This document shows, in pieces, positions 1 to 64,000 of a stretch of 64,000 nt of DNA (position 1 is the stretch's first letter; each line of letters starts with the position of its first letter). The stretch covers positions 160,001 to 224,000 of the forward strand of contig CBDATA010000001.1 in the NCBI GenBank assembly GCA_965199715.1. Reading direction: 5' to 3'. This DNA comes from Vicinamibacteria bacterium. GTDB lineage: Bacteria; Acidobacteriota; Vicinamibacteria; Marinacidobacterales; Marinacidobacteraceae. Position numbers and translations under genes: made by a program. The notes beneath the pieces were generated by a model. It saw nothing but the letters and a program-made list of their open reading frames with translations, had not been told where the DNA came from and did not search any database.

Positions 1-1034
1 GTGAACCCCTCGGGGAAGGGATCGTCCGGGTCCACGCTGTACTGGGCGACGCCGGTGATCCAGGCGGTTCCCGAAATTTCCGGAACGACGGCGGGAACGC
101 CGCCGACGGTCGCCTTCCGGATGAGCCGCCCGAGGAACTCGGTCCCCACCGGCCCCCGGTTGCGGAACGGTTCGCCGAGATCCAGCTCGCCCTTGGCGTG
201 GAGGACCGCCATCCGCGCCGAGGTTCCGGTGCCGCAGGGAGAGCGATCCAGCGCGCCCGTCCACGTTTCCGGGCGATTCCAGTCAAGGTCTCCGGTGGCC
301 ACCGTGACCGCGTTGGAGGCGACGCCGCGTTCCCGGTCCCATGGACCGGTGAGCTGCCCGATGCTCGCCCTGCGAATTTCGGGGTTCTCCGGGTGGACGG
401 CTTCAAGCTGCTCGCGAGCCGCCTGCTTCACCATCGCGCCGATCCGCGCCAGCGCGCTCCCATGTTCGGGAGCGATCTCAAGACCGAACCGAGCGGCGCT
501 GGCGATGGCGTAGAACATCCCGCCCCACGACAGATCCACCTCGACCTCGCCGAGCGTAGGGATTTCGACGCTGGCCCCGAGATGGATCGGAAACGCCGGA
601 ACGTTCTCGAACCGCACCGACGTCACCTTGCCGCCCGACACCGCCGCGCGCACCTCGACAAGCCCCGCAGGCGTCTCCAGAACCAGATCGGTGTGGGGCT
701 CCCGCGCCGGCAGCATGCCGGTCTCCAGGAGCGCGGTCACGGTGCAGATCGTGTTCGTGCCCGACATCGGCGGGTACTCGGTCTGCTCCATGATGACGAA
801 GCCGGCGTCCGCCTCGCTCGTCGTGGGCGGGAGCACGAGATTGCAGTTGGAAGCGGGGAACCCTCGAGGCTCCCGCAGCATGAGCTTTCGCAGGTCGTCG
901 CCGTGGCGCTCCAGATGCTGCATCTTCTCGAACATGGAGCCGCCCGGAACGTCGAGGACGCCGCCCACGATGACCCGCCCGGGTTCGCCCGCGGCGTGGA
1001 GGTCCACCGCGTGGATGACCCGCCGGACGCGCAT
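1..1034 (-). CDS. Proline racemase family protein (3' end runs off the window); Ser/Cys catalytic pair
   Basis: Not in the ORF track because there is no stop in the window. Manual translation from ATG 1034: MRVRRVIHAVDLHAAGEPGRVIVGG...LMLREPRG...EYPPMSGTNTICTVTALLETGM...WGGMFYA...DRSPCGTGTSARMA...SGTAWITG...DPFPEGF, all hallmark proline-racemase-family motifs. Confidence 0.9.
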   Translation of the reverse strand, partial: MRVRRVIHAVDLHAAGEPGRVIVGGVLDVPGGSMFEKMQHLERHGDDLRKLMLREPRGFPASNCNLVLPPTTSEADAGFVIMEQTEYPPMSGTNTICTVTALLETGMLPAREPHTDLVLETPAGLVEVRAAVSGGKVTSVRFENVPAFPIHLGASVEIPTLGEVEVDLSWGGMFYAIASAARFGLEIAPEHGSALARIGAMVKQAAREQLEAVHPENPEIRRASIGQLTGPWDRERGVASNAVTVATGDLDWNRPETWTGALDRSPCGTGTSARMAVLHAKGELDLGEPFRNRGPVGTEFLGRLIRKATVGGVPAVVPEISGTAWITGVAQYSVDPDDPFPEGF

Positions 1035-1037
1035 CGC

Positions 1038-1268
1038 TCAGTCCTCCCGGCAGGCGTCCGAACAGAACGCCGCGCCGCCCGCACGCACGATCCGGCCCGC
1101 GGGCGCATGCAGGCCGCAACGCTCGCAGCGGATCACTTCACCGCGGAACGCCGCGTTGCGGGGGCCGCCCGCCGGCTCGGCCCGGGGCCGCAAGAGGATC
1201 ATCCGCACAACGCCAAAAAGGACGCGGGCGAACGCCGCCACCAGCAGGATCTGGACGAATCGCAGCAC
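1038..1268 (-). CDS. Small membrane-anchored putative zinc-binding protein (PP0621-like)
   Basis: N-terminal hydrophobic helix, then CERCGLH...FCSDAC; sits tightly between co-oriented genes. Confidence 0.7.
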   Translation of the reverse strand: MLRFVQILLVAAFARVLFGVVRMILLRPRAEPAGGPRNAAFRGEVIRCERCGLHAPAGRIVRAGGAAFCSDACRED

Positions 1269-1278
1269 CCCGAACCTC

Positions 1279-1848
1279 TCAGCGGTGTGCGCTCTTCAGC
1301 GCCTCAAGCTCGGCGAGGACCGCTTCCGCGGCAGCGGACGCCGGTGCGACCGCAACGAGCCGCTCCCAGTATCGGACCCCGGCCTCAATGTCCTGAAGCA
1401 GATAGAGGCTGAGCCGCCCCATCGCCAGCAGGCTGTCCGCGTGGTCCGGATCCACCGCGAGGATCGCTTCGAACTCGGCGGTCGCGGCGTCCACCTGTCC
1501 GAGGCCGATGCGGGCGAAAGCCAGCCGGCTGCGGATGTCGAGATCGGCGGGGACGAGATTGTGCGCCTGCTGGAGCCAGTACGCCGCGTCCCCGAACTGA
1601 CGGGCATCCAGATACAGGTCCGCCACGCGCACTCGAGCCGCCGGGTCCTCGGGCGCTTCCCGGACCTCGCCGAGCAGTTGCTCGAGCCGCGCCTCGTCCA
1701 CCTCCGCCGGCTCCGTTGCGGCCACTTCGGGGACGGCCCGGGGTTCGGGAGCCTCGGGAGCTTCGGCCGAGCCCAAGAGCCAACCGACTCCCACGCCGAA
1801 AACGAGCCCGGCCGCGAAGAACAGCCCACGCCGGGCGAGCGGGCTCAC
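1279..1848 (-). CDS. Membrane-anchored tetratricopeptide-repeat protein
   Basis: N-terminal TM helix; TPR-like helices (PEDPAARVRVADLY, DPDHADSLLAMG, YWERLVAVAP); 4-bp overlap with the upstream GT2 gene. Confidence 0.8.
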   Translation of the reverse strand: MSPLARRGLFFAAGLVFGVGVGWLLGSAEAPEAPEPRAVPEVAATEPAEVDEARLEQLLGEVREAPEDPAARVRVADLYLDARQFGDAAYWLQQAHNLVPADLDIRSRLAFARIGLGQVDAATAEFEAILAVDPDHADSLLAMGRLSLYLLQDIEAGVRYWERLVAVAPASAAAEAVLAELEALKSAHR

Positions 1849-3347
1849 CGCGCCTCTCCGAGCGAACGGAGTCCCACGTAGAGATACCCGAAGGCGAACA
1901 GCAGGTAGAACGGAGCGGAGGCGAGCATCCCGAGCGAGACGGCGTACCCGGTGGCGACGAGCATGGCGAGCCCGAGCACGACTTCAATGAGGGTAACCGC
2001 GCCGGCGGGAGTGCGGTAGCGCTTCCGCCGCCACCCCTGCCCCGGCGTCGCGACGCCGTACTTGGGAGTGCGCTCGAATGGCGTGCGGAGCCCCCGGATC
2101 CCCTCCAGCACGGCCACCGCGTTGCTGAACGAGAGTCCGATGCCGACGCCGAGGGCGGCCGGGATGTGCCGGAGCGCGGCGAAGAGCGGGCGGCGGTCGC
2201 CCGTCCCCCGCATGCGGTGGAGACGCCACGCCGACGCCGAGTAGAACGAGACCACCGAGAGCGTCGCGGCGGCGAAGATCGGGAGATCGAGGATGGCCAT
2301 CTCCTCGAGGCCGGTGCTGGCGCGGGCGGCCATCGCCGGGATCAGCAGCAGGCTCAGCGCCGCCATGAGGAGGTAGCAGAGGTTGCCCGAGAGATGCACG
2401 CAGGCTTCAAGGCGGACCCGCGCCGGCAGCCTTGAGGCGACGATCTGGGGCAGCAGCTTGCGGGCGGTCTGGAGCGATCCCTTGGCCCAGCGGCGCTGCT
2501 GGGCCTTGAAGGCGTTCATCGAAACCGGAAGCTCCGCCGGAGCCTCGATCTCCGGCGCGAACACGAAGCGCCAGCCGCGCAACTGCGCCCGGTAGGAGAG
2601 ATCCAGATCCTCGGTGAGGGTGTCGCCCTCCCAGCCGCCCGCGTCGGTGATGGCCTCGCGCCGCCAGATCCCGGCGGTGCCGTTGAAGTTGAACCAGCAC
2701 CGGTCGGCGTGGCGGCCGCCGTGCTCGGCGATGAAGTGGCCGTCGAGCAGGACCGCCTGAACGCCGGTCAGAAGCGAGTAGCGGCGGTTCAGGTGCCCCC
2801 ACCGGGCCTGCACCATCCCGACGCGGGCATCGCCCAGAAGATAGGGGACGGTCCGCCGCAGAAAGTCCGGCTCCGGGACGAAGTCGGCGTCGAAAACGGC
2901 GACGAACGGCGCGTCGGATCGACCCAGCCCCTCCTGAAGCGCCCCCGCCTTGAAGCCGGTCCGATGGTGGCGGTGGACGTACTCCATCGGGACCCCGGCA
3001 GCGCGGTGGCGCTCGACGAGGCGGGCCGCGATCTCGGTCGTGTCGTCGGTGGAGTCGTCCAGCACCTGAACCGTCAGCCGGGACTTCGGCCAGTCGAGCG
3101 CGGCGACGGCTTCAAGCAGCCGCTCAAGGACATAGCGCTCGTTGAAGACCGGAAGCTGGACAAGAACCTCCGGTGGCCGCTTCTCGGCGAGCGGCGCTCC
3201 TCGGGCGGCGAGGGCGGCGGCTTCCGTCCGCGCCCGCTTCCACTTGCGGGCGAGAATCCAGACCAACCGGTAACGGTGCCAACCGAACGCGGCGAGAAGC
3301 AGCAGCACCGCGAAGTACGCGGTGAGCACGGCGTCGGCGTAAGGCAC
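1845..3347 (-). CDS. Glycosyltransferase family 2, cellulose-synthase-like integral membrane
   Basis: QLPVFNE, VLDDSTD, GFKAGAL, FDADF, TEDLDLS and QQRRW motifs plus C-terminal TM helices. Confidence 0.92.
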
Positions 3348-3390
3348 GGGTGGGCCGGGATTGTGGCGCGGGGCGCGATACTCGCCCGGC

Positions 3391-4734
3391 TTGTCCCGAG
3401 GCCGCCTCGCCGCGATCGCCGCGGCTCACGTCGTCCTCGCGGCGCTGCTCGCATGGGCCATCGCTGCGGGAGCGGGATTCCCGGCGCACGCGGCGGCGCA
3501 CGTGCTTCTCGCGGTTCCGCTCGCGCTCGTCGTCGCGCCGCTCCTGTGGAATCCGCGCGGCGAAGGGAGGGGCGTTCGGCTGATCCTCGGCGCGGCGCTC
3601 CTCGCCCGCATCCCATTCCTGCTGAGCCCGCCCACGCTCTCCGGCGATCTGTATCGGGTGATCTGGGAGGGCCGGGTCATCGCGGCCGGGCACGATCCGT
3701 GGACCGAGCCCCCGGACCACCCGGCGCTCGCCGAGCTTCGGGACGAATTTCCAGAAATCCGCGAGCGCGTCGCGTATTGGAAGCTGCCGGCCATCTATCC
3801 CCCGCTGGCGCAGTGGTTCGGATACGCGGCGACTGGCCTGACCACCGACGCGAGGGCGCTGAAGGGGGCGCTCGTCGGACTGGAGGCGCTGCTGGTGCTG
3901 GGGCTGTGGCTGCTGCTTCGGAGCGGCGGCCTGAATCCGCTGCTTCTGACCATGTGGCTCTGGAACCCACTGGTGCTGACCGAAATCGCCGGGAGCGGCC
4001 ATCTGGACGTGCTGGGCGTCGGGCTGCTGGCCTTCGCCGTGCTTGCGGCGGAGCGAAGCCGAGCCGTGCCCGCGGCGGTTCTGGCCGCGCTCTCCGGCCT
4101 CGCCAAGCTCGCCGGGTTCGCGGTGCTTCCGCTGCTCCTCCGCCGGGCGGGATCGGTACGGGCGGTCGCCGCGGCCGCCGTCGCGGTCGTGGCGGCCACC
4201 CTGACGCTCCCGGGAGCCGCCCGCCCGTTAGCCCGGCTGGGGGAGCTCACTGGCAGCCTCACCCATTTCGCCCGGCACTGGCGCTTCAACGAGGGCCTCT
4301 ATCTCGGCGTGGAGGCGCTCGCCGGGGAACTCGCCCGTCCGGTCGTGGCGCTGCTGCTCTTGGCCTTGCTGGTGACGCTGATGTCCCGGCGGCCCAACCC
4401 GTCGCTCGGAGCTCTGTGGCTTGCGGGAAGCGCGTTCCTGCTCTCCCCGGTCGCCCACCCGTGGTATCTCCTCTGGGCGCTTGCCTTCGCGCCGCTCCAT
4501 CCGGAGCGCCGGGCGCTCGTCGCCGCCGCGCTCACCCTCAGCGTAACGGCGGTGTTCAGCTATGGCCCGTTCTGGATGACTCCGCCGGGCGGCGAATGGG
4601 CGCTCTCCCCGGGGCTCCGGCTCGCCGAGTACCTGCCGCCGCTTGCCGTCGCCACGGTCGTGGCGCTCTGGTTTGACCGGCATCCGCCTCACTTTCTACA
4701 ATCGCGGCGTGCAAAACGAAACCGGATTTCATGA
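3391..4734 (+). CDS. Polytopic GT-C-type glycosyltransferase (GT87/DUF2029-like)
   Basis: LSGDLYRVIWEGRV, IYPPLAQ, WNPLVLTEIAGSGHLD and HPWY motifs; many TM helices. Start is TTG 3391 or TTG 3361. Confidence 0.75.
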   Translation: MSRGRLAAIAAAHVVLAALLAWAIAAGAGFPAHAAAHVLLAVPLALVVAPLLWNPRGEGRGVRLILGAALLARIPFLLSPPTLSGDLYRVIWEGRVIAAGHDPWTEPPDHPALAELRDEFPEIRERVAYWKLPAIYPPLAQWFGYAATGLTTDARALKGALVGLEALLVLGLWLLLRSGGLNPLLLTMWLWNPLVLTEIAGSGHLDVLGVGLLAFAVLAAERSRAVPAAVLAALSGLAKLAGFAVLPLLLRRAGSVRAVAAAAVAVVAATLTLPGAARPLARLGELTGSLTHFARHWRFNEGLYLGVEALAGELARPVVALLLLALLVTLMSRRPNPSLGALWLAGSAFLLSPVAHPWYLLWALAFAPLHPERRALVAAALTLSVTAVFSYGPFWMTPPGGEWALSPGLRLAEYLPPLAVATVVALWFDRHPPHFLQSRRAKRNRIS

Positions 4735-6889
4735 TCGACAAACGCGACGCAGTCGCACGGCCTCCGCATTGGGGCTGAGCCTGGCGCTGACCCTCTCCGC
4801 AAACGCCGTCCCCGGCGGATGGAATCCACCGGACCTGCCCGAGGCGGTGGCGAGTTTCGGAGCCGTCAGCGTGGGTGGTGCGCTGTACGTCTATGGCGGC
4901 CATGTCGGACGCGTGCACGCCCACTCGATCGAGAACATCAGCCCGGCGTTCCGGCGGCTCGCCCTCCGGGACGGCGCGGAGTGGGAGGAGCTGGCGCGGG
5001 GTCCACGGCTGCAGGGAGCGATCCTCGTCTCGGACGGCGAATCGGTGTACCGCGTCGGGGGGTTTGCCGCCGAGAACGCGACTGCCGAGGAGACCGAGGT
5101 TCTCCACTCCAGCGCGTCGTTCGCCCGATACGTAGCGGACGAGGATCGTTGGGAGCCGCTGCCCGACCTTCCCGCCGGCCGTTCGTCGCACGACGCCGTC
5201 GTGCACGACCGCGTGCTCTACGTAGTAGGCGGCTGGACGATGCGGGGCCCCGACGAGGACTCGGTGTGGGCCGACTCCGTGCTCGCGCTCGACCTCGACG
5301 GGGGCGACGACTGGCGGACGATCCCCGCCCCGTTCCGCCGACGGGCGCTCGCCGCCGGGGCCCGGGACGGCCGGCTGTATGCGCTCGGGGGTCTGGCGGA
5401 CGGCGGTTCGGTCTCGGCGGTGGACGTGCTGGACCTCGCGAGCGGCGAGTGGTCGGAGGGACCGAAACTCCCTCCCGGCCCGATGCGCGGCTTCGGAGCC
5501 GCCGCCGCGAGCCACCGGGATCAGCTCTTCGTGACTCAGACGAGCGGCAAGGCGCATCGCCTCAGCGATGACGGAAGCAGGTGGGAGCCGGTCGCCGAGC
5601 TGGACCCGCCCCGCATGATGCCCCGGCTGGTGGCGGTCGGGAATCGGCTCTTCGCGATCGGCGGCGCGAACAGAGACGGCCACCTGAAGTCGATCGAGAG
5701 CCTGGATATTCCCTCGAACGAGCCCGAGTGGACCGGATTTCGGGGCGGCGGCGAACCCGGCGTCAGCCGCGCAGCGCGGCTCCCGCTCGAATGGTCCGAC
5801 GACACCGCGGCGTGGCGGGCGAGGACGACCGGGTTCGGCCAGTCCAGCCCGGTCGTCGCTGGCGGCGCGATCTTCCTCACCTCGCTGGAAGGCGCCTTGA
5901 AGGAGACCAACTACGTGACCGCGCTCGATCTGGACGACGGCTCGGAGCGATGGCGGCGGACCTTCGGGGCGTCCGAGGAATTCGAGTGGAACGACTACGT
6001 GTCCAAGGCCGCCCCCACGCCGGCGGTCGATGAGGAGCGGCTCTACGCCCTTTTCGACAGCGGCGATCTCCTCGCGCTCACCCATGACGGCGAGACCGTC
6101 TGGAACCGCAACCTCAGCGCGGAGTTCGGGAGTTTCGGCGGCAACCACGGGGTCGGCGGTTCGGTGCTCCGAACCCCGGACGCCGTGGTCGTGCTGCTGT
6201 TGCGGAGGACGTACTCCTATCTGTTGGCCGTGGATCCGGCCACCGGTGAGACGCTCTGGAAGACGGATCGCGAGCCGGGCGTCGGCTGGAGCACGCCGGT
6301 GCCGACGCCCGACCGCAACGAGATCGTGGTGAGTGCATCCGGGCGCGTCGAGGGATTCGATGCGGGAAGCGGGGAGAGGCGCTGGTCGTACGCAGGCTTC
6401 AGCGGCAACAACGTGCCTTCTCCCACGGTCACGGACGATCTCGTGCTCATCGCCGGGCTCGAAGTGGAAGCGAACTTCGCGATCCGTCGCGGGGCGGAGG
6501 GAACGCTCGACGAGACCGTCGTGGCGTGGGCGGCAGGCTCGGCGTCGAACTTCGGATCGCCGCTCGTGTACGGCGAGTGCGCGTACTGGGTGAATCAGGC
6601 CGGCGCGGCCCGCTGCCTCGACTTGGAGTCAGGGGACGTACGGTGGACCCACCGGCTGCCGGCTTCGACGTGGGCGTCGCCGCTCGGGTTCGCCGACCGG
6701 GTGTACTTCTTCGGAGAAGACGGAGTCACGCAGGTGTTGCGGGCCTCCGGCGACGAGCCCGAGGTGCTGGCGACGAACTCCCTCACGGTGGACGCGCCGG
6801 TGACCGGATACGCGGCGGTGAACGACGCGATCGTCATCCGGGCGGGCCACGACGTGATCCGCGTGGGGCGAACCCCGGAAAGCCGCTGA
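4709..6889 (+). CDS. Secreted Kelch-repeat plus PQQ-like beta-propeller fusion protein
   Basis: Signal peptide; Kelch repeats (LYVYGG, VYRVGG, LYVVGG, LYALGG, LFAIGG); then WTGFRG..., GQSSPVV, APTPAVD, WSTPV, WASP typical of PQQ_2/BamB-like propellers. GTG 4709 lies 6 nt after TACAAT. Confidence 0.85.
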   Translation: MQNETGFHDRQTRRSRTASALGLSLALTLSANAVPGGWNPPDLPEAVASFGAVSVGGALYVYGGHVGRVHAHSIENISPAFRRLALRDGAEWEELARGPRLQGAILVSDGESVYRVGGFAAENATAEETEVLHSSASFARYVADEDRWEPLPDLPAGRSSHDAVVHDRVLYVVGGWTMRGPDEDSVWADSVLALDLDGGDDWRTIPAPFRRRALAAGARDGRLYALGGLADGGSVSAVDVLDLASGEWSEGPKLPPGPMRGFGAAAASHRDQLFVTQTSGKAHRLSDDGSRWEPVAELDPPRMMPRLVAVGNRLFAIGGANRDGHLKSIESLDIPSNEPEWTGFRGGGEPGVSRAARLPLEWSDDTAAWRARTTGFGQSSPVVAGGAIFLTSLEGALKETNYVTALDLDDGSERWRRTFGASEEFEWNDYVSKAAPTPAVDEERLYALFDSGDLLALTHDGETVWNRNLSAEFGSFGGNHGVGGSVLRTPDAVVVLLLRRTYSYLLAVDPATGETLWKTDREPGVGWSTPVPTPDRNEIVVSASGRVEGFDAGSGERRWSYAGFSGNNVPSPTVTDDLVLIAGLEVEANFAIRRGAEGTLDETVVAWAAGSASNFGSPLVYGECAYWVNQAGAARCLDLESGDVRWTHRLPASTWASPLGFADRVYFFGEDGVTQVLRASGDEPEVLATNSLTVDAPVTGYAAVNDAIVIRAGHDVIRVGRTPESR

Positions 6890-6918
6890 GCCGATGGCGG
6901 CGCCGTCGGATCGGGGCG

Positions 6919-7170
6919 CTACCGTTGCGGGAACAGGTACTTGGCGACGATGGCGAAGAGCCCGATGACGGAAACCGTCGAAGAGCCGATCCACACGCTG
7001 AGGACGGTGTTGGGCAGTTCGAAGGGCAAGGGCTGGATCCCGTGCGCGACAACGACCGCAACTACGACCCCGAGCCACGCGGAAATCAGCCGGAAAAGCC
7101 GCCAAGCGTAGGCTTTCCGCTCCTCTCGATCCTGCTCGAGAGTGCGGATTTCCTCGCGCCGAAATGCTCC
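6919..7170 (-). pseudogene. Start-less fragment of a small two-TM membrane protein
   Basis: Manual translation ...IRTLEQDREERKAYAWRLFRLISAWLGVVVAVVVAHGIQPLPFELPNTVLSVWIGSSTVSVIGLFAIVAKYLFPQR* (TAG 6919-6921); no in-frame ATG/GTG/TTG upstream before the stop at 7285. Confidence 0.55.
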
Positions 7171-7174
7171 CCGC

Positions 7175-7729
7175 TCAGTCGCGGCGGTACACGCTCCGGA
7201 TGTTGATGGTCTGGCCCCGGGGCGGGTCGATCTCGGTCCGGATCACCAGCGCGTCCTCGCTCGCCTGAATCGTGCGGAAGATTTTCAGATCTCCCATCGG
7301 GGACTCGCGCTTCTCGGTGACGCTGAGGATTCCGCCGGCGATCTCCGCTTCGGTGCGGATGGAGTTGCCGCGCCGGTCCTGCCGGAGGTGCTCCTCACCG
7401 TCAAGGTAGAGGATCTGGAGGTCCTCGCCCGCATGGATGCGGACCTCTCGCGCCTCCACTTCGATCTCAAGCGACTCCGGCTGGGAGGCCATTCCGGCCG
7501 GGCCGCCGGGGCCGCCACCGCCCCCGCGTCGCCCGGCCCGGCCGCCGAAGCCACCGCCCGCTCGGCGGCCGCGACCGCCCCGCTCCTCGGCGCGGCGCAT
7601 GGCCTCTTCCATGATCTTGCTGACGTCGTCGCTCTCCTCGGCGTCAAGCGACCACGTTCCGGCGAGGCCCCCGGACTGGGCCGCCGGGGCGAGCAGAATC
7701 AGGGTGAGGAGCGAAGCGAGCGTGGGCAT
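7175..7729 (-). CDS. Secreted hypothetical beta-rich protein with Gly/Arg-rich linker
   Basis: Signal peptide MPTLASLLTLILLAPAAQS; LAGTWSLDAEESDD lipocalin-like start; follows the Omp85 gene by 4 bp. Confidence 0.7.
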   Translation of the reverse strand: MPTLASLLTLILLAPAAQSGGLAGTWSLDAEESDDVSKIMEEAMRRAEERGGRGRRAGGGFGGRAGRRGGGGGPGGPAGMASQPESLEIEVEAREVRIHAGEDLQILYLDGEEHLRQDRRGNSIRTEAEIAGGILSVTEKRESPMGDLKIFRTIQASEDALVIRTEIDPPRGQTINIRSVYRRD

Positions 7730-7733
7730 GGGA

Positions 7734-10700
7734 TCAGAAGGGCCAGCCAAGCCAGAAGTCGAACCTCCAGCCGGGAATCGAGGTCGCGAAGTCGGTCCGC
7801 CGCGACCACGAGGCGTTCAGCGGAAGGCCGAGGAAGTACACGCGGGCGTTGATGCCGTACGCGGCCACGAAGTCGTCAAGGCCGAATCCCTCGGAAATGC
7901 AGACCGCCACGTTGCGCGGCCCGCAGAGCTGGCCGAGGCGCGACTCCCGCCGGTCGCTCGAAAAAAGCGAGAGCGGCTCGCCCGCGTACGCCGCGCCCCC
8001 GGCGTCCACGAACACGCTGCCCCGGATCGGCCCGATGAGCCCGAGCGGCGTGATCGCGGCGTCCACGATGGGGAAGCGGAACTCCACCGTCGCGTGCCCG
8101 CCGCGGTTGCCCGAGAAGGAGTAGAGGTCGTAGCCCCGAAGCTCGCCATTGCCGCCGAACCAGAAGAAGCCGGGGGCCTCGCCGAGGCTGTGGAACCAGC
8201 GCAGCCGCGCCGCGAGCACGCTCGCGGAAGTCACCTGAATGTACTTGCGGGCGTCGAGGTTGAAGGTCGTGCGCGAGAGGAACGGACCGCCCGGAGACCA
8301 CTCGATTCCGGCGTAGATGGTGCTGCCGGCCTGAGGAAACACCGCCGGCCCGAGCGCCCGGAAGCGCGTCGTCTCCTGAACGAACGCCGCCTTGAGCGGG
8401 ATCAGGTGGCCGCTCGGGAAGATGCGCCCGTAGAAATCGTCGTACTGGTCGATGAACTGCTGGGGAAACAGCGGATCCTCGCCGGGCCGGAGATGGACGT
8501 TCTCGAAGCCGGACCGCTGGTAGTCGTACCCCGCGCCCAGCTCGAGCCGCTGGAACCGGCTGAGCGGGTAGAGCGCCCGCGCCGACGCGCCGGTGGAGCG
8601 GATGGTCCCGATGCTGTCGGCGCGGGACCAGATGTTCGAGATGTAGTACGGCAGCAGCGGGTAGAAGAACGAGGTCTGGTCGTGCGCCTCCACGGCGTAC
8701 TGGAGGCGTCCCGCGAGGTTCGCGTACTGGACGTTGTAGATCCGGAAGTTGCGGACCGAGTAGGCGGTGAACGAGATGCGGTCGTCGCCGAGCACGTCCG
8801 AGAGCGAGAGCGAGGTGCCGCCGATGAAGTCGCCGTCGCTCGTGAACCCGGCGGTGATCGGCGGCGGACCGTCAAGGAAGAGCTTCTCGAACCGGGTCTT
8901 GTTCCGCTTGTTCTCGCTGATGATCTGATGATCGACGACCGGCACGAAGTCGATGACCGGCCCCGGAGTCCGGGCGATCATGTCCGCCGGAATCTCCTTG
9001 ACCGGCTCGTCCATCTGCAGCGTGTGGAGGCCCCAATTCCCCTTGTAGTAGCTGGTGAAGAGCAGCGTCTCCGCCCCGGTCTCCGGGTCGATGATCACGC
9101 TCGGCGAGAAGTTCCCGCCGAGCACGTCGGTGTACTGGAGGATGTCGCCGGTCTCGGTGTCCAGCACCCGGATGTTGAAGATGTCGTCGTCCTCGTTGGA
9201 CGAGTACACGAGGTCCCGTCCGTTCGGCGCGAAGATCGGGGCTACGTCGTGGAAGGTGCCGAAGGTGACCTGCTCCTTCTCGCGATCGGAGATCCGCAGC
9301 CGGTAGAGCTTGTCGTAGCCGCTGATCCGGCGGCTGTAGTAGAGCCACTCCCCGTCGGGGCTCACCGTCGGGAACTTGTCGTGGAAGTCGTCGTCGGTGA
9401 GGTTCTCGATGGCCTCGGTGCGGATGTTGATCCGGTAGATGTCCCCGACTCCGCTCCGAAGCGCGGAGAAATAGACCCACTCGCCGTTCGGTCCGACGTG
9501 GGGGAAGGTGGCCCGATCCAGCGGCATCTCGATGCGCCGCACGATCCTTGACTCGACCACGTCGGCGAACAGCAACGCCCTGCGCTTCTTGTACTTGCCG
9601 AAGAACGCGACTTCCGCGCCGTCGGGCGTCCAGCTCAGGTTGCGGCCGATGAGCTGGTCCTCGCCGGTGAGGCCCACGACGTTGATGAACTCGCCGGCGT
9701 ACCCCGGGGTGAGGTTGCGGATCACCGACCCGTCGCGGGCGGAAAGCAGCACCACGTCGTACTCGGACTCCCGCCGATTGCCGCTGAGCGCCGCGATCAG
9801 CTCGCCCGAAGGGGAGTGCGCCGCCGAGATCGCCCCGATGTAGCGGCCCTCGTTCGGCGAGATGTCGAGGCTGTAGTCCTCGGGGATCTCCTTGTCCCGG
9901 AACGGCTTGAACCGTTCCTTGATCCAGCGCCGGTACTCCCGGTAGAACTCCTCGGGAGCCATCCGGAACGCCTGCTCGTACACCTCCTCGCTGACCCCGC
10001 CGGTGACCGCCCGCCGCAGCGAGAAGACGAATTGGCGAACCCCCTCCTCGCCGAAGCGCTCCTCCATGAAGTTGAAGATGGAAGCGCCGAACGAGTACGG
10101 ATTCCGGCTGAACCGCGCGTTCAGCTCCTGGAACGTGGGAATCTGGTCCGCCACCGCGGCGTCCCGCACGGTCATCAGGTCGAGCGGGTCCCACTCGTCC
10201 TCCATGTAGGTCGCGAGGCCCTCGTCGATCCACAGCGGCACGACCTGCCGGAACAGCGAGCGCGGAATGATGTCGAACTCGAAGATGTGGGTGAGCTCGT
10301 GCAGGAAGAGCTCCTGAAGTTCGTCCGGCGGGTTGTCGATGGGGATCACCATCCGGTCCCGGGTGGACTCGGCGAACGCGCCGACCCCCTCGGGAATCTC
10401 GGAGGGAGACAGGTTGGTCTGGGCGAATTCGGAGAACGTCCGGTAGAGGATCAGCGGGATCGAGAACGGGATCTCGTGCTTGAGCCGGTCCGAGATCGTG
10501 TCGTACGCGCTCTCGGCGTAACTCACGAGCCTCCCCAGCTCCTCCTCCATCTCGGGGTAGTAATAGACGTCGAAGTGGGGCGACCGGTACACCTGCCACT
10601 CGTGCTTGTCGTACTTGACCTTGTTCTTGCCGTAGAACGGGATGAAGTACTGCGCGGTCGCCGGGGCCGCGAGCGACACGGCCGCGGCGAGGGCCAGCGC

Positions 10701-10736
10701 GAGACGCGCCCGGTTCTGGATTCGACTGTTTCTCAC
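7734..10736 (-). CDS. Omp85/BamA-TamA family outer-membrane protein with N-terminal zincin-like (HELTH) domain and TolB/WD40-like propeller
   Basis: Signal peptide; GKNKVKY; HELTH...WIDEGLATY; SPDG/TPDG repeats; C-terminal barrel with GNGELRGY, VEFRFP, FVDAGGA and terminal F. Confidence 0.85.
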   Translation of the reverse strand: MRNSRIQNRARLALALAAAVSLAAPATAQYFIPFYGKNKVKYDKHEWQVYRSPHFDVYYYPEMEEELGRLVSYAESAYDTISDRLKHEIPFSIPLILYRTFSEFAQTNLSPSEIPEGVGAFAESTRDRMVIPIDNPPDELQELFLHELTHIFEFDIIPRSLFRQVVPLWIDEGLATYMEDEWDPLDLMTVRDAAVADQIPTFQELNARFSRNPYSFGASIFNFMEERFGEEGVRQFVFSLRRAVTGGVSEEVYEQAFRMAPEEFYREYRRWIKERFKPFRDKEIPEDYSLDISPNEGRYIGAISAAHSPSGELIAALSGNRRESEYDVVLLSARDGSVIRNLTPGYAGEFINVVGLTGEDQLIGRNLSWTPDGAEVAFFGKYKKRRALLFADVVESRIVRRIEMPLDRATFPHVGPNGEWVYFSALRSGVGDIYRINIRTEAIENLTDDDFHDKFPTVSPDGEWLYYSRRISGYDKLYRLRISDREKEQVTFGTFHDVAPIFAPNGRDLVYSSNEDDDIFNIRVLDTETGDILQYTDVLGGNFSPSVIIDPETGAETLLFTSYYKGNWGLHTLQMDEPVKEIPADMIARTPGPVIDFVPVVDHQIISENKRNKTRFEKLFLDGPPPITAGFTSDGDFIGGTSLSLSDVLGDDRISFTAYSVRNFRIYNVQYANLAGRLQYAVEAHDQTSFFYPLLPYYISNIWSRADSIGTIRSTGASARALYPLSRFQRLELGAGYDYQRSGFENVHLRPGEDPLFPQQFIDQYDDFYGRIFPSGHLIPLKAAFVQETTRFRALGPAVFPQAGSTIYAGIEWSPGGPFLSRTTFNLDARKYIQVTSASVLAARLRWFHSLGEAPGFFWFGGNGELRGYDLYSFSGNRGGHATVEFRFPIVDAAITPLGLIGPIRGSVFVDAGGAAYAGEPLSLFSSDRRESRLGQLCGPRNVAVCISEGFGLDDFVAAYGINARVYFLGLPLNASWSRRTDFATSIPGWRFDFWLGWPF

Positions 10737-10752
10737 AGGCCTCCCCCTGGCT

Positions 10753-11541
10753 TCAGCGAAGCAGGAAGCGCGTGCCCCGGAAGGTCTGGGGCGAGACGAT
10801 GCTCAGGAAGTTGGGCAGGATCCGATCCATGAGCTCGAAGTACGAGGAAAGCGCCGAGCTCTCCTCGTCCCGCCCGAAGATCACTTCCTCGGTGAACCGC
10901 TCCCGGTGGACGGTGCGCCCGCTGGCGCCGTCGATGAAATGGAACTCGGCGGTGAAGGTGTAGGCGTTGCGCTCCTGGAACTGGCTGCTGCGGACGAGCC
11001 GCTGCCGGTTGAAGGAGTCGCGCACGTAGCGATCCCGGCGGGAGAAGCCGGAGCGCTCCTCGGCGCGGAAGCGCAGGCGCCCGCTCACGATCAACGGCTC
11101 CTGGAACTCCTCGCCGAGCAGGCGCCAGTACTCCTGGTCCTCCAGCAGCTTGTCCTGCTCCAGGTCGATCCACTCCTGCCGCGAGATCTCGTCGCCGACG
11201 GCGACCGCGTCGTCGGCGAGCTCGGCGAACGTGGACTCGAGCCCGCTCTCTTCGAGCGCCTGGTCGGAAAAGTCCCCGAGCGGCTCGATCTCGGCGTCGA
11301 TCACCTGCAGCCGCGAGTTCACCCGCAACTGGTTGCGCAGCAGGCGCGAGGTCTCCTGATCGAGATCCAGCGACTCGTTGGTCTGGGTCACGAAGCTGCC
11401 CACGAGCACCCGGCTGTACCCGGAAAGGTCCAGCTTGGCGTCGATGGGGATCTCGACCGGAACCTCGATCCAGGGACCGACGGCGCAGCCGGACAGCGAC
11501 GCCGCCATGACGGCCGCCCCGAGGCGGCGCGGAAGGCTCAT
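10753..11541 (-). CDS. Hypothetical lipoprotein
   Basis: Lipobox LSGC; coding-like composition; 4-bp overlap with the upstream TPR gene. Confidence 0.75.
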   Translation of the reverse strand: MSLPRRLGAAVMAASLSGCAVGPWIEVPVEIPIDAKLDLSGYSRVLVGSFVTQTNESLDLDQETSRLLRNQLRVNSRLQVIDAEIEPLGDFSDQALEESGLESTFAELADDAVAVGDEISRQEWIDLEQDKLLEDQEYWRLLGEEFQEPLIVSGRLRFRAEERSGFSRRDRYVRDSFNRQRLVRSSQFQERNAYTFTAEFHFIDGASGRTVHRERFTEEVIFGRDEESSALSSYFELMDRILPNFLSIVSPQTFRGTRFLLR

Positions 11542-11939
11542 CGATTCGCGGCCCGGGCGGCGTCCCGATCGCGGCGCTGCTTGCGTTCGTACGCCTCGCG
11601 GAACAACTCGTAGTTCTGCCGGATCTGGTCGTTGGACGGCAGCAGCTCGAGCGCCCGCTCGTAGGCGTCGAGCGCCTCCTCGAACTTGCCGACGCGCTCG
11701 TAAGCCACACCGAGGTTGTTGAACGCCTTAGGGTTGCGCGGATCGAGCTCGACCGCCTTCTCCCAGCGATAGATCGCTTCCCGCCAGAGACCGCGCCCCG
11801 CGACGTCGACGCCGAAGCGGTTCTCGCGGACCGCGCGCTCCTCTTGCTGCGCCCCGGCCGAGGCGGCCAGCGCGAGCGCGGCCAGCGCGAAGAACGCAAC
11901 TCGGCGCGGCTTTGCGTCGCGGAAGCGGTGATTGCCCAT
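11538..11939 (-). CDS. Secreted tetratricopeptide-repeat protein
   Basis: ATG 11939, signal peptide, GLWREAIYRWEKAVELDPRNPKAFNNLGVAYE TPR. Confidence 0.85.
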   Translation of the reverse strand: MGNHRFRDAKPRRVAFFALAALALAASAGAQQEERAVRENRFGVDVAGRGLWREAIYRWEKAVELDPRNPKAFNNLGVAYERVGKFEEALDAYERALELLPSNDQIRQNYELFREAYERKQRRDRDAARAANR

Positions 11940-12082
11940 GGCGTCCCCCCAAGCAATGGCCGGGCCAGTTCCCCAGCCCTTCCGATAGTAGCGTCTCCGG
12001 CGCGTCGTCCCTGTTTTCCCCGAATACGCCCCGAATTCGCGTCCCCGTGCACGGTTTCTCGATTCCGGACGTGTTGATGGAT

Positions 12083-12949
12083 ATGCGCGTTTTTCGGAAC
12101 TCGGCGGAGAGCCTGCCGCCCCGCGACCTCGTGACCATGCTCGCGCTCGGGATCGAGCCGCCGCCGCTTCCGCTGTTCCGGCGTCTGTTCGAGGGCGGAA
12201 GCGCGACCGAAGCGCTGAGGCGGCTGCGGGCTTCGGGCTGGGCGCCCGGCGCCCGAGCGGTGCGCCGGGCCGAGTTCTGGGTGCGGGACGCCCGGGATGC
12301 CGGGCGCCGCCTTCTGATCTGGGGCGCCGCCGGGTACCCGCCGCGGCTCGCCGAAATCGGCTCGCCTCCGGTCGCGCTCGACGTGGCCGGCCCGGCGGAC
12401 CTCGGCGCACCGTCGGTCGCGATCGTCGGTTCGCGGCGCGCCACCGATTCCGGCCTTGGGACCGCCCGCGCGTTCGGCGCCGGGCTCGCCGGAGCGGGTC
12501 TCGCCGTCGTGAGCGGCCTCGCCCGGGGAATCGACGCGGCGGCGCACCGGGGAGCGCTCGACGCGGACGGAGTCACGCTCGCGGTGCTCGGGGCGGGGCA
12601 CGACCGGCTCTACCCTCCCGAACACGCCCCGCTCGCGCGGCGGATCGCGGCCCGGGGAGCCGTGATCACCGAGTTCCCGCCCGGAACGGTCCCGCTGCCC
12701 CGGCACTTTCCCCGCCGCAACCGGATCGTCGCCGGGCTCACGCTCGGCGCGCTGGTGGTCGAGGCGGCGGAGCGCAGCGGCTCGCTCTCGACCGCGCGGC
12801 AGGCCGCCGACAACGACCGCGAGGTGTTCGCGATCCCCGGTCCGCTCGGCTCCGAAGCCAGCCGCGGCTGCCACGCCCTGATCCGCTCCGGGGCGTGCCT
12901 CGTGACCTCGGTGGACGACGTGCTCGAGGAATTGCCGCCATTAGACTGA
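12083..12949 (+). CDS. dprA: DNA-processing protein DprA
   Basis: YPPRLAEI, VAIVGSR, VVSGLARGIDAAAH, FPRRNRIVAGL, VVEAAERSGSL, REVFAIPG; upstream of topA. Start uncertain (12071-12083). Confidence 0.93.
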   Translation: MRVFRNSAESLPPRDLVTMLALGIEPPPLPLFRRLFEGGSATEALRRLRASGWAPGARAVRRAEFWVRDARDAGRRLLIWGAAGYPPRLAEIGSPPVALDVAGPADLGAPSVAIVGSRRATDSGLGTARAFGAGLAGAGLAVVSGLARGIDAAAHRGALDADGVTLAVLGAGHDRLYPPEHAPLARRIAARGAVITEFPPGTVPLPRHFPRRNRIVAGLTLGALVVEAAERSGSLSTARQAADNDREVFAIPGPLGSEASRGCHALIRSGACLVTSVDDVLEELPPLD

Positions 12950-12977
12950 CCCCGAGGAACCCCTGAAGAAGAAGGAC

Positions 12978-15188
12978 ATGAAGAACGCGCTCGTCGTCGT
13001 CGAGTCCGGCGCCAAGGCGCGGACCATCGAGAAATTCCTCGGGGCCGGGTTCCACGTGATGGCTTCGGCAGGGCACGTGCGGGACCTGCCGCAGCGCGCC
13101 CTCGGGGTCGATATCGAAAACGGCTTCGAACCCCGGCTCGAGGTGGTCCCCGACCGGGCGAAGACGCTGCGGGACCTCAAGGCGAAGGCGCGCAAGGCGT
13201 CGGCGATCTTCCTCGCGACCGACCCGGACCGGGAGGGCGAGGCCATCAGCCACGACCTCGCCGAGGAGTTCGGCGCGGCGCTGGGGCGGAAGCACACGGT
13301 CCCGATCAAGCGGATGACCTTCCAGGAGATCACCCGCCCCGCGATCCGGCGGGCGCTCGAGGAGGCGGGCGAGATCGACCGCAACCGGGTCAAGGCGCAG
13401 CAGACGCGCCGGGTGCTCGACCGCATCGTCGGCTACAAGATTTCCCCGCTGCTCTCGCGCAAGCTCGCCGGGTCGCTCTCCGCCGGGCGGGTCCAGTCCG
13501 TCGCGCTGCGGCTCATCTGCGAGCGCGAACGCGAGATCCGGGCGTTCGCCGTGGAGGAGTACTGGGAGATCGCCGCGCTCCTCGGGACCGGCGACGGGAC
13601 CACGTTCGTCGCGAAGGCCGATCTGGGCAAGCGGCGGATCCCCGACGGGGAAACGGCGGCCGCCATCCGCACCGCGCTCGAGGGGCGCCGGTTCCCGGTG
13701 GAGTCGGTCGAGTCGAAGCCCCGCACGCAGAAGGCGCCGCCGCCCTTCATCACCAGCACAATGCAGCGGCAGGCCGCCTCGGCCTTCGGGTTCCCGGCGG
13801 CGCGCACGATGCGGGCGGCGCAGGCGCTCTACGAGGGCGTGAACCTCGGCTCGGGCGAGCGGGTCGGGCTCATCACCTACCTGCGGACCGACTCCACCCG
13901 GGTTTCGAAGGGCGCGATCGAGGAAGCGCGGGAGACGATCCGGGCCGGCTTCGGGCCCCGGTACCTGCCCGACAAGCCCAACTACTTCCGCGGCCGGAAG
14001 GGCGCCCAGGACGCGCACGAGGCCATCCGCCCGACTTCCACGAAGCGGACCCCGGACGCGGTAGCGAAATTCCTCCAACCGGACCAGGCGAAGCTCTACC
14101 GCATGATCTGGGGGCGGTTCGTCGCGTCCCAGATGAGCCCGGCGGAATTCCTGCGCACCCGCGTCGTCGTCGCCGCCGATCCCCCGCCCGGGCGGCCTAT
14201 TCCCGAGATTCCCGGATTCGGCGCCCCGCCCGATCGCCTCGTCGCGAACGGCTCGGTCGTGGTCAGGAAGGGCTTCCGGGTGCTCTACCGCGAGACCCGG
14301 GAGGACGGGAAGGACGACGACGGCGAGGGCGGGCGCCGACTCCCGAAACTGTCCGACGGCGAACCGCTCGACCTCGGCGAGGTCCGCCCGTCCCGGCACT
14401 TCACCTCCCCGCCCGGCCGGTTCAGCGAGGCTGGCCTGATCCGCAAGCTGGAGGAGAACGGGATCGGCCGCCCGAGCACCTACGTCCCGATCCTGCGGAA
14501 GATCAAGCAGCGCGAGTACGTGCGCACCAGGAAGCGGTCGTTCGTGCCCACCGAGGTGGGCATGCTCGTGAGCGATCTCCTGACCCACAGCTTCGGTTCG
14601 CTCATCGACGTGCGCTACACCGCGGCGATGGAGGAGAACCTCGACCGGATCGAGCAGGGCGAGGCGGACTACGCGGAGACGCTTGCGAGCTTCTACGGCG
14701 GCTTCGAGCGCGACCTCGAGCGCGCCCGGGCGGCCATGCCCCGGCTGAAGGGCCTTCCCACCAACGAGTCGTGCGACCAGTGCGGCCGCCCGATGGCGGT
14801 GCGCTGGAGCGGCGGCGAGAAGTTCCTCGGCTGCGTCGGGTATCCCGAGTGCCGGGGCAGCCGGTCGCTCGGCGCCGCGGAGGACCTCTCCGAGGAGGCC
14901 CCGCCGTGCCCCGAGTGCGGCGCGCCGATGAACGCGAAGCGCGGCCGCTTCGGTCCGTTCCTCGGCTGTTCGCGGCACCCCGAGTGCAAGAAGATCATTC
15001 CGATCCGGGACGGCCGGCTCGCGCCGAGAGAGCCGCCCGAGCCGGCCGGCGAGGACTGCCCCGAATGCGGCAAGCCGATGGTCCGCCGGAAGAGTCGGCG
15101 CGGCCCCTTCGTCGGCTGCAGCGCCTTCCCGAAGTGCCGCTACATCAAGCCGCAGGCCCGGAAGGAGAAGCGGGCCGCGAAGAAGTGA
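12978..15188 (+). CDS. topA: DNA topoisomerase I
   Basis: VVESGAKA, GHVRDLP, LATDPDREGEAI, SAGRVQS, ITYLRTDS (catalytic Tyr), GIGRPSTY, three C-terminal zinc ribbons. Confidence 0.97.
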   Translation: MKNALVVVESGAKARTIEKFLGAGFHVMASAGHVRDLPQRALGVDIENGFEPRLEVVPDRAKTLRDLKAKARKASAIFLATDPDREGEAISHDLAEEFGAALGRKHTVPIKRMTFQEITRPAIRRALEEAGEIDRNRVKAQQTRRVLDRIVGYKISPLLSRKLAGSLSAGRVQSVALRLICEREREIRAFAVEEYWEIAALLGTGDGTTFVAKADLGKRRIPDGETAAAIRTALEGRRFPVESVESKPRTQKAPPPFITSTMQRQAASAFGFPAARTMRAAQALYEGVNLGSGERVGLITYLRTDSTRVSKGAIEEARETIRAGFGPRYLPDKPNYFRGRKGAQDAHEAIRPTSTKRTPDAVAKFLQPDQAKLYRMIWGRFVASQMSPAEFLRTRVVVAADPPPGRPIPEIPGFGAPPDRLVANGSVVVRKGFRVLYRETREDGKDDDGEGGRRLPKLSDGEPLDLGEVRPSRHFTSPPGRFSEAGLIRKLEENGIGRPSTYVPILRKIKQREYVRTRKRSFVPTEVGMLVSDLLTHSFGSLIDVRYTAAMEENLDRIEQGEADYAETLASFYGGFERDLERARAAMPRLKGLPTNESCDQCGRPMAVRWSGGEKFLGCVGYPECRGSRSLGAAEDLSEEAPPCPECGAPMNAKRGRFGPFLGCSRHPECKKIIPIRDGRLAPREPPEPAGEDCPECGKPMVRRKSRRGPFVGCSAFPKCRYIKPQARKEKRAAKK

Positions 15189-16081
15189 GCGACGTCCAAC
15201 TCCGGGACGCGGTCAGCGAGTTCCTCCGGAGCCTCGCCCGCCGGGGCTCGCCCGCGACCACGCTGCGAAGCTACGGGACCGACCTCGACCAGTTCATCGA
15301 GTTCGTCGAGAGCGAATCGGGCGGCGACCCGGGCCGCATCCGGACGATCCGCGGCTTCCTCGCGTCGCTTCGCGGCCGGGGCCTGAAGCGATCCACCGTG
15401 GTCCGCAAGCTCTCGGCGCTGCGGTCGTTCTTCCGCTGGGTCGAAGCGGACGGGGGCGAGAACCCGGCGCGGGCGCTGCGCTCGCCCAAGCTCCCGCGCC
15501 GGATCCCGACCCGCGTCGAGGAGGACGAAGTCGAGCGCATCCTCGAGACCCCCGATCCCGCGACCCCGCTCGGAGCGCGCGACCGGGCGCTGCTCGAGCT
15601 GCTCTACGGAACCGGCGTCCGCGTGGCCGAGCTGGTCGCGCTCGACCTCGGCGACGTGAACAGGCGCGACCGCATCTTCCGAGTGCTCGGCAAGGGCGGG
15701 CGCGAGCGGGTGCTCCCCTACGGCGAGATCGCCGACGACGCGCTCGGAGCGTGGCTCGGCTTCCGCCAGACGCTCCCGAATCCGGATCCGTTCGCGCTCT
15801 TCCTGAACGCGCGGGGCGGGCGGCTCTCGGACCGGGCCGTGCGCAACGTCGTGCGGCGCTGCCTCGGCGAGGCCGGAATCGCGCGGCTCAGCGGCAAGGT
15901 CACGCCGCACGCGCTCCGGCACGCCTTCGCGACGCACCTGCTCGACGGCGGGGCGGACCTGCGGGCGATCCAGGAGCTTCTCGGGCACCGCAGCCTCGCG
16001 ACCACCGAGAAGTACACGCACGTCTCCACGGCCCGGCTGTTCTCGGTGTACCGAAAGACGCACCCCCGAGCCTCCGCGTGA
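15185..16081 (+). CDS. xerC: Tyrosine recombinase XerC
   Basis: GTG overlapping the topA stop; RDRALLELLYGTGVRVAE, GKGGRER, HALRHAFATHLL, LLGH, TEKYTHV; dprA-topA-xerC synteny. Confidence 0.88.
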   Translation: MSDVQLRDAVSEFLRSLARRGSPATTLRSYGTDLDQFIEFVESESGGDPGRIRTIRGFLASLRGRGLKRSTVVRKLSALRSFFRWVEADGGENPARALRSPKLPRRIPTRVEEDEVERILETPDPATPLGARDRALLELLYGTGVRVAELVALDLGDVNRRDRIFRVLGKGGRERVLPYGEIADDALGAWLGFRQTLPNPDPFALFLNARGGRLSDRAVRNVVRRCLGEAGIARLSGKVTPHALRHAFATHLLDGGADLRAIQELLGHRSLATTEKYTHVSTARLFSVYRKTHPRASA

Positions 16082-17283
16082 CGAAGGACCGCTTCCGCAG
16101 CCTCGACGTGATCCGGGGCGTCGCGCTCCTCGGCATCCTGCTGGTGAACATCCGGGTCTTCGCGACGCCCTCGGCGGCGTACGTGAACCCGACCGCGTGG
16201 GGCGACTTCGCCGGCCTGAACCTCCTCGCGTGGATGGCGGTCCATCTGTTCGCCGAGGCCAAGTTCCTGAGCACCTTCTCGATGCTCTTCGGCGCCGGAG
16301 TCTGCCTCTTCGCCGACCGCCTCGAGGCGAGGGGCGAGCGCGCCGCCGGCCGCCACTACCGGCGGATGTTCTGGCTCTTCGCGTTCGGGATGGTCCACGC
16401 CTACCTGATCTGGCCGGGCGACGTCCTCGTGACCTACGCGATCTGCGGCAGCGTCGTCTTCGTGCTGCGGAAGAAGCGCCCCCGGACGCTCCTCGCCGGC
16501 GGCGCCGTCCTGATCGCGCTTCCGACCCTCCTGGGCCTCGGGACCGGGCTGCTGCTCCAGTCCCCCGCGATCCCCGACGACGCGCGGGCCGAGGTCGCGG
16601 CCGAGTGGACGCCGCCGCAAGAGGATCTCGAGGCGGAGGTCGCCGCCTGGCGGGGAACCTTCTCCGAACGGCAAGCGGAGCGCGCCTCGCAGGCGCTGGA
16701 GATGCACACGCTGGTGCTGCCGTTCTTCGCGCTGTGGTTCTGCCCGGGCGCGATGCTGATCGGGATGGCGCTCTACCGGCTCGGGATCGTCCAAGGCGAG
16801 CGGGACGACCGCTTCTACCGGCGGCTCGCCGCGTTCGGAATCGCCGCCGGGACGCCGATCATCGTCGCCGGGATGGCGTGGAACTTCGCGGGCGGCTGGA
16901 CGTGGGAAACCTCCATGTTCTTCGGGGCGTCGTTCAACAGCGTCGGCGCCCCGCTGGTCGCGCTCGGCTACGTCGCGCTCATCGCGCTCGCAGTGCGGCG
17001 CGGCTTCCTTCCCGGGCTCCAGGAACGGCTCGCGGCCGTCGGCCGGATGGCGTTCACCAACTACATCATGCACTCCGTGGTTTGCGGGGCGATCTTCTAC
17101 GGCGCCGGGTTGGGCCTCTTCGGGCAGGTCGAGCGGGCGGCGCAGCTCCTCGTCGTCGGGTCGGTCTGGATCCTCCAGCTCGCGCTGTCGCCGATCTGGC
17201 TCCGGCGCTTCCGTCATGGCCCGCTGGAGTGGGCGTGGCGGGCGCTCACCTACGGGAGGCTTCCTCCGTTCCGGACAGGCTGA
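16078..17283 (+). CDS. DUF418/YeiB-family membrane protein
   Basis: [54 protein letters not shown]. Confidence 0.9.
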   Translation: MTKDRFRSLDVIRGVALLGILLVNIRVFATPSAAYVNPTAWGDFAGLNLLAWMAVHLFAEAKFLSTFSMLFGAGVCLFADRLEARGERAAGRHYRRMFWLFAFGMVHAYLIWPGDVLVTYAICGSVVFVLRKKRPRTLLAGGAVLIALPTLLGLGTGLLLQSPAIPDDARAEVAAEWTPPQEDLEAEVAAWRGTFSERQAERASQALEMHTLVLPFFALWFCPGAMLIGMALYRLGIVQGERDDRFYRRLAAFGIAAGTPIIVAGMAWNFAGGWTWETSMFFGASFNSVGAPLVALGYVALIALAVRRGFLPGLQERLAAVGRMAFTNYIMHSVVCGAIFYGAGLGLFGQVERAAQLLVVGSVWILQLALSPIWLRRFRHGPLEWAWRALTYGRLPPFRTG

Positions 17284-19174
17284 GCCCGTCCAGCTCGAAC
17301 CAGAAGGAGCCGAGGTCCGAGGCGCCGCGTCGGGAGAAGTAGATCCCGTCGCACTCGCGTCCGCTCCACGGCGGAGGATCGGGGCGCCCGGCGAGCGCCG
17401 CGAACCGCTCCGGCCCCAAGTGGAACTCGCTCCACTCGTCCGTGACCGGCAGTTCGACCCCGTACTCGACGCCCCGGCAGCGCACGGTGAGCTCGAACGG
17501 GTGGCTGCCCCGCGCCGAGAGCCGGATCCGGCCCAGATCCTCGAGGTTCACCGGCGCCGCGCCCCGGTCGAACGGCTGGTAGAGCTGGGCGAGCGGTCCC
17601 CGCGCCGCTCCCTCCTCGAGAACGCCGTCGAGCCGCGCCGCCGACCCCTGCCCGTCCGCGCCGGGCGAGACCACGCTGGCGTCCGCCGAGGACGCCCCGT
17701 TGGTGAACGTGTGCCAGCGCACCCCGGAATGCGAGAAGAGGTCGCCGTCCTCCCAGTCGTCCAGCGCGATCTCGAACGCCGCGCCGGGCTCCCTCGGGAA
17801 GAACGCGAAGGAGTCGCCCGAAGCGGTCCGCGTCGGCGCCACGCCCTCGGTCGCCGCGACCAGCCCGCTGGCGGTGCGCACGAGAACCTGGCCGTCGGAC
17901 AGCGCCGGAGTGGCGAGGCACACCGCGCCCATCGGGTTCACCGAGAGCAGCTCGTACTCGGCCCCGGCCCGGATCACGAACACGTCCCCGTCCTCGCTGG
18001 TCAGATAGACCCGGCCGTCGGCGGCCACCGGCGACGCCGTGTACGCCCCGCCGCGCTCGCCGATCCGCCGCCGGTAGAGCCGCTCGCCGGTCCCGGAGTC
18101 GAACACCGTGAGCACGCCGCCTGCGGAGACCACGTAGAGACGCCCCTGATAGACGAGCGGCGAGGCCATGTACGGGCCGTCGCGCTGCGAGCTCCACGCC
18201 ACGTCGTCGCTCGAGCTCGCGCCCTCGGGGAGGGAGATGTCGCCGCTGGCGCCGAGCCGCACCGCGAAGATGGGGCGGAAGCGGTAGCCGCTCGTCAGGT
18301 AGATGAGCCCGTCTTGCACCACCGGGGTCGGGGTGGTGTTGAACGAGCTTCCGGTCATCCGCCAGAGCTCGCTTCCGGTGGCCGGGTCGTAGCCGTGCAT
18401 CGTGCCCGCGCCGTTCGTGATGAGTTCGGGCCGGTCCGCCCCGGTGTGGACCGTGGGCGTCCCGAACGACGAGATCAGGTCGCGCTCGACCCGCCAAACC
18501 TCCTCGCCGGTCTCGAGATCGAACGCGGCGAGGAACGAACCGCGCTGCTGGTCGGCGAGCACGATCGCGAGATCGCGCCAGATGATCGGGGAGCTGGCTG
18601 CGCCCCACTGGTAGCTGTCGTCGTAGGACGCGCCCGCGTCGATCGGGCCGAGCTCCACCGCCCAGCGCCGGTTCCCGTCGAGGTCCCACGCCTGGAGCGC
18701 GCCGGTCGCGAAGAGCGTGACGAGGGTCTCGCCGTCGGTGGCCGGAGTCGCGGAGGAATAGCTGTTCTTCGGATGGCGCTGGATCGTCGGCGCGCCGCTC
18801 GCGGCCTCGCGCTCCCAGAGGATCTCGCCGGTGTCCCGATCCACGGCGTGGACGAACCACGTGTTCGGCTCCCGGTCCGAGCGGCGGTCCTGCCGCCCGT
18901 CGGTGCCGTAGCGGAAGACCGGGTCGGGGTCGTCGCTGACCGCGCTGGTCACGAAGAGCCGGTCGCCCCAGACCACCGGGCTGGAGTGGCCGAGACCGCG
19001 AACTTCGGTCTTCCACTGGATGTTGTGGCCGGTCTCGGCGCTCCACTCCGTGGGCGGGTCCTGCCCGTCGGCGATCCCCGAGGCCGAAGGCCCCCGGAAG
19101 GACGGCCACGGGAAGCGATCCTGCGCTTCGGCGGCGGTTCCGGCGAGCAGCAGGCCGATCAGCAGGCGTGTCAT
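17246..19174 (-). CDS. Secreted PQQ-like beta-propeller protein with C-terminal CIA30/CBM11-like domain
   Basis: Signal peptide, [40 protein letters not shown]; C-terminal LDDWEDG...IRLSARG...FWFELD. Confidence 0.85.
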
Positions 19175-19178
19175 GCGC

Positions 19179-20393
19179 TCAGTATTTCGGAACCGAGGCC
19201 CAAGTTGCAGGGGCGTCGAAGATGCGCCGGTAGCGGGCGATCGTCTGAGGGTCGCCGGTGCTCTTCCCCGGGTCGTCGCTCAGCTTCACGAGCGGGCGCC
19301 CGGCGGCCCGGACCGGCTTCACGACGAGCGAGTACGTCGGCTGGCCGCAGTCGTTCGTCAGGTTCGTGCCCCAGCCGAACGAGACCCGCATGCGGTGGCC
19401 GAACCGGTCGTGGAGCGCGAGGACGTCGGGAAGCTCCAGCCCGTCGCTGAAGACGAGTCGCTTCCCGGCGGGATCCACTCCAGTCTCGGCGTACCAGCGC
19501 AGCAGCCCCTCTCCGAAACGGACGGGGTCGCCGGAGTCCTGCCGGACGCCGGCGAGCCGCTCGGCCCAGGCCGGAGGGACGTCCCGGAAGAACGCTTCGG
19601 AGCTCCAGGTGTCGGTCGGCACGAGCGCCGCCGCGGTCCCGTAGGTCTCCCACCACGCCTCGAGCACCCGGACCGGGGACTCGCGGATCGCGGCGTCCGC
19701 GTCGCCGGCGAGCCCGGCGCCGACCATGAACACTTCGTGGGCGACGGTTCCGACCGGCTGGAGGCCGTTCTGGCGGGCCGACTCCGCCGACGAGGTCCCG
19801 AGGAACTGATCCGGGAGGGCGTCGCGCAGGCGCGCCTCGACCTCGCGCTGCCAGCGCCCCGAGCGCCGCCGGCGGGTCCCGAACGACGCAAAGCGAATTC
19901 CCGGACGCCGCCGCAGCGCGGCGATCTTCGCTTCCAGCCGCTCCCGCCCGATCGCCTCGGCCCCGGAACGGGACAGGAGCTCGCTCAGCACCGAGAGCAC
20001 CAAGGTCTCCCAGTGGATGACCTCCGCCCACGGCCCCTCGTATTCGAGCTCGAAGTCGTCCCCCCGCCGGCCGACCTCGATGGCCGGGAGCCGCAGCCCG
20101 CCGAGGAAACCGAGGTAGTCCTCGCCGAAGGGGCTTTCCGCCAGGTTCCGCAGCCAGTCGATCTCCGCCGGACCGAACGAGAACGACCGGACGGCGTCCA
20201 GCCCCTCCTGGAACGCCTCGACCGGGATCCTTCGGGCGAGGCGGGCCCCGGGAGTGCGGCAGACGAGCCGATAGCGGACCGGAACCCGGGCGTGCCGGCG
20301 GAAGACGTACTGCCCCATCGTGAACTTGTAGAAGTCCACGTCGAGGAGCGACGCGACCGGGGGCGCGTCCGTCAGGTCGGGAAGCCCCGCCAC
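19179..20393 (-). CDS. pncB: Nicotinate phosphoribosyltransferase
   Basis: [56 protein letters not shown]; start approximate. Confidence 0.93.
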
Positions 20394-21397
20394 TCCCGGG
20401 GCGGCACGGCGGTGGTCACCCGGACCATGCCGGCCCGCTCGAATTCGGCGAAGGCCGCTTCGGCGGCGTCGGTGAAGTCCGCTCCGGGAACGACCACCGG
20501 CGAGGTCGCGTCGTCCAGCAGGAATACCTTGCGGGCGAGTCCCGGATCGCGGCGCGCGATCTCGTCCCGCAGGTCGGCGACCGTCCACGCCACGCAGTGG
20601 CTCTTCGCCTGCCCGGCCACGATGAGCGCGTCGAATCCGAGCAGGCGCTCGAGCAGCGTGCGGTTCGGCTCCGCGATCGGGGCGCCGTCCGCGCCTTCCA
20701 GCACCTCGGCGCGCAGCACCGAGTAGTTCTCGGTGAGCGGATTGCGGCCCTTGATCTCGAAGACCGGCTGCGCCGAGCGGGCGACCGAGTGGAAGAAGAT
20801 CGCCTCCTCGATCGCGGGCGCGAGCGCGTGGCCGGCGCCGCCCAGCATCGCGTGGTAGGGCCAGATCACGAGGTTGTACTTGCCCTGGGCCTCGAGGCGG
20901 CGGCAGTAGTGAAGGGCATGGGCGGCGAGCGCGTCCTCCGACAGTCCGGCCGCGTCGGCGGCGTCGGGGTTCACCCGGAAGCGGCCGGCCTCGAGGTCGG
21001 CGGCGGTGATCTGGCTGTAGGGCGCCGGCGGGGCGCCGCTCTCGTCCATGAAGAAGTGCGGATGGAAGACCTGGATCGTCGTGTGGGTGTCCAGCGTCGC
21101 GACCACTTCGGTGACGAGGTCGAGGTTCCGGTACAGGAACTGGCAGATGCGCCACGAGTCCCGGACGGCGCCGAGGCCCGAGCGTCCGGCCACGAACAGC
21201 TCCCCGCCGGGCAGGCAGAAGGTGTTCTGGCAGTCCACCAGAAGCAGCCCGACGCGCGGCCGGTCGCGGCGCGCCGGGCGGATGTCGTGCTCCCGGGCCC
21301 AGGCGCGGGCGGCCTCGGCCCGATCCTGGTAGGGCACCCGGTACAGGGCGCCGACGCGCTCGGGGTCGAAGAAGTCGGGAATCGGAAGCTGGGCCAT
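20372..21397 (-). CDS. pncA: Nicotinamidase / isochorismatase-family cysteine hydrolase
   Basis: [39 protein letters not shown]; adjacent to pncB. Confidence 0.8.
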
Positions 21398-21436
21398 TCG
21401 CTGGGTCTCCGCGGCCGTGTTTAGGCTACCCGCGCC

Positions 21437-22711
21437 ATGTTATCCAGCGACCGCATCCGCCGGAACCCGGACGAGGTCGCGGAGAAGCTCCGCCGCCGGG
21501 GCCACGACGGGGACCTGGGCCCGATCCTCGAACTCTTCGCCGAGCGCGCCGCGATCCAGACCGAGGTGAGCGCGGTCCGCCAGCGGCTCAAGACGCAGAA
21601 CCGAGAGGTCGGCGACCTCTACCGTGCCGGCAAGCCGGAGGAGGCCGAGCGGCTGCGGGCGAGCCTCGCCGCCGCTCCAGACGGGGCGGCGCAGCGCGAG
21701 GCCCGGCTCAAGGAGGTCGAGGAACGGCTCCGTCCGCTCCTGCTGGAGCTGCCGAACCTCCCCGACGACCGGGTTCCGGTCGGACCGGACGAGACCGCGA
21801 ATCGGGAGATCCGCCGGGTCGGGGAGCCGCCCGCCTTCGACTTCGAGCCGCGCTCGCACGAGGAGCTCGCGACCGCGCTCGGAATTGCGGACCTGAAACG
21901 TGCCGCGAAGCTCAGCGGCGCGCGGTTCGCGGTGCTGCGCGGGGTCGGCGCGAAGCTGGAGCGGGCGCTCACCCGGTTCATGCTGGACGTCCAGACCGGA
22001 CGGGGCTACGAGGAGATCTGGTCTCCGCTGCTGGTCAAGGCCTCGGCCCTCACCGGCACCGGCCAGTTGCCCAAGTTCCGCGACGACCTGTTCGGGATCG
22101 AGGGGCGCGACCTCTTCCTGATTCCGACGGCGGAGGTGCCGCTCACGAACCTGCACGCCGAGGAGACGCTCGAGGCGAAGGACCTTCCGAAGCGCTACGT
22201 CGCGGCCACGCCCTGCTTCCGCTCGGAGGCGGGCGCCTACGGGCAGGACACGCGGGGGCTCATCCGCCAGCACCAATTCGACAAGGTGGAGCTGGTGCGC
22301 GTCGCCGACCGGGAGAGCTCCGCCGAGCAACTGGAGGCGCTCACCGCCGACGCCGAACGCATCCTCCAGTTGCTGGAGCTGCCCTACCGAGTGGTGCTGC
22401 TCTCGACCGGCGACATGGGGGCGACCGCGACCATGACCTACGACCTCGAGGTCTGGCTGCCGTCCGTCGGCCAGTACCGGGAGATCAGCTCGTGCAGCGA
22501 CTGCGGCGACTACCAGGCGCGCCGCGCCGGGATCCGCTACCGCCCGGCCCCGGGCGCGAAGGCGCAGTTCTGCCACACGCTCAACGGCTCCGGGCTCGCG
22601 GTCGGGCGGACGTGGCTCGCGCTGCTGGAGAACTTCCAGCGCGCCGACGGCTCGATCGGGATCCCGAAGGCGCTGCGGCCCTATCTCGACGGCCTCGAGG
22701 AAATCCGCTGA
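21437..22711 (+). CDS. serS: Serine--tRNA ligase
   Basis: N-terminal coiled coil, TGQLPKF, LIPTAEVPL, FRSEAG, RQHQFDKVEL, YREISSCS, HTLNGSGLAVGR. Confidence 0.98.
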   Translation: MLSSDRIRRNPDEVAEKLRRRGHDGDLGPILELFAERAAIQTEVSAVRQRLKTQNREVGDLYRAGKPEEAERLRASLAAAPDGAAQREARLKEVEERLRPLLLELPNLPDDRVPVGPDETANREIRRVGEPPAFDFEPRSHEELATALGIADLKRAAKLSGARFAVLRGVGAKLERALTRFMLDVQTGRGYEEIWSPLLVKASALTGTGQLPKFRDDLFGIEGRDLFLIPTAEVPLTNLHAEETLEAKDLPKRYVAATPCFRSEAGAYGQDTRGLIRQHQFDKVELVRVADRESSAEQLEALTADAERILQLLELPYRVVLLSTGDMGATATMTYDLEVWLPSVGQYREISSCSDCGDYQARRAGIRYRPAPGAKAQFCHTLNGSGLAVGRTWLALLENFQRADGSIGIPKALRPYLDGLEEIR

Positions 22712-22721
22712 GCCGGGACGG

Positions 22722-22806
22722 CGGAGGGAGAGGGATTCGAACCCCCGGACCCTCTCGGGTCAATGGTTTTCAAGACCACCGCCTTAAGCCGCTCGGCCAC
22801 CCCTCC
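22722..22806 (-). tRNA. tRNA-Ser (anticodon TGA), CCA not encoded
   Basis: GGAGGGGTGGCCGAGCGGCTTAAGGCGGTGGTC-TTGAAA-ACCATTGACCCGAGAGGGTCCGGGGGTTCGAATCCCTCTCCCTCCG; long variable arm; followed by CCG. Confidence 0.95.
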
Positions 22807-22823
22807 GGCCGCCCGGCGGCCCG

Positions 22824-23747
22824 TCAGCCTTCGGGCAGCGCCTGCAGCATGGCGTTCGCCATCGCCGCCGAGGCTCCGTCCGGCTCCATCTCGACCACCA
22901 TGGTCAGATGGGTCCGGGCTGAGGCGAAGTCGCCCTTGTTGAGGTACGCCTTCGCGATCTCGAGGTGCGGTTCGGCCCAATCCAGCTTCCGTTCCGCCGC
23001 GATCTGGAAGTACTCGATGGCCTCGTCCACGTTGCCGCTCTGGAAGTAGATGGCGGCCACGTTGAACGGGATGACCTCGTCGTCGGTGCTGTCCACCGCG
23101 ACCTTGAAGTACTCGACGGCCGTCGTCAGGTCGTTCGCCGCGACCGCGATCTCGGCCATCGAGATGAGCGCCGGCGCGCTCATCGGGTCCTGGTCGAGGA
23201 CGGCCTGGAACGCGACCTTCGCGTCTTCGGAGCGATCGAGCTCGCGCAGCACCGTGCCCCGGTTCAGGTGTAGCTGGTACATCGTGGGGTCGGCCGCGAG
23301 CACCTCGTCGTACTTCACGAGCGCCTCCTCCCAGCGCCCCGCCTGATGCAGCTCCTGCGCCTCGGCGAGGAGGCCGCCGCCGGTTCCGGCGGAGCCGCCC
23401 ATCGCCGCCGGCTCGAGCACGAGGTCCATGTCCGGGTTGCGGCCGGCCTGCCGCATCGTGGCCTGGTAGTTGTAGGGCTGGAATCCGGGCGCCGAGACCG
23501 AGAAGTCGTAGGCGCGGCTGCGGAACCCGAGGATCGCCCAGCGTCCGTTCGCATCCGTCGTCGCCTCGAGCGTGCGTTCCGAATCGCCGCTCGAGACCGT
23601 GATCGTGGCGCCATCGATGGGGTCGCCGTTCGGGTCCTTGACCGTCCCGGAAACCCGTCCGGTTCCCATCTGGGCCAGGGCGGCCGAGGCCGAGAACGAC
23701 AGCAGGAACGCGATCAGGCCGACGCGCCCGAGTTTCGTGAGGTGCAT
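22824..23747 (-). CDS. Secreted carboxypeptidase-regulatory-like domain plus TPR protein
   Basis: Signal peptide, [21 protein letters not shown], multiple TPRs; AAGGAG RBS. Confidence 0.88.
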
Positions 23748-23812
23748 GGGGATCTCCTTCGCAGCGGGGTCCCGACGGACGCCGCGCGCGAGCGCCGGAC
23801 CCGTGCGCCACC

Positions 23813-23886
23813 TGGCTGGGAAGCAGGGACTCGAACCCCGATTCCACGGTCCAGAGCCGTGTGTCCTGCCATTGGACGACTTCCCA
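23813..23886 (-). tRNA. tRNA-Gln (anticodon CTG)
   Basis: TGGGAAGTCGTCCAATGGCAGGACACACGGCT-CTG-GACCGTGGAATCGGGGTTCGAGTCCCTGCTTCCCAGCCA. Confidence 0.95.
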
Positions 23887-24054
23887 GTGGCGCGGCAAGG
23901 TATGCAGGATAACAGGAATGAGACCGCCGGAGCAGACGCGGAAGCGACTTCGCGGGCGCGACCAACTCTTGCTTTCGCTATGTCCGAATGTGACGCATTC
24001 AGCCGCTAGCGTCCCTCTCGTTCCCGCTCAGGAGCGTTGCCCGGAGGGCGTCCC

Positions 24055-25065
24055 ATGAACGACAAGCCAAGACACGAGCGCCTGAAGAAACTCATCGAGC
24101 TGGCGATCAGGCTCCAGCGGCCGCACGGAATGACGCTCGACGAGATCCAGCGCGACTTCGAGGTCAAGCGGCGCACCGCCGAACGCATGCGGGCCACGGT
24201 CGCCGACGCCTTCGGGGAGCTGGAGCGCGTCGAGTCCTGGGAGACCAAGCGCCGCTGGCGGCTTCGCTCGACGACGGTCCACCACCTCATCCTGATCTCC
24301 CCGGGGGAGCTCGCCGAACTGGAGACCGCGGCGAGGGCCGCGGAGACGTCCAGCCTCGAGGATCGCGCGAAGGCGCTGCGCAGCATCGCGGAGAAGGTCC
24401 ACGCGGCTCTCCGCCCCGAGTCGCGCCGCCGCGTCGAGTCCGATCTGGGGGCGCTCGTGCAGGCGGAGGGAGTCGCCGTGCAGCCCGGGCCGAGGATCCG
24501 CCTGCCGCCCCAGATGATCCACTCGCTCCGGGAGGCGATCGTCGGCCGCCGCTGGGCGACGTTCAAGTACTTCTCGCAGGACGGCAAGATGCGGGAGCCG
24601 CGGGTGCGCCCCCTCGGGATCCTGTACGGGCGCCGGCCCTTCCTCGTCGCGTCGGGCGAGTGGGGCACCGTGCCGTGGTTGTGGCGGCTCCAGAACGTCC
24701 GCAACATCCACGTCGGCGACGAGACTTTCCCCGATCCGGACTTCGACCTGGCCGACTACGCGAGCCATTCGTTCGGCGTGTACCAAGAGGAGCCGGTGGA
24801 CGTCGTGCTGCGGTTCGGCGCCAGCGTGGACGCGGACGCCGCCGACTTCCTGTTCCACGTGAACCAGACCACCGAGACGAACGCGGACGGATCGCTCACG
24901 GTCCGGTTCCGCGCCGGCGGCATGATCGAGATGTGCCACCACCTGTTCACGTGGGGCGACAGCGTCACGATCGAACAGCCGAAGGAGCTGCGGGAGCAGC
25001 TTGCGAAGATGGCCGCCCAGGTGGCCGCCCACCACGGCCCGCCCCGCCCACACCCGCAGGCGTAG
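24055..25065 (+). CDS. HTH-WYL-WCX transcriptional regulator
   Basis: N-terminal wHTH (GMTLDEIQRDFEVKRRTAERM), WYL (VRPLGILYGRRPFLVA...WRLQNV), PDFDLADYASHSFGVY, WCX (HLFTWGDSVTIEQPKELR); GGAGG RBS. Confidence 0.92.
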   Translation: MNDKPRHERLKKLIELAIRLQRPHGMTLDEIQRDFEVKRRTAERMRATVADAFGELERVESWETKRRWRLRSTTVHHLILISPGELAELETAARAAETSSLEDRAKALRSIAEKVHAALRPESRRRVESDLGALVQAEGVAVQPGPRIRLPPQMIHSLREAIVGRRWATFKYFSQDGKMREPRVRPLGILYGRRPFLVASGEWGTVPWLWRLQNVRNIHVGDETFPDPDFDLADYASHSFGVYQEEPVDVVLRFGASVDADAADFLFHVNQTTETNADGSLTVRFRAGGMIEMCHHLFTWGDSVTIEQPKELREQLAKMAAQVAAHHGPPRPHPQA

Positions 25066-25072
25066 GCGACCG

Positions 25073-25846
25073 ATGTCCCCGATCCGCTCGCGTGAGCTGC
25101 GCCCGATGGCCCGCCGGAGCTCCGCTCGGCGGGGGAAGGCGCGTCCGAAACGGCGTCCGTCTCGGCCCTTCGATCCCGGCCGGCGCCCCCCTTCCGGCGC
25201 GGAGGTTCCCGTCGGAGGCGTCGCGCCGACGCGCCCCGGCCGGGCGCGCGCCTCCCGGGGCGGAGGCCTCAACCTGTCTCGGGAACAAGTCGAAGGCGTC
25301 ATCGGGGAGCTGAACAAGGCGGCGAAGTGGCGGGTGACGCTGACGTTCTTGCCGAAGATGGCGCAAGCCCGATGGCGCGTGGCGCTCGCTTGGGTGGACG
25401 CGGCGATGCCCTGCGCGCCGATGCGGTTCCCGCGCTGGTATCGCTGGATCGGCCTGGGCGCGCTCTCGTACACGCCCATCCGCCGTGGGCGAACGCGACG
25501 ACTCGGAGCACCGATGTCTCACGACGACGAAATCGTGCCCGAACGTACCGTCTGGCACTGGCTTGCCCACCGGGAAGCGCCGCTCCGATCGATTCCAGAA
25601 CGCGGTCGAGCGGCCATTCGGGAATGGGCCCGCCGCGCGCGACTCAAGCGGCGCACGGGGAGCAAGTCCCTGTACCGCACGCTCAACAATGCGATCGACC
25701 AACACGAGAGGCCCCGCCACTTCGCCGACCGGCATGACCTCGGCACGGCGCCGGCCGACGTCGCGGGTTTCTTCGACTTCTACGAGGCGCGGAAGGAGCG
25801 GCTGCGGCCGAAGCTGCACGACCGGCTCGTGGATCCCGCCGCCTGA
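25073..25846 (+). pseudogene. Mosaic/degenerate ORF ending in a DUF262/GmrSD-like C-terminal segment
   Basis: Low-complexity start. The C-terminus RHDLGTAPADVAGFFDFYEARKERLRPKL resembles the tail of DUF262-DUF1524 nucleases from memory; unverified. Confidence 0.35.
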
Positions 25847-25913
25847 CCGCCCCGAACCCGCCAGGGCGTGTACGATCCCGGCATTCGGCTGGCGCCGGCG
25901 CGGCCCTGCCGCC

Positions 25914-26000
25914 GGAGAGGTGCTGGAGTGGCTGAACAGGGCTGCCTGCTAAGCAGTTGCACGGGGAACCGTGCCGAGGGTTCGAATCCCTCCCTCTCCG
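25914..26000 (+). tRNA. tRNA-Ser (anticodon GCT), CCA not encoded
   Basis: GGAGAGGTGCTGGAGTGGCTGAACAGGGCTGCCT-GCT-AAGCAGTTGCACGGGGAACCGTGCCGAGGGTTCGAATCCCTCCCTCTCCG; TACGAT -10-like box at 25871. Confidence 0.95.
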
Positions 26001-28831
26001 CCGGGCCGGCCGCCGTCCTCCTCCTGCTCGCCCTCGCCGCGGCCCCAGCCGCCGCCCAGCCCACCGGGGGCGCGACCGGGGTCGTGACCGACGAGACCGG
26101 CGGCGTCCTTCCCGGAGCGCGGGTCTCGCTCGTCCTCGCCGAGCGCGGAGTCCTCCGCGAGCAGGTCGCCGGACCGACGGGTCGGTTCGGGTTCGCCGGG
26201 CTCCAGCCGGGGGCGTGGACCGTGAGCGCGTCGCTCGCCGGCTTCCGGGACGCGACCCCCGCCGAGGTGGTCGTCGCGGCCGGTTCGGTGACCGAGGTGA
26301 ACCTGCGCCTCTCGATCGCCGGGGTCGCCGAGAGCGTCACCGCGGTGCGGGCGCTCGACCTGCGGGGCGGCGGCGTCCGCGAGACGGTGGACGCGCCGAT
26401 GCTCGAGAACCTCCCCAACACGCGCGACGTCTGGACTGTTCTCGAGCAGACGCCGGGCGTGATGATGGACAAGGTCAACGTGGGCGGGGCCGAGAGCGGC
26501 CAGCAGTCGCTCATGTCCGCCGCCGGGTCGGCGTGGACCCAGAACCAGTACTACCTGAACGGGGTCAACGTGACCGACCCCGGGGCGATGGGCGCGACGA
26601 TCACCTACTTCTCCTACGACAGCTTCGAGGAGGTCGAGGTCTCGACCGCCGGCCACCGCGCCGAAATCCAGACGCCGGGGGTGTTCCTGAACGTCGTGAC
26701 CCGTCGCGGCGACAACCGCTTCCAGGGGAGCGCCAGCTTCTTCTACGAGCACGAGCGCTTCCAGGCCGAGAACCTCGACGACGGGCTGCGCGCCCGGGGC
26801 GTGGGACAGGCGAACCGGCTGAAGCGGCTGCTGGACGGAAGCGCCGACTTGGGCGGCCCGATCCGCCGGGATCGGGCGTGGTTCTACTTCAACTACTCCC
26901 GCTTCCGGGTGGAGCCGTTCCTCCCCGGCTTCTTCCTCGAGAACGGCGAACCCGGAGTGGATCTCACCGAGCTGGAGAACGTGCTCGGGCGGGCCAGCGT
27001 CCGGATCGCCGAAGGCCACGAGATCGGGGCGTTCTACTACCGCAACCGGAAGTTCCGGCCGTATCGGAACGCGAGCCTGTTCCGCCCCCGGCCCGAGACG
27101 ACGCTCCACCAGGACTCGACCATGACGCTGGGGCAGCTCTCGTGGTCCGGGGTCTTCGGCGAATCCACGCTCGCCGAGGCGCGCGTCAGCGTCGTGGACC
27201 TCTACTTCCCCTACGGAGCGCAGCCCGACCGGGAGCCCGAGGTCTCGCGCTGGGAGCTGAACACCGGGGTCTGGTACGGCGGCTCCGGCGCCAACACGAT
27301 CTACGAGCGCGACCGCTGGCAGGCGAGCGGCAGCGTGACCGCCTTCCGGGACGGGCTCTTCGGCGGGACCAACGAGTTCAAGATCGGCTTCGAGGCCACG
27401 AGGAACCCGGGCCGCACGACCCACGACCTCCACGAGGGGATCGTCTATGTCCACGACCGGGTCCGGCCCATCGAGGTCACGCTCTACAGCGACCCGGTCG
27501 CGACCAGGAACGTCACCCGCAACGTCGGCTTCTACGCCCAGGACACGCTCGTGCGCGGGCCGCTCATCCTCGAGGCCGGGCTGCGGGCGGACTGGTGGGA
27601 CGCGGGCTTCCCCGACCAGTCGCAGGAGGCCGGCCGGTGGAGCGAAGCCTTCGCGGCGTTCGGCGTTCCGCTGCGGACCGAGGGCCGGTCGGGGCTCGCG
27701 TCGTGGTTCGGGATCGCTCCGCGCCTCGGGGTCCACTACCGGCTGACCGACGACGGGCGGACGTGGATCCGGGGGAGCGCCGGGCGCTACCTCCACCAGA
27801 TGGGCCTCGCGATCCCCGGCTTCGGCAACCCGAACGCCCGCGCCTCGGCCCGGTTCCGGCTCGACGATCGCAACTTCAACCGCCTGCTCGACCCGGGCGA
27901 GGCGGACCTCGCAAGCCCGCTCAGCGTCTTCATCCCGGTGCGCAATGAGATCGATCCCGACCTGATGCAGCCGCGCACCGACGAGTTGACGCTCGGGATC
28001 CACCGGGAGCTCGGGCGCGGCGTCACCGTCGGCCTCACCGGAATTCTGCGGGAGGAGCGGAATCTCATCGAGGACGTGGACGTGGGGGTTCCGGCGAGCG
28101 CGTGGCGGGCGACCGACCACTTCGACCCCGGGCGCGACTTCGTCCGGGGCACCGACGACGACGTTCCGCTCACGCTGTGGCTCCAGGACCCGGCGACGCT
28201 CGGCCAGAGCCGCTTCCGCCTGACGAACCCCGGGCTCGACGCGAGCTACCGGGGGCTGATCCTCGAGGCGCGAAGGCGCTACGCGGGCGGCTGGCAGCTT
28301 CTCGCGTCGGTGACGGTAAGCCGCTCCACCGGCTGGCTCCCCGGCCCCGGCGACCAGGTGGACGAGGGGACCGGGTTTCCCGGGGAGCTCCTGAACACGC
28401 CGAACCACGGCGACCTCCACCAGGGCCGGACGTTCTGGGACCGGCCCTTCATCGCCCGGCTCTCGGGGAGCCGCCGCCTGCGCTGGGGCCTTTCGGCGGC
28501 GGGGTCGCTGCGGGCGCACTCGGGCTGGCCCAACTACCGCTCGGTGATCTTCACCCAGACCCTCGACGGCCGGCCGTTGCCCCAGGGCAGCACCGAGGTG
28601 ATCGTGGAGCCGCCCGGAGCCGCCCGCTCGCCCGCGGTCCCGCTCCTCGACTTCCGGCTGGATCACCGGCTGGAACTCGGCGGAGCCGAGATCGCGACGT
28701 TCCTCGATCTGTTCAACGCGCTCAACCTGAACAACGTCGTCGGCGAAGGCTCCCGCGACGACGCCTTCGGGGCGGTGGTCGGGATCCTGCCGCCGCGGGT
28801 CGCCCGGATCGGGATGCGCCTGCGCTTCTGA
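25928..28831 (+). CDS. TonB-dependent receptor (Oar-type, N-terminal carboxypeptidase-regulatory-like domain); start codon unresolved, overlaps tRNA-Ser
   Basis: AVLLLLALAAAPAAAQ signal core, GVVTDETGGVLPGA, plug LPNTRDVWTVLEQTPGV, LGGPIRRDRAWFY, APRLG, terminal GMRLRF. Confidence 0.85.
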   Translation: MAEQGCLLSSCTGNRAEGSNPSLSAGPAAVLLLLALAAAPAAAQPTGGATGVVTDETGGVLPGARVSLVLAERGVLREQVAGPTGRFGFAGLQPGAWTVSASLAGFRDATPAEVVVAAGSVTEVNLRLSIAGVAESVTAVRALDLRGGGVRETVDAPMLENLPNTRDVWTVLEQTPGVMMDKVNVGGAESGQQSLMSAAGSAWTQNQYYLNGVNVTDPGAMGATITYFSYDSFEEVEVSTAGHRAEIQTPGVFLNVVTRRGDNRFQGSASFFYEHERFQAENLDDGLRARGVGQANRLKRLLDGSADLGGPIRRDRAWFYFNYSRFRVEPFLPGFFLENGEPGVDLTELENVLGRASVRIAEGHEIGAFYYRNRKFRPYRNASLFRPRPETTLHQDSTMTLGQLSWSGVFGESTLAEARVSVVDLYFPYGAQPDREPEVSRWELNTGVWYGGSGANTIYERDRWQASGSVTAFRDGLFGGTNEFKIGFEATRNPGRTTHDLHEGIVYVHDRVRPIEVTLYSDPVATRNVTRNVGFYAQDTLVRGPLILEAGLRADWWDAGFPDQSQEAGRWSEAFAAFGVPLRTEGRSGLASWFGIAPRLGVHYRLTDDGRTWIRGSAGRYLHQMGLAIPGFGNPNARASARFRLDDRNFNRLLDPGEADLASPLSVFIPVRNEIDPDLMQPRTDELTLGIHRELGRGVTVGLTGILREERNLIEDVDVGVPASAWRATDHFDPGRDFVRGTDDDVPLTLWLQDPATLGQSRFRLTNPGLDASYRGLILEARRRYAGGWQLLASVTVSRSTGWLPGPGDQVDEGTGFPGELLNTPNHGDLHQGRTFWDRPFIARLSGSRRLRWGLSAAGSLRAHSGWPNYRSVIFTQTLDGRPLPQGSTEVIVEPPGAARSPAVPLLDFRLDHRLELGGAEIATFLDLFNALNLNNVVGEGSRDDAFGAVVGILPPRVARIGMRLRF

Positions 28832-29577
28832 TGGGCGACTGGGATCCGGACGGCTACGCGAAGTTCCGCGAGTTTCGGGCGCGTTCGGCGCGGGATCCGA
28901 TCGCCCGCATCCCGCTCCGGCGCGCGTCGTTCGTCTGCGATCTCGGCTGCGGAACCGGCGAGATCACGAGCGTGCTCGCCGAGCGGTTCCCCGAGGCGCG
29001 GGTGGTCGGGATCGACGCGTCGCCGGCGATGCTCGCCCGCGCCCCGAAAGGGCCGCGTCGAATGGGTCCGCGCCGACGTCGCGACATGGAAGCCCTACCA
29101 GCGGCCCGACCTCATCTTCTCGAACGGGGAGCTCCACTGGCTCGACCGCCACGAGGAGCTGTTTCCGCGGCTCATGGGCATGCTGGCGCCGGGCGGCCAG
29201 CTCGCGGTCCAGATGCCGCTCGGACGCGGGCAGCCGGCCCCCGACCTCATGCTGGAGACGCTCGGCGACCACCCGCTCAGGGCCGCCGCCGCACGCGACC
29301 GGGTGCTCGATCCCGCGGCCTACCACGAGCTGCTCGCGCCGTTCCGCCGGGATCTGGATGTCTGGGAGACCGAGCGCCACCACCGGCTCGAGGGCGAGGA
29401 ACCGGACTTCGAGTGGGTGCGGGCGACCGCGCTGCGCCCGATCCTGAACGGCCTCGCAGGCGCCGAACGCGAGAGGTTCGTCGCCGAGTGCCGGGAGCGG
29501 CTTCGCGCCGCCGATCCGGGGGGGCCGACGGGGTCACCGGGTTCCGGTTCCGGCGGCTCTTTCTCATCGCGCGCTGA
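28831..29577 (+). pseudogene. tam: Trans-aconitate 2-methyltransferase-like SAM methyltransferase with two compensating frameshifts
   Basis: Frame A: WDPDGYAKF, DLGCGTG, GIDASPAML. Frame +1 from about 29055: VEWVRAD, LHWL, LAPGGQLAVQMP, DVWET, LRPIL. Back to frame A at the G7 run (29518-29524): FRRLFLIAR*. Confidence 0.8.
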
Positions 29578-30502
29578 CGACCGCCCGGACCAGCTCCGGA
29601 TCCAACCGGTCGGCGGCCTCCTCTCGAACCCGCCGCGCCAGCGCCTCCAGCGCGGATCGGTCGGGGCTGGCGAACCGCACGCCGGCCTCCCGCAGCGCCT
29701 CGAGCGCGTCTTCGTCCTGCCGCCGGTACTCCGCCCGCTCCGCGTCGATGGACGCCCGCGCCGCCCGAAGGATCGCCGCTTGTTCGGCCGGCGCGAGCCC
29801 GTCGAAGAAGCGGCGGCTCATCACCAGCGGCTGGACCAAGTACATCCAGCCGATCTCGGACCAGTACGGCGCGACCTCGTAGAACCGCTTCGAGAGGTAG
29901 TTCGAGCGGGCCGCCTCGGCGCCGTCGATCACCCCCTGCTCCAGCGCGGTGTACACCTCGCCGTAGGCCATCGGCAGCGGACTCGCCCCGAACGCCGAGA
30001 ACGCCCTCAGGTGGAGCGGGTTCTCCATGGTTCGGATCTTGAGCCCGGCGAGGTCCTCGGTCCGCTCGACGGCGCGGTTCGTGGTCATCAGGTGCCGCAG
30101 CCCGGCCTCGAAGTACCCCAGCAGCACGAGGCCCCGCTCGCGCAGCGGCTCCTCGAACCGCCGACCGACCGGGCCGTCGAGCACCGAGTAGAGGTGCGGG
30201 CGATCCCGGAACAGGTACGGCAGGTCGAACACCAGCATGTCGGGGACGAAGGTCGCGAGCGGGGCGTTCGCGACCGCGGCGACCTGCACCGCACCGAGGA
30301 TCGCGAGCTCGATGACGTCGCGTTCCGAGCCGAGCGCGTTGTTCGGGTGGACCTCCACGCGCATCCCGGATTGCGCGAGCTCGTCGCGGAAGACTTCGAG
30401 CCCGCGGACCGCCGGCTCGTTCGCGGCGGCGCTGGAGCTCGCCCGAATCGCCGGCGCGTCCCCGGTGCACCCGGCGAGCAGCAGCGGGGCGAGCCAGCGC
30501 AT
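29564..30502 (-). CDS. dctP: TRAP transporter substrate-binding protein (lipoprotein)
   Basis: LLAGC lipobox, HPNNALGSERD, DLPYLFRD, GLKIRTM, EVYTALEQGVIDG. Confidence 0.92.
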   Translation of the reverse strand: MRWLAPLLLAGCTGDAPAIRASSSAAANEPAVRGLEVFRDELAQSGMRVEVHPNNALGSERDVIELAILGAVQVAAVANAPLATFVPDMLVFDLPYLFRDRPHLYSVLDGPVGRRFEEPLRERGLVLLGYFEAGLRHLMTTNRAVERTEDLAGLKIRTMENPLHLRAFSAFGASPLPMAYGEVYTALEQGVIDGAEAARSNYLSKRFYEVAPYWSEIGWMYLVQPLVMSRRFFDGLAPAEQAAILRAARASIDAERAEYRRQDEDALEALREAGVRFASPDRSALEALARRVREEAADRLDPELVRAVVSAR

Positions 30503-31752
30503 CACAGCATCCCAAGCCAGCGGGGAAGCGCGGTCGCGGCGCCCGGAACCACAGTGATCCCGAGCAGCACCGCGACCATGGCGAGGACCGGGCGGACGGT
30601 CCAGACGGCCACCTCGCCGACGCTGCGCTTCGCCACGGTGCACGCCACGAAGAGCGTTGCGCCGTAGGGCGGCGTGACCATGCCGATGCACAGGTTCACC
30701 GACGCCAGCACCCCGAAGTGCACCGGATCGACTCCCGCCTGAATCGCCAGCGGGAACAGGATCGGCATGATGACGATGATCGCGGAGATGCTCTCCATGA
30801 ACATCCCGGCGACGATCAGGACCGCGTTCGCCGCGAGGAGGAACCAAAGCGCGTCCGAGGCGAACGCCGCCGCGTGGCCGCCGAGCTGCTCGGGAACCCG
30901 ACCGGCGGCGAGGAGCCACGCGAGCAGGAACGCGCTGGTCGCGACGAAGAGCACGACCGCCGAACGAAGCGCCGCGCCGACCAGAAGCTCGCGCAGCCAG
31001 CCGGGCCGCAGCTTCCCCCCGGCGAGGCCGAAGACGAGCCCGTAGGCCACGGCGACCCCCGCGGCTTCCGTCGCGGTGAAGACGCCCGAGAGGACGCCCC
31101 CGAGCACGACCGTTGGCATCCCGAGCGCGGGCAGCGCGCCGAGGACCGCCTGGCCGAGCGAACCCTCGGCCGGCGGAGCGGTCTCGTGGCCGCGCCGGAG
31201 ACTGATCCCGACGAGCGCCGCCGCCATGAGGAACCCGGGGACGATCCCGCCGACGAAGAGCGCCGCGATCGAGGTTCCGGTCACGTAGCCCATCACGATC
31301 ATGATGATGCTGGGCGGGATGATCGGGCCGAGCGCTCCCCCCGCCGCCTGGAGCGCCGTCGCGAATCCGACCGGGTAGCCGCGCTCGCGCATCGCCGGAA
31401 TCATCATCGTGCCGACCGCGGCGGTGCTGGCGCTGGAGCTTCCGGAGACGCTCGCGAAGAACATCGACGAGACCACCGACGCGATCGGAAGCCCGCCCCG
31501 AAGCCGCCCGAACAGCGTGACGACCCGGCGCGAGATCCCCGAGGCGTTCATGAGCTCGCCGGCGAGGATGAACAGCGGCACGGCCATGAGCGCCCACGAG
31601 TTGAGCGCCGCGAACGCGCGCTGTGGCATGAGTTCGAGGGGCAGCCGCCCGTCGGCGAGGATCGCCGCCATCCCGCTGAGGCCGATCGCGAACGCGACCG
31701 GCACGCCCAGCGCGAGCAGCAGGACGAGACTGACGAGAAGCGCCGGGATCAC
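30502..31752 (-). CDS. dctM: TRAP transporter large permease
   Basis: LMAVPLFILAGELM, SGSSSA, GPIIPPSI, GVFTATEAA, GVDPVHFG, TPPYG. Confidence 0.95.
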   Translation of the reverse strand: MIPALLVSLVLLLALGVPVAFAIGLSGMAAILADGRLPLELMPQRAFAALNSWALMAVPLFILAGELMNASGISRRVVTLFGRLRGGLPIASVVSSMFFASVSGSSSASTAAVGTMMIPAMRERGYPVGFATALQAAGGALGPIIPPSIIMIVMGYVTGTSIAALFVGGIVPGFLMAAALVGISLRRGHETAPPAEGSLGQAVLGALPALGMPTVVLGGVLSGVFTATEAAGVAVAYGLVFGLAGGKLRPGWLRELLVGAALRSAVVLFVATSAFLLAWLLAAGRVPEQLGGHAAAFASDALWFLLAANAVLIVAGMFMESISAIIVIMPILFPLAIQAGVDPVHFGVLASVNLCIGMVTPPYGATLFVACTVAKRSVGEVAVWTVRPVLAMVAVLLGITVVPGAATALPRWLGML

Positions 31753-32165
31753 GAGCGCAGGACCTCGATCGCGGCGAGCGTCATGAGCGCCCCGCTCGCC
31801 GGGATCGCGGCGTAGGCCCAGACCATGGAGACGCCCAGCGCGGGCGAGGTCTGGAGCGCCGCCACCTCAAGCAGGCGCAGCCCGTAGAACGCGAGCGCCA
31901 GCGAGAACAGCCCGACGAGGCCGGTCGTGACGTAGCGCAGGAACGGGAAGCGCGGGCTGACCCAGTCCACCGCGAGGTGGAGCCCGCGCCGGACGCACAC
32001 CGGCGAGGCGAGCAGGACGAGCCAGACCTGGAGGTAGCGGGCGAGCTCCTCGGTCCAACTCGGCGGAGCGCCGAGGACGTAGCGGGCGCCCACTTGCCAG
32101 ATGACGAGGCCGGCCATGAGCGCGAGCGCGAGGGCGGCCGCGCTCTCGAGCGAGCGCCAGATCAA
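31749..32165 (-). CDS. dctQ: TRAP transporter small permease
   Basis: QVGARYVL, WTEELARYL, HLAVD, SPALG; four TM helices. Confidence 0.92.
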   Translation of the reverse strand: MIWRSLESAAALALALMAGLVIWQVGARYVLGAPPSWTEELARYLQVWLVLLASPVCVRRGLHLAVDWVSPRFPFLRYVTTGLVGLFSLALAFYGLRLLEVAALQTSPALGVSMVWAYAAIPASGALMTLAAIEVLRS

Positions 32166-32166
32166 G

Positions 32167-32769
32167 CTACGGGGCGCGCCGGACCCCGAGGATGCGCACC
32201 GGATCGGTCAGGATCTGCCCGCGCACGACCTCGGAGTAGGCGGGAGCGTCGGTCGGGAGCCGGTGGATCGCGTCCAGCACCTCCATCCCCCGGATCACCC
32301 GCCCGAACGTCGAGTACCCGAATCCGTCGCGGGTCGGATCGCCGGCGTCGGTGTCCAGCACGAAGTTGTCGCCGACGTTGAAGAAGAACTCGGAGTTCGC
32401 GGTGCCGGGCCCGCCCCGGGCGTAGGCGAGGGTTCCGCGCTCGTTGCGCACGCCGGTGACATGGGTGGTCTCGTGCGGGATCGGCGGGAACGGCGGCTCC
32501 GCCTCGGCCTCGCCCTCGTCCCCGGCGACGATCGGCAGGCTGCGCAGCCCGCCCTGGATCACGTCGTGCGCGTCGCCGTTCGCCGTGTGCGTCGCCCGGT
32601 AGAACGCCGCTCCGCCGTAGTGCCCGCCATCGACGTAGCGGAGGAACTGCGCCGTCGAGATCGGGGCCCGGTCGGGATGGAGCGCGACCTCGATCTCGCC
32701 GAGGGAGGTCTCGAGGACGACGTGGACCGGCTGAGACAGGAGCGCGAGGGAGAGGAGGAACCGGATCAT
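32167..32769 (-). CDS. Exported cyclophilin-type peptidyl-prolyl cis-trans isomerase
   Basis: Signal peptide, VVLETSLGEIEV, APIST.QFLRYV, FYR, VIQGG, RGTLAYAR, SEFFFN, FGRVIRGMEV. Confidence 0.9.
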   Translation of the reverse strand: MIRFLLSLALLSQPVHVVLETSLGEIEVALHPDRAPISTAQFLRYVDGGHYGGAAFYRATHTANGDAHDVIQGGLRSLPIVAGDEGEAEAEPPFPPIPHETTHVTGVRNERGTLAYARGGPGTANSEFFFNVGDNFVLDTDAGDPTRDGFGYSTFGRVIRGMEVLDAIHRLPTDAPAYSEVVRGQILTDPVRILGVRRAP

Positions 32770-32797
32770 GGCCGGGCCGAGGATACCCTTCGGGATC

Positions 32798-33664
32798 ATG
32801 CGGATCGCACTGATGGCGCTCGCGCTTCTCGCGGGCGGACAGGAACCGGGGCCGAAGGTCTTCATCTCCGTCGACATGGAGGGGCTGAGCGGGATCGCCC
32901 ACGGCGAGATGACGTCGGCGGCGGGAGCCGAGTACGCCCGCGGGCGGAACCTGCTGATGAGCGACCTGAACGCCGCCATCCAGGGCGCGCTCGACGCCGG
33001 CGCGAGCGAGATCCTCGTGAACGACAGCCACGGCAGCATGCGGAACGCGCGCATCGAGCAGATGCTCGCGCCCGCCCGGCTCATCAGCCACAACTCCAAG
33101 CCGTTCGGCATGATGCAGGGGCTGACCGCCGACTTCGACGCGGTCTTCTTCATCGGCTACCACGCGCGCGCCGGGAATCCGGACGGCCTGATGGCCCACA
33201 CCGGCTCGGGAGCGAAGATCCGCGAGATCCGCGTCCACGGGGAGCCCGCCGGCGAGGGCGACATGAACGCCGCGCTCGCCGCCCACTACGGCGTGCCAGT
33301 GGCGCTCGCGACCGGCGACGACGCCTTCGTGGAAGAGCTCGGGGAGACGCTGCCGAACGTCGAGTTCGTCTCGGTGAAGCGGGCCATCCGCCGCACCACG
33401 GCCGAACTCCACCACCCCGAGGCGACGGCGGGATGGATTCGGGAGGCCGCCGCCCGCGCGCTGCGCTCCCTGCCCGCCCCCGAACCGGCGCCGGAAGAGC
33501 CGGTCGCCGTCGAGATCCAATACACCCGCCCCGACCTCGCCGAGATCGCGTCGCTGCTGCCGGAGATCGAGCGGACCGCGCCCGACACGGTGCGCTTCGA
33601 GGCGGCGACGATGCCCGAGGCCTACGCGATCATCCGGGTGCTGTACCGGAACCTGTCGGAGTAG
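32798..33664 (+). CDS. dppA: M55 family D-aminopeptidase (DppA-like) with signal peptide
   Basis: KVFISVDMEG, VNDSHG, FIGYHARAG, MAHT, GEGDMNA, TGDD. Confidence 0.88.
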   Translation: MRIALMALALLAGGQEPGPKVFISVDMEGLSGIAHGEMTSAAGAEYARGRNLLMSDLNAAIQGALDAGASEILVNDSHGSMRNARIEQMLAPARLISHNSKPFGMMQGLTADFDAVFFIGYHARAGNPDGLMAHTGSGAKIREIRVHGEPAGEGDMNAALAAHYGVPVALATGDDAFVEELGETLPNVEFVSVKRAIRRTTAELHHPEATAGWIREAAARALRSLPAPEPAPEEPVAVEIQYTRPDLAEIASLLPEIERTAPDTVRFEAATMPEAYAIIRVLYRNLSE

Positions 33665-33835
33665 GTCAGGTCGGGCGGAGAGAGAATCTGCTCGCCTGCG
33701 GCCAGTCTTGCCCCGAGGGCGTGGAGGCTCACGAGGTGCGCCAACAACTGCAATCCAGGCCAGTGGCGGTGACTTGGGACGTGAAGGCCAAGGCGACACC
33801 CCTATGCCAGGGTTTCGGAGTGGGCCATTGTGGAT

Positions 33836-33920
33836 TCAGTCCGCTGCGTGGAGCCGCACCATGAAGCGCTCGCCGTCCGCGACGAGGTCCGGATCGGTTC
33901 CGGTGTGTTCCTTCATGTAG
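33836..33920 (-). pseudogene. Short C-terminal remnant, possibly of an AlbA/HATPase_c_4-type ATP-binding protein
   Basis: YMKEHTGTDPDLVADGERFMVRLHAAD* resembles the tail of such proteins from memory; no N-terminus. Confidence 0.3.
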
Positions 33921-34941
33921 CCGACCCTCGCGCAGCCGCGGCCAGCGCCGTCCGCCCGAGCGCCGTGGCGAACGCAGGCGGGACCGCATTCCCGATCCAG
34001 CGCGCGATCTCCCGCTGGGTTCCGAAGAACTCGTAGTCGTCCGGGAACGTCTGGAGCGCCGCCGCCTCGCGCAGGCTGATCGCCCGATCCTGCTGCGGGT
34101 GGCCGAAACGTCCGTCGGAGAGGCGGTTGCGCCGGCTGGTCAGCGTCGGCGCGACCCGGTCCCACCACATCCGGCCGTGCACGTCGCTGCAACCGGTGCC
34201 GATGGAACGGCGGCGCGGAAGGCCGAGACGCTCCGGCCAGTCCCTCCGGCTGCCCCCGTCCGGCGGCGTGGCGCGGACCCGCACCAGGTTCGCGGGGGCG
34301 AGGTTCGCCGCGGAGTGGTTGGGGATGCCGGCGTGCGTCTCGCCGGCCTCGATCCGGGGAAACCGCTCGATCGCCGTACGGACCGAGGCGTCGGCGCCCC
34401 TCGCCTCCGGCTGCCGCGCCCGACCCTTCGCGGCGGCGAGCAGCGCGTAGCGCCGGCGGTGCTGCGGCACGCCGAAGCCACGGGCGTCGACCCCCGCGTC
34501 CCAGGAGTAGCCCAGATCGGCGAGCGTCTTCAGGAAGCGCCGCAAGGGACCGGAATTGGGCGTCGCCGCGATTCCTGGGACGTTCTCCATCAGGACCGCG
34601 CCGGGACGCGGGGCGCGCACGAGCCGCCCGAACTCGTCGAGCAGCGCCGCGTCCGACCGTTGGCGAAGTCCTCGTCGGCGGCGCTGCTCGCTGAACGGCT
34701 GGCAGGGAGCGCAGCCAGCGAGGAGCCGCTCGCGGCGGGGCACGTCCGGGACGAAGTCGCGCAGGGTCTCGGCTTCAACGGCCTGCACGTCGGCGGCGAG
34801 GAACTGCGTTTCGGGGTTGTTGGGGCCATGGGTCGTGGCCGCGGCGCCATCCGCGTCGAGCCCCGCGACCACGTCCCAACCCGCCCGGCGCAGCCCGAGG
34901 GTCAGGCCGCCGGCGCCGCAGAACGGATCGATGGCCTTCAT
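33913..34941 (-). CDS. dcm: DNA (cytosine-5)-methyltransferase, intact frame but degenerate motifs (probably decaying)
   Basis: IDPFCGAGG (motif I), GCAPCQPFS (IV), MENVPG (VI), FGVPQHRRR (VIII), RAISLREAAALQTFPDDY, IGNAVPP (X). Confidence 0.88.
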   Translation of the reverse strand: MKAIDPFCGAGGLTLGLRRAGWDVVAGLDADGAAATTHGPNNPETQFLAADVQAVEAETLRDFVPDVPRRERLLAGCAPCQPFSEQRRRRGLRQRSDAALLDEFGRLVRAPRPGAVLMENVPGIAATPNSGPLRRFLKTLADLGYSWDAGVDARGFGVPQHRRRYALLAAAKGRARQPEARGADASVRTAIERFPRIEAGETHAGIPNHSAANLAPANLVRVRATPPDGGSRRDWPERLGLPRRRSIGTGCSDVHGRMWWDRVAPTLTSRRNRLSDGRFGHPQQDRAISLREAAALQTFPDDYEFFGTQREIARWIGNAVPPAFATALGRTALAAAARGSAT

Positions 34942-35375
34942 GGTCGAGCCACCAACTGGGCAAGCCGGTCCGTCACGTCGAAGTCGGGCGTGCCCGGGCG
35001 GCCGGCGACACTCGGATATGCCCACGAGACGACTTCGCGGAAGGGACTGTCAGTGGAGGCCACGCGCTCGGGCCGCCACGGTCCGTCGAACGGCCCGAGC
35101 AAGCGTCGAGTCCGCTCCCGCCTGCGCCCCCCTCGATCTGGGCGCGCAGCGCGTGAACGGAGTCCCGAAGCGCTTCGCGGATGCGGGCATCGCAGTCGGC
35201 ATGTACGCCGCGAATCATCCCTGCGACCGGCTCGAACGCCTCAAGGCGCTCCGATACTTCCCTGTCGGAGTCTGACCCCTTCTTTACCGTCTGCACGAAG
35301 GCGTGCGGAACCGCCTCCCACCGTTCGACGAAACCGGAATGGACGACGACTGGACAGAACCAGTCCTCCCTGATC
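34938..35375 (-). pseudogene. Internally deleted remnant of a receiver-domain-like protein upstream of dcm
   Basis: IREDWFCPVVVHSGF...HAFVQTVKKGSDSDREV (receiver beta4-beta5-like) in one frame; ERVASTDSPFREVVSWAYPSVAGRPGTPDFDVTDRLAQLVARP* in another, whose stop overlaps the dcm ATG (ATGA). Confidence 0.5.
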
Positions 35376-35720
35376 GACCTGACCGGAGAACAGGTGCGCC
35401 GTGGCGGGGTCGAATTCCACAGGGACGATCTCGGCCTTCTCGACGGTCTGGTTGACCCTCGAGGACAGCGCGAACGGGACGAGGCCGTCGGACTTGAAGA
35501 CGCCCCAACCGCCCTCGATCCCGAAGGAGCCGAACCGAACCCGCGCGCCCGCCCCGATGGCGGGCGGGTAGGTCGTGGCGGAGGAGGTGCGCTCCTCGAA
35601 GGCCTCCTCGTCGAAGCCGGTCGCGGTGAGGGAGGCGGTGGAACTGGCCGACAGGCCGAGGATGGCGGGGCGAGCGAAGAACTCGAACGTCGTTCCGCGT
35701 CGGGAGCTGGCGACTGCTGC
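35375..35720 (-). pseudogene. Truncated fragment resembling an outer-membrane beta-barrel protein
   Basis: FEFFARPAILG...AIGAGARVRFGSFGIEGGWGVF...HLFSGQV alternating beta-strand pattern; no clean start or end. Confidence 0.3.
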
Positions 35721-35791
35721 GTCCCGGCGGCCGCGAGCCCCGCCGCCGGCGCCCAGTATGCTCGGTCGCTGCCATCCCCGGGAGTCCGCCA

Positions 35792-37210
35792 ATGGTCCGC
35801 ATTCTTCTTCTCGCCTGCCTGCTCGCCGCCGGCCCCGCCCGGGCCCAGGACGACGTCGAGATCATGGACGACTTCCTGAACGCCCAGCGAAGCGACTTCA
35901 ACGAAGTCGCGATGCGCATCTGGGAGTGGGCCGAAGTCGGGTATCAGGAGGAGCGGAGCTCGGGCCTCCTCCAGGAGCAGCTCGCCGCGGGCGGATTCCG
36001 GGTGGAGGCCGGCGTGGCGGGCATGCCGACGGCGTTCATGGCCGAATGGGGCGAGGGCGGCCCGGTGATCGGGATCCTCGCCGAGTTCGACGCGCTTCCC
36101 GGAGTGAGCCAGGACGCGGTTCCCGAGCCGATGGCGCGCGACCATGTGGAGGCGGGCCACGCATGCGGGCACCACCTCTTCGGCACCGCTTCCGTGGCCG
36201 CCGGACTCGCCGTCCGGGAATGGCTGGAGCGCACCGGGACTCCGGGCCGCATCCGGGTCTTCGGCACGCCCGCCGAGGAGGGCGGCGCCGGCAAGGTCTA
36301 CATGGTGCGGGAGGGGATGTTCGCCGACGTGGACGCGGTGCTCGCGTGGCATCCGGGCGACCGCAACGACGCGAGTCCCGGCGACTCGCTCGCGAACCTG
36401 TCCGCCAAGTTCCGCTTCCGGGGCGTGTCCGCGCACGCCGCGGGAGCGCCCGACCAGGGCCGGTCGGCGCTCGACGCGGTCGAGGCCATGAACTTCATGG
36501 TCAACCTGATGCGGGAGCACGTCCACGAGCGCAGCCGCATCCACTACGTCATCACCCGGGGCGGCGAGGCCCCGAACGTGGTGCCGAACTTCGCCGAGGC
36601 GTACTACTACAACCGGCATCCGTCGGTGGAGGTCGCCCGCGACAACTGGAGCCGCATCCTGAAGATCGCCGACGCGGCCGCGCTCGGCACCGGGACGACC
36701 GTCGAGCACGAGATGATCCACGGGATCTACAACCTGCTCCCCAACGAGACCATCGGGCGCCTGCTGCACAAGCACCTGACCGACGTCGGCGGGTTCGCCT
36801 ATGACGACGAGGAGCGGGCGTTCGCCGAGGCCATCCAGGAGCACCTCCAGCAGCCGAGACCGATCGGCTCGCAAGAAGACGTGGCGCCGTGGAAGCGCAC
36901 CCCCGCCGGCGGCTCGACCGACGTCGCCGACGTGAGCTGGGTCACCCCGACCGCGCAGTTCCGCGCCGCGACGTGGGTGCCGGGCACGCCCGCGCACAGT
37001 TGGATGGCGGTCGCCGCCGGCGGCACGTCCATCGGCCAGAAGGGGATGCACATCGCCGCCCGCGTGCTCGCCCGCACTGCGGCGGAGCTCCTCACCGATC
37101 CGGCGCCGCTGGAGGCGGCGAAGGCGGAGCTGGAAGCCGCCCGCGGTCCCGACTTCGCGTATGAGCCGCTGCTCGGCGACCGGCCGCCGCCGCTCGACTA
37201 TCGCCGTTAG
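35792..37210 (+). CDS. M20 amidohydrolase, AbgB-like (p-aminobenzoyl-glutamate hydrolase subunit B family), with signal peptide
   Basis: IWEWAEVGYQE, EFDALPG, GHACGHHLFG, GTPAEEGG, WHP, GRSALDAVE, GGSTDVADVSW, HSW. Confidence 0.9.
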   Translation: MVRILLLACLLAAGPARAQDDVEIMDDFLNAQRSDFNEVAMRIWEWAEVGYQEERSSGLLQEQLAAGGFRVEAGVAGMPTAFMAEWGEGGPVIGILAEFDALPGVSQDAVPEPMARDHVEAGHACGHHLFGTASVAAGLAVREWLERTGTPGRIRVFGTPAEEGGAGKVYMVREGMFADVDAVLAWHPGDRNDASPGDSLANLSAKFRFRGVSAHAAGAPDQGRSALDAVEAMNFMVNLMREHVHERSRIHYVITRGGEAPNVVPNFAEAYYYNRHPSVEVARDNWSRILKIADAAALGTGTTVEHEMIHGIYNLLPNETIGRLLHKHLTDVGGFAYDDEERAFAEAIQEHLQQPRPIGSQEDVAPWKRTPAGGSTDVADVSWVTPTAQFRAATWVPGTPAHSWMAVAAGGTSIGQKGMHIAARVLARTAAELLTDPAPLEAAKAELEAARGPDFAYEPLLGDRPPPLDYRR

Positions 37211-37383
37211 CGCCGCTCCGCGCGGGGCGCAGGCGGCCCGGAAAAAAGTTTTCCACAAACGGGCCGTTTCGCGGTTGGTCTTGCGATTTGCCGCGTCTTG
37301 ACCATGCACGGGCGAACTCCATCCCGACGCCGCCGGCGTCCAGACCCTCCCGAACTCCGCCGCTCGCGCCCATGCTTCTCCCG

Positions 37384-37700
37384 ATGGGAGAGGAGGCGAA
37401 CCAGCGACCGGCGACGTCACCCGAGCCAAGCAGGCTGAGGCCGATTCGCGCTCGGAGCAGTTTCTCCTCAAGGTTCTCATCGGCATGATGAAGGTCAGGT
37501 TGAGCTCGAGTTCACCCAGATCATCGTCCTGACTCGCCAAGTGGGGGTGTTCGAGACCCGGATGGTCGGGGAGATCGGTGCGCTCCGGGCCGAGGTGCAT
37601 GCGGAATTCGCCGCCCTCTCCGAGCGGGTCGCCCGGATCGAGACCATCCTCATCGATCGCCTTCCGCCGCCGGGCGACCGCAACGGCCCCCGGCGCCCGT
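37384..37700 (+). pseudogene. Frameshifted remnant of a small coiled-coil (DUF1640/CCDC90-like) protein
   Basis: VGVFETRMVGEIGALRAEVHAEFAALSERVARIETILIDRL heptad pattern; upstream part broken across frames. Confidence 0.35.
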
Positions 37701-37752
37701 TCGCCGTGCGGGCGGGTCTCCCGTACACTGGGCAGTTCCCGGAGGTACCCCC

Positions 37753-39117
37753 ATGGCCAGGACTCTTCTGATCGCCGGCGCGCTCCTTTTCGGAATCGCC
37801 TCGCAGTCCCTCGCCCAGGATCGCTTCACCATGGCGCTCACCGGCGACTCGATCATCACCCGCAAGCTGAGCGTGTACGACGAGCCGGAGTTCCTGCGGA
37901 TGATCGACCTCATGCGCGAGGCGGACCTCGCGTTCACCAACGTGGAAGTGCTCTTCCACGACTGGGAGTCGTATCCGATGAGTTCCAGCGGCGGCACCTA
38001 CATGCGGGCGCAGCCGGAACTGGTCCAGGAGTTCGTCTGGGCCGGCATCGACATCGGATCGCTCGCCAACAACCACTCCGGCGACTACGGGCCGCCCGCG
38101 ATGCTGCTCACCGAGAAGTACATCCGGGAAGCGGGCATCGTGGCCGCGGGCGTGGGGCGCAGCCTCGCCGAGGCCCGCGAGGCCAAGTTCATCGAGACCC
38201 GAAACGGCCGGGTCGCGCTGATCTCGCTCGCGTCCACCTTCCCCGACCACTCCCGCGCGGGCAAGTCCCGGGACGACATCCCCCCGCGTCCGGGACTGAA
38301 CCCGCTGCGCTACGTCACGACCTACGAGGTCACCCGCGACCAGTTGGAGCAGGTTCGTCAGACGATGCGCGACCTCAAGATGAACCCGCCCGAGTCCAGC
38401 GACCAGCTCCGCTTCCTCCGCAACCGGTTCGAGGTCGCCGACTCCCCGGGCGTGCGGACCGAGCCGCACGCCGAAGACACGGCCGAGATCGCCGCGATCG
38501 TGCGCAACGCGCGGCGCCAGGCCGACTACGTGATGGTCACGATCCACGCGCACGAGGGCGCTCCCGGACCGGACAGCCGGATGGTCCCGGCCCAGTTCCT
38601 CGAGACCTTCGCCCGGGCGATGGTGGACGCCGGCGCGTCGGCGTTCGTGGGTCACGGCCCCCACGCGCTGCGCGCCATCGAGATGTACAAGGGCGTCCCG
38701 ATCATGTACAGCCTCGGCGACTTCATCTTCCAGAACGAGACGCTCCAGCGGCTGCCCTACGAGAACTACCACGGGGTCGGCCTCGCCGAGGACGCCGGCC
38801 TCGCCGACTTCAACGACGCCCGATACGACAACGACACGCGGGGCTTCCCCGCGATCCCGGAGATCTGGGAGGCGGTGATCGCCGTGCCCGAGTGGAGCGG
38901 GCAGCAGCTCGTCGAGCTCACCCTCCACCCGATCAGCCTCGGCTTCGGCCAGCCCCGGCACGTGCGCGGGCGGCCGATGATGGCCGAGGGCGCGCTCGCC
39001 GACAAGATCCTGAACGACCTCGTCCGCATCTCGCAGCCCTACGGGACCGAGTTCGTCGTCCAGGACGGCGTGGCTCGGGTCGTGCTCGGCGACGAGACCA
39101 CCGACGCCCAGCAGTAG
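37753..39117 (+). CDS. CapA/PGA_cap family metallophosphoesterase-like protein, exported
   Basis: LTGDSII, FTNVE, SLANNHSGDYG, TIHAHE, GHGPH, YSLGDFIFQ; GGAGG RBS. Confidence 0.92.
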   Translation: MARTLLIAGALLFGIASQSLAQDRFTMALTGDSIITRKLSVYDEPEFLRMIDLMREADLAFTNVEVLFHDWESYPMSSSGGTYMRAQPELVQEFVWAGIDIGSLANNHSGDYGPPAMLLTEKYIREAGIVAAGVGRSLAEAREAKFIETRNGRVALISLASTFPDHSRAGKSRDDIPPRPGLNPLRYVTTYEVTRDQLEQVRQTMRDLKMNPPESSDQLRFLRNRFEVADSPGVRTEPHAEDTAEIAAIVRNARRQADYVMVTIHAHEGAPGPDSRMVPAQFLETFARAMVDAGASAFVGHGPHALRAIEMYKGVPIMYSLGDFIFQNETLQRLPYENYHGVGLAEDAGLADFNDARYDNDTRGFPAIPEIWEAVIAVPEWSGQQLVELTLHPISLGFGQPRHVRGRPMMAEGALADKILNDLVRISQPYGTEFVVQDGVARVVLGDETTDAQQ

Positions 39118-39122
39118 CCCGG

Positions 39123-40160
39123 ATGCGCCTCCTCGCGGCGCTGCTCGTCGTCGCGGCGTCGGCGGCGGCGCAGCCGCTCCGAGTGGACCTCCACGCCCAT
39201 CCATCGCGCTTCCACCGGGCGAACGTGCCCCGGATCGCCGACCGCGAGATCGCCCGGTACCTCGACCGCGGCATGGACGCGGTCGTCGCCACGATCAGCA
39301 CCGACACGCCGTGGCGCGGCGGCTACGTGCTGCGCGACGGAACGCGTATCGAGGGCGGGAACCGCCGGCCCGATCCCGAGGAGCCGTGGGAGTACACCCT
39401 CGACCGCTTCGAGCGGCTGACGCGGACCGCAGCAGAGGGGAACGCCCGCTTCGTCCGGACCCCGGCGGAAGCCCGCGCGGCGCGGGCGGCCGGCGAACTC
39501 GCCATCCTCCCGGCGGTCGAGGGAGCCGACTCGCTGGAAGGGAAGATCTGGAGGCTCCGGCAGCTTCACCGAATGGGGCTCGCGCTCGCCCAGATCGTCC
39601 ACTTCCGGCCCAACGGAATCGGGCACATCCAGACGTGGCCCTACACGCCGGGCGGACTCACCGACTTCGGGCGCGAGGTCGTGCGCGAGTGCAACCGGCT
39701 CGGCATCGTGATCGACCTCGCCCACGCCAACCCGGAGACGATCCGCGACACGCTGGCGGAGTCCCGCCATCCGGTGATCTTCAGCCACACCGGCGCATTC
39801 GCGCTGGACGCAGCGGATCGCCACCTGCGCGATTCCGAGATCCGCGCCATCGCCGAGGGCGGCGGGGTGATCGGCATCTGGCCGAACGGAAGCAGGTTGC
39901 CCACAGTCGCCGACATGGCCCGCCACGCCCGACACGTCGCGACCCTCATGGGCACCGCCGAGAACGTCGGGATCGGCAGTGACCTGCGCGGGATGTCCTC
40001 GTACAGCGAGGGGTTCGGCGAGGAGGCCGATTTCCTCGGGATCGCCGAGGCCTTCCGGGAGGCCGGATTCACGGCGGACGAAGTGGACGGGATTCTCGGC
40101 GGCAACTTCGAGCGCGTCTGGACCGAGGTCACCGAGGGCGTCCGACCCCCACTCCAATGA
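39123..40160 (+). CDS. M19 membrane dipeptidase family protein, exported
   Basis: DLHAHP, AVEGAD, GLTDFGREVVRECNRLGIVIDLAH, FSHTG, GIGSD, ILGGNFERV. Confidence 0.9.
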   Translation: MRLLAALLVVAASAAAQPLRVDLHAHPSRFHRANVPRIADREIARYLDRGMDAVVATISTDTPWRGGYVLRDGTRIEGGNRRPDPEEPWEYTLDRFERLTRTAAEGNARFVRTPAEARAARAAGELAILPAVEGADSLEGKIWRLRQLHRMGLALAQIVHFRPNGIGHIQTWPYTPGGLTDFGREVVRECNRLGIVIDLAHANPETIRDTLAESRHPVIFSHTGAFALDAADRHLRDSEIRAIAEGGGVIGIWPNGSRLPTVADMARHARHVATLMGTAENVGIGSDLRGMSSYSEGFGEEADFLGIAEAFREAGFTADEVDGILGGNFERVWTEVTEGVRPPLQ

Positions 40161-41384
40161 CCCCTCTCTCCCCGGGCGCCCGCCGCCTGCCGACGCATCA
40201 CGTCACGATGCGCGTCCCCTGGCACTACGACGGCTGGGCGGGCACGGTCTGCAATCGGCCGGCGGACAATACGAGCTGTCCAATCCTTCCGCGAATCAGC
40301 GAGGCGAAGAAGGACGAGAAGGAGGCTCAGTAAGGGGGCCAACGGTTCGACACGCCAGCCGCCGAGAATCGCCCCCCATGCGTCGGCGAACGCGCGTCCT
40401 TCATGGCCCCATTGCCCTTGACGCGCTCCACGATTCATCCGTACAAGGAGTGGGCCGAAACCCACCAGCACTTCGAGGCTACGCGAGTCGTCCAGGAGGC
40501 GTACTCGGCTGCATGCGTCCCGTTTCGATGGATGCTCCGGGAAACGGTCGAGGGAAGCGCAAGGAGCAAGGACATCGGTCTCGCGGCACGACTGCGACTC
40601 GGATACATGCCGGAACAGGAGCCGGACGTACGGGATCGCCAAGGCAAATCGCACGACACGAACTGGATCCAGGAGCGTGAGAATCAGCTCGCCTTGCCGG
40701 ACACGTTCTTCGGCGCCATGCAGCCAGCGGAGTCGCTGTGCTTCTTCTGCGCCAAACGGACGCCGTTGTCCGAGCAGTCCCGGCGCCTGTTGGCTCTTGT
40801 CGCGCGAGCTCCTGTACACGGCGTTGACCAGGCAGACACGGAGGTTGGTCGTCCTGCATCAAGGCCCGCTCGCCGATCCTCGCAAGTTCGCGCACGCCGA
40901 GAATTCCGAAGTCGCGCGCCGGATGACGAACCGGTTCGCGGATCCAATCCCCTGCGCCGTCGAGAGCGGGAGTCGCGAGACCTTCCTGGAACGAGGCCTT
41001 GTCCATCGCACGGAGCGGGGAGAAATCGTACGTTCCAAATCCGAGATCGTAATCGCGGACAAACTGTATGGCCGAGACGTGGATTGCACCTACGAGCGTC
41101 CGCTCAGGATTGGAGGTGGCCGGACTCGTTATCCGGACTTCACGATCGTGGACGACGACCAGGGGAAGACCTTCTGCTGGGAGCATCTCGGCCTGCTCCA
41201 CGATTCCGGATACCGCGAACGGTGGGAACGGAAACGGGCGGAATACGTCGAGTACGGGATCAAGCCCTACGAAGAGCGCGGTGGGCCCCCGGGGACGCTC
41301 ATTGAGACTCGTGACGATCCGAACGGCGGATTGGACGCCGGTGAGATCGCACGCCTGATCGACCGAGAGATTCTGGGGGACTGA
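40157..41384 (+). pseudogene. RecD-like SF1 helicase-nuclease remnant (nonsense codon plus large internal deletion)
   Basis: N-terminus HVTMRVPWHYDGWAGTVC...C...PPC...VPFRWM with in-frame TAA at 40331. Abrupt jump near 40790 to helicase motif VI SRELLYTALTRQ and a PD-(D/E)xK tail VRSKSEIVIA...YPDFTI...WEHLG. No Walker A. Confidence 0.8.
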
Positions 41385-41459
41385 GCGGCCCGGGCTCCCG
41401 CACGGCCCGGTGCACCGACCCGAAGGGGCGACGGCCTCGAGGGGTCTAGAGTTACGGTC

Positions 41460-43499
41460 ATGATCCGCTGCGCGGCGCTAGCCCTGGTCGGGCCATTCTC
41501 CGCCGTTCTCGCGCTCGGCGCGCAGGCCCCGCTCCCGCTCTCCGACGAGCACGAGACGTGGCTGGAGCGGGACGTCGCGTACATCATCAGCGACCGGGAG
41601 CGGGACGCCTTCCGCAACCTGATCTCGGCGGCGGAGCGCGACGCCTTCATCCGGAGCTTCTGGTCGCGGCGCGATCCGGAGCCGCTCACGCCCGAGAACG
41701 AGTTTCGGGCCGAGCACTACGAGCGGATCGAGTACGCGAACCTGCGCCTCGGCGGCGAGACCGCCGTCCCCGGCTGGATGACCGACCGCGGCCGCGTCTG
41801 GATCCAGCTCGGCGAGCCGGACGAGCGCACCAACTTCAACTCGGTTCCGGGCCTCTACCCCGCGGAGCTGTGGTTCTACCTCGCCGACGACGAGAAGCTG
41901 CTTCCCCCGATCTACGTGCTCTTCTTCCGCGAGTACAACGCCGGCCCGTACATCCAGTACAACCACCTGATCCACCAGCCGGAAGAGCTGATGCCGGCCC
42001 GTTCGTTCTCGGTGGACGAATCGCGGATGGAGGCGTACGCGCTGCTCTCCGAGATCGCGCCCGAGCTCGCGCACGCGAGCATCACGATGCGGGCCGATCG
42101 CGGTGTCTCGGCGAGCCTGCTGCAGCCCGAGATGGAGATCCTCCAAACCCAGCAGGTGCTCTCCGACATCAACCGGGCCCCGTACCGCCTGCTGGACACG
42201 AACTGGGTCGCCGGAGCCGACGCGCGCGGGTTGGTCGAGAGCGACTACCTGTTCAACTTCGTGCCGAGCGCCGGAATCGTCCGGGTCTTCCCCGGCCCCG
42301 ACCCCGGGACGTTCTTCGTCCACTACGCGATCGAGATCGAGCCGCAGCACTTCACGGTCGCCCGGGAGGAAGGCGGCAGCGAGTACTTCACCCGCTTCGA
42401 GATCACCGGCGAAGTCGTGGACGCCGAGGATCGCGTGGTCCACGACTTCGCGGTCGAACCGTTCCTGCGCCTGACCGAGAGTCAGTTGCAGGACGTGGGC
42501 GCGCGGCCCTTCGCCTACCGGGGCTCGTTCCCGCTGATTCCCGGCGACTTCCGGATGCGGGTGATCCTGCGGAACGCGGCGCGCACCGAGTACACGCTGT
42601 TCGAGGACGAACTGACGGCGGGCGGGCCGGCGTCCCGCCCGGTGCTGCTGCACGGCCCCCCGCGCGAGGCCGAGGGCCCCGGGCACCGCGCGTGGGGCCT
42701 CGGCGACGAGCTGCTGGTTCCGAACGCGCGGGGCGTCGCGACGCTCGGCGCCCGCGTCCAGGCGATCGCCGCGGTTCCTGGCGGCGATCGCGCGACCTTC
42801 CGGGTGGCGCCGTGGCGGGCCGACGGCGCCGGCGCCGCGCCGGTCGCGGAAGAGGAAGTGGCGGTCGAGAACGGGATCGCGTTCTGGTCGGTCGGAACGG
42901 CCGACTGGGAGACCGGGCGCTACGTCGTGTCGCTCGAGGCGGGCGGCGAGGAGCGCGGCGTCACCCTCGACCTGACGGCCCGCAGCGCGGTGGCCGTCCC
43001 GTGGGGGCTCAGCGACTCGTTCGCGATGGAGGCCCCCGGCGCGTTCGATTCCGCTTTGGCCGAGCAGTGGCTGCGGGCCGAGAAACCCGATCGCGCCCGG
43101 CGGGGCTTCGCGGCGGCGCTCGCCGAGAATCCGAACCTCGGCCGGGCGCGGCTCGCGCTTGGGCGGTTCGCGCTTGACGACGGCGCGGCGCGGGAGGCGG
43201 TGCGGCTCCTCGAGCCGGCGCTCGCGCAAGCGCCCGAGGACGTGGCGGTGCTGCGGGTGCTCGGGGACGCGCACCGGGAATCCGGCAACCGCGCACGGGC
43301 GGCGGAGCTCTACGAGCGCTCCCTGCCGCTGGCCGCCGCCGATCCGGCGCTCCTGAACGCGCTGGCGCTGTCTCTCGCGGCTTCGGGGGAGCGGAGCCGC
43401 GCGGCGGACTACCTCGAGCAGTCGCTGGAGCTCGCTCCGGAGCAGCCGGAGGTGCGCGAGCTGCTCGCGACCTTGCGCTCGGCGGCCTCGCCGCGCTGA
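41460..43499 (+). CDS. GWxTD domain protein with C-terminal TPRs
   Basis: WLERDVAYII, FWSRRDP, EHYERIEYAN, GWMTDRGRVWIQLGEP; C-terminal TPR helices. Confidence 0.9.
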   Translation: MIRCAALALVGPFSAVLALGAQAPLPLSDEHETWLERDVAYIISDRERDAFRNLISAAERDAFIRSFWSRRDPEPLTPENEFRAEHYERIEYANLRLGGETAVPGWMTDRGRVWIQLGEPDERTNFNSVPGLYPAELWFYLADDEKLLPPIYVLFFREYNAGPYIQYNHLIHQPEELMPARSFSVDESRMEAYALLSEIAPELAHASITMRADRGVSASLLQPEMEILQTQQVLSDINRAPYRLLDTNWVAGADARGLVESDYLFNFVPSAGIVRVFPGPDPGTFFVHYAIEIEPQHFTVAREEGGSEYFTRFEITGEVVDAEDRVVHDFAVEPFLRLTESQLQDVGARPFAYRGSFPLIPGDFRMRVILRNAARTEYTLFEDELTAGGPASRPVLLHGPPREAEGPGHRAWGLGDELLVPNARGVATLGARVQAIAAVPGGDRATFRVAPWRADGAGAAPVAEEEVAVENGIAFWSVGTADWETGRYVVSLEAGGEERGVTLDLTARSAVAVPWGLSDSFAMEAPGAFDSALAEQWLRAEKPDRARRGFAAALAENPNLGRARLALGRFALDDGAAREAVRLLEPALAQAPEDVAVLRVLGDAHRESGNRARAAELYERSLPLAAADPALLNALALSLAASGERSRAADYLEQSLELAPEQPEVRELLATLRSAASPR

Positions 43500-43712
43500 G
43501 GCGGGTCGCGTTCCGCTTTTCCTTCTGGGGAATCCGGCGTACGCGTTCTGGTTCCGACGCCGGGTGGAGTCGGATTCAGCCTCGCAGGATGAACTCGTCG
43601 CGTCGAGTCTCGGGGACGAGGATGGAGCCGGAGCCGGGGCCGTTCAACGAACCGGCGAGTTTCTACGGGCCGTTGGAACGCCCGGGGACCAGCGTCCGTT
43701 CCACCCGATCCC

Positions 43713-43725
43713 CAAGTCGCTGATA
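43713..43725 (-). promoter_or_regulatory. IHF-binding-site-like sequence
   Basis: Reverse complement TATCAGCGACTTG matches WATCAR-N4-TTR; about 45 bp upstream of a sigma54 motif. Confidence 0.5.
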
Positions 43726-43766
43726 GAAGATAACTTGCGGTAGCGGTTGGGATCGCGCCCCGTCCA

Positions 43767-43781
43767 TGGCATAATCCTTGC
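43767..43781 (+). promoter_or_regulatory. Sigma54 (RpoN) -24/-12 promoter
   Basis: TGGCATAATCCTTGC = TGGCA..GG-N10-GC..TTGC, 80 bp upstream of the TonB receptor ATG. Confidence 0.7.
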
Positions 43782-43861
43782 CCCGAACCTCGCAACCCGC
43801 GGCCACGGAGACTCCCGGGCCGCTCCACCGACACCCCACAACCCCTTTCCAAGGAGGAATC

Positions 43862-46800
43862 ATGCGGAAGTCCACTTTCGCGCTGCTGCTCGCGGCGGCC
43901 ATCGCTCTTCCGGCGCTCGCGTTCGGACAGGGCGGCGACTCGAGCATCCGCGGCACGGTCACCGACGACACCGGAGCGGTGCTTCCCGGCGTCACGGTCA
44001 CCGCGATGAGCCCGGCGCTCATCGCCCCCGCCACGGCGGTCACCGACGGTCAGGGCGGCTACCGGCTGCTCAACCTGCCGGTCGGCGAGTACGCCATCGA
44101 GGCCGCGCTCTCCGGTTTCGCCACCTACCGGCAGGAAGGCGTCCTGCTGCGGGCGAGCACCAACATCGGCGTGGACCCGGTGCTGTCGATCAGCACGGTC
44201 CAAGAGACGGTCACGGTCACCGCCGAGACCCCGATGCTCGAAATCTCGCGGCCCGGCAACATCCTGACCATCGAGGGCGATCTCCAGCGGGACCTCCCGA
44301 TTCAGGCCCGCGGCAACTGGAGCGACTTCCTCGAGATGACTCCCGGCGTCAACGCCCGTCCCTTCGACGACGGCTCGGGCCGGATGGTCTATTTCGGCCA
44401 CGCCACCGAGCACTTCGCCCACGTGATCCAGCTCGAGGGCATGGCGGCGGCCGGTTACACCGACTCGCAGGTCACCTACGTCGGCATGAACGCCGACATG
44501 ATGGAGGACATGTCCGTCAAGACCGGCGGCGCCGAGGCCAAGGACCCGATGGGAACCGGCCTCATCATCAACGTGGTCACCCGCAGCGGCGGTAACGACC
44601 TCGCCGCGTCGGCCGCCTACGACCTCCAGTCGTTCGACTGGGGCACCGGCGACGAAGCCGGTTCGGGCGGGTTCTTCGGCGACAACGAGCTGCCGGACAA
44701 CTTCAACCCATTCTCCAGCGAGAAGTCCAATTTCGAGTCGCTGGGCGTGTACAGCCCGCCGGAGGGTCGCGCCGCGGCCGCCGGCACCCCGACTGCGCAT
44801 CAGGTGCGCCAGGCCGACTTCTCGTTCGGCGGCCCGATCATGCGCGACAAGGCGTGGTTCTTCGCTTCGTACCGGTATGCCGACCTCGCCGCGCGGATCA
44901 GCCGCGGCTCCACCGACATCGAGCGCCTCAACGCTCTCGGCGGACTCTCGCTCGGCGGACTCGGCACCACCCCGGTGTACAGCGAGTTCTACAACACCAC
45001 GAAGAGCCACCAGCCCTACGTGAAGATCAGCTCCCAGGTCGGCGTCGGACACGAACTGAACGTGTACTACCAGCGCGACACCACCGAGAACACCTCGAAC
45101 CGGGAGTACGACCTCGCGCCGCGCTACACGGTGCAGACGGGCGGCAACCTCTACGGCGCCAAGCTGACCTCGGTCTTCGGGGCCGCGACGACCGGCCAGT
45201 TCACGCTGTCCTACAACGACAAGGCCTCCCAGCGGCCGCTGGACATCCAGCCGCAGCTCGACAGCGTCGTCCCCTACGTGGAGATCCACGCCGGCTACTC
45301 GGTGAACGACAGCGGCACGATCAGCCGCGGCGGACGGATCGCCGCGCTCGGAACCGGAAACGGTTCGGACCGGCCGGCGCGCCTCGTCCTGTTGCGGGCC
45401 GACATGACGCACTACCTCGACGACGTGGCGGGATCCCACGAAATCGGCTTCGGCGTGTACGCCGCCCCGTGGAACACCTACCCGAGCACGACGGTCTATG
45501 CGACCACCAACGGCTGGGGCACGGAGTACCACACGCCGGTGGACGCGAGCGGCAACCCGACCAGCGATCCCAACCTCGCGGCCGGCACGCGCTGGTTCGA
45601 GCGCCGCCGCACCGGCGACCAGAACGGTCCGATCGACTCGCTCAAGACGATCGACGCGCAGGACAGCGACATCGGCGTCTACCTGCAGGACTCGTGGAAG
45701 CCGATCGACCGGCTTACCCTGAACCTCGGCGTCCGCGCCGACTTCGTGCGCCGTTACGACAACATCCAGGACTTCGAGCGGATGAACACGCTCGCTCTCG
45801 GTCCGCGGGCCGGATTCGCCTACCAGCTCACCGAGGATGGCCGCAACATCCTGCGGGGCAACGTGGGCCGAGTCCATGAGCAGATGAACGGCCGGGACAA
45901 CATCACCCGGGTGCACGGCGCCTCCTCCGTGGGCAGCTACGTCCAGTACGACCACGACGGCGACGGACTGGCCGACCACGATCAGTACACGCCGCCCTCC
46001 GCCGGGATTCCGCGCGAGTACCTGTTCGACGGCGACATCGGTCAGCCGTTCGTGGACGAGGCCATCGTCGGCCTGCGCCGGCAGTTCCAGGGCCAGTTCG
46101 CCATGGACGTCGCGCTGGTGCACCGCCGCTACACGGACAACTACGCGCTGCTCGAGCAGAACGGCGTCTATCCGTCGGTTCCGCCGTCGTTGCCGCTCGG
46201 CGAGTTCCAGTTCGGCGCAGTGGACATCGACTACGGCAACATCAACCAGCAGACCAACAACAGTTGGAGCAAGCTGGTGTACACCGCGCTCGAGATCACG
46301 TCCACCCGCCGCACCGAAAGGATGTCCGCCACGCTGAACATCAGCCGTCAGTGGCAGCACTTCGCCGGCGACTGGAACCCGAACGACCCCGCCCGGTACA
46401 TCCAGCCGGACAAGTTCGATTCCAACAAGGCGCTGTACATGCCCCGCGGCAACAACGAGCAGAACACGCTTCGCGACTCGAGCAACCTGTCCTACGCCCC
46501 GACGTGGCGGCAGTACTCGATCCGCGGCGGCATGAGCTACCTGATGCCCTGGGACGTCACCGCGGCGCTCAGCTACACCGCGAACGCGGGACCGTGGTCC
46601 GGTCCGCCGATCAGCCGGCTCGCCGCCGACGATCCGCAGGTGACCCAGTACGGCCCGGGCTCGGCCAACAACGGCCGTACGAACCCGCTGGCGACTCGCT
46701 ACCGCATCGTCGGCGCGGACCGCGGCGAGCTTCAGGTCCAGGCCCCGACGGTCCACACGGTCGGCCTCTCGCTTGGAAAGATCATTCCTCTCGGGCCGGC

Positions 46801-46963
46801 CTCCTTCGAGATCTCGGGCCAGGTGTTCAACCTGTTCGACGCCTACAACCACAACCAGTTCACCTATAGCGGAGCGAACCGGACGTGGAAGGCGGCCTTC
46901 CTCGAGCTTCGGAGCCGGCAGAACGCCCGCACCATGCTCCTGCGGGGGACCCTCCGCTTCTAG
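43862..46963 (+). CDS. TonB-dependent receptor (Oar-type)
   Basis: AAGGAGG RBS, signal peptide, GTVTDDTGAVLPGVTV, FGGPIMRDKAWFF, YLQDSWK, LNLGVRAD, GPRAGFAY, terminal LRF. Confidence 0.93.
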   Translation: MRKSTFALLLAAAIALPALAFGQGGDSSIRGTVTDDTGAVLPGVTVTAMSPALIAPATAVTDGQGGYRLLNLPVGEYAIEAALSGFATYRQEGVLLRASTNIGVDPVLSISTVQETVTVTAETPMLEISRPGNILTIEGDLQRDLPIQARGNWSDFLEMTPGVNARPFDDGSGRMVYFGHATEHFAHVIQLEGMAAAGYTDSQVTYVGMNADMMEDMSVKTGGAEAKDPMGTGLIINVVTRSGGNDLAASAAYDLQSFDWGTGDEAGSGGFFGDNELPDNFNPFSSEKSNFESLGVYSPPEGRAAAAGTPTAHQVRQADFSFGGPIMRDKAWFFASYRYADLAARISRGSTDIERLNALGGLSLGGLGTTPVYSEFYNTTKSHQPYVKISSQVGVGHELNVYYQRDTTENTSNREYDLAPRYTVQTGGNLYGAKLTSVFGAATTGQFTLSYNDKASQRPLDIQPQLDSVVPYVEIHAGYSVNDSGTISRGGRIAALGTGNGSDRPARLVLLRADMTHYLDDVAGSHEIGFGVYAAPWNTYPSTTVYATTNGWGTEYHTPVDASGNPTSDPNLAAGTRWFERRRTGDQNGPIDSLKTIDAQDSDIGVYLQDSWKPIDRLTLNLGVRADFVRRYDNIQDFERMNTLALGPRAGFAYQLTEDGRNILRGNVGRVHEQMNGRDNITRVHGASSVGSYVQYDHDGDGLADHDQYTPPSAGIPREYLFDGDIGQPFVDEAIVGLRRQFQGQFAMDVALVHRRYTDNYALLEQNGVYPSVPPSLPLGEFQFGAVDIDYGNINQQTNNSWSKLVYTALEITSTRRTERMSATLNISRQWQHFAGDWNPNDPARYIQPDKFDSNKALYMPRGNNEQNTLRDSSNLSYAPTWRQYSIRGGMSYLMPWDVTAALSYTANAGPWSGPPISRLAADDPQVTQYGPGSANNGRTNPLATRYRIVGADRGELQVQAPTVHTVGLSLGKIIPLGPASFEISGQVFNLFDAYNHNQFTYSGANRTWKAAFLELRSRQNARTMLLRGTLRF

Positions 46964-46987
46964 GAAGCTCGCTTCCTGGAGCTCTCA

Positions 46988-47025
46988 GGCGCCCGTCCCC
47001 TCGGGGGCGGGCGCCGCTTCTATTT
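46988..47025. terminator. Intrinsic terminator-like hairpin between convergent genes
   Basis: GGCGCCCGTCCC-CTCG-GGGGCGGGCGCC followed by GCTTCTATTT. Confidence 0.65.
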
Positions 47026-47529
47026 CCGGAGGCGTCCGGTCCGCACGAAGCGACGGAACGAGTCCTGCCGGAAGCGCAGCATCCCCGCTCCGCCGCAGTT
47101 CTGGACCCCCGCCCGGCGGCAACGCTGGACGAGGCGAATCCCCGACTCCGCGCGCACGACGACGAAGGTGGGCTGCGGGCTCGCGTCGCCGAGCGGGACG
47201 TTCATGTCCGCTCCCGGCTGCCCGTCGCCGACGCCGAGCGGCTCGCTCGCGAGCGAGGGGCCCGCACACCCGGCGGACCGGCGCAGCAGGCCGCCGTCAC
47301 GGCAGTAGTAGTCGCTCTCGCCCCTCAGCGCCTCGATGCGATCCCGAGTGACGACCACGTCGTCCGGGTATTGATAGCCCGAGTGCCGGCGGATCCACGT
47401 CTCGGCGCGCGCCCATTCGAGGGCGCACTCCCCGACGCAGGCGACGGGCGGCTCGTCACTCTCGACGACGAACTCCCGGGCGGTCACGCACCCGGTGAGG
47501 ACGGCCGCGAACAGCGCAAGGCGCTTCAT
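47020..47529 (-). CDS. Cys-rich hypothetical lipoprotein
   Basis: MKRLALFAAVLTGC lipobox; six further Cys; TAGGGT 8 nt upstream of the ATG. Confidence 0.65.
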   Translation of the reverse strand: MKRLALFAAVLTGCVTAREFVVESDEPPVACVGECALEWARAETWIRRHSGYQYPDDVVVTRDRIEALRGESDYYCRDGGLLRRSAGCAGPSLASEPLGVGDGQPGADMNVPLGDASPQPTFVVVRAESGIRLVQRCRRAGVQNCGGAGMLRFRQDSFRRFVRTGRLRK

Positions 47530-47570
47530 GGTTCCCAACCCTACCGGGATTCGGGGATACCCTTGCCCGG

Positions 47571-49574
47571 ATGATCCTCCGACTCGCCGCCACGCTCCTC
47601 GTCCTCGCCGCCCCGCTCGCCCTCGCCCAGGACCAGCGGGCCATGACCGTCGTGGACATGCTCGAGGTTCCGCGGATCGGCGATCCCCGGCTCTCGCCCG
47701 ACGGGACGGCGCTGCTGTACACGCGCACCGACGCCGACTGGGAGGAGAACCGCCGGGTCACCCACATCCACCGGATCGGCGCGGACGGGACCGGCGACGT
47801 CCGGCTCACGAACGGCGAGCGCGGCGAGTCCAGCCCCCGCTGGTCCCCCGACGGCTTCCGGATCGCGTTCCTCGCGCGGCGGGGCGAGACCCGCCAGATC
47901 CACGTCATCCCGGCGAGCGGCGGCGAAGCGGAGGCGCTCACCGACTTCGGAAGCGCGATCCGCTCCTTCGAGTTCGCCCCGGACGGGTCCATCTTCTTCA
48001 GCGCCCCGGAACCGAAGACCGCCGACGAGAAACGGCGCGAAGAACGCGGCCACGACGTGTTCGCGTTCGACGAGGACTACCGCCAGATCCACCTCCACCG
48101 GGTCGGGGCCGACGGCGAAACCGAGCGGATCACGAGCGGCGACTTCTCGGTGATCGCGTTCCGCCTCTCGGGCGACGGCGGGCGCGTCGTGCATTCCCGG
48201 GCGCCGACGTCGCTGCTCGACAACTCCGACGAGGGCGAAATCTGGATCATGGACGCGAACGGCGGGAACGCCCGCCAGCTCACCGACAACGCCGTCGGCG
48301 AGCGGGGCGGCCAGCTTTCGCCCGACGGGACCGAAGTGCTCTTCACGTCGGCTTCGAGCGCCGAGTTCGAGACCTACTTCAACGGCAACGCGTTCGTCGT
48401 TCCCGCGGCGGGAGGGCCGGCGCGCATCCTGTTCGAGGACTTCCCGTACGACGTGAGCCGCGCCGAGTGGGCGCCCGACGGCTCCATCCGGATGCTCGTG
48501 AACACCGGCGTGCGGAGCCAGATCTTCCGGGCCGTCGAGGGAGACGCGCCCGAACCGGTCACGTCGGGCGACCACTCGGTCGCCGGTTGGCACTTCAACG
48601 GGGACGCGCACGCGCTCGGAATCAATACGCCGACGAACGCCGGCGACGTCCACCTGCTGCCCGACGGGGGCGGCGAGCCGGCGAAGGCGACCGCCGTCTT
48701 CGACTACCTCGCCGACGCGTTCCGCCTGCCCCGGCAGGAAGCCGTCCAGTGGGAGGGCGAGGACGGCGTCATGGTCGAGGGCCTCCTGTACTTTCCCCTC
48801 GGTTACGAGGAAGGAACCCGCTACCCGCTCGTCGTGCAGACCCACGGCGGTCCCCGGTCCTCGGACAAATTCGGGTTCGGACGCTGGAGCAGCTACGTGC
48901 CGGTTCTGGCCGCCCGCGGCTACATGGTGTTCAAGCCCAACTACCGGGGCAGCACCGGCTACGGCGACGAATTCCTGCGCGACATGGTGGGCCACTACTT
49001 CAACCAGGCGCATCTCGACGTGATGGCCGGGGTGGACCACCTCATCGAGCGGGGCCTCGCGGACGGCGACCGCATGGCGAAGATGGGCTGGAGCGCCGGC
49101 GGCCACATGACCAACAAGATCATCACGCACACCGACCGGTTCAAGGCGGCGAGTTCGGGGGCCGGCGCGGTCAACTGGATCTCCATGTACGGACAGAGCG
49201 ACGTGCGCTTCCCCCGCACTCCGTGGTTCGGCGGCACCCCTTGGCAAGAGGATGCGCCGATCGACGCCTACTGGGGCAACTCGCCGCTTAAGGACATCTA
49301 CCGGGCGACGACCCCGACGCTCGTGCTCGTCGGGGAGAACGACGCCCGGGTCCCGATGGCGCAGTCGGTCGAGCTGTACCGCGCGCTCCGGACGAACGGC
49401 GTGGACACCCACCTGTACGTCGCGCCCCGCGCCGGCCACGGCTGGTCCGAGCTCCGGCACGGCCTGTTCAAGGTGAACGTGGAGCTCGACTGGTTCGAGC
49501 GGCACGTGCGCGGCAAGAAGTACGTCTGGGAGACCGCGCCCGGCGACGAGACTCCCGAGGAGGAGACCGAATGA
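47571..49574 (+). CDS. S9 family (prolyl oligopeptidase/acylaminoacyl) peptidase
   Basis: Signal peptide, SPDG propeller repeats, HGGP, NYRGSTGYG, GWSAGG nucleophile, GENDARV, GHG. Confidence 0.95.
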   Translation: MILRLAATLLVLAAPLALAQDQRAMTVVDMLEVPRIGDPRLSPDGTALLYTRTDADWEENRRVTHIHRIGADGTGDVRLTNGERGESSPRWSPDGFRIAFLARRGETRQIHVIPASGGEAEALTDFGSAIRSFEFAPDGSIFFSAPEPKTADEKRREERGHDVFAFDEDYRQIHLHRVGADGETERITSGDFSVIAFRLSGDGGRVVHSRAPTSLLDNSDEGEIWIMDANGGNARQLTDNAVGERGGQLSPDGTEVLFTSASSAEFETYFNGNAFVVPAAGGPARILFEDFPYDVSRAEWAPDGSIRMLVNTGVRSQIFRAVEGDAPEPVTSGDHSVAGWHFNGDAHALGINTPTNAGDVHLLPDGGGEPAKATAVFDYLADAFRLPRQEAVQWEGEDGVMVEGLLYFPLGYEEGTRYPLVVQTHGGPRSSDKFGFGRWSSYVPVLAARGYMVFKPNYRGSTGYGDEFLRDMVGHYFNQAHLDVMAGVDHLIERGLADGDRMAKMGWSAGGHMTNKIITHTDRFKAASSGAGAVNWISMYGQSDVRFPRTPWFGGTPWQEDAPIDAYWGNSPLKDIYRATTPTLVLVGENDARVPMAQSVELYRALRTNGVDTHLYVAPRAGHGWSELRHGLFKVNVELDWFERHVRGKKYVWETAPGDETPEEETE

Positions 49575-50662
49575 CCCAAAATCCCATGATCCGAACGACG
49601 ACACTCGCGCTTGCGCTCCTCGCCGGCTGCGCCGGCGAGCCAACTCCGCCGCCCGCCGATCCGTGGGCGGACCTCCTGAACGAGGCGCGGGAAGCCGCGG
49701 GCAGCCCGGGGCTCTCGGCCGCGGTCGCGATCGACGGCGAGATCATCTGGACCGGCGCGTCCGGCCTCGCCGACGTGGAAAACCAGGTGCCCGCGACGGC
49801 CGAGAGCGTGTACCGGATCGCCTCCATCTCGAAGCCGATCGCCTCCACCGCGATCATGCAGCTCGTCGAGCGCGGCCAGCTCGACCTCGACGACACGATC
49901 CAGACATGGTTCCCGGCGTTTCCGGAGAAGGAGCACGCGGTCACGATCCGGCACCTGATGACCCACACGTCGGGGATCCGCCACTACCTCCCGGGCGAGA
50001 TGGACATGAAGGACCACTTCGACACCCTCGAGGAGGCCATCGAGATCTTCAAGGAGGACCCGCTCCTGTTCGAGCCGGGGACCGACTACTCCTACTCTTC
50101 GTACGCCTACAACCTGCTCGCCGGCGTCGTGGAGACGATCTCCGGGCAGTCCTTCGAGGACTACCTCGTCGAGAACGTCTGGGCGCCGGCCGGGATGACG
50201 ACGACGTACCTTGAGCACCAGGGGCCCCTCGTTCCGCACCGGGTGCGTCAGTACGTCAAGGCCGACACTCCGGATCTCGTCGCCAACGCGCCCTTCGCCG
50301 ATCTCTCCATCAAGTGGGCGGGCGGGGGCATGATCTCCACCGCCCCGGACCTCGTCCGCTTCGCGCTCGCGATCGACGACGAGACGCTCATGGCGCCCTC
50401 GACGCACGACATGATGACGACCCGCTACGAGCTCGCCGGCGGGACGGTCAGCGACTACGCGCTCGGCTGGCGGATCGCCGACGACGAGGCGGGGACCTGG
50501 GTCGCGCACTCGGGCGGCGCCACCGGCGGGACGACCCACCTGCTCCGGCTGCCGGCCCGGGGGCTCGCCGTCGCCCTCACGGCGAACGTGCAGAGCGGAG
50601 GGGGGCTCCCCGAGACGGCGCGCCGGTTCGCCGATCTGGCGCTCGGCGGCGCGACGCCCTGA
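49571..50662 (+). CDS. Serine hydrolase, beta-lactamase/S12 family lipoprotein
   Basis: LAGC lipobox, IASISK (SxxK), LMTHTSG, YSYSSYAY, HSGG. Confidence 0.92.
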   Translation: MTQNPMIRTTTLALALLAGCAGEPTPPPADPWADLLNEAREAAGSPGLSAAVAIDGEIIWTGASGLADVENQVPATAESVYRIASISKPIASTAIMQLVERGQLDLDDTIQTWFPAFPEKEHAVTIRHLMTHTSGIRHYLPGEMDMKDHFDTLEEAIEIFKEDPLLFEPGTDYSYSSYAYNLLAGVVETISGQSFEDYLVENVWAPAGMTTTYLEHQGPLVPHRVRQYVKADTPDLVANAPFADLSIKWAGGGMISTAPDLVRFALAIDDETLMAPSTHDMMTTRYELAGGTVSDYALGWRIADDEAGTWVAHSGGATGGTTHLLRLPARGLAVALTANVQSGGGLPETARRFADLALGGATP

Positions 50663-50676
50663 TCTCTACCCGATCT

Positions 50677-51081
50677 CTATTCGTCGGACGCGCCGGGATA
50701 GACCCGCTCGCCCTCGTAGTCCCGGAGGCCGCAGAAACCTGAGACCTCGAATCCGTTGGCAGTCAGCAACTCCGCGGCACGCGCGGCTCTTCCGCCCCCC
50801 TGTCAAGCAGTGAGGATCGGGACTCCCCGGGGCAGCTCGCCGAGCCTCCCCTCGAGCTCGTCGATCGGGATGTGGACGAAGCCGTCGATCGTGCCGTGCT
50901 CGGCCAGTTCCTCGGCCGTGCGCACGTCGAGCAGCAGCGCGCCGTCCTGAAGGGCGCCGTCGATGTCGGCGGCCTCGACGCGGGGCGCCGCGTCGGGAGC
51001 GTCGGCCTCCTGCTCGCCGGCGCCGCATCCGAGCGCGAGCAGCAGCAGGCCCGCCGGGACCAGTGTCCGAACCATGGTCAT
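50677..51081 (-). CDS. Rhodanese-domain lipoprotein, probable selenoprotein (Sec93 encoded by TGA 50803-50805)
   Basis: MTMVRTLVPAGLLLLALGC...LLDVRTAEE...GTIDGFVHIPIDEL...PILTA-TGA-QGGGRAARAAELLTANGFEVSGFCGLRDYEGERVYPGASDE*; TGA occupies the catalytic Cys position of the CxxGxR loop. Confidence 0.85.
50772..50787 (-). other. Putative SECIS hairpin of the rhodanese lipoprotein
   Basis: GCCGCG-CGTGC-CGCGG beginning 16 nt after the in-frame TGA. Confidence 0.7.
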
Positions 51082-51428
51082 GCCTCCTCGGGCAGCGGAC
51101 GGTACTCCCGTTCGCCGACGTAGTCCTTGAGACCGGAAAAGCCGATCACTTCCCGGCCGGCCCGTTGGAGAATCGCCGCGGCACGCGCGGCCCGGGGGCC
51201 GACCATTCAAGTCGTGAGGATCGGGCGGTCCGTCGGCACCTCGTCCACGCGGTCCGCCAGCTCGCCCAGGTGGATGTGCAACGCCCCCGGAATCGTGCCC
51301 GACTCCGCTAGTTCGACCGCGGTGCGCACGTCCAGCAGCACCACGCCGGGACGGGAGCGGACCTCGTCGATCCGGTCGGCCGCGACGAAGGGGGCGCGAG
51401 TTCCGAGGACCCGTCCGATGACGCTCAC
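51078..51428 (-). CDS. Cytoplasmic rhodanese-domain protein, probable selenoprotein (Sec74 encoded by TGA 51207-51209)
   Basis: MSVIGRV...LLDVRTAVE...GTIPGALHIHLGEL...[50 protein letters not shown]; the read-through stop overlaps the next gene's ATG (ATGA). Confidence 0.85.
51155..51204 (-). other. Putative SECIS hairpin of the cytoplasmic rhodanese
   Basis: GGTCGGCCC-CCGG-GCCGCG-CGTGC-CGCGGC-GATTCTCCAAC-GGGCCGGCC: upper and lower stems immediately 3' of the TGA. Confidence 0.72.
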
Positions 51429-51449
51429 GGGAGCCGGATGGTATCCGAC

Positions 51450-51722
51450 TCAGACGCGGACCCTGCGCGCGTGCGCCCGCGGCGGCAGCACGTCGGCGAG
51501 CCGCAGTCCCCGTCCCTTCACGTACGCGAGCAGGCCCTTCTTGTCGATCGTCCGCAGGGCGCGAGCGGACAGGCGCAGGCGCACCGACCGGCCCAGCTCG
51601 GGCACCCACACCGACTTCCACTGCAGGTTGGGAAGCTGGCGCCGCTTGTTGCGGTTGTTGGCGTGGCTGACCGAGTTCCCGGTCAGCGGGCGCTTGCCGG
51701 TCAGCGGGCAGGTGCGGGACAT
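51450..51722 (-). CDS. rpmB: 50S ribosomal protein L28
   Basis: MSRTCPLTGKRPLTGNSVSHANNRNKRRQLPNLQ...LRTIDKKG. Confidence 0.97.
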   Translation of the reverse strand: MSRTCPLTGKRPLTGNSVSHANNRNKRRQLPNLQWKSVWVPELGRSVRLRLSARALRTIDKKGLLAYVKGRGLRLADVLPPRAHARRVRV

Positions 51723-51740
51723 GGGAACGGTTAATTTAGC

Positions 51741-54337
51741 TCAATTCAGGTCAAGTCCCTCGACCGTCGCGCCGTTGATCGCGTTCAGGAACAGCTTGTA
51801 GGTGCCCCGGGGCTGGCCGCGGAACTGGGGCCGGAACCCGAAGAGCACGATCTCGCCGGCGCCCCGGGGAATCCGGGCCATGGCGATCTTGCCCCCGATC
51901 GCGTCCTCCTCGCCGTATGCCCAGCCGCTCATCAGCAGATCCTCGTCGGCGTAGCGGGCGACGACCTCCACGTTCGGCGGCGGCTGCGCCGGCACGGTCT
52001 CCGCCCCGCCCTCGCGGGTGCGCGGGAGCGTGACGGCCTCGAACGCGCGGCTGCGCACGAACTGGGTCGCCACCTCGGGGCGCATCCCGAAGGCCAGGGG
52101 ATGCGTCGAGTCCACGTGCGCCCGGATCAGCGAGCCGGGGATGAAGAACCGGTCGTCGGCGAGGTTCGCCGTGGTGTTGCGCAGCGGGAGCCCGAACTGG
52201 GCCACGACGAAGTCGCTCGCCGCGTCGAGCGCGATGAGCGTGCCGCCGTCCTCCACGAAGCGGGCGAGCGCCAGCGAGCCCTCGAGGCCGATCCCGCCGA
52301 CGTACTGCTCGGGCATCGAGCCGGGGGCGTGCCCGTTCAGGATCTGCGCCGGGCTCTGGTGCGGCAGGATGATGACGTCCAGCCCCGAGAGCTCGCCGTC
52401 CCGGACGTCGTCGTCGTGGAGCGTCCGCAGGTCGTATTCGTAGCCCTCGAGGAGCCAGCGGGTCCATCCTTCGTCCATGCTCGCCACCCACGACTTGTAG
52501 AGGCCGACCCGCGCCGGCTCGAGCGGCAGCAGCGCCGCGCCCGGCGCCTCCGCGAGGCCGGCGACGTCGAGGCCGAGCTCGGTCGCGATCCCCTCCACGT
52601 CGGCGTCCGTCCCCCGGATCACGAGTGTCCCCGCCGGGAACTCCTCGTCCCCGGAGCGAAACGAGGCGCCCGCCCAAGCCACCTCGGCGCCGGCGGCGAG
52701 GAGCCGGTTCTGCGCGAGGATCGCCGCGTTCGGGCGATGCGAGACGGCGTAGCCGAATCCGGGGCTCCCCGAAACCGCGCCGTCGGGCGCCCGCACCGGG
52801 CCCCGAACCGGATCCAGGGAAACGCCGGGAACGCCGGGAACGACCTCGACGTCCACCCCCATCTGCATCGGGAGCGTCCAGCCGGCGAGGTCGTAGGGCG
52901 GATCCGGCGGGCCGTCCGGCGTGCGGCGCCGGTCCGGATACGCCTGCGGCTCGAGGAGATCCTCGGCGTAGGCCCGGAACGCCTGCGTTCCGGCGATCAC
53001 GTACGAGCCCGCGCCGAAGCTCTCGCCGCCCGCCTCGAAGTCCTCGGCGGCGCGCCCGATCTCGATCCCGCCGTCGAGCAGCACGTTCACGAGCGCGGCG
53101 GCCTCGCCCGGGTCCCACTGCTCCGCCGGAATCACCCAGCTCGTCCCGCTCTGCTCGATGGCGTCGCGGCCCATGCGCCAGATGTCGAAGAGCCACTTCT
53201 CGCGCAGGTCCGCGGCGACGTCGAGCACCGCGATCGAGGCGGTGAGCGTGTAACGCACCGGATCCGAGAAATGCGACGGGCCGCCCGGCCACGGGTACGG
53301 GTAGAAGACGTCCGTCCCGTCGGTCGGCGCCGCCTGCCCCCGCCGGGGGTTGCCGACGAAGCGGGGGCGATCCTCCGGTTCGTACGTCCTCGGCGAGGCC
53401 GAGGCGTGCGAGGTCTCGGTGAGCAGGCCGATCATGTTGTGGAAGTACGGCACCGTGCGCATGCCCCCGTTCCACCACATCGAATAGATCATGTCGGACA
53501 CCGCGCCCGGCATGCGCTTCATGGCGAAGCGGTTGGACATCGCCGAGCCGATGAGGTTCACCGACGTGGTCACGCCCGGGTGGATGCGCGGGTTCACCGG
53601 GTCGGCGAACGGCGGCAGGAAGATGCGCGCCCACGCCGGACCCGTCTGGTGGTGGTTGTACACGATCTGCGGGAACCACTCCCGGTACAGCTTCCGGCTC
53701 ACCGCGGCCGTCTCCGGCATGTTGTTCATGAACCAGTCGCGGTTGTTGTCGTGCCCGACGTAGTGATGGTAGAGCTCGGGCGGGCGGGTGTTCTCCCACT
53801 GCGTCTCGCGGTTGCGGTGGTACCACGAGGCCACGATGTCGAGACCGTCGGGGTTCATGCAGGGCATGAGGATCAGCACCACGTTCTCGCGGATGTTCTC
53901 CATCTCCGCCGATTCCTCGGTCGCGACCCGGTGGGCCAGCAGCGGCGCCATCTGCGCGGGAGCGACCTCGGTGGCGTGGAGGCCGGCGTCGATCCACACG
54001 ACGGCCTTCCCGTCGGCGGCGAGCCGACGCGCCTCGTCCTCCCCGATGCGGGCGTTCGCGAGCCGCGACGCCGTCTCCTTGTGCGCGTCGAGCGAAGCGA
54101 GGTTCTCCTCCGACGAGATGTACAGCACGATCAGGGGCTTTCCCAGCACCGACTGGCCGATCTCCTCGAGCTGGACCCGGGGCGAGGCCTCGGCGAGGCT
54201 GCGGTAGTAGTCGAGGAGCGGCTCCCAGAGCGCGAGCTGGTAGTCGTCGCCGGGCGCGAAGCCGAGCGCCGACGCCGGATCGGGGACCTGCGCCGCCGCC
54301 GGGCTCGCGAGCAGCGCGAGCGAGAGAACCGCGGACC

Positions 54338-54341
<4 letters not shown>
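51741..54341 (-). CDS. M14 zinc carboxypeptidase family protein, exported
   Basis: Signal peptide, [38 protein letters not shown]-terminal GATase-like domain ([15 protein letters not shown]). Confidence 0.92.
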
Positions 54342-55351
<1,010 letters not shown>

Positions 55352-55422
55352 TCCCTGCCCTCCCGCAAGCGGACCGCCCGGGAACGCGGGCGGAAAACGG
55401 GCGGAAAGCCTACCAGCCGCGA

Positions 55423-55998
55423 TCAGCCGTCCGATCCGGCCTCGACTTCCTCGGGATTCACCGGCGCGGGGGCGGCCCGCAGGCGCGGATCCGTCATCGC
55501 GCTGGCCCGGCCGCGGGTCATTCCGACGAGTCCGGTGCGCACGATCTCGAGAAGTCCGTAGCTGCGCAGCACCTCGAACAGCCCGTCGATCTTCTCCGGC
55601 GCGGCGGTGGCCTCGAAGACGAGCGACTCGGGCGCCACGTCCACGAGTCGGGCGCCGGTCGCGCTGGCCAACTGGATCAGGTCGCTGCGGGTGGACTCGT
55701 CCGCCGACACCTTGAACATCGCCAGTTCCTTGCGGATCATCGGCCCGTCGTGGAGCGCCTCCACCCGGAGCACGTTCACGAGCTTGTAGAGCTGGGCCGC
55801 GATCCGCACCGCGCCGGTGCGGTCGGTCAGCACGACGATGGTCATCCGCGAGATGCCGGCGGTGCGGGCCGGCCCGACGGTGACCGACTCGATGTTGAAA
55901 CCGCGCCGGCGGAACAGCGAAGTGACCCGGTTCAGGACGCCGGGCCGATCCTCGACCCACAGCGCGAAAACCCTGGGCTCGACGCGCTCGTCACTCAC
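55423..55998 (-). CDS. ilvN: Acetolactate synthase small (regulatory) subunit
   Basis: [42 protein letters not shown]. Confidence 0.95.
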
Positions 55999-57725
55999 CA
56001 CTCGCGCTCCCGCTCGAGCGCTCCCTCGGGCGCTTCTTCGGGGCGGCGGATCATCTCGTCGAGCTCCCTGCCGCTCGGAACCATCGGATAGACGGTGTCC
56101 TCCGGCTCCACCCGGAAGTCGAGGACGGTGGAACGATCCTCCGCCCGCGCCCGCTCCACGGCCTCCCGGGCCTCCTTCCTCGAGGAGACCGTCGCGGACG
56201 CGAGCCCGAAACTCTCGGCCAGCCTGGCGAAGTCCGGGCTCAGGAGCGGAGTTCCCGAATAGCGGCCCCGGTAGAAGAACTCCTGCCACTGGCGGACCAT
56301 GCCGAGATAGCCGTTGTTGATGATCGCGACGTGGAGCTTGATCCCCTCCTGCGCGATCGTGGCCAGCTCGCACATGGTCATCTGGAAGCCCCCGTCGCCG
56401 ACGACCGCCCAGACCTCCTCGTCCGGACGGGCCACCTTCGCCCCGACGGCCGCCGGGAGCGCGAAGCCCATGGTCCCGAGCCCGCCCGAAGTGATGAGGC
56501 TGCGCCGCCCCTCGTGCCGGTAGTACTGGGCCTCCCACATCTGGTGCTGCCCCACGTCGGTGACGACGATCGCCTCGCCGCCGGTGATCCGCCAGATGTC
56601 GTGGATCACGTGCGCAGCGTGGAAGTGGCCCGTCTCGGGGAGGTTCTGGATGTCACGCACCGCGCTGTCGCCGCGCATCGCGCGGATGCGGTCGTTCCAC
56701 GGGACGTGGCCGGCGGGGGCCACCGACGGCAGCAAGCCGTCGAGCACCGCGGCCAAGTCCCCGGCGATCGCGACGTCCACCCGCACGTTCTTGTGGAACT
56801 CGGACGGATCGATGTCGATGTGGATCTTCTTCGCCTCGGTCGCGTAGCGCGCCGGGTTGCCGGTGACCCGGTCGTCGAACCGCATGCCGAGCGCGATGAG
56901 GAGGTCCGCCTCCTGGATCGCCCGGTTCACCCACGCCTCGCCGTGCATTCCCATCATCCCGAGGTTGAGCGGGTGCGACGCGGGCACCGCGCCGATGCCC
57001 AGCAGCGTCATGGCCATCGGGATCTGCGCCCGCTCCGCGAGCTCCAGCACGTGGCGGCGCGCGCCGGAGAGCTCGATCCCGCGTCCGGCGAGGATGAGCG
57101 GCCGCTCCGCCCGGGCGATCAGCCGCGCCGCCCGCGCGAACGCCGCCTTCGAGGGGGTCGGGGCCGGGTCGTAGCCGGGAAGGTCGATCGCGCCCGGATC
57201 CCAGCGCCCGCAGGTGGTCGCCTCCTGGGCGTCCTTGGTGACGTCCACAAGCACGGGCCCCGGCCGCCCCGACCGGGCCACGTGAAACGCCTCGTGGAGG
57301 GCGGGGGCGATCTGGTCCACGTCGGAGACGAGATAGTTGTGCTTCGTGATCGGCAGCGTGATCCCGGTGACGTCCACTTCCTGGAAGGCGTCGGTGCCGA
57401 TGACCTTGCTCGGGATCTGGCCGGTGACGCACACGAGCGGCGAGGAGTCCAGCATCGCGGTGGCGATTCCGGTGACCATGTTCGTCGCGCCGGGACCCGA
57501 CGTGGCGACGGCGACCCCGACCCCGCCGCTCGCCCGGGCGAAGCCGTCGGCCATGTGGGTCGCGCCCTGCTCGTGACGGACGAGCACGTGGCGGATGGGG
57601 TAGTCGAGCAGCGCGTCGTAGGCCGGCAGGATGGCGCCGCCCGGATATCCGAACACGGTGCGCACACCCTCGGCGAGGAGGGTCTCCCAGAGGATCTGCG
57701 CGCCGCTGCGCGTCGCGGCGGTCAC
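55995..57725 (-). CDS. ilvB: Acetolactate synthase large subunit
   Basis: VFGYPGGAILP, VRHEQGA, TSGPGATN, GMHG, TDVGQHQMW, GDGGFQM, NNGYLGMVRQWQ. Confidence 0.97.
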   Translation of the reverse strand: MTAATRSGAQILWETLLAEGVRTVFGYPGGAILPAYDALLDYPIRHVLVRHEQGATHMADGFARASGGVGVAVATSGPGATNMVTGIATAMLDSSPLVCVTGQIPSKVIGTDAFQEVDVTGITLPITKHNYLVSDVDQIAPALHEAFHVARSGRPGPVLVDVTKDAQEATTCGRWDPGAIDLPGYDPAPTPSKAAFARAARLIARAERPLILAGRGIELSGARRHVLELAERAQIPMAMTLLGIGAVPASHPLNLGMMGMHGEAWVNRAIQEADLLIALGMRFDDRVTGNPARYATEAKKIHIDIDPSEFHKNVRVDVAIAGDLAAVLDGLLPSVAPAGHVPWNDRIRAMRGDSAVRDIQNLPETGHFHAAHVIHDIWRITGGEAIVVTDVGQHQMWEAQYYRHEGRRSLITSGGLGTMGFALPAAVGAKVARPDEEVWAVVGDGGFQMTMCELATIAQEGIKLHVAIINNGYLGMVRQWQEFFYRGRYSGTPLLSPDFARLAESFGLASATVSSRKEAREAVERARAEDRSTVLDFRVEPEDTVYPMVPSGRELDEMIRRPEEAPEGALEREREW

Positions 57726-58162
57726 GCGGCGTCCTCCGCCGCCAGCGCGTCGCGGATGGAGCGCGCCATGTCCTCGCCGTCGCGCTGGCCGAGCGAGCCG
57801 GGCCGCCATTTGAGCGAGAGCCCGCCCCGGCCTCTCGGCCCCGGATGGGGAATGACGTGGAAGTGCACGTGGGGCACCGACTGCCCGGCGGGAGCGCCGT
57901 TGTTCTGGAGGACGTTGCAGTGCGGGGTTCCGGCGGCGGCCGCGACCGCCCGGCAGATGCGCGGGAGCGCGCGGCCGATGGCCGCGGCCGAGTCGTCGGA
58001 GAGCTCGCCGAGAGTCGCCCGGCTCTCCCGGGGGACGACGAGAACGTGCCCGGGACTCACCGGAGCGATGTCCAGAAACGCGAAGACCATGTCGTCCTGA
58101 TATACCCGGTGGCTCGGAATCTCCCCGCTCGCGATGCGATCGAAGAGCGTGGGCGCGGGCAC
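57722..58162 (-). CDS. HIT family nucleotide hydrolase
   Basis: LFDRIASGEIP, AFLDIAP, GHVLVVP, GQSVPHVHFHVIP; GTG 58162 lies 8 nt after TAGGGT. Confidence 0.93.
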   Translation of the reverse strand: MPAPTLFDRIASGEIPSHRVYQDDMVFAFLDIAPVSPGHVLVVPRESRATLGELSDDSAAAIGRALPRICRAVAAAAGTPHCNVLQNNGAPAGQSVPHVHFHVIPHPGPRGRGGLSLKWRPGSLGQRDGEDMARSIRDALAAEDAA

Positions 58163-58220
58163 CGGCGGCAACCCTAGCAGCACCGGGCGATTCCCGGTCG
58201 CTGCCATACACTTCGCGCCG

Positions 58221-59228
58221 ATGAAACGCTGGGTTTTCCATCGCTTCGGGGCGGACGCCCTCGCCTTCGAGGAGGCGGACCCGCCGGCGCCCGGCCCCGG
58301 CGAGGCGCTGGTCCGGCTTCGTGCGGCCTCGCTCAACTATAGGGACGTGCTGGTGCTCGACGGCCACTACAACCCGCGCCTGCCGCTCCCCCAGGTCCCG
58401 GTCAGCGACGGCGCCGGCGTGGTGACCGAAGTCGGCGAGGGAGTTTCCCAGTTCGCTCCCGGCGACCGGGTCATCACCCATCCGGTGGTCGGTTGGGAGG
58501 ACGGGCGCATCCGGCGGGCGTACGGGCGGGCGACGCTCGGCGGACCGGGTCCGGGGATGGCGCAGGAGTTCGTCGCGCTGTCCGAGGCGGCGCTTTGCCG
58601 CGCCCCCGAGGGCTGGTCCCACGAGGAGGCGTCCACGCTTCCCATCGCCGGGCTGACCGCGTGGAGCGCGCTCGTGACCGAGGGACCGGTCTCCTCCGGC
58701 CAGACCGTGCTCACGCTCGGAACCGGCGGCGTCTCCATCTTCGCGCTCCAGATCGGCAAGGCGCTCGGGGCGCGGGTGATCGTCACCTCGAGCTCGGAGC
58801 GAAAGCTCGCCCGCGCCAGGGAGCTCGGCGCCGACTTCGGGATCCATCGGCTGGAGGAGCCCCGGTGGGACGCGGCCGTGCGGGAGTGGACCGGCGGCGA
58901 CGGCGTGGACTTCGTCGTCGAGAACGGGGGCGCGGGGACGCTCGGCCAGTCGCTGCGGGCGACCGCGCCCGGGGGCACGGTGGCGCTTCTGGGCGCGCTC
59001 ACCGGGCTGTCGGCTCCGGTGGAGCTCGCTCCGGCGATCATGCGCCGCATCCGGATCGCCGGGATCATGACCGACTGCCGGCGGGCGCTGCGCGACCTCG
59101 TCGCCTTCGTCGAGGAGCGCGGCCTCCGGCCGGTCGTGGACCGCGCGTTCCCGCTGGATGCGCTTCCAGAGGCGTTTTCGACGATGCGCGCCGGAGCCCA
59201 CTTCGGCAAGATCGTCATCAAGATCTGA
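58221..59228 (+). CDS. MDR-family NAD(P)-dependent oxidoreductase (zinc-type alcohol dehydrogenase-like)
   Basis: AASLNYRD, SDGAG, LTAWSAL, GTGGVSIFALQ, HFGKIVI. Confidence 0.9.
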   Translation: MKRWVFHRFGADALAFEEADPPAPGPGEALVRLRAASLNYRDVLVLDGHYNPRLPLPQVPVSDGAGVVTEVGEGVSQFAPGDRVITHPVVGWEDGRIRRAYGRATLGGPGPGMAQEFVALSEAALCRAPEGWSHEEASTLPIAGLTAWSALVTEGPVSSGQTVLTLGTGGVSIFALQIGKALGARVIVTSSSERKLARARELGADFGIHRLEEPRWDAAVREWTGGDGVDFVVENGGAGTLGQSLRATAPGGTVALLGALTGLSAPVELAPAIMRRIRIAGIMTDCRRALRDLVAFVEERGLRPVVDRAFPLDALPEAFSTMRAGAHFGKIVIKI

Positions 59229-59229
59229 C

Positions 59230-60228
59230 GTGTCGGACGCGATCCCGCCCGCGCGGGCCACCTTCCTCGTCACCGGCGCCGCCGGCTTCATCGGAAGCCG
59301 CTTCGCCGAGCGGATCCTCGAGCGGCGCCCCGGTTGCCGGGTGATCTCGGTGGACAAGCTCACCTACGCCGGATCGCTCGCGAACCTGGCGGGAATCCTC
59401 GACGACCCCCGGCACCGCTTCGCGCAGGCGGACATCTGCGACCGCGACGCGATGGAGCCGCTCGTCGCCGAGGCCGACGTGCTCGTGAACCTCGCCGCCG
59501 AGACCCACGTGGACCGGGCGATCGAGGACGGCGTGGACTTCGCCCGGACCGACGCCGTGGGCGCCGCGGTGCTTCTCGAGAGCTTCCGGCGCGCCGGACG
59601 CGGGCGGTTGTTCGTGCAGGTCTCGACCGACGAGGCGTACGGCCCGATCCACGAGGGAACCGCCGCCGAGGACGCGCCCCTCGCCCCGGCGAACCCGTAC
59701 GCGGCCAGCAAGGCGGGCGCGGATCTGCTGGCGCTCGCGTGGGCCGCGACCCACGGGCTGCCCGTGGTCGTCACCCGGGGGGCGAACACCTACGGCCCGA
59801 GGCAGCACCCGGAGAAGATGATCCCGGCGTTCACCCGGGCGGCGCTCTCCGGACGCCCGCTGCCGCTGTACGGCGACGGGCTGCAGGTGCGGAACTGGCT
59901 CCACGTGGACGACCACTGCGCCGCCTTGGATCTCGTGGTCGAGCGAGGCGAGCCCGGACGGATCTACAACGTGGGGAGCCGGGACGAATCCACGAACCTC
60001 GCCATGGCCCACCGCATCCTCGAGCTCGTGGAGGCGCGCACCGGGCTGCGGGGGCGGATCGCGCACGTCGAGGACCGGCCCGGGCACGACCGGCGGTACG
60101 GGCTCGACAGCGGGCGGCTGGAGGCGCTCGGCTGGCGTCCCCGCGTGGACCTCGACGCCGGGCTCGAGGCCACGGTGGAGTGGGTCGCGGAGCGGTTCTC
60201 AGGAGTGCGCGAGGTCGCGACGGTCTGA
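59230..60228 (+). CDS. rfbB: dTDP-glucose 4,6-dehydratase
   Basis: VTGAAGFIGS, DKLTYAG, AAETHVDR, VSTDE, YAASK, NTYGP, DRPGHDRRY. Confidence 0.9.
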   Translation: MSDAIPPARATFLVTGAAGFIGSRFAERILERRPGCRVISVDKLTYAGSLANLAGILDDPRHRFAQADICDRDAMEPLVAEADVLVNLAAETHVDRAIEDGVDFARTDAVGAAVLLESFRRAGRGRLFVQVSTDEAYGPIHEGTAAEDAPLAPANPYAASKAGADLLALAWAATHGLPVVVTRGANTYGPRQHPEKMIPAFTRAALSGRPLPLYGDGLQVRNWLHVDDHCAALDLVVERGEPGRIYNVGSRDESTNLAMAHRILELVEARTGLRGRIAHVEDRPGHDRRYGLDSGRLEALGWRPRVDLDAGLEATVEWVAERFSGVREVATV

Positions 60229-60927
60229 TTTCTCCGGCCGCCACGGCTCGAGCCCGAGCCGCTCGCGGACGAACCACACCGCGAGATAGATCAACGGCGT
60301 GTCCACGACGGCCACCATCCACTTGAACACGACCCCGTTCGCGATCAGCATCGGGAGCCGCTCCCAGGTCAGCTCCTCGACCCCGAAGCCCGCGAGCAAC
60401 GAGTTCACCAGGATCGTGTCCACGAGCTGCGAGGCGAAGGTCGAGGCGTTGTTCCGAAGCCACAGGTGCCGCCCCCCGGTGACCCGCTTCCAGAAGTGGA
60501 ACATGCGGATGTCGAGGTACTGGGCGCCGAGGTAGGCCCCCATCGAGGCGGTCAGCATGAGCGCCTGGAGCCCGAAGACGCGAGTGAACGTCGCGTCGTC
60601 CACCTCGCTCCAGCTCGCCGCGGGGACCGCGTCCGAGACCGCGATGAGCGCCCCCACGAAGACGCTCGCGACGAGGCCGGCGGTGACGAGCCGACTGACG
60701 CGCCGCCGTCCGAAGAATTCGGAGAGCAGGTCGGTGCAGATGAAGGTCACCGGATAGGCGAGAATCCCGACCGAGAGCTCCATCCGGGGCTCGAGGCCGA
60801 GGAACGCGAGCGCCGGAATCTCCCAGACGAAGAACTTGCGGAAGATGAGGTTGCAGGCCACCAAGGCGGCGAGGAAGACGCCCCCCACATACAGGAACAC
60901 CTGATCGGCGCGGTCTTTCGGGTTCAC
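60199..60927 (-). CDS. Queuosine precursor transporter (YhhQ/Vut_1 family)
   Basis: YPVTFICTDLLSEFFG, AYLGAQYLDI, LWLRNNAST..SQLVDT, DTPLIY. Confidence 0.88.
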   Translation of the reverse strand: MNPKDRADQVFLYVGGVFLAALVACNLIFRKFFVWEIPALAFLGLEPRMELSVGILAYPVTFICTDLLSEFFGRRRVSRLVTAGLVASVFVGALIAVSDAVPAASWSEVDDATFTRVFGLQALMLTASMGAYLGAQYLDIRMFHFWKRVTGGRHLWLRNNASTFASQLVDTILVNSLLAGFGVEELTWERLPMLIANGVVFKWMVAVVDTPLIYLAVWFVRERLGLEPWRPEKSDRRDLAHS

Positions 60928-60928
60928 G

Positions 60929-61789
60929 TCAGGCGGGGGCGACGCCGAGCAGGCCGCCGTAGGTTTCGACCCGCCGGTCGCGCAGGAACTGAAGCAGCCG
61001 GCGGGCGTCCGCGACGCTTCCGAAGTCGAGGGTGGCGGTCACGAGCTCCGGCCGGTCGCCGGCGCGGGCGAGAACCTCGCCCAGCGGACCCGCGAAGAAG
61101 CTGCCGCCGTAGAACGCCGCATCCCCCTCGCGTCCGACCCGGTTGGCGGCTCCGACGAAGACCCCGTTGGCGATGGCGTGGGCGCGCATCGCCGTCCGCC
61201 AGGCGTCCTCGGAGGAGTACCCCGGCCGGTCGGGTTCGGAGCCGATCGCGGTCGGGAAGAGCAGCAGCTCGGCGCCCCCGAGCGCAAGCGCCCGCGCCGC
61301 CTCGGGAAACCACTGGTCCCAGCAGATGCCGACGCCGATCCGTCCGAAGGCCGTGTTCCAGACCGGATAGCCGAGGTCGCCCGGCGTGAAGTAGTACTTC
61401 TCGTGGTAGCCCGGACCGTCGGGAATGTGGTTCTTGCGGTAGCGCCCGAGGAGCGAGCCGTCGGCGTCGAAGACGAGCGCGGTGTTGAACGCGACGCCGG
61501 GCGCCGCCTCCTCGAACACCGGAACCACGAGCACGAGGCCGAGTTCCCCGGCGAGTCGGCCGAGTTCGAGCGCTCTGGGCGACGGCTGGGGCTCGGCGAG
61601 GCCGCAGCGCTCGACCGAGACCTGCGCGGGGAAGTAGGGCAGGTCGTAGAGCTCCGGCAGGCAGACGATGCGGGCGCCGCCCGCGGCGGCCTCGCGCACC
61701 GCCGCGACCGCGACCCGGTGCGCCCGGTCGCGGTCCGGCTCCACCGCCCGCTGGACGAGAGCCGCCGTGACGGCGGAGCGGGAGCTCAT
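60929..61789 (-). CDS. aguB: Carbon-nitrogen hydrolase, N-carbamoylputrescine amidase-like
   Basis: CLPEL, YRKNHIPDGPGYHEKYYFTPGD, ICWDQWFPE, PTAIGSEP; adjacent to agmatine deiminase. Confidence 0.85.
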   Translation of the reverse strand: MSSRSAVTAALVQRAVEPDRDRAHRVAVAAVREAAAGGARIVCLPELYDLPYFPAQVSVERCGLAEPQPSPRALELGRLAGELGLVLVVPVFEEAAPGVAFNTALVFDADGSLLGRYRKNHIPDGPGYHEKYYFTPGDLGYPVWNTAFGRIGVGICWDQWFPEAARALALGGAELLLFPTAIGSEPDRPGYSSEDAWRTAMRAHAIANGVFVGAANRVGREGDAAFYGGSFFAGPLGEVLARAGDRPELVTATLDFGSVADARRLLQFLRDRRVETYGGLLGVAPA

Positions 61790-61799
61790 GGCGGGCGGG

Positions 61800-62984
61800 T
61801 CAGTATAGGGGCGCGGCGACGGGCTCCTGCTGGATCATGCAGTGGATTCCGCCGCCGCCGAAGTTCGCCGCGAGCGGGTCGAATCCGACCACTTCGCGCA
61901 CCGGAAACGCCGCCCGGAGCACGGCTTCCGCGGCCTCGTCCTTCTCCCGGACCGCATGCGGAAGCCCCGGCTTCCAGTAGCGCGGCGCCAGCACCAGACC
62001 GTTGGTGATCTGGAAGTTGAGATAGCTTGCCGCCGCGACCACCGGGACCGGCCCGGCGATGCGCGAACCGTCGCGGAACCGGACCCGGCGCAGCGCCTCG
62101 TACACGCCGTCGCCGGGGCCGACCTCGGCGAGGATCGGGTCGGGAACCGGCGCCCGCAGAATGCGGAAGGGCCGTCCCCCGGCGTCGCGGGCCGCCCGGA
62201 GCCGGACGAGGTTCTCCTCGAGCCGTTCGCGGGCGATCGCGGCGAGATCCCCCGGTTCCCCGGGGGCGACCTCCGCAAGCAGGACGGTGCGGGGATCCGC
62301 GAACCGGGCGAACTCGTCCGCGTGTCCGCCGGTGCCGATGGCGGTGAAGGCGCCGCCCGGCAAGGGCCCCAGCGTCGCGTGGTCGTCCTCGGGAACCCCG
62401 GCGGCGAGCCACACGATGCGGGTCGCTCCGAGGACGCGGCGGTATTCCGCCTCGATGGCGGCGAGGGTCCAGTCCGGGTTGCGCTGGCGCTCCACCGCCT
62501 CGACCAGCATCAGGACGCCGGCTCCATTCGACTCGCGGGCGCCTCCCTCGCTGACGAGCGGCGACCGCACGAGGGGGATTCCGAGCCGCTCCGCCGCCCG
62601 ACGCGCAATCGCGCCGTCGAGCCGGGACGCGGGGGAGTCGGGGCTCTCGTAGCCCCACCTGCTGAAGCGGAATTCGGCGATCCGCAGCCCGCCCCGGTCC
62701 CCGACCAGAAACGTCGGGCCGAAGTCGCGCATCCACACGTCCCCGTGCGGGATCCGGTGGACGCGCGCCTCGGGAGCCCGGGCGGAGAGGCGCTCGGCCT
62801 CGGCGGCGTCCTCGACGAGGAGCTCCGTTTGGACCCGGCCCCGCGCCGCCTCGAGGATCCGGAGAGTCAGGGGATCCGTGGGGTGGCCACGCCGGTTCTC
62901 GTACCGCGGCCACGCGAGCCACAGCGCCCGCTGGGGTTCGAACTCCGCCGGAAGCCGGAAGCGCTCGTCGCTCCCGGAGTCCAT
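61800..62984 (-). CDS. aguA: Agmatine deiminase / peptidylarginine deiminase family
   Basis: LPAEFE, WMRDFGP, EGG, GHADEFARF, ASYLNF, GGGIHC..QQ. Confidence 0.88.
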   Translation of the reverse strand: MDSGSDERFRLPAEFEPQRALWLAWPRYENRRGHPTDPLTLRILEAARGRVQTELLVEDAAEAERLSARAPEARVHRIPHGDVWMRDFGPTFLVGDRGGLRIAEFRFSRWGYESPDSPASRLDGAIARRAAERLGIPLVRSPLVSEGGARESNGAGVLMLVEAVERQRNPDWTLAAIEAEYRRVLGATRIVWLAAGVPEDDHATLGPLPGGAFTAIGTGGHADEFARFADPRTVLLAEVAPGEPGDLAAIARERLEENLVRLRAARDAGGRPFRILRAPVPDPILAEVGPGDGVYEALRRVRFRDGSRIAGPVPVVAAASYLNFQITNGLVLAPRYWKPGLPHAVREKDEAAEAVLRAAFPVREVVGFDPLAANFGGGGIHCMIQQEPVAAPLY

Positions 62985-63007
62985 GCGGCTCAATATACTC
63001 AAGCCGC

Positions 63008-63280
63008 GTGCGCGACTTGGACCCGAGAGACATGGAGTCGCTGGCCGAGGTGCGGCTCGTGCGCGAAGACGGCGAGGCGGATGCGGGGGCGGCGTGGAAC
63101 CGCCTGGCCGCCTTCGGCGAGCGCGTCACGCGAGCGCCTCCCGAGGCGTCGCGAGAACGCGTGGTCCCGGTGAGCGCACTGAGGACCGACGAGGCGCGGC
63201 CGGGCCTCGAGCCGGGTTCGCTCGAACGGGTCGCTCCCGAGTTCCGGAACGGCCTGCTGCTCGTTCCCCGCGTTCTTTGA
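63008..63280 (+). CDS. gatC: Asp/Glu-tRNA amidotransferase subunit C (divergent)
   Basis: Size, LRTDEARPGL...APEFRNGLLLVPRVL tail, overlap with gatA start. Confidence 0.75.
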   Translation: MRDLDPRDMESLAEVRLVREDGEADAGAAWNRLAAFGERVTRAPPEASRERVVPVSALRTDEARPGLEPGSLERVAPEFRNGLLLVPRVL

Positions 63281-64000
63281 ACCCCGCCGTCGCGGGACCG
63301 GAGCTGCGCGCGCTCGGCGCACGGCTCTCCGAGGGAACGATCGGGGCCGAGGATGCGGCGCGGGTCGCCTTCGCCCGCATCCGGGAGGTCGAACCCGGCG
63401 TCCGCGCCTTCTTGCATCTCGCCGAGGACGAGGCGCTCGACCGGGCGCGGGAGATCGACGTCTCGCCGCCCGGCGAGCGCGGGCCGCTCGGCGGCATGCC
63501 GATCTCGATCAAGGACAACATCGCGGTGCGCGGGATGCCGCTCACCTGCGCGTCGGCGATTCTGGACGGCTTCGTCTCCCCGTACGACGCGACGATCGTT
63601 CGGCGGCTCCGGGACGCCGGCGCGGTGATCGTCGGAAAGACGAACCTCGACGAGTTCGCGATGGGGTCGAGCACCACTAGCGGCTGTCGGGGCGCGACGC
63701 GCAATCCGTGGGACGCGGGCCGGGTGCCCGGAGGCTCGTCCGGCGGGGCGGCGGCGTCGGTGGCGGCGGGGATGGCGGTCGCCGGGATCGGGACCGACAC
63801 CGGAGGTTCGCTCCGCCACCCCGCCGCGCACTGCGGGCTCGCCGCCATCCGGCCGACGTGGGGCCGCGTGTCCCGATTCGGGATCACCGCCTACGCCTCC
63901 TCGCTGGATCAGGCGGGGTGCGTCGCGTGGGACGTCGCGACGATCGCGCGGGTGCTCGGGGCGATCGCCGGACACGATCCGAGCGACGCGACCAGCGGTC
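63277..64000 (+). CDS. gatA: Asp/Glu-tRNA amidotransferase subunit A (partial, runs off the window)
   Basis: TTG overlapping the gatC stop; PISIKDNI, GKTNLDEFAMGSST, NPWD, PGGSSGG, GTDTGGS, SSLDQAG. Confidence 0.92.
   Translation, partial: MNPAVAGPELRALGARLSEGTIGAEDAARVAFARIREVEPGVRAFLHLAEDEALDRAREIDVSPPGERGPLGGMPISIKDNIAVRGMPLTCASAILDGFVSPYDATIVRRLRDAGAVIVGKTNLDEFAMGSSTTSGCRGATRNPWDAGRVPGGSSGGAAASVAAGMAVAGIGTDTGGSLRHPAAHCGLAAIRPTWGRVSRFGITAYASSLDQAGCVAWDVATIARVLGAIAGHDPSDATSG

Follow-up and report, generated by a model that had tools for sequence, protein, structure and literature searches.

A tandem pair of very probable selenocysteine rhodaneses, one cytoplasmic and one a predicted lipoprotein, in a Vicinamibacteria bacterium

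Rhodaneses carrying selenocysteine (Sec) in a UxxG motif are already catalogued (PMC13188914, PMC2398784). A 2026 review distinguishes five forms of rhodanese-like selenoproteins, of which forms 2 and 4 belong to PF00581, show the motif UxxG and are represented by the exemplar records MBM9537886.1 and MCY3690685.1 (PMC13188914). The same exemplar records appear in a 2022 review (PMC9312934). Among the selenoprotein families of the GOS study, 'Sulfurtransferase COG0607' has 6 Sec sequences and 4,277 homologues with Cys (PMC2398784), and the Sargasso Sea study reports 3 rhodanese-related sequences (PMC1088965). Forms 2 and 4 are known from computation only, and our phrase search of a limited literature found no biochemically characterised Sec rhodanese.

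The best sequence and fold matches to the locus described here are the rhodanese domains of persulfide enzymes. These include Npsr of Shewanella loihica (3NTA, 4OCG), CoADR-RHD of Bacillus anthracis (3ICR, 3ICT), the CoA-persulfide reductase CoAPR of Enterococcus faecalis (8A56), and fusions of persulfide dioxygenase (PDO) with rhodanese (3TP9, 5VE3). All of these domains are C-terminal in large cytoplasmic flavoenzymes or dioxygenases, and all use Cys. Single rhodanese domains of about 100 residues are represented by GlpE and PspE (COG0607), which likewise use Cys.

Here, we analysed two adjacent minus-strand genes, A and B, in a 64,000-nucleotide stretch of Vicinamibacteria bacterium DNA (the window), each of which carries an in-frame TGA where the catalytic Cys of a rhodanese is expected. 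Their features are as follows.

51078-51428, minus strand: gene A, predicted cytoplasmic single-domain Sec-rhodanese, 116 aa, with GTG start at 51428 and final stop TGA at 51080-51078
51207-51209, minus strand: putative Sec codon UGA of A (U74), after PILTT, in the active-site loop U-M-V-G-P-R
51175-51191, minus strand: putative SECIS hairpin of A, GCCGCG-CGUGC-CGCGGC, with a 6-bp stem, starting 15 nt past the UGA
51083-51089, minus strand: Shine-Dalgarno-like GAGGAGG within the 3' end of A, for B, from sequence reading
50677-51081, minus strand: gene B, predicted lipoprotein single-domain Sec-rhodanese, 134 aa, with ATG at 51081 and stop TAG at 50679-50677
51025-51081, minus strand: predicted signal peptide of B with lipobox A-L-G-C (Cys19, codon 51027-51025), from sequence reading
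50803-50805, minus strand: putative Sec codon UGA of B (U93), after PILTA, in the active-site loop U-Q-G-G-G-R
50771-50787, minus strand: putative SECIS hairpin of B, (G)CCGCG-CGUGC-CGCGG(A), with a 5-bp stem, in the same register as in A
50731-50733, minus strand: second Cys in B (C117, within GFCGL), which may have a resolving or relay role

The initial annotation had proposed that both ORFs continue beyond their apparent stops, with TGA at the catalytic-Cys column of each, and this placement was confirmed at every coordinate (51209-51207 in A, 50805-50803 in B). Read through, the 116- and 134-aa products contain the full rhodanese fold that had been anticipated, since the PF00581 Rhodanese profile spans the TGA in both, scoring 41.3 bits in A and 40.6 bits in B against a cut-off of 22.2. 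The suggested homology of the regions past the TGA is likewise borne out by 56% identity between the read-through products over 98 residues, tails included. For the junction of the two genes, the picture is mixed. The reported ATGA overlap of the A stop with the B start (51081-51078, by sequence reading) and the GAGGAGG motif are both present; however, the motif is better spaced for a second in-frame ATG at 51075, which it precedes by 7 nt, than for the ATG at 51081, from which only 1 nt separates it. A database gene call (P0003) also takes the second ATG as the start. On account of this spacing and this gene call, B more likely begins at ATG 51075, which would yield a product of 132 aa starting 2 nt past the A stop. 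The spacing from A to B ranges from -4 to +64 nt in 24/24 genomes, and in each of the 24 family genomes that carry both genes the A orthologue starts at an aligned Met or Val. A and B form a co-oriented, tightly spaced pair that is probably bicistronic.

The active-site loops of A and B are of the six-residue CX4R rhodanese type. An AlphaFold2 model of B, built from alignment A2, reached a mean pLDDT of 87.9, with values of 96-98 over residues 31-130. In this model, a predicted strand (89-93) ends at U93 and is followed by helix 97-108, and C117 is placed near the end of strand 113-118. The top PDB matches by sequence are rhodanese domains (E 8.5e-10) whose catalytic Cys aligns with U93, and the top Foldseek matches are also rhodanese domains (E 4e-8, 33-39% identity). 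Compared with the persulfide-enzyme domains described above, A and B are free-standing, would use Sec instead of Cys, and include one member, B, that is a predicted lipoprotein. They resemble GlpE and PspE in consisting of a single rhodanese domain, differing from them in the same replacement of Cys by Sec. We take the exported B to resemble the periplasmic PspE. Sulfane-sulfur chemistry may be expected of both proteins, by homology to Cys enzymes at 33-39% identity. The chemistry put forward initially, that of a seleno-sulfurtransferase or a selenium carrier, would be a candidate function.

Membership in described families was assessed at several levels. Forms 2 and 4 of the 2026 review share with A and B a single rhodanese domain with Sec for the catalytic Cys, and their motif U-x-x-G occurs as UMVG in A and as UQGG in B, a fit by description only (PMC13188914). 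A cluster look-up and an accession search returned no link from the A/B family to either exemplar record. A tandem pair of a cytoplasmic protein and a lipoprotein, an invariant second Cys and a frozen SECIS are not mentioned in the consulted portion of that review (PMC13188914). The NCBIfam family rhodanese_LYCAU (NF041203, 'form 3', CxU) is similar in being a rhodanese-fold selenoprotein. Membership was rejected, as A, at 18.2 bits, falls short of the cut-off of 115 and B gave no match; its CxU motif is absent from both proteins, where the residue at U-2 is not Cys (T-T-U in A, T-A-U in B). The GlpE equivalog NF001195 was rejected as well, with scores of 18.9 and 13.7 bits where the cut-off is 102. 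More broadly, the NCBIfam scan of A and B found no equivalog and returned domain-level MoeB/MoeZ/GlpE model matches far below cut-off.

A selenoprotein assignment presupposes a Sec machinery, which the initial annotation had proposed to look for. The genome of the window (2.66 Mb in 2 contigs, 93% complete, 71.5% GC) contains selA (474 bits), selB (327 bits), selD (248 bits) and a tRNA-Sec (69.9 bits), all above their cut-offs. ARAGORN identified the latter as tRNA-SeC with anticodon tca, the sole UCA tRNA among 54. TGA is the commonest stop codon in this genome, closing 893 of 1260 long coding-like ORFs, and both gene A itself and the upstream gene for ribosomal protein L28 also end in TGA; a change of the genetic code is therefore excluded. 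A GC-frame screen for other in-frame TGAs yielded 111 candidates genome-wide. Given that this screen missed both rhodaneses, the 111 candidates represent an incomplete selenoproteome. Hairpins 12-15 nt past the UGA are also present in five further candidate Sec genes, chosen by eye for their recognisable Sec motifs. A candidate Sec glutaredoxin-like gene was likewise encountered in this genome (G000:C1:131299).

The recoding signals in the two genes are nearly identical. A 16-nt string, GCCGCGCGTGCCGCGG, lies 15 nt past each UGA (51191-51176 and 50787-50772); it occurs twice in the window, where 0.02 occurrences would be expected, and the extended pattern TGA-N15-GCCGCGCGTGCCGCGG occurs twice genome-wide, both times in the A/B pair. 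Across 69 sequences (61 distinct), 94.3% of the cells of the hairpin are paired and four inner pairs are never broken. Covariation comprises 5 compensatory cells in two pairs (C-G to U-A, G-C to A-U and G-C to C-G), and the A orthologues show the C-G to U-A and G-C to A-U changes. The covariation score was reached by 0 of 500 shuffles, and every slid register scored lower. Because variation is confined to 2 of the 6 stem pairs, this covariation rests on few events among related sequences. Synonymous sites are also constrained, since the hairpin codons A-A-R-A-A have a third-position entropy of 0.28-0.53 bits, compared with 1.37-1.89 bits in the flanking invariant Gly/Arg/Leu codons. Furthermore, B-type genes from other classes of the phylum carry the hairpin string without a single nucleotide change. 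In Sec subfamilies that diverge further, reading by eye places the hairpins in different registers. Single-sequence folding of 76 nt around each UGA was no better than shuffles against the 71% GC background (z 0.08 and 1.18), so that the SECIS assignment draws on comparative evidence only; an Rfam scan of 50600-51500 detected no SECIS family and gave just two sub-threshold chance matches. The frozen synonymous sites and the compensatory changes together make the identification of the hairpin as a putative SECIS element well supported.

Conservation of the TGA codons was examined in 41 genomes, comprising the genome of the window (G000) and 40 relatives. A found a match in 39 of the 41 at E<=0.001, a tally that takes in one unpublished genome (G033) with a weak match only and without TGA. 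G000 and 23 further genomes of the same family, out of 24, each gave two matches with one in-frame TGA apiece; the sole exception within the family is G020, which is 89% complete. Over all 30 loci retrieved (L021-L050), the 54 copies, 24 A-type and 30 B-type, share the TGA column followed by xxGxRAARAA, and TGA at the same column in 54/54 copies is far beyond chance. The A column holds TGA in all 24 A orthologues. In a wider phylum sample, B was matched in 35 of 301 genomes at E<=1e-12, the tally including an unpublished genome (G089) that is not among the fetched loci; one TGA was found in 33 of the 39 rows and none in the other 6. TGA occupies the catalytic column in 23/23 fetched Sec loci (23 of the 31 TGA rows outside G000), and in three retrieved rows that lack TGA the codon at this position is TGC. 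Counting all exported Sec forms, the B column is TGA in 53/53.

The sequence past the TGA is maintained as protein. Conservation downstream of the codon in relatives had been named as a check on the selenoprotein proposal, and the tails are indeed conserved, with amino-acid identity past the TGA of 79-82%, equal to that of the upstream part. Synonymous codon differences after the TGA outnumber non-synonymous ones, at 11.5 versus 7.0 per 33 codons for A (n=23) and 8.9 versus 6.0 for B (n=43), which indicates that the tail is translated and under protein-level purifying selection. The expectation of either Cys or TGA in homologues at this column was also upheld. Cys stands at the Sec column in 28/28 aligned database homologues, namely 27 mostly short single-domain matches spanning column 93 (from 150 listed) together with P0123; multi-domain proteins, with the exception of the 336-aa P0251, and matches ending at residue 92 were left out of this alignment. 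The underlying HMMER scan covered 1.84 billion representatives, with 7595 matches at E<=1e-3. A query with the tail only returned one protein, P0123, which has Cys at the Sec column and 74% identity in the tail.

Public protein databases hold these genes in truncated form. A word-indexed search of B against 5.8 billion proteins gave 215 matches at E<=1e-5, the best 120 of which are all 80-111 aa long and cover at most 69% of B. Each of the four matches that were read ends in ...LTA, the residue preceding the TGA, and the few named matches are called 'hypothetical protein' of Acidobacteria MAGs. The prediction that standard annotation would produce two truncated pseudogenes was thus right about the truncation; the records are entered as short hypothetical proteins, not as pseudogenes. 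Close relatives in public MAGs are listed as Vicinamibacteria bacterium, Candidatus Marinacidobacterium sp., Acidobacteria bacterium and Candidatus Spongiisocius variivorans.

The two TGAs recur in contigs of other sequencing runs. The initial annotation had considered that raw reads might show TGC or TGT; contigs from 4 runs of 3 studies, covering 50600-51500, keep TGA intact at both sites, and the only difference is a C>G at 50704, a synonymous CGG-to-CGC change in B. The contigs of all four runs match the window almost exactly, and these runs may have a connection to its source. Two of them are metatranscriptome libraries, whose contigs cannot prove transcription, strand or a single transcript.

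The surroundings of the pair vary between lineages. In the window, the L28 gene lies upstream, where a further gene may encode an M14-like peptidase, and a convergent beta-lactamase-family gene lies downstream. The L28 gene and the possible M14-like peptidase gene are common to 7-8 loci of three genera only, and in 12 loci of another genus an FGE-sulfatase-domain gene and one other gene flank the pair. Among the loci compared, conservation of neighbour genes does not reach beyond sub-family synteny, so the neighbourhood offers no pathway hint; this analysis also linked no Sec-machinery or thiol-redox gene to the pair.

The proposal of one cytoplasmic and one exported member agrees with the N-termini of the orthologues. 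B begins with LLLLALG-C19, and a lipobox-like motif with its Cys recurs in 24/24 B orthologues; A and its orthologues in the 24 family genomes with the pair have no signal peptide. Judged by these N-terminal sequences, A is cytoplasmic and B is a predicted lipoprotein. The two types also differ in a second Cys. The C117 position is Cys in 53/53 exported Sec forms, whereas in the A-type it is Cys in 5/24 and Ser in 19/24; by eye, a little over half of the aligned Cys homologues keep the second Cys. A tree of 90 rows recovers A as a single clade (support 100/98) and the B forms of the family as a second (98/88). Sec and Cys labels are interspersed in it and require at least 3 changes; its columns are too few to show where A stands with respect to B or in what order Sec and Cys were exchanged. 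Among the genomes searched, the A-type was seen in the window's own family only and the B-type in several families and classes. From this distribution, A would most simply be a family-specific duplicate that lost its signal peptide. It is the exported form that extends across several classes of the phylum, and the family-specific A would in most cases have lost the second Cys.

We are highly confident that A and B are genuine selenoprotein genes in which a hairpin directs Sec insertion, and that they encode single-domain Sec rhodaneses, A cytoplasmic and B exported. The recoding mechanism is well supported. When a ribosome reaches UGA74 of A or UGA93 of B, SelB with Sec-tRNA(Sec) would bind the GC-rich hairpin 15 nt downstream, whose apical loop CGUGC is 21 nt from the UGA, and this complex would insert selenocysteine; selenium would thereby enter both proteins. 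Translation would then continue to the next stop codon, which has no such hairpin. The products would be single-domain rhodaneses with Sec as the catalytic nucleophile in a CX4R-type loop. A would remain in the cytoplasm, and B would be exported, cleaved and lipidated at Cys19, with its domain tethered by a flexible linker on the outer side of the cytoplasmic membrane. By analogy with the Cys enzymes, the selenolate may attack a sulfane sulfur, with thiosulfate, persulfide or polysulfide as possible substrates, to form an enzyme Se-S intermediate from which the sulfur would pass to an acceptor. The invariant Cys117 of B may resolve this Se-S intermediate.

We regard it as vanishingly improbable that A and B are decaying pseudogenes or true short proteins of 73 and 92 residues ending at the TGA. 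Such a reading agrees with the short database records and their ...LTA ends, which reflect gene callers stopping at TGA; however, the TGA and the downstream frame are kept in every one of the 54 copies and across classes of the phylum, synonymous changes exceed non-synonymous ones past the codon, the rhodanese domain and the high-confidence model require the tail, and the fragment before the TGA would be without the catalytic loop. It is also very improbable, if slightly less so, that read-through of the UGA inserts something other than Sec, whether by a reassigned code, a suppressor tRNA or near-cognate insertion of Trp or Cys. Although sequence alone cannot separate Sec from Cys insertion at UGA, this explanation runs against the role of TGA as the main stop, ending even gene A, against the sole UCA-anticodon tRNA being tRNA-Sec, and against the conserved hairpin at SECIS distance in a genome with full Sec machinery. 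The Cys found at this column in homologues argues in the same direction, Cys being the usual partner of Sec among homologues.

A different role for the same selenoproteins deserves more weight, although we still consider it unlikely. B could be an extracytoplasmic redox protein working through a Sec93-Cys117 selenenylsulfide, as a persulfide or polysulfide reductase or a thiol oxidoreductase, or the pair could carry selenium, as a perselenide carrier, rather than transfer sulfur. A Cys at U+24 in every exported Sec form, against its presence in about a fifth of the cytoplasmic A forms, favours such a role, as do the predicted positions of U93 and C117 at or near the ends of their strands in the model and the fact that, among solved structures, the nearest relatives are persulfide-reductase rhodanese domains. 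Most predicted prokaryotic selenoproteins are, moreover, described as redox proteins in the 2022 review (PMC9312934). Weighing against it are the six-residue CX4R loop of rhodanese type, the lack of a linked Sec-machinery or thiol-redox gene at the loci compared, and the second Cys in Cys homologues, which a little over half of them retain. A more specific proposal, to which we give somewhat less credence again, is that B is a rhodanese-fold redox enzyme with a Sec93-Cys117 selenenylsulfide, an extracytoplasmic persulfide/polysulfide reductase or thiol oxidant and not a classical sulfurtransferase, that A is its sulfur or selenium carrier partner, and that the A-A-R-A-A codons are fixed by the SECIS RNA and not by needs of the protein.

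Read as a pair of Sec rhodaneses, A and B leave the known picture of selenium use unchanged; their significance lies elsewhere. Annotation can be corrected, given that the best 120 of the 215 B relatives are short and no NCBIfam model would rescue them. Because these relatives are cut at the Sec codon, the records of marine Vicinamibacteria-like Acidobacteriota are without two selenoproteins. The locus is also a clear case, on comparative evidence, of a bacterial SECIS lying within active-site codons, and since this putative SECIS is conserved to the nucleotide across classes, TGA-N15-GCCGCGCGTGCCGCGG is usable as a search pattern. Finally, A and B offer a natural pair in which to ask what Sec buys a rhodanese, as a cytoplasmic protein versus a lipoprotein and with versus without a second Cys.

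The genome that carries the rhodanese pair contains five more in-frame TGAs, all outside the window, each flanked before and after by coding-like sequence and accompanied by a recognisable Sec motif. The candidate Sec genes, whose family names were read off the motifs alone, are as follows.

G000:C1:131299, plus strand, UPYC, glutaredoxin-like
G000:C1:637274, plus strand, FYVADWTGGU, peroxiredoxin-like
G000:C1:363627, plus strand, WUPFC
G000:C1:1605936, minus strand, CHYU, AhpD-like
G000:C1:2327470, minus strand, UPIC

A hairpin is located 12–15 nt downstream of the UGA in all five, and two of these hairpins share the loop GGUCU. In the same genome, a 748-aa ORF outside the window (fetched locus L009:1396-3642, minus strand; G000:C1 around 1232508-1233425) carries selD as its C-terminal part. 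In its N-terminal half this ORF encodes a pyridine nucleotide-disulfide oxidoreductase (Pyr_redox_2, 106.9 bits), which is followed by AIRS and AIRS_C, and its CGGCAAK motif contains Cys rather than Sec. A passage of PMC2432076 describes NADH-oxidoreductase–SelD fusions of this type.

Within the window, two genes are oriented convergently to the rhodanese pair and overlap each other by 4 nt (ATGA).

47571-49574, plus strand, prolyl-oligopeptidase-family S9 peptidase with PD40 repeats
49571-50662, plus strand, beta-lactamase-family serine hydrolase

Both are ordinary genes. In one genus, the neighbourhood at 12 loci (L025-L035, L037) comprises a 458-aa gene upstream of the pair and an FGE-sulfatase-domain gene (178.7 bits; L033:26-1039, plus strand) directly downstream of B, the lipoprotein gene, in convergent orientation. 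Judged by eye, the latter may be EgtB-like. The association of these two genes with the pair was not kept in other genera.

The highest-scoring database representatives were P0129 (2327 aa) and P0130 (863 aa), in which 16 and 6 rhodanese-like stretches, respectively, are arranged in tandem.

Reading by eye of loci from other families of the phylum (L066-L072 and L074) revealed divergent exported Sec-rhodanese subfamilies, characterized by the motif RA[AS]RAAE[KLM]F and by active-site loops including UGGGGR, UNAGGR, and UQAGGR. The registers of their post-UGA hairpins, likewise compared by eye, differ from that of the pair in the window: one (GGCGCG-CGNCG-CGCGCY) starts 10 nt after the UGA, and another (AGCUCC...GGAGCU) has a larger loop.
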